From the IMG/VR virus record IMGVR_UViG_3300032247_000062, positions 1-24,721 of that record: 24,721 bases of DNA. One strand, written 5' to 3'. The translations under genes and the position numbers were made by a program. Below are positions 1-24,721 of this stretch, piece after piece (position 1 is the stretch's first letter; every line of letters begins with the position of its first letter). The notes beneath the pieces were generated by a model that was not told where the DNA came from, did not search any database, and worked only from the letters and a program-made list of their open reading frames with translations. The DNA comes from a virus. Its lineage: Duplodnaviria > Caudoviricetes.

Positions 1-560
1 GATTTCTTTTTCGTGCGGTGACTCGATGTCTCCAGAAAAAAGCGAAGAGCCGAGGCGCACTTCAAGCGCAGGTTTAAGAGCTTGAGGAATATCAAGCGGC
101 ACCGATTGCCCTAAGGTTTTCCAAAGCGCGCTCAGCGCAGGCTTAGCTTTCTCATCACCAAACGCCGTATTGATCATAGCTTCCGGTAGCGCTTTGAGCA
201 GGAAGCCAACCTCGTAAGGGATCGGAATTTTTATCCAGTTTTCTTTGGTCAGGCCCAGCGTTGGCACCCACCAGTTGCCGTAGCGCTCCTCAGGTTTAGC
301 GCGTTTGTAGTCCTCATCATCTTGCATGATCGCGGCATATGCCACAGACGACATAGCCAGCATCGTTGCCCGTGCTGCGAACCGTTGAGCAACCTGAAGT
401 TTGTCGGCACCCGGCAACTGCCCCCGCATAGCGCGATACAGAACGTCCAGACCTTGAACCTGCGAGTGCATAAACGGCGTCAGACTTGCCAGCAAATACA
501 TACTGGGTGACGTACCCCGGCGGCTAAAGTTCATCGACTCAAGCGTACGCATCAGCGCCT
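1..560 (-). other. LPD38-like C-terminal region of the giant protein (boundaries approximate)
   Basis: Motifs MNFSRRG..., LTPFMHSQVQGLD and EERYGNWWVP...WIKIPIPYEVGFLLKALPE resemble the LPD38 region of large polyvalent phage proteins. Recognised by eye. Confidence 0.65.
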
Positions 561-3500
561 GCTGGTGGGACATTCCCTTCTTGATCGAGTCTTCGTAGAT
601 CACCTGCCGGGTAGCAGCATCGGACTGCTGGGCAACTGTGTCGAGCTTAGAGAACGCGCGTTGCAGGCTCCACTTGCCGGCGGTGAGGTCTTCTAAGAAC
701 TTGGTCATGTCGCGGGAGTCGCCCACCAAGATGTTGCTGCTGGTTGCACCTGCACGCTGAAGCCGCTGCGCGGTGGTGTCTTTGCCGGTGGCCATTTTAG
801 CCAGCGTAGAAAATGAATCAAGGATCGGGATCGTGTCCGTACCATTCTGCACCCACGCCGAGACAGGATCGCGCACAAGCTGGCGGAACATGTAGAGCGG
901 ATTGCGAACCGTAAATTTGCGGAAGATATCTCCCGGCACACCGAGCATGCGCACAATCGCAGGCATTGCAAGCTTAATACCTTCAAGCCCTTCAACAATC
1001 ATCTGCGCCGGGATACCATACATGTCTGTATCAATGATGGCGTGGTGCTCCACACCATGGACCCGGAAGTGAACTACGTTGTCCGTATACGGACCCTTGG
1101 ACGCTACGATCCGACTGGCAATCCCTAGATCTTTGAGCACAAACGCCGTGTCTTTAACGGTCTGATTGCGCATCGCCATGTTGATCAGCATACTGGTGTT
1201 TTGTACAGCACTCGTAAACACCGGCAGGATTTGTTCGCTGTCGCCAAGCAGTTCTTTCAGGCGGGGTTCGCTCTTGATGTTGCCGATACGGATCGAGCGG
1301 CGCTCGTCACCCGTCTCCATGCGGATGTTGCCATCCTTATCCACGCGATAGAAAGGCACGTAGGTAATACTCTTGAGTTCCGCAGCCTTCTGCTTGGACA
1401 TAGTGCCGGTCTGAACAAGGAAGTCCAGCAGCCCAGCGTTGTACGCCTGATAGATTTTCTCGGCTTCTTTGAACGCAGCCTCATCGGTTTTGTTCTGCTT
1501 CAGGTGCGCGAGAACTTCTTTGTATTCGTTCTCAGCCTCGACCGGGTTATCAAAGCGCAGTTTGTTCCAGCCAACTTGTTCAGCACGCTTGCCTGCCAAG
1601 TACACAGTGAATGCGTTCTCGCGGTCTTCTTCTTTGTAACCCTTGGCTTTCTCCAGCGCCTGCGCCATACCAATTAATGTTGGGCCGTTCGCATCATTCT
1701 CGTAGAAGTATTCCGTGCCGGCCTTGGTCTTTTCGCTGCGAAGACGCGGTGGCCCACTGGTAACGGTCTGCCCAACAATATCGCTGCGCTGCTGACCAAA
1801 GCGCAGTGCATACATCAGGTTCTGTGCGCGCAAGGCATCAATCTTTTTATCGTCTAGACCCTTTTTGACCACCTCTTCCAACGCAGCATACTGATCAAAT
1901 ATGCGCTGACGAAGCTTCAATGCTCGGGTACTAGTCTTGTCTTTGATCCCAGCCATCGTAGCATCCCGGCTACTTGCACCCGTCATTCCGGTGTAAAGCG
2001 ACATCAGATCATCGGCAGCACTTGTGCGCTGAGCAACGACAGACTTGGTGGGTTTGCGTGAGCGGTAGAGGACATCGCCTGCCTTGGCTGTTGGCTTACC
2101 TGTTGGTGCAATCTTTGCCAGCGCCTGCACAGTCTCGCTTGGCTTGGTGGTTACGCCGTGTACGTACTTGTGCGAGTCGCGGATCAGGCGAATGATCTCG
2201 GAGTCACCGATAGGAGCGCCCTTCCAGATGCCCCACTGCCGCAGCTTGGTGCGGATCAGGTTTACCAAGCGGTTCATCCAAGTCAGGGACACATCCTTCT
2301 CGGCACGCTCGGCGATGCTCTCCTCGGTCGCTACGTCCTGCGACAAGTTTGGATTACGCTGCATCCGAGCGTCAGCCTCGGCACGGATCTGTTTGCTGTT
2401 CTGATAAATCGCGCGCATCACTGCCGGGTATTGCTTGTCCAGCACCCCACGCAGACCAAAGTGACCAACTAGTTCGTGCGCGATCGTCTTGCCAGCATCT
2501 GCGCTATCAATCAGATTGTCGCCAACCATGTAGATGGTTTTCGTTGGCGGGTGATACATACCCGGCGCGCTCTGCGTACCATCACGTTCCATCTGCGCTT
2601 GGATCTCGGGCGGCAGTTCACTAACCGACTGCACAGTCTTAATCCCCGGAGCTACTGGCAACTCGCGAAACGGTGCAATCTGGGCATCAACATCGGCAAC
2701 GCGCATCCCAACCGTAGGCTTCTCGCCCTTCTCACGGAACATTGCGTTCTGTGCATCTTGCGCCAAACTGCCTTGAGCAGGCGCGGCTTCCGGCTTAACT
2801 TGCGGTTGTTCAACAGCCTCGGCAGGCTTAATTGTTGTGCGGATTTCGCCTACTAGATCCGGGCTGGTTGTCCAGTTATTCCACGATGCCTTGAGCTGTT
2901 GCAATTCGGCAATACGGCGCTTAACTGCTTCGGGGTCTTTGATGTCGATCCCTTCGGCGGCGGCGAGCTTGGGGTTTTTGCTAGCACCCGTGATAGCACT
3001 TAGCCGTTGACCAACCTCACGCTGCTTTTGCGTAGCGATCTTAGCCATCTCTTGGGCCTCGAGCATGGCGCTCTCATCAAACCCAAACATATCAGCCATG
3101 CCGCCTTCGGCGGGTTTGGGCGCAATCACTTGGACCGCGCGCATTAGGTTGAGCGCTTCGGCAGCAGACTTGTTCTGCGCGGCTTTGATTGCAACCGCTT
3201 GGATTCGCGCATCATTTGGCGCCTCAACGGCCACGGTTGCAGCCAGATCATCACTAACTTGTTTAGCGCGGTGGGCAGCGATCAGTTCTGGGCTACCGTT
3301 CGTAGCGATCTCGATAGCCTCTTCGCCTTTACCGCGCGTCAACCCGCGAGCATCGGCGTCTTCTTTTGAAAGCTGTGCGCCTTGGAAGTAGTTGACGTAG
3401 TCGGCTACAGTGCCTTGACCGTCTCGGATATTGATTTCCGCATCCATTGTTGCTGCTTTCTTTTGATCAAACCCGGCGGCTTCATCAAAGATCTGCGCGT

Positions 3501-5919
3501 CAATTGTTTGCCGACCCGAGCGCTTGGCCAGATCCCAACGGTGGCGTCCAGAAATAATCTCCATGTTGCCATCGAGGCGACGCCATAACTGAATGGGCGC
3601 TACGCCGTAGTCGGCAAATTTGCCTTTGAGTGGTTTAACGACACCTTCAGCATTCGCTTCCGCTTTGAACTGCGGCACATCTTGAGATAGCTTAAGTTCA
3701 TTGACCGGAACCTTGACTACCGGAACACCTTCAATTGCGTGCTGGACTGGGCCGGCAGGCGGAACTTCTGCCTTTGGCGTTTCCACCTTCGGTACTTCAG
3801 GCGCAGCCGCTACTTCAGGCGCAGCCGGTGCTTCTTTTATAACTTCGCGTTTGTTGCCTTTTAGTGGCGTGACTACATTGGCTTTTTCCAAGTCCATCAG
3901 CAGTTGCGCTGCGACTTGGCGTTTGACGTTAAGGCCCTGTTCAAGATGCGTGATGTTGGCTTTGCCGGTGTCGCGCACAAACTTCGTGGCGCGGTCCAGA
4001 TCCACATCCCCAAACATTTCCATCGGTGTGGGTAGATCAAATGGCGCATTCAGATCGGCCACAGACCTAGCCCCAAACATCTCATAGGGCGTAGGGAAGT
4101 TGTACGGCGTGATTGATGGAGGCGGCGCTTCTTTAGGCGCAAGCTCTTCAGCCGCAGGCATTTCTGTTACGGGCGGCATTGTGAACGGAGCTACTTCAGG
4201 CTGTTCAGCAACCGGAGTGCGGGAAGGCCGGCCCTCGACAAGTGCACGCAACTGTTGAAGCTTGAGCAGTTTTTCTGCTGGCTTACGCATAGCGGGCAAA
4301 TCGCCCTTAGCTTTATCGTATTCCGCTTGTGCAGTGGCAATTTTTTTATCTAGGGTAGCAGCGGTTTCTGTTGTGCCGCCAGCAGCCTCGACAGTCTTAC
4401 CAAGTTCGTTCAGATTTTTAGATAGCGCTTCCCACTGATCGTGCAGGGCAGTAGCTTCTTCAGGCGTTGCCGTTTTTGCTGCCGCATCTAGTTGATCACG
4501 CTGCTGGAACAGCGCGTCATACTGATCCATCAACTCCAAGGCTGTTGGAGGTGCGGGCGGTGCCGCAGGCGTAACAGGTACAGCCGCAGGCTGCGTTGCC
4601 TGACGCTGGGCAACCAGCGGTTTGATTAGGTCTTCGCGGGGCTTGTACGCATCATGTAGCTCTTTAATTCTTGCCGTTAGGTCTGCTGATTGCTCCCGCA
4701 AACCTGCCGAAGTTTCTTCCCATTCAGCGTACGCTTGTGGGTTTTTCTTTTTGTTTGGTTCGCTTTGCTTTATGGCCTGCGTTAACTTAGCGCCTTCTTC
4801 TTTAGCTGCGATGTACTCGTCGTGCAGTTTGAGTAAGTTTTCTGGCTTGTTCTTTTCCGCTTCTTCCGCAGCAAACGCAGCGTCTGCTGCTTGTTTCTTA
4901 CGTTCAGCAATCTCGCCGCGTGCGCCACTGCGCTCACTAATCCGACCTACGCCGCCCAATGGGGACAGCAACCCGGCCTGATAAGCAGCGCTCCCGTACT
5001 CAGCCAATGCTTCGTCGTTCATTAGCGGCAGGCCAGCCTGCGCGCGCTCAAGTATCTGCTGTGTAATCTCTGTCGGTATCTCAACCGTACCCTTGGCCGT
5101 GCCCTTGAGCAGTGTGCCGGCGCTTACTTCGCCCCTGCTTAGCTTTGGCAACAGCCTTTCTGATGCTAGCTTCTCTAATTCTTGCGCAGACTTCTTAGCT
5201 ACCTGCTCATCGGTAAAGCCCATCAAGCGCCCAACCAACCCCTTGCCCAGCAACAGCCGATCAGTAAAAACATCGAGCGCGGCAATCGGAACAGCCGTGC
5301 CATATGCGGCTAGCGGGTTTACATCGACAGGCTTACCTTCGGCAATCTGAGCGCGAGCTTGCGCTTCCAAGTTTGCCCCGGCTGTTGGGACATACGAAGA
5401 TAAAAACTGCCCAACCCCAGCGCCAATCCCAGCACCAACCCCCGCACCAACAGGCCCAAGGAATCTACCCGCCATAGCCCCTGCGCGAGCACCTGCCCCC
5501 ATCGAGGCTAGCTGCGGAACCTGCTCAGCAATCGCATACGGAACTTGACCTAGCGCTTCTCCAGCGGCAGACAACACGCCGTCTTTCTGATATGCCTGCT
5601 TTACTTTTTCTAGCGATACTTGGCTAGGACGAGCTTTCTCAATCTCTTCCATGCGGGCAATGCCCGCCTTGGCTGCTTCGTCACCGCCGCCTAGACCTGT
5701 ACGGAATTGCGAACCGTATCTCTGCGCCCCACCGATAAGCGCAGACCCAAGGCCAGTCTTTGGTGCAACTTCAGGAAGCTTCGGCGCTAGTGACTCTACA
5801 GGACTAAGCCCAAACGCTTTGGGATACTTTTCAAACGCCACGGCCCAAGCGTCTTCTGGTTTCTCCCCTGCTTTTAAAGGGAAGTACCCACCATCAGGAA
5901 GCTGAATATATTGCGGCAT
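1..5919 (-). CDS. Giant polyvalent internal virion/ejection protein, 3'-truncated by the window (>=1973 aa)
   Basis: ATG at 5919-5917, 2 nt after the upstream TAA. My translation begins MPQYIQLPDGGYFPLKAGEKPEDAW and stays open to base 1 (...DIESPHEKEI); it is absent from the ORF track because no stop lies in the window. Contains a Gly-zipper segment (GPVGAGVGAGIGAGVG) and the domains listed separately. Confidence 0.93.
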   Translation of the reverse strand, partial: MPQYIQLPDGGYFPLKAGEKPEDAWAVAFEKYPKAFGLSPVESLAPKLPEVAPKTGLGSALIGGAQRYGSQFRTGLGGGDEAAKAGIARMEEIEKARPSQVSLEKVKQAYQKDGVLSAAGEALGQVPYAIAEQVPQLASMGAGARAGAMAGRFLGPVGAGVGAGIGAGVGQFLSSYVPTAGANLEAQARAQIAEGKPVDVNPLAAYGTAVPIAALDVFTDRLLLGKGLVGRLMGFTDEQVAKKSAQELEKLASERLLPKLSRGEVSAGTLLKGTAKGTVEIPTEITQQILERAQAGLPLMNDEALAEYGSAAYQAGLLSPLGGVGRISERSGARGEIAERKKQAADAAFAAEEAEKNKPENLLKLHDEYIAAKEEGAKLTQAIKQSEPNKKKNPQAYAEWEETSAGLREQSADLTARIKELHDAYKPREDLIKPLVAQRQATQPAAVPVTPAAPPAPPTALELMDQYDALFQQRDQLDAAAKTATPEEATALHDQWEALSKNLNELGKTVEAAGGTTETAATLDKKIATAQAEYDKAKGDLPAMRKPAEKLLKLQQLRALVEGRPSRTPVAEQPEVAPFTMPPVTEMPAAEELAPKEAPPPSITPYNFPTPYEMFGARSVADLNAPFDLPTPMEMFGDVDLDRATKFVRDTGKANITHLEQGLNVKRQVAAQLLMDLEKANVVTPLKGNKREVIKEAPAAPEVAAAPEVPKVETPKAEVPPAGPVQHAIEGVPVVKVPVNELKLSQDVPQFKAEANAEGVVKPLKGKFADYGVAPIQLWRRLDGNMEIISGRHRWDLAKRSGRQTIDAQIFDEAAGFDQKKAATMDAEINIRDGQGTVADYVNYFQGAQLSKEDADARGLTRGKGEEAIEIATNGSPELIAAHRAKQVSDDLAATVAVEAPNDARIQAVAIKAAQNKSAAEALNLMRAVQVIAPKPAEGGMADMFGFDESAMLEAQEMAKIATQKQREVGQRLSAITGASKNPKLAAAEGIDIKDPEAVKRRIAELQQLKASWNNWTTSPDLVGEIRTTIKPAEAVEQPQVKPEAAPAQGSLAQDAQNAMFREKGEKPTVGMRVADVDAQIAPFRELPVAPGIKTVQSVSELPPEIQAQMERDGTQSAPGMYHPPTKTIYMVGDNLIDSADAGKTIAHELVGHFGLRGVLDKQYPAVMRAIYQNSKQIRAEADARMQRNPNLSQDVATEESIAERAEKDVSLTWMNRLVNLIRTKLRQWGIWKGAPIGDSEIIRLIRDSHKYVHGVTTKPSETVQALAKIAPTGKPTAKAGDVLYRSRKPTKSVVAQRTSAADDLMSLYTGMTGASSRDATMAGIKDKTSTRALKLRQRIFDQYAALEEVVKKGLDDKKIDALRAQNLMYALRFGQQRSDIVGQTVTSGPPRLRSEKTKAGTEYFYENDANGPTLIGMAQALEKAKGYKEEDRENAFTVYLAGKRAEQVGWNKLRFDNPVEAENEYKEVLAHLKQNKTDEAAFKEAEKIYQAYNAGLLDFLVQTGTMSKQKAAELKSITYVPFYRVDKDGNIRMETGDERRSIRIGNIKSEPRLKELLGDSEQILPVFTSAVQNTSMLINMAMRNQTVKDTAFVLKDLGIASRIVASKGPYTDNVVHFRVHGVEHHAIIDTDMYGIPAQMIVEGLEGIKLAMPAIVRMLGVPGDIFRKFTVRNPLYMFRQLVRDPVSAWVQNGTDTIPILDSFSTLAKMATGKDTTAQRLQRAGATSSNILVGDSRDMTKFLEDLTAGKWSLQRAFSKLDTVAQQSDAATRQVIYEDSIKKGMSHQQALMRTLESMNFSRRGTSPSMYLLASLTPFMHSQVQGLDVLYRAMRGQLPGADKLQVAQRFAARATMLAMSSVAYAAIMQDDEDYKRAKPEERYGNWWVPTLGLTKENWIKIPIPYEVGFLLKALPEAMINTAFGDEKAKPALSALWKTLGQSVPLDIPQALKPALEVRLGSSLFSGDIESPHEKEI
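2160..2650 (-). other. Zincin-like metallopeptidase (MPTase-type) domain in the giant protein (boundaries approximate)
   Basis: APGMYHPPTKTIYMVGDNL...TIAHELVGHFGLRGVL, with HExxxH at 2478-2461, followed by ATEESIAERAE supplying a candidate third ligand. Confidence 0.75.
3421..3720 (-). other. ParB/Srx-like domain in the giant protein
   Basis: VVKVPVNELKLSQDVPQFK...APIQLWRRLDGNMEIISGRHRWDLAKRSGRQTIDAQIFDE...DAEINIRD matches the ParB N-terminal pattern (PI.v.....eii.G.hR..A...G...i.a.i ... eN..R). Confidence 0.8.
3838..4008 (-). other. FtsK-gamma-like winged-helix domain in the giant protein
   Basis: DVDLDRATKFVRDTGKANITHLEQGLNVKRQVAAQLLMDLEKANVVTPLKGNKREVI aligns by eye with the FtsK gamma consensus (D.ly..A..fV.etgkaSis.lQr.l.igynrAarlie.lE..givs...g...ReVl). 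Confidence 0.7.
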
Positions 5920-5921
5920 GC

Positions 5922-8156
5922 TTAACGACCGTAAAGCGGCGCTTTACCGGGGGTACTGGTAGTGGGGATACCGCCAGCAATTCCTTGATTAAAAAGACTG
6001 TAGGCACGTTTATTTTCTATGAATTCTTTTATCCAAGCTTGCTTATCTTTCATAGGCGGAAGTACTGCCCCCGTTGTTGCGCTCGCTTTCAAGTGATCGA
6101 GTGCTTGCTTTTCGTATGCCGCCAGCGCAGTATCAATATCATTGACACTGCTCATATACTCGACACCTCTACGAATTTGCGTTGAATTCGGGACTGTGCC
6201 GGGTAAGGCACCGCCAAGCTCTGCATAAAACTTAGCTTGTGCTGATGGTAGATTCGCCGCAAACAGCGCCGCTTCTTTCGTTGCTTGGATCTGCGCATTA
6301 GCCCGTGCGTTTGCCCCACGCTCATTTGTGGCAGCAATATCCCTCTGTACATCCGCACTAAACTGCGTTCTCTTGGCGGCTTCTATGCTTTGCGCAGCTT
6401 GGTCAAAAGCCCCTATTGCAGCTTGACCTTCTAGACCAAATGCGTACTTAGCGAGAAGTGCTTTGTTTTGGTCCATGCTGGTATTAAGATCATCCCCACG
6501 CTGACGCAAAACAAGCTCGCGATCAAAATCCCCACGCTCAGCCGCATTTTGTGCAGCTTCAATGGTGGTGCGCAACTGTAGCCGTTTCTGTGCAAGTTCT
6601 TTGAACTCTTTGTTGGACTGCTGAAGTTCTTTGGCACCGACAGTTGCGCCTGCCCCCACATTACGAAGGAAAGATCCCAGTCCTTTGCCGCCGTATGGCG
6701 ACTCCATCATCTTGAATCCCGCCATCATAAGCGCCATGCCTTTGGCTTTTTCTTTTTCACCTACTTCATTGAACTCTTCAGTATCAAGTCGCTTACTCAA
6801 TTCTTGGAATGGGGCAGCAGGTCTATTAGTTCTTGCAAAACTTAACGTGTCGGCTTGGCGTTCACGCGCAGCCTCAGCAATTCTATCCTGCTGCGCATTA
6901 AGTTCTTTAGTGTCAAAAAACTGTCTGGCTCGCGTTTGTGCTTCTTCAACCGTAAGTGGCTTAGGTATTTCCAAAGTAGGCGGTCTGCCTGCACCTACTC
7001 CAGCGCCGGCACCCCTACTTGCTGCCGGAGCGTTCCCCGCACTAAGCAATCTTTGAAGATCCGCGTATGTTTGTGCCGGCGGTGCTGGGACCGCAGGGGC
7101 AGTTGTTTCTGCGGGTTCCCGATTTCCTAAAGCCCTATCTTTAAATGCCCCTTGTCCGGGCATCATAGGCACCACACCGCCACCCGGCACCGCACGAATC
7201 CGCCCAGCCTCAAGATCGGTAGCAAGCTGTCTAAGATCTGGCAAACGGTCCGTTGCGTTTCCAAGGTTTGTTCTTGTCGGTGCAACGCCACTGCTTGGCG
7301 ATTGCTCTCGGGTTATTAACGGATTGCGGTCGTTCGGTCCAATTGCTGGTGTTTCACCAGTCATCCGAGGGTTTGGGATCGGCGTGGGCATCGGCATTGC
7401 CTCGCCAAAATTCTGCGCTGTAAATTGCGGAACGGCAATACCGCTAGTTATTGCAGACGTATATGGCAACTGTCTTTGCTGTGGGGCATTTTCAGCCGCT
7501 CTCCGCTGTTGAATCAGTGACTCAGTCAGTTCGGGTGGATATCCAAGCGATCTAGCCTGCGCACGGAGTGCGTCTTCGTCCAAACCCCCAACAGCCATGC
7601 GAATCGCACCACCATCGGCATAGCCAACAGCCTCGTCCGCATCCGCATACCCAGCGATCCCACCGTCAGCCATGTTCTGAATATTCCTAGCAGGCAGACC
7701 GGCTATGCCTTGCGGGGCCGCGCTGGGACCGGAAGGTGGAGGCATCTGCGGAGCAGGTGGCATAGGCGGAGGCATCTGCATACCCAGAGGCGGAGCCTGC
7801 GGTGGCATCTGCATACCCGGAGGCGGAGCCGGAGGCATACCCTGCGGTGGCATACCCTGCGGTGGCATCGGGCCTTGTGGCCCTCCGGGTGGTGGCATGG
7901 GCGCCCCACCTTGCCCACCAATAGACTGCATAACTTGCTGCGCTACGGTCGGGGGTTGCTGCCCACTCAACATTGCCAACGCTTTGGAGTGCATATCCTT
8001 GGCGTCATTGACCGCTTGGTTGGCAAGGCTCAACCGAATAGCATCGTCTTGGTGCATCTGCGCATACTGGCGCAGCATTTGTAAGGCTTGTGGCGAACCG
8101 ACACGCGCTAGTTTTTGAAGCTGAGCTTCTTCTCTGGCAATGTTCTCATGCAGCAT
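5922..8156 (-). CDS. Putative ejection/internal virion protein (744 aa) with Pro-rich linker and coiled-coil C-terminal half
   Basis: Long ORF coupled to its neighbours. N-terminal helical segment, then an MPPQG/MQMPP low-complexity tract, three xAxGG motifs and an Ala/Gln/Glu-rich helical region. Function inferred from position. Confidence 0.75.
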   Translation of the reverse strand: MLHENIAREEAQLQKLARVGSPQALQMLRQYAQMHQDDAIRLSLANQAVNDAKDMHSKALAMLSGQQPPTVAQQVMQSIGGQGGAPMPPPGGPQGPMPPQGMPPQGMPPAPPPGMQMPPQAPPLGMQMPPPMPPAPQMPPPSGPSAAPQGIAGLPARNIQNMADGGIAGYADADEAVGYADGGAIRMAVGGLDEDALRAQARSLGYPPELTESLIQQRRAAENAPQQRQLPYTSAITSGIAVPQFTAQNFGEAMPMPTPIPNPRMTGETPAIGPNDRNPLITREQSPSSGVAPTRTNLGNATDRLPDLRQLATDLEAGRIRAVPGGGVVPMMPGQGAFKDRALGNREPAETTAPAVPAPPAQTYADLQRLLSAGNAPAASRGAGAGVGAGRPPTLEIPKPLTVEEAQTRARQFFDTKELNAQQDRIAEAARERQADTLSFARTNRPAAPFQELSKRLDTEEFNEVGEKEKAKGMALMMAGFKMMESPYGGKGLGSFLRNVGAGATVGAKELQQSNKEFKELAQKRLQLRTTIEAAQNAAERGDFDRELVLRQRGDDLNTSMDQNKALLAKYAFGLEGQAAIGAFDQAAQSIEAAKRTQFSADVQRDIAATNERGANARANAQIQATKEAALFAANLPSAQAKFYAELGGALPGTVPNSTQIRRGVEYMSSVNDIDTALAAYEKQALDHLKASATTGAVLPPMKDKQAWIKEFIENKRAYSLFNQGIAGGIPTTSTPGKAPLYGR
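7834..7868. repeat. 15-nt tandem repeat encoding MPPQG
   Basis: ggcataccctgcggt occurs twice in tandem plus a partial third copy. Confidence 0.9.
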
Positions 8157-8165
8157 GACAGTACC

Positions 8166-11100
8166 TTAGTTCATTCTTGCAAGAATAAGTGAAGACAATC
8201 CACGCGGCTGACGAATCATACCGCCTTTTTTAGCACTCTTAAACAGATTAGCCGCACCAATTGCTGCCGTACCAAAACCAGCCGCTTGCGAAGCCAGACT
8301 TGGCGCTTGCTGATATACCGCCTGAGTTTGCTGGGTCAACGGCACTCCACGCAATACGTTCGACATCTGCCCAATCTGTTGGAATGGGAAGTTCTGCTGA
8401 TTAAGGAAGTCGTTATAGTTCTGCGTAAGCTGCTGTTGTTGGTAATTCTGCGCCTGCACGCCCATCTGGTTCTGGGCGTTGGCAATGTTCATAGCTTGCT
8501 GGTTGTACAGGCCGCTCAAATTGCCATAGTTCTGCATGCCCTGCATGCCGGCGTTAAGCGCTTGTAATCCGTAACCCGCACCATATTGATTGGCCTGCTC
8601 TTGCAACTGATTAGCAGCTTGACCGTATTGCGCCCTATTTGCTGCCGCTGCCATGCTCTGACCGTAGCCGTACTGATTGGCCTGTTCTTGCTGCTGCTGT
8701 GTAGTAAGACCTGCCTGCTGATTAGCCAACTGCGCCTGCAATGCCTGCTGGTTGTACATCTGCTGTACGCCCAGATTAGCTGCAAGATTCTGCTGGCCAA
8801 CAGTAAGTCCGGCTTGTTGATTTGCTAGGTTTGCTTGCTGGCGAAGCTGCGCGTTTTGCAGATTTGCCGCTTGGTTGAACTGTCCCTGAGTTAAACCGTA
8901 CTGACCGGCAAGCGCTTGATTAGAAAGCGCAAATTGATTTGCGGCCTGTTGATTAGCGACGTTAGCTGCTTGCCCAAACTGACCTTGCTGCAAACCATAC
9001 TGACCGGCAAGCGCTTGATTAGAAAGCGCAAATTGATTTGCAGCCTGTTGATTAGCAGCATTAGCTGCTTGATTCATTTGCCCCTGCTGCAAACCGTACT
9101 GCGCACCGTACTGCTGATTGGCCAAAGCCGCCTGCTGCTGATTAGCAAGATTCGCCATGGACATTTGCTGGTTCATCGAGCCTTGCTGCAAACCGTACTG
9201 AGCGCCATACTGCTGGTTATTCGCCGCAGCCTGCTGCGCAAGCTGGGCATTCTGCAAAGCAAGCGCCTGATCCATTGTGCCTTGCTGCAAACCGTATTGA
9301 CCCGCAAGCGCCTGATTAGCGAGCGCTGTTTGTTGTTGATTGGTAAGGCTGGCCAACCCCATTTGCTGGTTCATCTGGCCTTGTTGTAGCCCGTACTGTG
9401 CGCCGTATTGCTGGTTGTTAGCTGCGGCCTGTTGTGCAAGCTGAGCATTTTGAAGTGCCGTCGCTTGGTTCATTGAACCTTGCTGCAAGCCATACTGGTT
9501 TAATGCGGCTTGGTTAGCAGCGTTGGCTGCTTGGCTCATTGAACCTTGCTGAAGACCGTACTGCGCGCCGTATTGTTGATTGTTAGCGGCAGCTTGCTGC
9601 GCAAGCTGAGCATTCTGAAGCGCCATGGCCTGATCCATCTGCCCTTGCGTCAGACTAAATTGGTTTAGTGCGCCTTGATTGGCGGCGTTAGCAGCTTGCT
9701 GCTGCGCAGCGTTTTGCAGATTTACTTGTTGATTAAGCTGCGCTTGCGTGAGACCGTATTGCCCCTGTAGCGATTGATTAGCAAGTTGTTGCTGTTGCAG
9801 TAGTTGTGCGTTTTGCAGTGCTGTGTTGTACTGCTGGGTCTGATTAAATTTGCTTGTATCAATACCCGCAGATTGATTGGCGAGTAAAGCTTGCAGTCCG
9901 GCTTGTTGATTTAATTGCTGCGCAGTCAGCCCGGTCTGTGCGCCAAGGCCCTGAGTCTGAAGCAACGCGCTTAGATTCTGAACGCCGGTTTGTTGCTGAA
10001 CCTGTTGATTAGCCAGAGCCGCTTGAAGTGCTGCTTGTTGCTCGGTATTAAACTGCCCTTGTGCTGACTGGAATGCTGACTGCAAACCTTGGGCTTGGAT
10101 GTCGCCTTTCTGAGTAGCCAGATTGCGTGCAGCTTCAGCATTCTCAATAGCTTGGCGTGTGCCCCCAAAAGCCCCAGCTTGCGCAAACCCAGCGCCGCGT
10201 TTAGTCGAGGCAATATCTGCTTGGCGTTGTGCTTCACGTTGCTGAATGTCCACCACACTTTGCATGTAGGGGGACATGAATGCGTTAGCTGCTCCGGGCT
10301 GCGTGAATGAACCGGTGCCTACATTTGCCGCCGCCTGCATCTGCAAACGCTCAAGTGGCAATGCTTGTACTCGTTCAGCAAAGGCACGCTCAAACCCGAT
10401 ATTTTGCGGTGTGTAATTAAGCTGTTGGCCTTGATAAAGAGGAACTTCGCCAAGCTGACTGTAGCCTGCCTGCGCTGCCTGCATTTGAGCCGCTTGAGCA
10501 AGCTGCGTTCTTTGCGCTTGTGCAGCCGCCATCTCTGGCGAAGCCCCAAGCTGCGCGGCGTTCATTGTCGCTGCACTACCTAGCTGTGTTTGTGCAGCCT
10601 GCGCAGCCTGCATTTCTGGCGAAGCCGCAAGAAGAGACGCCACCCCTGTTTGCGCGGCTGAAGTTGGTGCGTTACTTAGACCAGTGCGTGCGGCTTGTGC
10701 AGCACGCATTTCAGGAGAAGCATTAAGAAGCGAAGAAACCCCAGTCTGGCCGCTAACAGTAGGCGCCATGCCCATCTGCGCAGCCTGCATCGCTTGAGAC
10801 GTAGCTGTTGGAGAAGCCCCCATCTGCGCAGCCTGCATTGCTTGAGACGTAGCTGTTGGAGCATTTCCCAAATACGCAGCATTCGCCATAGCCCCGCGCA
10901 CATTTTGCGGGCCTTGCATCTGGAAATACTGAGCGTTCTGCGGACTTACCCCTTGGTAGCTAAACTGCCCCGGCTGATAAGCTCCCGGCGCTGCATACTG
11001 ATTGCCATAAGCGGTTGGGTTGTATTGCGACTGGCCTGCCTGCGCAGCCAAGTTGTACATGTTCTGAAGCGAGTTACCTGCCTGAGCGCCAAGGCCCATG

Positions 11101-11351
11101 CCTCCAAGTGTGTTGTATGCCTGCTGACTAAGAACGTCTGGCCCAGCAATCCGCTGGCCTTGGTATGTCTGATAAGGTTTAAGCCCGGATACTTGCGGTT
11201 GACCATTAGAGTCAAGGAGTAACTGCCCGTTAGAGTCCCGCTTATAGTCGTAAATTGCCCCTTCAGTAGCGCCAAGCATGCGCTCAACCTGCGCACGCGC
11301 ATAGTCAGGGATTGACGTTTGTGACTGGATAATCTGTTGTGGATCTGCCAT
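8166..11351 (-). CDS. Gln/Asn/Ala-rich repeat protein (1061 aa), putative DNA-transfer/ejection conduit
   Basis: Long ORF with a central FMSPYMQSVV...AGAFGGTRQAI segment flanked by two repeat arrays, and a C-terminal hydrophobic segment (SLASQAAGFGTAAIGAANLF). Confidence 0.8.
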   Translation of the reverse strand: MADPQQIIQSQTSIPDYARAQVERMLGATEGAIYDYKRDSNGQLLLDSNGQPQVSGLKPYQTYQGQRIAGPDVLSQQAYNTLGGMGLGAQAGNSLQNMYNLAAQAGQSQYNPTAYGNQYAAPGAYQPGQFSYQGVSPQNAQYFQMQGPQNVRGAMANAAYLGNAPTATSQAMQAAQMGASPTATSQAMQAAQMGMAPTVSGQTGVSSLLNASPEMRAAQAARTGLSNAPTSAAQTGVASLLAASPEMQAAQAAQTQLGSAATMNAAQLGASPEMAAAQAQRTQLAQAAQMQAAQAGYSQLGEVPLYQGQQLNYTPQNIGFERAFAERVQALPLERLQMQAAANVGTGSFTQPGAANAFMSPYMQSVVDIQQREAQRQADIASTKRGAGFAQAGAFGGTRQAIENAEAARNLATQKGDIQAQGLQSAFQSAQGQFNTEQQAALQAALANQQVQQQTGVQNLSALLQTQGLGAQTGLTAQQLNQQAGLQALLANQSAGIDTSKFNQTQQYNTALQNAQLLQQQQLANQSLQGQYGLTQAQLNQQVNLQNAAQQQAANAANQGALNQFSLTQGQMDQAMALQNAQLAQQAAANNQQYGAQYGLQQGSMSQAANAANQAALNQYGLQQGSMNQATALQNAQLAQQAAANNQQYGAQYGLQQGQMNQQMGLASLTNQQQTALANQALAGQYGLQQGTMDQALALQNAQLAQQAAANNQQYGAQYGLQQGSMNQQMSMANLANQQQAALANQQYGAQYGLQQGQMNQAANAANQQAANQFALSNQALAGQYGLQQGQFGQAANVANQQAANQFALSNQALAGQYGLTQGQFNQAANLQNAQLRQQANLANQQAGLTVGQQNLAANLGVQQMYNQQALQAQLANQQAGLTTQQQQEQANQYGYGQSMAAAANRAQYGQAANQLQEQANQYGAGYGLQALNAGMQGMQNYGNLSGLYNQQAMNIANAQNQMGVQAQNYQQQQLTQNYNDFLNQQNFPFQQIGQMSNVLRGVPLTQQTQAVYQQAPSLASQAAGFGTAAIGAANLFKSAKKGGMIRQPRGLSSLILARMN
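8688..10040 (-). repeat. 41 consecutive 11-aa (hendecad) repeats
   Basis: Unbroken 11-residue register from QQAALQAALAN to QQAGLTTQQQQ. Includes a near-identical 99-nt-period DNA repeat (ctgaccggcaagcgcttgattagaaagcgcaaattgatttgc at 8901 and 9000). Confidence 0.92.
10455..10871 (-). repeat. Array of eight 16-aa and one 11-aa repeats
   Basis: LGNAPTATSQAMQAAQ / MGASPTATSQAMQAAQ / MGMAPTVSGQTGVSSL / LNASPEMRAAQAARTG / LSNAPTSAAQTGVASL / LAASPEMQAAQAAQTQ / LGSAATMNAAQ / LGASPEMAAAQAQRTQ / LAQAAQMQAAQAGYSQ. Confidence 0.92.
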
Positions 11352-11360
11352 GACTATTCC

Positions 11361-12527
11361 TTATGCGGGCAGCAGGCTTTCTGCATTTGTGTCGGTAGCT
11401 ACGCGGTGTTTGCCGGTTGTTTTGCTTCTTGCGCGCTGCACGCGGTCCATCATTGCGTATAGTTTACGCGCACCAGCCTCGGTCGATCCATTGCCAATCT
11501 CAGACACGATGCGTGCCGGTACAACAAACTCACCATCAGCTAGCCGCGCAGGTTGGCGATCCCCAATCATTGCCGGGATGTTGTCAGATACACCATCACC
11601 GGGGCCGCGAAGCAAGCGCCCGCCATCCGAGTAACCACCCAGCGTCCCCAAACCGCCTTGGTTGAAAGCAACAACACCGCCTGTCGCAGCTTTGTATGGC
11701 TCGGGCACATCGTATGTATCGTTGAAGTAGCGCGCTTCCCCTTGCCCAGTGTATGGCGTTGGGTTTTGTTTGCGGTTGAGAATGATCGGGCGGATCATGG
11801 CTTGAGGGGTAACGCTGCCTAGCGTTGGCATTTTGGTCGTCTGATTCGCTTGGATACCCGCCATGATTGGGAGTGCCGTAGCTGCTAGCATACCCGCGCC
11901 TTTCAGTGTGCTGCCGCCACCAAGCGTGTTGATTGCCGACATTGGGTTGTTGACCGCAGATGAGAAGCCGCTACTTAACTTTTCATACGGTGTCATGTTG
12001 GCTGCTGCGGCTTGCCCTTGTTGCGCGGCATATTCCGCCGCCATTTGTGGGCTTGCCGAACCTTCCGTTGCTAACGCAGCGTCGTACGCGGATTTTGTAG
12101 CTGCCTGTGAAGCGGCATCTGCACCAATATTAGACAGGCCGCTGCTAAGACTTGCCCCACCGTACGCACCCAACCCAGCCATAAGCCCTTTCTGTAAGCT
12201 CCCCGTAGCTAAAGCGCCAATCCCGCCCGTAATCAACCCCGCCGCAGCCGCATTAGATATACCGCCCAGCGCCGTCCCAAGCCCCGGCACAAATGTATCA
12301 AGTGCAAACCCGGCCAGCGGCGCAGCAATCGGTTTAATCGCCTTCCACGCCTGACTGAAGATGTTGGCTTCTGGCAGACCTGTGTGTGGGTTAATAGTTA
12401 GCGAGCCACCCTGCGCCATGGCCAAGCGTTGGAGTCCGTGAACTTCATCTGGCGTTACGTGCATAAGCATCGAGTCGCCGTTGCGACCATAGCCAGCCAT
12501 GTGATGGGCAAGATTATGTAGGCTCAT
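11361..12527 (-). CDS. Putative ejection protein (388 aa) with Gly-zipper hydrophobic region and a C-terminal GEFV domain like that of tape-measure proteins
   Basis: N-terminal GRNGDSMLMHVTPDEV...GGSLTINPHTGLPEA motif. Hydrophobic Gly/Ala helices. C-terminal GPGDGVSDNIPA...LADGEFVVPARIVSEIGNG. Confidence 0.8.
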   Translation of the reverse strand: MSLHNLAHHMAGYGRNGDSMLMHVTPDEVHGLQRLAMAQGGSLTINPHTGLPEANIFSQAWKAIKPIAAPLAGFALDTFVPGLGTALGGISNAAAAGLITGGIGALATGSLQKGLMAGLGAYGGASLSSGLSNIGADAASQAATKSAYDAALATEGSASPQMAAEYAAQQGQAAAANMTPYEKLSSGFSSAVNNPMSAINTLGGGSTLKGAGMLAATALPIMAGIQANQTTKMPTLGSVTPQAMIRPIILNRKQNPTPYTGQGEARYFNDTYDVPEPYKAATGGVVAFNQGGLGTLGGYSDGGRLLRGPGDGVSDNIPAMIGDRQPARLADGEFVVPARIVSEIGNGSTEAGARKLYAMMDRVQRARSKTTGKHRVATDTNAESLLPA

Positions 12528-12529
12528 GA

Positions 12530-13456
12530 TTACGTCGCTGTGTTACTAATTAAAATGCCTTGCAAAATTAAACCAACAGAGTGTGTTCCTGATGCGGTTG
12601 AAAATTGCCATTGGATGTCTGTTTTTTGTGTGTATGGAAACGGGTTTACTCTAGGAACTTGATATCTTTGGTCCCAAGCTGTTTGCAATACTGTTAGAGT
12701 AACTGGGTTTGTTTGAGCGTTGTTTGTGCTTTTAACTTGGTAGTTAATTGCGTTTCCGGGCGCGGCATCTCCGTTAAACGCATTAATGGATATCAAGTAC
12801 ATTGTGTATCCATTTGGTACAGAGTACACGGCAGCTTGCGACCTTCCCACCCCTGTTGAAATTTGCGAGTAAGTAACCCCACCATTCTTGGCTGTAATTG
12901 TTCCTACGTTAGTAGTTTGACCAGTCCCTGTACTAGTCATAATCATGTTGTTAATGCGGAGAAACTGATTGGTTGTAGTTACGCCTGTTACGCCGTTTAG
13001 CGTTACTGTTTCTGTTATGGCATCCCAACTTGAATTAAGTCCGCTAATAAGTATTGTTGCTCTAGTGTTGTCGGACGCTGAAGTGCTGGCAAGTGTCATT
13101 GTTACAGCAGATGCCGGGAAAGCATATTGAGTGGTCCCCGTTAATTCCCACAATGTATAAAGGGTTGTCTTAACAGAATCAGAAAACGCAAAAATATTTA
13201 CTTGGCTTGCACCAGTAACTTTTCCTCGGGCGACTTGCAGTGCCCAATCCGCAGATTGCGAAGATTCTGTACTGATAGGAACTGGGGATGATGTTGCCAT
13301 TAGCTGCCCGAGTAAATTATCAATCTGGTTGAAGTACAACCGCAGGACGTTGTTGAGTTGGTCAATATAACGCGGGTCGTATTCTTTCGACGCATCCGGC
13401 AAGCGCGGGGCAACAATTCTATTAAGCTCGTAATCTGATGTAATAACGTAGCTCAT
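12530..13456 (-). CDS. Virion protein (308 aa), possibly tail needle/spike: helical N-terminus plus beta-rich C-terminal domain
   Basis: APRLPDASKEYDPRYIDQLNNVLRLYFNQIDN helical N-terminus and a Thr/Ser-rich beta domain. Sits between the hub-like gene and the ejection genes, as P22 gp26 does (synteny inference). Confidence 0.6.
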   Translation of the reverse strand: MSYVITSDYELNRIVAPRLPDASKEYDPRYIDQLNNVLRLYFNQIDNLLGQLMATSSPVPISTESSQSADWALQVARGKVTGASQVNIFAFSDSVKTTLYTLWELTGTTQYAFPASAVTMTLASTSASDNTRATILISGLNSSWDAITETVTLNGVTGVTTTNQFLRINNMIMTSTGTGQTTNVGTITAKNGGVTYSQISTGVGRSQAAVYSVPNGYTMYLISINAFNGDAAPGNAINYQVKSTNNAQTNPVTLTVLQTAWDQRYQVPRVNPFPYTQKTDIQWQFSTASGTHSVGLILQGILISNTAT

Positions 13457-15567
13457 CAGCGCCTACCATCATTGCGAATATCGATTCGGGGAGCGCCAAG
13501 CTGCCACTGAAGCCCAAGCTGGTTTCCTTCAATCTTAAACGCCATCTGGCGCCCACGCACGCGGGTGTAGATCTGTCCAGTATACGCTTCGATTGGGTAT
13601 GTAGCAGTGCGGGTAGATGTGGCGTAAGCGTTGCCTCCCACTGATAGAGGACTATTGTACCCGGAACCCGAGTTCTGCATAGGGTACAGCGTCATGGTTA
13701 CTTGCGGGCTTGCCGCTGTAGACCCGTCAAATTTAAGATCCGGCAGCATCCGCCACACAAACCCAAAGTTGTGCCCGTCGTCAATATCAAATTCGGACGA
13801 AAGAATGTAGGACGAAATGGGTTGACCTGTAACGGAATCGGTACAGTCGTTTACGCCGTTCTCATGCCACACAAGATTGTTTGAGTAAGTAGCTGCGATT
13901 GGGTAGTCGTTCAATCCGCTATCAATCCAAGCCGTGCGTCCCATCGTGCCGTAGTACCAGACGTTTTCCAGATAATTGTAGATGACGTACTTATCTACAA
14001 CTGTGCTATTACCGGAACAATAGAACCACCAGACTTCATTGAAGCCTTCGTTGGTGCTGGAGAAAACTTGGTCAAACTGGCTTTTGTTGATGTTCTCAAA
14101 TACATACTGGCGCAGATCACAACTGAGCGTCTGCACCCGACCGTCATACTTGTAGAACTTATCTACGCCCATCCAGTACGCAACCCCCGCAGCCAACGCA
14201 GTGGCGTTCGGCCCAGCAATCGAGATGTTGTCTCCAAGAAGTTGAGAACTCCAGACGTAAGGTGGCCCCAGATACTGCAAGGAATATACGGAACTGTCGG
14301 TAAGTACAACTATTTCTTGGCGATTCTGTATAGTCGTGACGATCTTGGAGCCGTGCGACAACCGCACACTACCCGCCTGATTAGTAATGGCCGGATACCA
14401 AGTAGTCAAAGAATCCTGATCTGACCAACGAATCAACATTGGGTCCAATGTAGTGCTGTCAATATCATTGGTGCCAAACACCAAGATAAACCGGCTGGCG
14501 TCTGACACAGTGAATGTATTTTGGTACAGCGGCGCGTAGCCATCAGATCCGCCAATGCTCGATAGCGGATACCCGCGTGCAGAAACGCTATGTGTGCCGG
14601 TCTGTGTACCGGAAGTATTAATTGCCGCCCCACCATAAGTAGCAGACAAGTTACAAGTAAACCCACTTGAGTTAATTACGTAATAGACCGTACCCGGCAC
14701 CAACCCTGTGGGCAAGTATCCGGTAGTAGTCAGCGTAATAGCCGTGCCGTTGGCTAAAGAATATATAAGCGTCAACACGGCAGGGCTGGCAATTGTAATT
14801 GTGCACGTAGTGCTTTGATAGCCGGTGTTAGCGTCCCAGTAATAGAGCGGTGACCCGCGAGGGCCGTATAACAAGTTCTGCCCGTAGTTCATCTGATTCC
14901 AAAGCTGCAATGGAATCGTAGTCGTTCCGCCATTACCCCATGATCCGGCGCTCCAAGCTCCAGCCCCCCAGCCTACAAGCGGTATTGCAAACTCGGGTCC
15001 GACGTTAGTTTGGTATGAGATGTATACTGTTCCGCCGCCCGTTGTGCTAGAGGATGCTGTGCCAGCAAGCGTGATGCTGTATGTATTAGTAGTCAGATAC
15101 GTGACTACATATTCTCCGACTGGGACGGTTACTCCACCTACCGTGGGAGCAGAACCAGAATAATAGATTGTTATGTAACTGCCGTTCGTAGCGCCATGAC
15201 TAGTGTCGGTGATTGTTACCGTCGTGTTGCCACCAGAATTGCTGGCTGTTGATGTGGCGAACGGGTTAGTCAGCGTGCTGGTCTTACGGATTGGGGTGAC
15301 ATCGTAATACGCACCCCCGTTAGAAATGTAGAATTTAAGGTTTGTCCCCACGCCCAGTAGGTTTTGCGCGGTGAGCGTTACCCATGACCAAAGTGATCGG
15401 CAAATTCCTAAAAACGTGCTGCTAGAAATCTGCAGCCAACCGCCAATTTTTTCAGGCGTGCCTTGCCGAAAGCGGATTTTTTCCGACTCGTAGTAACCCC
15501 CTTCGTTGGTATACCGCGTGTTCTCGCGGTTAACCCCCGGTTTAAATAAGAGTTTTTTGAGTGGCAT
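13456..15567 (-). CDS. Tail hub / stabilisation protein-like (P22 gp10 / tubular protein B class), 703 aa
   Basis: Size, position and beta-rich motifs (IRFRQGTPEKIGGW, IRWSDQD, FNEVWWFY, YVIYNYLENVWYYG, RVRGRQMAFKIE). Family assignment is inference. Confidence 0.7.
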   Translation of the reverse strand: MPLKKLLFKPGVNRENTRYTNEGGYYESEKIRFRQGTPEKIGGWLQISSSTFLGICRSLWSWVTLTAQNLLGVGTNLKFYISNGGAYYDVTPIRKTSTLTNPFATSTASNSGGNTTVTITDTSHGATNGSYITIYYSGSAPTVGGVTVPVGEYVVTYLTTNTYSITLAGTASSSTTGGGTVYISYQTNVGPEFAIPLVGWGAGAWSAGSWGNGGTTTIPLQLWNQMNYGQNLLYGPRGSPLYYWDANTGYQSTTCTITIASPAVLTLIYSLANGTAITLTTTGYLPTGLVPGTVYYVINSSGFTCNLSATYGGAAINTSGTQTGTHSVSARGYPLSSIGGSDGYAPLYQNTFTVSDASRFILVFGTNDIDSTTLDPMLIRWSDQDSLTTWYPAITNQAGSVRLSHGSKIVTTIQNRQEIVVLTDSSVYSLQYLGPPYVWSSQLLGDNISIAGPNATALAAGVAYWMGVDKFYKYDGRVQTLSCDLRQYVFENINKSQFDQVFSSTNEGFNEVWWFYCSGNSTVVDKYVIYNYLENVWYYGTMGRTAWIDSGLNDYPIAATYSNNLVWHENGVNDCTDSVTGQPISSYILSSEFDIDDGHNFGFVWRMLPDLKFDGSTAASPQVTMTLYPMQNSGSGYNSPLSVGGNAYATSTRTATYPIEAYTGQIYTRVRGRQMAFKIEGNQLGLQWQLGAPRIDIRNDGRR

Positions 15568-16004
15568 TACTTGCTTGCAACCCCTTTGTGCTTCTCGAAT
15601 GAGCGCATCCCGCCAAAACCAAGCAGCCCTGCAAGTAGCGTCATTAGTTGCTCGACATCAAGGTCCGGTGGCGGGGCCAGCCCTTTGGGAATTATGTCAT
15701 AACCTTGACCAAAAGCCCATAGCCACTGCATCAAGGGGTAGCCAAGAAATTGATAAGCCAGACCAAGCACCCCAACCCAACCCACAGCAGGACGCCAGCC
15801 ACTGACAAATATGCTAGAAGACGCCGCTTCAATCTTATTGACATCAACTTGGGCAAGGTCTGTAGCTTGGTCAATCCGCGCCTGTTCAAGATCGAGCTTG
15901 CGGTCTTCCAACGCCATTTCGAGGCGCTCTTTGTCCGTCGTAATGAGCGAATCCGCAACTTTGCCAACGCCTTCAATGATTGACCCAATACCCATCAAGT
16001 CCAT
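15567..16004 (-). CDS. Holin (3TM, gene-transfer-agent release type)
   Basis: VNKIEAASSSIFVSGWRPAVGWV...LLAGLLGFGGMRSFEK motifs with two clear hydrophobic segments. Directly follows the endolysin. Confidence 0.85.
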   Translation of the reverse strand: MDLMGIGSIIEGVGKVADSLITTDKERLEMALEDRKLDLEQARIDQATDLAQVDVNKIEAASSSIFVSGWRPAVGWVGVLGLAYQFLGYPLMQWLWAFGQGYDIIPKGLAPPPDLDVEQLMTLLAGLLGFGGMRSFEKHKGVASK

Positions 16005-16519
16005 TACTTCAGCCCTTTCAAAGTACGATTTATCCAGCCCAGAAGGAATTTAGATTGGGTGCGGTTTTTGTTGCAGATGTCGGCGTAGCGGGTGATCTTG
16101 GCAAGTGCGTACGCTTTCTTAAATGATTCAGGTTCAACATTGTTGAACTTTTGTAGGGTCTTGTCCCCCACTGCGCCGTCTGGCGTAGCGCCCACAATTA
16201 ACTGTGCCAACTTAACCGCAACACCCATCCCAGTATTTACTGAGAAATTAAAGATGTTCTCGGCAACAGTTTGGTTCGCAATCTCATCCCCTCGTACACG
16301 ATCCCAAAACTCAACCTTATAAAAGTTACGCACCATCCCACTAAGTAGCGGGTTGCTGGTGGCTTCGTGATCGATGAGGTTCCATCCGGGCCAGTTGGGG
16401 TTTTTGTTTCGCGCAATTCCAGCATAAGTCATCCCACCCGTATCACCGGGAACATTGTGTAGAACATAACCACCCTCGTCAGAAATCATCTTCTCAAAGG
16501 CTTGTTCAAAGTTAGCCAT
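16004..16519 (-). CDS. Endolysin, glycoside hydrolase family 108 with C-terminal peptidoglycan-binding region
   Basis: EGGY catalytic motif, DTGGMTYAGI, FY...FWD, FNFSVNTG, DGAVGDKTL and C-terminal KFLLGWINR. Confidence 0.92.
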   Translation of the reverse strand: MANFEQAFEKMISDEGGYVLHNVPGDTGGMTYAGIARNKNPNWPGWNLIDHEATSNPLLSGMVRNFYKVEFWDRVRGDEIANQTVAENIFNFSVNTGMGVAVKLAQLIVGATPDGAVGDKTLQKFNNVEPESFKKAYALAKITRYADICNKNRTQSKFLLGWINRTLKGLK

Positions 16520-16673
16520 TTTTATCCCTCATCTTATTGATGATCTCAAACGCGGACTTGACTTTTTCCTCAAGGACTGCTACCCGCAGATCCAGTTTAG
16601 AGAGCACAACGATAAGCGTAACGATACCCAGAAGCACCGGCCACGCTTTCAAGAAGAGTTCAACTATCTCCAT
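16512..16673 (-). CDS. Small membrane protein (53 aa), holin/antiholin-like; not in the ORF track
   Basis: MEIVELFLKAWPVLLGIVTLIVVLSKLDLRVAVLEEKVKSAFEIINKMRDKNG*. One TM helix plus a coiled coil. It fills the gap and overlaps both neighbours. Confidence 0.8.
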   Translation of the reverse strand: MEIVELFLKAWPVLLGIVTLIVVLSKLDLRVAVLEEKVKSAFEIINKMRDKNG

Positions 16674-17100
16674 CGCCGTGCATCCTTATGTACTCATCTC
16701 GAAGGAACGTCACTTTTTTGCGACCATCGTGTCGCTTGACAACACCTAAAGCTGGCGGGTTATTCAGATACTCAGCCGCGCGTAGGATCAAATCGGGGTC
16801 ATCATCAAAGATACCTAGCGCCGTGTTACAGCGTTTGCACAGAACTCCCCGAACGTCATCCGAATCGTGGCAGTGATCTACTGCAAACTTGTACTGCTTG
16901 AGCTTGAGAGACTGTTGACAAACAGCACAATTATACCCCTGAAGTTTCAAGAGTAGTTCAAAATCTGTTGGGGACAGCCCAAAACGAGAAAGCCGATTTA
17001 CATCGGCTTTGCATCCGCTACAAAGAAAGTAGTCCTTGCGACCGTGAATGATCAGGTCTTCTCTGGCAAACTCGCCAGCACATACAGCGCAAGAAGGCAT
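16660..17100 (-). CDS. Endonuclease VII-family (His-Me finger) nuclease, possibly a free-standing homing endonuclease
   Basis: FGLS..DFELLLKLQGYNCAVC...VDHCHDSDDVRGVLCKRCNTALG...D.DLILRAAEYL, plus an extra N-terminal CxxC...CxxC zinc finger. Confidence 0.9.
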   Translation of the reverse strand: MPSCAVCAGEFAREDLIIHGRKDYFLCSGCKADVNRLSRFGLSPTDFELLLKLQGYNCAVCQQSLKLKQYKFAVDHCHDSDDVRGVLCKRCNTALGIFDDDPDLILRAAEYLNNPPALGVVKRHDGRKKVTFLRDEYIRMHGDGDS

Positions 17101-17106
17101 TTGAAT

Positions 17107-17129
17107 ACCCCGGCGGGTCGCACCGGGGC
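17107..17129 (-). promoter_or_regulatory. GC-rich RNA hairpin covering the putative RBS of the endonuclease gene
   Basis: Minus strand reads G-CCCCGG-UG-CGACC-CG-CCGGGG-U then AUUCAA AUG. The GGGG lies 7 nt upstream of the start codon, within the stem. Confidence 0.6.
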
Positions 17130-17135
17130 CTGACC

Positions 17136-17375
17136 TTAGTTGTCAGTCTGTTCGTCGTCTTCTTCAGCTTCTTCAGCTTCTTCAGCGTCGTCTTCTTCAG
17201 CAACTGCGTTGGCAGCAACTTCAAACTGGGCTTCGATGTGTGAAGAGAAGAGGCTGCTCAGCGTGAATTCGTTGATACCGCTTTCAACAGCAACAGAAAA
17301 AGCAACAGAGAAGAGAGCGTTCAGCGCATCAATCGGCTCCGAGCCGTCAATCGCATCAATGATCAAGTCTTTCAT
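17136..17375 (-). CDS. Highly acidic small protein (79 aa), unknown function
   Basis: GGAGA RBS 5 nt before ATG. 23 D/E versus one K and no R. C-terminal EEDDAEEAEEAEEDDE tail. Confidence 0.85.
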   Translation of the reverse strand: MKDLIIDAIDGSEPIDALNALFSVAFSVAVESGINEFTLSSLFSSHIEAQFEVAANAVAEEDDAEEAEEAEEDDEQTDN

Positions 17376-17391
17376 GGGAATCTCCGGGGTT

Positions 17392-17436
17392 GATGGGCGG
17401 GTGCCCGTCGCTAGTTTATATTGCCTGTAAGACAGG
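17392..17436 (-). promoter_or_regulatory. Possible internal promoter/operator with hairpin upstream of the acidic ORF
   Basis: Largest intergenic gap in the window. TATAAACT (-10-like) at 17420-17413, palindrome CCTGT-N3-ACAGG at 17424-17436, and an imperfect inverted repeat at 17392-17409. No convincing -35. Confidence 0.35.
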
Positions 17437-17440
17437 GAAG

Positions 17441-17752
17441 TTACTTCCTCGCCATGCGGTCTTCGATTATGCTGATGTGTTTCTGATTCTCGTGAATCAT
17501 GTCGCGGTTGTGCTGGATTTCTTTTTCCATGTCTTGCCGCAGCTTTTCTCGCGCCAGTTCAGCCCCAGAGTTTGCAGCTTGTTTGTTGTCTGATGTGACT
17601 ACAAGGCTAATCTTGGCGTTGAGTACCGTCACATCATGGCTGAGTTTATCCAGCGACGACATCAGATAGACGACACAAGTAAAAAGAATTGGGAGAACCG
17701 CAAATGCCGTTTTCTCAATCAGTTGGCTCTTAGCTTCCAGTTTCTCGGTCAC
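17441..17752 (-). CDS. Membrane-anchored coiled-coil protein (103 aa), possible lysis accessory
   Basis: GTG start overlapping the upstream TGA. TM segment TAFAVLPILFTCVVYLM followed by a heptad-rich tail. Confidence 0.75.
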   Translation of the reverse strand: MTEKLEAKSQLIEKTAFAVLPILFTCVVYLMSSLDKLSHDVTVLNAKISLVVTSDNKQAANSGAELAREKLRQDMEKEIQHNRDMIHENQKHISIIEDRMARK

Positions 17753-17931
17753 TTTTTCAAACCTTTAAGCGTTTCCGCTAGCCGCGCACGCTGACCTAGT
17801 TTGCCCGGAGCCTTCGCTGCCTTGGCTAATTTCTTTTCTGGGATTGGCTTTCCGGGTTTGGCCCCAAGTTCAGCACGAAGCGAACCCTTCGTCTTGGGGT
17901 TGAGCGCCTTTTGAATCCATTTCTCAGCCAT
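17749..17931 (-). CDS. Small basic protein (60 aa), possible nucleic-acid binding
   Basis: 14 K and 3 R versus 4 E. AGGA RBS upstream; coupled to the next gene. Confidence 0.8.
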   Translation of the reverse strand: MAEKWIQKALNPKTKGSLRAELGAKPGKPIPEKKLAKAAKAPGKLGQRARLAETLKGLKK

Positions 17932-17939
17932 GATTGTTC

Positions 17940-19304
17940 CTACAGGGTAGTGACGGAAGATGTTAGGGTAGATGTTGCGCTGGTAAGAGTGGAAGTTGCG
18001 GCGGTAAGCGAGGAAACAGCACTAGTTAAAGAAGACACTGCATCGGTAAGGGTAGAAGTCGCAGCGGTAAGGGAAGAAGCTGCGTAAGTAAAAGAATACC
18101 CACCGACCGAATAAGTATTTGTTAGTGACCCATCTGCGGGAAGTTTTGCAAACAAAAAGTCATTATTGCCGCTTACGGTTGAATACCCACAAACATAAAT
18201 ATTGCCAGAAACATCCGAAGCAATAGAATACCCTACATTAAAACCAGAACTGCTTAAACTTCTTTGCCATTGAATTGTTCCAGAAGTGTTGTACTTTGCT
18301 ATTTGAAGATTAGCGCCGTTTGTCCCAAGACCATAAACATTACCGGAAGAGTCTACGGCTACGGAATTGCCATAAGCACCTGAGCCGCTCCCTATAATTC
18401 GTTGCCACTGGATAGTGCCAGAAGTATTGTATTTTGCTATTAGAATGTTATTGCCGGAAGCACCACAAACATAAACATTCCCAGAAGAATCTACTGCAAC
18501 TGAACGTCCATTTTGTCCGTCGATGCTACCTAAACTACGTTGCCATTGAATTGTTCCAGAAGTATTGTACTTTGCTATTACAAGATTATAAACGCCGGGA
18601 ACGCCGGTAGCGGCATCTGAAAACCCACAAAAATAAACATTACCGGAAGAGTCCGTTGCAACTGCCCAACCAATATCACTATAAGTAGAGTCGGCTATAA
18701 TTCTTTGCCATTGAATAGCGCCAGACGTGTTGTACTTTGCTATGAACATAGCCTCAGTTCCGGTTGCGTCTCCATAGCCACCAACATAAACATTACCGGA
18801 AGAGTCTACGGCTACGGACCAACCATATTTAACTGAACCGTCACCTAAACGCCGTTGCCACTGGATAGTGCCAGAAGTATCATACTTGGCTATTTGAAAT
18901 TGGTAGGTGCCAGTAGCTGTATTTGACACACCGCAAACGTAAATATTACCGGAAGAATCTACAGTTACAGAATTTCCTTGGTTGGTGTTACCGCCGCCTA
19001 AACTTTTCTGCCATTGAATAATTCCAGAAGAATTGTATTTAACTAATATAATATCTGTTGTTCCAGTTACGCTTGAAAATCCGCAAACATAAACATTGCC
19101 TGAAGAATCTACGGCTACGGCGTTGCCCAAATCACTAGTAGAACTTCTTAACAGACCAATCCAAAACGGACCCGGTTGACTAGGCCAAGTCCCAGCCTTG
19201 ATGTACTGGGTTGCCTGTTCTAGCGTCCACACGCCAGAGGCAGCGGAGGTCGTTGGGGCAACTGGGGATTTAGTGACAAACCCACCGGGGTAGCGTTTAG
19301 ACAT
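17940..19304 (-). CDS. Seven-bladed beta-propeller (SBBP-like repeats) virion protein, putative receptor-binding
   Basis: Seven AVDSSGNVYVCG-type repeats with IAKYNTSGTIQWQR. N-terminal GVWTL...WP anchor. C-terminal 7-aa Ser/Thr repeats. Confidence 0.85.
   Translation of the reverse strand: MSKRYPGGFVTKSPVAPTTSAASGVWTLEQATQYIKAGTWPSQPGPFWIGLLRSSTSDLGNAVAVDSSGNVYVCGFSSVTGTTDIILVKYNSSGIIQWQKSLGGGNTNQGNSVTVDSSGNIYVCGVSNTATGTYQFQIAKYDTSGTIQWQRRLGDGSVKYGWSVAVDSSGNVYVGGYGDATGTEAMFIAKYNTSGAIQWQRIIADSTYSDIGWAVATDSSGNVYFCGFSDAATGVPGVYNLVIAKYNTSGTIQWQRSLGSIDGQNGRSVAVDSSGNVYVCGASGNNILIAKYNTSGTIQWQRIIGSGSGAYGNSVAVDSSGNVYGLGTNGANLQIAKYNTSGTIQWQRSLSSSGFNVGYSIASDVSGNIYVCGYSTVSGNNDFLFAKLPADGSLTNTYSVGGYSFTYAASSLTAATSTLTDAVSSLTSAVSSLTAATSTLTSATSTLTSSVTTL
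17943..18083 (-). repeat. C-terminal 7-aa Ser/Thr repeats
   Basis: AASSLTA ATSTLTD AVSSLTS AVSSLTA ATSTLTS ATSTLTS SVTTL. Confidence 0.85.
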
Positions 19305-19590
19305 TGGTTATCCGGCCAAACGGTTTGAGTGGGTCAAACGGCTTGTTTGCCTGTTCAATCTCTTCTGGGGTAGCGTCACGCACTGCCCATTGGCGCTCCC
19401 AAATCCCGTTGTTTTGCGTAGGAAACTGCTCTTCAATTCTTTGAAACTTTGAAATTTCAGGCTCTGGCGTGTCTTGCACATGCACATATGTCTCTGGGCA
19501 AACAAAAACATCCCCAATGTCTGGGTGTTCCAAGCGTATATCCCCTTGATGGCGGGGATACTCCATTGTGGCTAATTTAATGTAGTTCAT
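19297..19590 (-). CDS. Small protein (97 aa), possible fibre assembly chaperone
   Basis: Overlaps both propeller genes. Carries a P...GIWERQWAVRDATPEEI motif reminiscent of small genes that follow fibre genes. Confidence 0.65.
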   Translation of the reverse strand: MNYIKLATMEYPRHQGDIRLEHPDIGDVFVCPETYVHVQDTPEPEISKFQRIEEQFPTQNNGIWERQWAVRDATPEEIEQANKPFDPLKPFGRITNV

Positions 19591-21239
19591 AAAGCTGCCT
19601 TAGCAAGACTGGCACCGGATGCCGCAGTACTGGGTGAATTACTTTGAACTGTACGGGAAGTGTCTGTCAGTGAATTAGAAGCGGAAGAAAACGTGTTTGA
19701 ATTTGCTGTGTTTGATGCGGAACTAGCACCGTATGTAAACGTGCCTCCATTAAATGTATACGAACCAGAGCCAGACCCGTCAGTTGGAAACAAAGCTGCA
19801 AACAAAAAGTAAGATGGAGTTGCGCTTGAATTGTAAACTCCAAAATTTACACAAACACCATCAGTCACATTTGCGGAAATTGCAGGACTTGGACCAGAAA
19901 TTTGATATGTAGACGGCATACTAATATTCCTTTGCCATTGAATGGTTCCAGAAGAATTGTATTTTACAAGCAACATTGTGTAACTATTAATGTTGTCTCT
20001 CTTAAGTACATACGCATTTTCGCTACTATCAATTGCCACAGCAGTAGTTGCATATCCCCCCGATAATTGTTGACCCCACTGTAATGCGCCAGATGAATCT
20101 GTTTTTATAATCAAACCGTTGCCGGTACTGCTTTGACCAGAAATATATAAATTGCCGGTTGAAGGGCTAACCACTATACAGTTAAACACAGTGTTTGCGG
20201 GAAATTGAATTTGAGAATTTATGGAGCCATCGTTTGAATTAAGCATCACAAGCGTACCAAACCTTTGATACGAACTGTCTTGATGACTGCAAACACCATA
20301 AATTAAACTGCCATATTGAACCAAATTTCCCGATAAGTATCCGTCAACGCCCGAACCAAATTGTTTTTGCCATTGAATTGCACCAGATGAATTAAATTTG
20401 GCAAGCACATAGCGAGAGTTGGTGTAACCGTATGTTGAATAGGGTGTATTGCTACCAGCAATGTATATATTTTCTGAAGAATCCGTTGTTATGCCGGTTA
20501 CGTCATAAGTTAAAGACGGTGTATTAATAGACCAAATAATTGAACCGCTACTATTAAATTTTATAACCCAAGAACTGCCAGCGCTGCCATTATTATAATA
20601 ACCCCCCGCATATATATTTCCCGAAGACGCAACGGTAACAGAATCAAAATATACAGTGACTCCGGTCACTGTTTGCAACGTGCTTATACCCAACGAACCT
20701 GCGGTGGTAATGTTAAATAAAGCGCCCCCAATAGATGTATCCCCCCCAACAAAATACATATTAGATGTGTTTGTTGCAACTGGTTGAGCAAAAACTTGAG
20801 CTGAATACAGATTATCAGACGCAAGTTTAATTACACCCATAAAATATGGGCTAACAGGCGTCACACTTCCGCTTGTTCCTGCCGTACCATAACCCGCAGC
20901 GTTTAGTGCCTGAACTGCAATGGTGTAGCTTGTTCCATTTGTCAGCCCAGTTACAGTTAATGGCGAAGATGCTCCGGTCGTTGTAAAACTACCGGGTGTT
21001 GATGTGGCTTTATACCCAGTAATACCCGCAGGGTAGCCAGTATATGAAGGCGCAACAAAAGTTACCGTGGCAGATAAATTTCCCGGCACAGCGTTAACAC
21101 TAGTTGGCGCATTTGGACTTGTCGGCCATACCCCGCCTCCAGTTGCTTGCATCTGCTGGGTAAGCGTCCAAACTCCATACGATGTAGTGGTTGCAGGCGC
21201 AGTGGCCGATATGACCCCGCCTTTGTAGCGCATAGACAT
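19587..21239 (-). CDS. Fibronectin type III plus beta-propeller virion protein (550 aa), putative receptor-binding
   Basis: FN3: PNAPTSVNAVPGNLSATVTFVAP...ITGYKAT...LTVTGLTNGTSYTIAVQALNAAGYG. Followed by diverged DSSENIYIAG / KFNSSGAIQWQK blades. Confidence 0.85.
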   Translation of the reverse strand: MSMRYKGGVISATAPATTTSYGVWTLTQQMQATGGGVWPTSPNAPTSVNAVPGNLSATVTFVAPSYTGYPAGITGYKATSTPGSFTTTGASSPLTVTGLTNGTSYTIAVQALNAAGYGTAGTSGSVTPVSPYFMGVIKLASDNLYSAQVFAQPVATNTSNMYFVGGDTSIGGALFNITTAGSLGISTLQTVTGVTVYFDSVTVASSGNIYAGGYYNNGSAGSSWVIKFNSSGSIIWSINTPSLTYDVTGITTDSSENIYIAGSNTPYSTYGYTNSRYVLAKFNSSGAIQWQKQFGSGVDGYLSGNLVQYGSLIYGVCSHQDSSYQRFGTLVMLNSNDGSINSQIQFPANTVFNCIVVSPSTGNLYISGQSSTGNGLIIKTDSSGALQWGQQLSGGYATTAVAIDSSENAYVLKRDNINSYTMLLVKYNSSGTIQWQRNISMPSTYQISGPSPAISANVTDGVCVNFGVYNSSATPSYFLFAALFPTDGSGSGSYTFNGGTFTYGASSASNTANSNTFSSASNSLTDTSRTVQSNSPSTAASGASLAKAAL

Positions 21240-21240
21240 T

Positions 21241-21636
21241 TTATGAAATCACTTCATAACTAATACTATAAGTAATTCCGCTTGCGGTGCCGGAAGTCAC
21301 GGTGATTGATGTGCCTTCTTGCAGATACACCTGAGTAGTTTTGTCCACTACAATCAGCGCAGCGTTTGCCGGGACCGAAATGGTTGAAGCGATTGGGTAC
21401 GCCGTACCGCTTGAAGGTGCAGAGCCTTGAGCGACCGCGCCGTTGGTATAAATACTTACCGTGGCGTTTACAGCAGATGAGCCGTTGACGTTGGTAGCAA
21501 CAATCTGGTTAATCTTGAAGACCTGCCCAGATGATGCTGCGTTGGGAAGCAACACAACCGCCGACGTTCCAGACGGTGTGTAGTAAGTGGTGGTGCCGGT
21601 TGCCGTCGTCGCGGCAAGTAAGTTTGGATTTGCCAT
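21241..21636 (-). CDS. Beta-rich virion protein (131 aa)
   Basis: AAGGA RBS, coupled to neighbours. Ser/Thr/Val-rich, consistent with a beta sandwich. Confidence 0.75.
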   Translation of the reverse strand: MANPNLLAATTATGTTTYYTPSGTSAVVLLPNAASSGQVFKINQIVATNVNGSSAVNATVSIYTNGAVAQGSAPSSGTAYPIASTISVPANAALIVVDKTTQVYLQEGTSITVTSGTASGITYSISYEVIS

Positions 21637-21645
21637 GACGGTTCC

Positions 21646-22380
21646 TTAAATTGCGCCGAAGACTAGAGAAATCATTGTGGCCTTGGCTTGGGATACGCCA
21701 GACGATGCTGCCGTTGAAGACACCCAAGTAGTACCGTTAGACGTTAGTACGTTACCATTAGCGCCGGGAGCTACAGCTTGAACTGCGGCTGTACCATTTC
21801 CAAGCAACACGTTATTTGCAGTTAGCGTAGCCGCTCCAGTACCGCCAGATGCCACACCGATTGGGTTGGTTGCAGTAAACGTATTGGCAGTCAGCGTCGT
21901 GCCGTTGAAGGTCAGGTTTGCAGACCCCGCCAAATTGCCAGAACTGTTGTACTGAACTTGTGTGTTAGACCCACCAGCCGAAGCGCCTACCCGAACAAAG
22001 TCCGAACCGTTCCAAGCCACAAGCGCTTTGTCACTTGTAGCAATCGTTACCCCAGTCGTTGGACCAGCACCTCGGATAGTGACCGTGTACGTCGCTGACG
22101 TATTAATAACAACGTAGGTCTTACTTGCTGCCGGGGCAGTAATCGTAATATTGGCTGATGCCGGGCTGCACAGCAGCACCATGTACTGAGATGACGTAGA
22201 CCCTAGGCTTGAACCTGTAGTCTTGGTAAGCGTAGTATCAGCAGTAATTGTTTGCGTGCCCGCAACCGCCGCATCAATATAGTTAGAGATGTAGTTGTTG
22301 ACTGTATCGCCCCAAGTACCCGACAACTCCCCTGTAGCAGGGAGCGCAAGCCCCAGAAGCGTAGTGTATGAAGTTGCCAT
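21646..22380 (-). CDS. Tail fibre-like protein (244 aa)
   Basis: N-terminal LGLALPATGELSGTWGDTVN, and fibre-type motifs GGSNTQVQYNSSGNLAGSANLTFNG and VLLGNGT...GANGNVLTSNGTTW. Confidence 0.75.
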   Translation of the reverse strand: MATSYTTLLGLALPATGELSGTWGDTVNNYISNYIDAAVAGTQTITADTTLTKTTGSSLGSTSSQYMVLLCSPASANITITAPAASKTYVVINTSATYTVTIRGAGPTTGVTIATSDKALVAWNGSDFVRVGASAGGSNTQVQYNSSGNLAGSANLTFNGTTLTANTFTATNPIGVASGGTGAATLTANNVLLGNGTAAVQAVAPGANGNVLTSNGTTWVSSTAASSGVSQAKATMISLVFGAI

Positions 22381-22388
22381 GTCTATCC

Positions 22389-22679
22389 TTAGATCGAAAT
22401 TATGGGGGTCCAGTTCGGGGTCTGGCTAGTAACAATCTTTGTCCAATATGCGTAGCCTGCCGTACCACTCGCCCCCGCCGCATTATTTCCCGTTAGCGCA
22501 ACAGATATTTTAACGCCTAAGTTACCCGTTCTGCCAGCCGCAGATGCGCCCGTAATGCTCTTAGCTCTGCCTGTTCTTAGCGTGCCGGTATTGCCAGAAG
22601 CAACAGAACCGGACACGGTTTGCGCAAGCGTTCCGCCCCATCCATTACTGCCCCAAGTACCTTCGCTCCAGCCGGACAC
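22389..22679 (-). CDS. Small virion protein (96 aa) with Trp-Gly N-terminal motif and three ~20-aa repeats
   Basis: GTG start with GAGGTG RBS. GWSEGTWGSNGWGG, then VSGSVASGNTGTL / ITGASAAGRTGNL / LTGNNAAGASGTA. Confidence 0.75.
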   Translation of the reverse strand: MSGWSEGTWGSNGWGGTLAQTVSGSVASGNTGTLRTGRAKSITGASAAGRTGNLGVKISVALTGNNAAGASGTAGYAYWTKIVTSQTPNWTPIISI

Positions 22680-22687
22680 AAATCACC

Positions 22688-23164
22688 TCAAGTGGTTGAG
22701 AGACGAACAAGGGCGGTAGTCGTGCTGTTAGTGGGCATCGTCAATGAGAAATCACCTGCGGCGACAACTTGTGCAGTAAATGTGTATACCGCCACAGCTT
22801 TATTGCTCTGCGTCGAATTGTAAATCAGCACGCTATCAAAAGACGTACTTAATGTTACGTTTGAATACACGATAGACGCTGATGGGGTCCAGTACGCTAC
22901 ACCGGCTGTAGCGGAACTGTTTGTGGCATTCGGAATGTTGCCGTTTGTGACCGTTACGCCGCCAGCCGTATAGTTAGTGCCGTTGACTTCGTTCGTTGCG
23001 CTATACGCAGCGGTATTAGCATTCACCGTCGCTGTAGTGATATACAGCGCGGCTTTAAAAGTATCAGCGGCAGAAGACGCACGAATAGGCGATGACCCAA
23101 AATTATGGGTCGCAGTCATCAATTCCCCGAGGAACGATGTGCAGAGGGATTGTGTATTTGCCAT
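22688..23164 (-). CDS. Virion structural protein (158 aa), paralog of 23359-23796
   Basis: FKAALY...YSATNEV.GTNYTAGG...LIYN motifs shared with the 145-aa gene. Confidence 0.8.
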   Translation of the reverse strand: MANTQSLCTSFLGELMTATHNFGSSPIRASSAADTFKAALYITTATVNANTAAYSATNEVNGTNYTAGGVTVTNGNIPNATNSSATAGVAYWTPSASIVYSNVTLSTSFDSVLIYNSTQSNKAVAVYTFTAQVVAAGDFSLTMPTNSTTTALVRLSTT

Positions 23165-23167
23165 GTC

Positions 23168-23359
23168 TTATCCTATTTCTGCCGCCTCAAGCTGTGTAAA
23201 CAGCGATTTTTTTAGTACGACATGGGCAGAACGATGAACCAACTCGTCATCAAGCCAGTACTCAACCCATGTCGTGAATTCGTTATCATTGTCTATTGAG
23301 CCTTCTTTTTTAACTAGAAGCGCGTCGTCCATTTTACCGTGAATTGTGTTGACTAGCAT
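23168..23359 (-). CDS. Hypothetical protein (63 aa)
   Basis: TAATG-coupled start; fills the gap between the paralogs. TWVEYWLDDELVHRSAHV. Confidence 0.75.
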   Translation of the reverse strand: MLVNTIHGKMDDALLVKKEGSIDNDNEFTTWVEYWLDDELVHRSAHVVLKKSLFTQLEAAEIG

Positions 23360-23796
23360 TACACGATCCTGATGATTGCTGATGTGTTAGTTACTGCCGG
23401 GAACTGTACAGTGAACGTGGTCGTCGATGTCTTATCTGCACCAAAGTCCAAAACACAAACCGCTGGATTAGTTAGCCCATCAGCCAGATAAATCAACGCC
23501 CCCCGCGCAGTAACCGCAGTAGTCCAGACGGCGTTATCAAATGACCAGTACGCAGTCGTGCCTGTATTACCAATAGTAGGTACTTGGCTGATAACAAGTG
23601 TCTGACCGCCAGCGGTATATCCCGAAGCAACAACTTCTCCGGTAGTGGTGTATCCCGTAGTGGTTGCATCTAACGTAGCCGCGTTGGTGTACAGCGCAAT
23701 CTTGAAGACCTGCGTCGTGCCCGTGTTAAAGTTGAACGTACCACTTGGCAATCCAGTTTTGAACGTGTTGGTTGCCCAATTTCCAGCAAAAGCCAA
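23359..23796 (-). CDS. Virion structural protein (145 aa), TTG start
   Basis: AAGGTG RBS then TAA-TTG. FKIALY...YTTTGEVVASGYTAGG...GALIY...AVCVLDFG. Confidence 0.8.
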   Translation of the reverse strand: MAFAGNWATNTFKTGLPSGTFNFNTGTTQVFKIALYTNAATLDATTTGYTTTGEVVASGYTAGGQTLVISQVPTIGNTGTTAYWSFDNAVWTTAVTARGALIYLADGLTNPAVCVLDFGADKTSTTTFTVQFPAVTNTSAIIRIV

Positions 23797-24447
23797 TTAG
23801 GTCACCTTAATCTTAACCTGACCATCACGATAGGCATCACCTCTTTCGAGGCCGTCGCCCAGACGTTTAGCCAGACCCAACGCTTCTTTGTACTTGCCGT
23901 CGTACAGCGCCATCATGTCGGTTTCGCCTTTCATATATGTGTAGGCTTCAACAAGCGTTCCGTACAACAGCACCGTGTCAAAATTATCGCCCAGCCAGCT
24001 AGTTCCCGCAGTAATAATCGACGGTGGATAAAAGAAGTAATGCAACTCCATCGTGTACACAGCGTCTGGAGTTGGCCCAAGGATGAACGTCAGTTCATCT
24101 GCATTACTTGATTGCGGACCAAACAGCGCGTAGTACTTTGGTAGCGCCGTATCTGTCGGGTTTGGATACGCTTCGCGGATGAAGTTAACGTCTTTGTTCA
24201 GCAGGTAAGAGTAGTTGCCAGACGCATCTATTGCGGCCAATGAGTACGAAGACAGAAAATCTGATGGGCAAAACAGATACTTGTTAGCAGGGCTAGTCTG
24301 GCCAGTCACGTTCTTGCGTAGCGACGGGAACTGAATCGTGTTGTAAATGCGTTGTTCCGCCTGCTCAATGAACGTATTCATATCCGCGGTCGGGAACGTG
24401 TTCTCCGTATAGTCAGAGACCGCAGTTACAAGTTGCGTGTAATTCAC
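23797..24447 (-). CDS. Head-tail adaptor-like protein (216 aa)
   Basis: MNYTQLVTAVSDY...FIEQAEQRIY...LGPTPDAVYTMELHYF...LLYGTLVEAYTYMKG. Helical ends with a central beta region, typical of podophage adaptor proteins (inference). Confidence 0.7.
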   Translation of the reverse strand: MNYTQLVTAVSDYTENTFPTADMNTFIEQAEQRIYNTIQFPSLRKNVTGQTSPANKYLFCPSDFLSSYSLAAIDASGNYSYLLNKDVNFIREAYPNPTDTALPKYYALFGPQSSNADELTFILGPTPDAVYTMELHYFFYPPSIITAGTSWLGDNFDTVLLYGTLVEAYTYMKGETDMMALYDGKYKEALGLAKRLGDGLERGDAYRDGQVKIKVT

Positions 24448-24710
24448 GCCATCGGCCCCCGAGCCATCGTGCCTTTAGTCGCCGCGCCAGTACCACGGAT
24501 TTTGATGCCGGTAACTTTGACATCGGCATATGGTTTAGACCGAAACTCGCCAACACTCATGGCCAAATCATCAGGTTTAATCCGCTTGCTTGCGCCGAAG
24601 CCATTGTTGCCCAAATCGACCCCGGCTTTGCCGGTCATGTCGTGAGGTTCCGCGTAAACGGAAGCAGGTCCGACTTCTTTGCCGTCTTGTTTCATGCTGA
24701 ACTTGGCCAT
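24444..24710 (-). CDS. Hypothetical protein (88 aa)
   Basis: Coupled ORF (GTGA overlap downstream). Basic C-terminus GIKIRGTGAATKGTMARGPMA. Confidence 0.75.
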   Translation of the reverse strand: MAKFSMKQDGKEVGPASVYAEPHDMTGKAGVDLGNNGFGASKRIKPDDLAMSVGEFRSKPYADVKVTGIKIRGTGAATKGTMARGPMA

Positions 24711-24721
24711 TATTTGCTGCC
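24710..24721 (-). CDS. 3' end of an upstream gene entering from the right edge
   Basis: GGC AGC AAA TAA, with TAATG overlap onto the next start, as at several other junctions. Confidence 0.4.
   Translation of the reverse strand, partial: GSK

Follow-up and report, generated by a model that had tools for sequence, protein, structure and literature searches.

Why should two repeat arrays within one phage protein match each other unit for unit in mirror order? The question is raised by an open reading frame of 1061 aa (positions 8166..11351, minus strand) in a linear record of 24,721 bases, the whole of which is called the window here. Its product, a putative first ejection protein, is related to phrog_4287 and is encoded at the gene position of P22 gp7 and T7 gp14. 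Beginning at the N terminus, the protein comprises a conserved segment with short predicted helices (aa 1-105, 11037..11351), a variable, proline-containing N arm of 5- and 6-residue elements predicted to be non-helical (aa ~106-350, 10302..11036), an invariant core, MSPY...AGAFGG, with a predicted helix-turn-helix (aa ~351-432, 10056..10301), a variable C arm of 42 in-phase hendecads predicted to be helical (aa 433-894, 8670..10055) and a conserved distal helix with a C-terminal tail (8169..8669), all on the minus strand. The conserved ends were delimited by alignments and the core by invariant columns and models; helicity of the C arm is taken from the model of a homologue. The C arm consists of 30% Gln and 0% Pro, and in 27 of its 42 hendecads position 5 is occupied by Asn.

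Retranslation bore out the two mirrored arrays of the original prediction. The N array (aa 161-299, 10455..10871, minus strand) is built from aa 161 onwards of units of 16, 16, 16, 16, 16, 16, 11, 16 and 16 residues, of the types A,A,B,C,B,C,D,C,E. Cut at Q[YF][GS]L[TQ]Q, the C array (aa 531-816, 8904..9761, minus strand) has unit lengths of 33, 33, 22, 33, 33, 33, 33, 33 and 33 and the types e,c,d,c,b,c,b,a,a; read backwards, its nine units are of the same types as the nine units of the N array. The limits given originally, 537-822, describe the identical 286 aa cut six residues later. Comparison of the unit-similarity matrices of both arrays yielded a Mantel r of 0.72 in mirror order versus 0.07 in parallel order, and the former value was matched by 20 of 100,000 permutations. 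Partner units are separated by 694-1822 nt, in keeping with matched duplications 0.7-2 kb apart. The coupling extends past both arrays to about aa 106-350 and 433-894, and the C-arm helix has a predicted length of ~69 nm. Thus, the rod length of 43 nm first derived from the 286 array residues, a count that we confirm, is too small for a matched region of ~70 nm.

The arrays are not obviously an assembly artefact, given contigs from two sequencing runs, one of which possibly represents the source sample. A Logan contig of that run (X1) showed 0 differences over 9012-11400, and pieces from a second run (X2) matched 10446-10821 with 0 differences and 9042-9441 with 1 difference. A related contig from a further run (X3), which does not reach the N arm, lacks one 99-nt a unit (window 8877-8977). 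The arrangement recurs in a close relative of 1440 aa (L001) with 17 mirrored units per arm, both short units included, in which even subtypes are mirrored (TATSQ with QFALSN, TAIAQ with QIALAN). Its unit matrices correlated at r=0.79, a value reached by 0 of 100,000 permutations. Among 34 long homologues, 28 beat permutations at p<=0.01 in a per-protein mirror test, although the mirror register ranked first among all registers in only 24 of them.

The original prediction held that the arms co-vary at about 1:2 among homologues, and this proved to be the case. From a starting set of 472 sequences, 394 contained all three anchors and 336 of these were unique; the 78 dropped sequences lacked the N anchor (41), the C anchor (19) or the core (18). 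In the 336 unique homologues the length of the C arm equals 2.05 times that of the N arm minus 17 residues, with a deviation of at most 6 aa in 269 and at most 11 aa in 321 proteins. Independent contrasts of the arm lengths correlated at r=0.977, compared with 0.02-0.12 for flanking control segments. In a held-out set from the 50%-identity library, in which 137 of 141 further proteins could be measured, 129 of the 137 fell within 11 aa of the line. The protein proper ranges from about 270 to 1440 aa and the predicted stalk from 11 to 120 nm; the variable helix of L001 is ~112 nm longer than in the shortest members. The family is very large, with 11,580 clusters at 50% identity. Some relatives (P0064, P0073) have large N inserts without a counterpart in the C arm. 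Two marine-type relatives (L199, 4473 onward; L195, 4209 onward) possess charged Glu/Arg/Asp repeat arms, and L199 lies on the 2:1 line.

Comparison of close relatives points to selection on register. The arms of 60 of 108 sister pairs differ in length, and in 51 of these 60 pairs the difference is matched within 6 aa, in N:C steps such as 5:11, 16:33, 21:44, 32:66 and 69:143. Not only the size but also the position of the indels is mirrored (rho 0.87 in the 35 pairs with one indel per arm, of 57 aligned); in pairs with multiple indels, size and sign agree between the arms. C-arm lengths modulo 11 fall into two classes, four or seven residues apart, that cover 295 of the 336 proteins. The elementary step is one C-arm hendecad per 5-6 N-arm residues, as read from the sequences. 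Throughout 139 non-redundant proteins the C arm holds one hendecad phase outward from the core, and Asn occupies position 5 in 66% of the hendecads.

When the N arm was segmented into 5- and 6-mers on the basis of its own sequence, with the number of hendecads and a loose ruler as the only other input, recurrent pairs of N elements and hendecads were seen across lineages. The mutual information between elements shows an antiparallel diagonal, with a value of 14.2 for the mirror partner, 11.2-11.4 for its neighbours, 4.7 for the parallel partner and 2.8 after shuffling, all inflated by shared ancestry. By the same ancestry-inflated measure, the central hydrophobic residue of the N element couples most with hendecad positions 1, 5 and 6, and large N residues tend to lie opposite Ala at positions 1, 4 and 8. 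An alignment of 99 rows (Neff 41) lacked the depth needed for column covariation. The ratio of the arms translates into a rise of 3.05 Å per N residue (1.485 Å x 2.05), as an extended chain would have. As the N arm contains ~8% Pro and much Ala and Gln, a polyproline-II (PPII) conformation is not assured.

Some distant relatives fall off the 2.05 line, and a search with three of them led to a sister group with a different ratio. It comprised 229 loci including earlier ones, 207 ORFs, 156 anchored sequences and 139 unique ones; since this set was sought on purpose, it makes no statement on prevalence. Long arms were found in 85 of the 139 unique ORFs. In 84 of these the arms follow a ratio of 1.06:1 (r=0.997; 0.998 for contrasts), and 11-residue length steps are absent. 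The core was recognised in 75 of the 84 at E<1e-5, and synteny is preserved, 80 of 84 having the upstream neighbour. Their arms reach up to 525/630 aa (examples are L209:1252-4134, L221:5001-6155 and L231-L401). Proline makes up 2.9% of their N arms versus 8.4% in the 2:1 group, and Asn 2.5% of their C arms versus 8.8%. A mirror-order test was weak in the sister group (median 0.06 versus 0.02), with 32 of 38 proteins favouring the mirror. On a weak core tree, 1:1 and 2:1 types swap about five times. A helix packed on a helix is expected to scale 1:1, and an extended chain on a helix at 2.05:1 if its rise is 3.05 Å. The sister group thus probably pairs helix on helix, with the helicity of its N arm judged from composition.

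How do two arms so far apart in the gene keep matched lengths? A mismatch of more than 12 aa was found in 19 of 473 proteins, 16 with an excess in the N arm versus 3 with an excess in the C arm (sign test p=0.004 on non-independent proteins). This predominance of N excess fits the idea that length likely changes through two separate, ordinary events of slippage or recombination, between which a surplus of the N arm would be looped out and tolerated. In four near-identical phages (L120-L123), N alleles of 123/149 and C alleles of 236/291 residues occur in matched and unmatched combinations, which are either real recombinants or assembly chimeras. A process at the DNA level that duplicates or deletes both arms jointly, so that the match would be mutational and not structural, would account for pairs such as P0128/P0125, whose proteins are identical apart from matched indels, and for the similar synonymous ages of partner duplications (rho 0.69 in 28 non-independent pairs). 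However, no mirror-placed inverted repeats were found in register in the DNA (the longest being 27 nt at 70%), the units of 48 and 99 nt have no common sequence, mismatched alleles exist and the ratio switches with N-arm composition. We consider such a process very improbable, and the coupled repeat expansion entertained in the original prediction is not needed.

Structure prediction agrees with an extended N arm and a helical C arm. With two family alignments, AlphaFold modelled the N arm as coil, the C arm as helix and the core as a helix-turn-helix turning at GAFGG, albeit with low confidence (pTM 0.28 and 0.30; pLDDT 33-48 in the N arm). The core, model residues 110-176, aligns to two-helix hairpins, and would likely be the hairpin turn and nozzle-docking tip. 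Sequence and profile searches of the PDB gave 0 matches throughout, Foldseek against the PDB found nothing at E<=0.001 and BFVD matched only uncharacterised phage proteins. VIA-align retrieved generic helical hairpins, among which 7ey7_A, considered as a fold match to P22 gp7/T7 gp14, stood at rank 37 (Z 7.8, rmsd 5.5, 98 aligned residues). As the models are of low confidence and these searches found no solved relative, the case for contact between the arms is drawn from evolution. The Gln/Asn/Gly/Tyr-rich units, for instance QYGLQQG, are prion-like, and one-to-one pairing of elements would also be compatible with a beta-solenoid or cross-beta fibre in which the arms form rungs of 5-6 plus 11 residues. 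Such a fibre is hard to reconcile with a C arm that is free of proline and predicted helical, with length classes 4 or 7 residues apart, which are coiled-coil steps, and with a ratio that equals known rises and becomes 1:1 in the sister group; we give it very little credence. The conserved N-terminal segment likely packs against the distal C helix: it pairs with the C anchor by weak mutual information between alignment columns and contains helices at 53-63 and 69-86 in the homologue model.

The full protein of the window matched neither Pfam nor PHROGs. Its affiliation, and with it the predicted identity as an ejection protein, came from ten short homologues, all of which matched phrog_4287 (DNA ejection protein) at E 3e-4 to 3e-21; nine did so at E<=5e-7, the remaining one at 3e-4. 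A profile of the short members matched phiM5 gp27 (HHalign 99%, E 4e-18, 295 columns). LUZ24 gp53 matches phrog_4287 at 2e-10 and was not significant directly against the short-member profile. According to their annotations, phiM5 gp27 and LUZ24 gp53 both occur in phage particles. No direct sequence match to P22 gp7 or T7 gp14 was obtained by Pfam; an atlas lead, PF25688, appeared in 13-18% of clusters at 0.82-0.88 and is taken as a lead only. The protein under study is thus related to phrog_4287, and it is likely a first-ejected virion protein. Cultured members of phrog_4287 (phiM5 gp27, LUZ24 gp53 and Pa223 gp56) are 313-468 aa long. The full length of phiM5 gp27 is homologous to the short members, with small upstream gene families in common. 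Pa223 gp56 (313 aa), tied to the phrog_4287 relatives by size and genus, is a virion protein proposed to be a gp14-like outer-membrane channel; the accessible part of its description mentions no variable strand-on-helix stalk.

The gene neighbourhood is consistent with this identity. All on the minus strand, a 744-aa gene at the position of gp20/gp15 (5922..8156, role by position), a gene of more than 1973 aa with an LPD38 domain at the gp16 position (1..5919) and a conserved upstream neighbour of 388 aa (11361..12527) accompany a 703-aa virion structural protein (13456..15567, phrog_3287 at E 6e-58), by size and position likely the nozzle or hub, and an SU10-type adaptor (23797..24447, PF24175 at E 4e-22), which marks a short-tailed phage. 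Putative fibre genes, a lysis cassette and two smaller genes after the nozzle are also present, and an Endonuclease VII gene lies within the lysis/tail region (window 16660-17100). Gene order around the hairpin gene is conserved among relatives, many of which encode a protein of 134-158 aa immediately upstream. Of 11 small upstream genes tested, 2 matched a GNAT Pfam entry and 4 the families of LUZ24 gp54 or phiM5 gp26, two genes located just ahead of the first ejection gene of their phages. In T7 and P22, an acetyltransferase-family gene is located ahead of IVP-B, according to the accessible text of PMC4819975. The hairpin gene accordingly occupies the position of IVP-B, past the nozzle and GNAT genes and ahead of two large helical ejection genes; the window lacks the small upstream gene and has two extra genes past the nozzle.

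Several variations of the locus were seen. An unrelated DDxxD-motif protein (phrog_21390) replaces the small upstream gene in L039:4067-4519. In L010, L011, L044, L093 and many of the P sequences, the hairpin gene runs into a C-terminal extension of 500-700 aa where other phages have the separate next gene, which we read as gene fusion. A motif (A/K)xGG(I/V/L/M), possibly a processing or packaging signal, occurs three times close to the N terminus of the 744-aa protein (window 5922-8156) as well as in the 388-aa protein (11361-12527), at the C-terminal end of the hairpin protein (8166-8230) and at the fusion junctions of relatives.

Beside these observations on mirror order, 2.05:1 coupling, 11-residue steps, matched indel positions, family and gene position we place a reading that we consider probable: the first-ejected virion protein would be a fold-back stalk with mirror-locked arms, several copies of which form a tube from the nozzle to the outer membrane. 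The chain would fold back at the conserved core, bringing both termini to the same end, and the extended, probably PPII-like N arm would run antiparallel along the Gln/Asn hendecad helix. The Asn stripe together with small residues at hendecad positions 1/4/5/8 might provide a groove for the strand of the same or a neighbouring subunit. In the tube, Gln-rich helices would line the lumen, braced by the N arms. On the model of P22 gp7*, the tip would be docked in the nozzle while the C terminus inserts into the outer membrane. The most hydrophobic 19-mer, starting at aa 1019, is a candidate outer-membrane segment with a modest mean hydropathy of 1.08. In this arrangement the stalk would extend an extracellular ejection channel, to ~70 nm in the phage of the window and by as much as ~100 nm within the family, and its length would likely be tuned to the distance bridged outside the cell.

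The closest functional models are P22 gp7* and T7 gp14, both described here from the accessible portions of the sources. P22 gp7* folds back, with a fingertip wedged in the hub, its C terminus in the outer membrane and an extracellular channel (bioRxiv 10.64898/2026.09.03.749273), and in T7 the nozzle contains gp14 as a hairpin of two helices (PMC11784390). Hydrogen bonds of Gln and Asn are known from this type of protein (bioRxiv 10.64898/2026.09.03.749273, PMC11784390), and the gp14-like proteins reviewed have 181-240 aa with little size variation (PMC8954989). In contrast to gp7 and gp14, which consist of two helices throughout, the window family has an N arm predicted as coil and 2.05:1 scaling; antiparallel helices like those of the ~200-aa model proteins are predicted for its core alone, and the 1:1 sister group probably has them as well. 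Moreover, the gap between hub and membrane measures only ~6 nm in P22 (bioRxiv 10.64898/2026.09.03.749273), whereas the 70-110 nm proposed here are unprecedented and would have to be traversed by the next ejection proteins.

As the function is deduced from the family label and the position of the gene, and phiM5 gp27 is annotated as tailspike/chaperone-bearing, the strand-on-helix hairpin could instead serve as a ruler, a spacer, an internal scaffold or a periplasm-spanning tube. We hold this to be unlikely: a conserved ejection operon holds the gene, the DNA tube of phiX174 H is likewise formed by Gln-lined hendecad helices, and a stalk range of 11-120 nm fits poorly with spanning the periplasm. 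A second alternative is a zipper or spring, in which a helix bundle shoots out first and the N arm zips along it, the force piercing or pulling the envelope instead of the arm merely bracing a tube. Both termini are set at one end by the topology, the N arm alone is predicted to be unstructured, and the geometry would be comparable to the leash in the groove of class I fusion proteins. With the turn fixed at the nozzle, however, zipping would leave the rod length unchanged, and the sister group is coupled without an extended arm, which makes a zipper quite improbable.

Lengths of neighbouring genes were compared with that of the stalk, uncorrected for kinship. That of the upstream neighbour, ~240 to 1090 aa, was unrelated to stalk length (rho 0.03, n=58), the downstream gene correlated at rho 0.48 (n=23) and the 308-aa gene at rho -0.50 (n=36, including some spurious ORFs). 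The summed lengths of putative fibre genes, hand-read in 16 of 20 regions plus the window and with putative roles, fall with stalk length (rho -0.55). Nothing in these values indicates that the gap is determined by long fibres. Metagenome-assembled genome bins of relatives pointed to many phyla and yielded no usable host assignment.

The original prediction knew of no description of such an arrangement, which overstates its novelty, as the principle has precedents in other proteins. In the streptococcal antigen I/II proteins SpaP and BspA, an Ala-rich helix and a Pro-rich PPII chain intertwine to a stalk of more than 50 nm, with the arms flanking a central domain and, in BspA, an asparagine seam (accessible parts of PMC7732690, PMC3178794). 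In the window family a PPII chain may bind a helix in a similar way; the ratio gives 3.05 Å per N residue, and the Asn stripe stands at 66%. In contrast to the window protein, antigen I/II is an unrelated bacterial adhesin with the helix at the N terminus and forms a monomeric fibril. Its repeats reportedly measure 82 and 39 aa. The window protein has the reversed arm order, a step of 11:5.3 residues, sparse Pro and, presumably, an oligomeric tube. A-V-P-C order, LPXTG anchor and PxxP pockets are missing from this phage gene product, which has no Pfam match; it would work like an antigen I/II stalk and is not a member of that family.

Chemoreceptor hairpins vary in length through symmetric paired indels (accessible part of PMC5907407). 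These are helix-helix structures with 7:7 heptads in few ancient classes, unlike the 2:1 phage family, which differs between near-identical phages. The phiX174 H tube consists of hendecad/heptad helices with a Gln/Asn-lined DNA lumen (accessible part of PMC7354561). It differs in having one helix per subunit, a length of 17 nm and no bracing strand. A literature search covering mainly openly available main texts brought up no phage ejection protein whose mirror arms are coupled; PMC9509320 and PMC13434306, as far as consulted, contributed nothing further.

Bridging of the envelope by short-tailed phages is known from few models, with a first ejection protein of ~200 aa that is nearly invariant. 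The family presented here varies this component eight-fold in register, even between near-identical phages, and is a clean example of indels evolving in pairs, in which the 2:1 and 1:1 groups serve as a geometric control for each other. If the reading is right, hundreds of natural examples would pair an extended chain with a hendecad helix, a rare motif that is useful for design. With somewhat less than even confidence, we propose more generally that aquatic podophages build their ejection tube from a telescoping two-arm module, adding a hendecad and a brace of 5-6 residues per step, and that the sister group achieves the same with helix on helix. If this is true, such tubes would cross a capsule or surface layer of 10 to over 100 nm without a long tail, the thickness of an uncultured host's envelope could be deduced from the stalk length encoded in the phage sequence, and the element pairs would represent a natural code for strand-on-helix nanotubes. 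Tube length would then be an evolvable host-range trait that is predictable from sequence.
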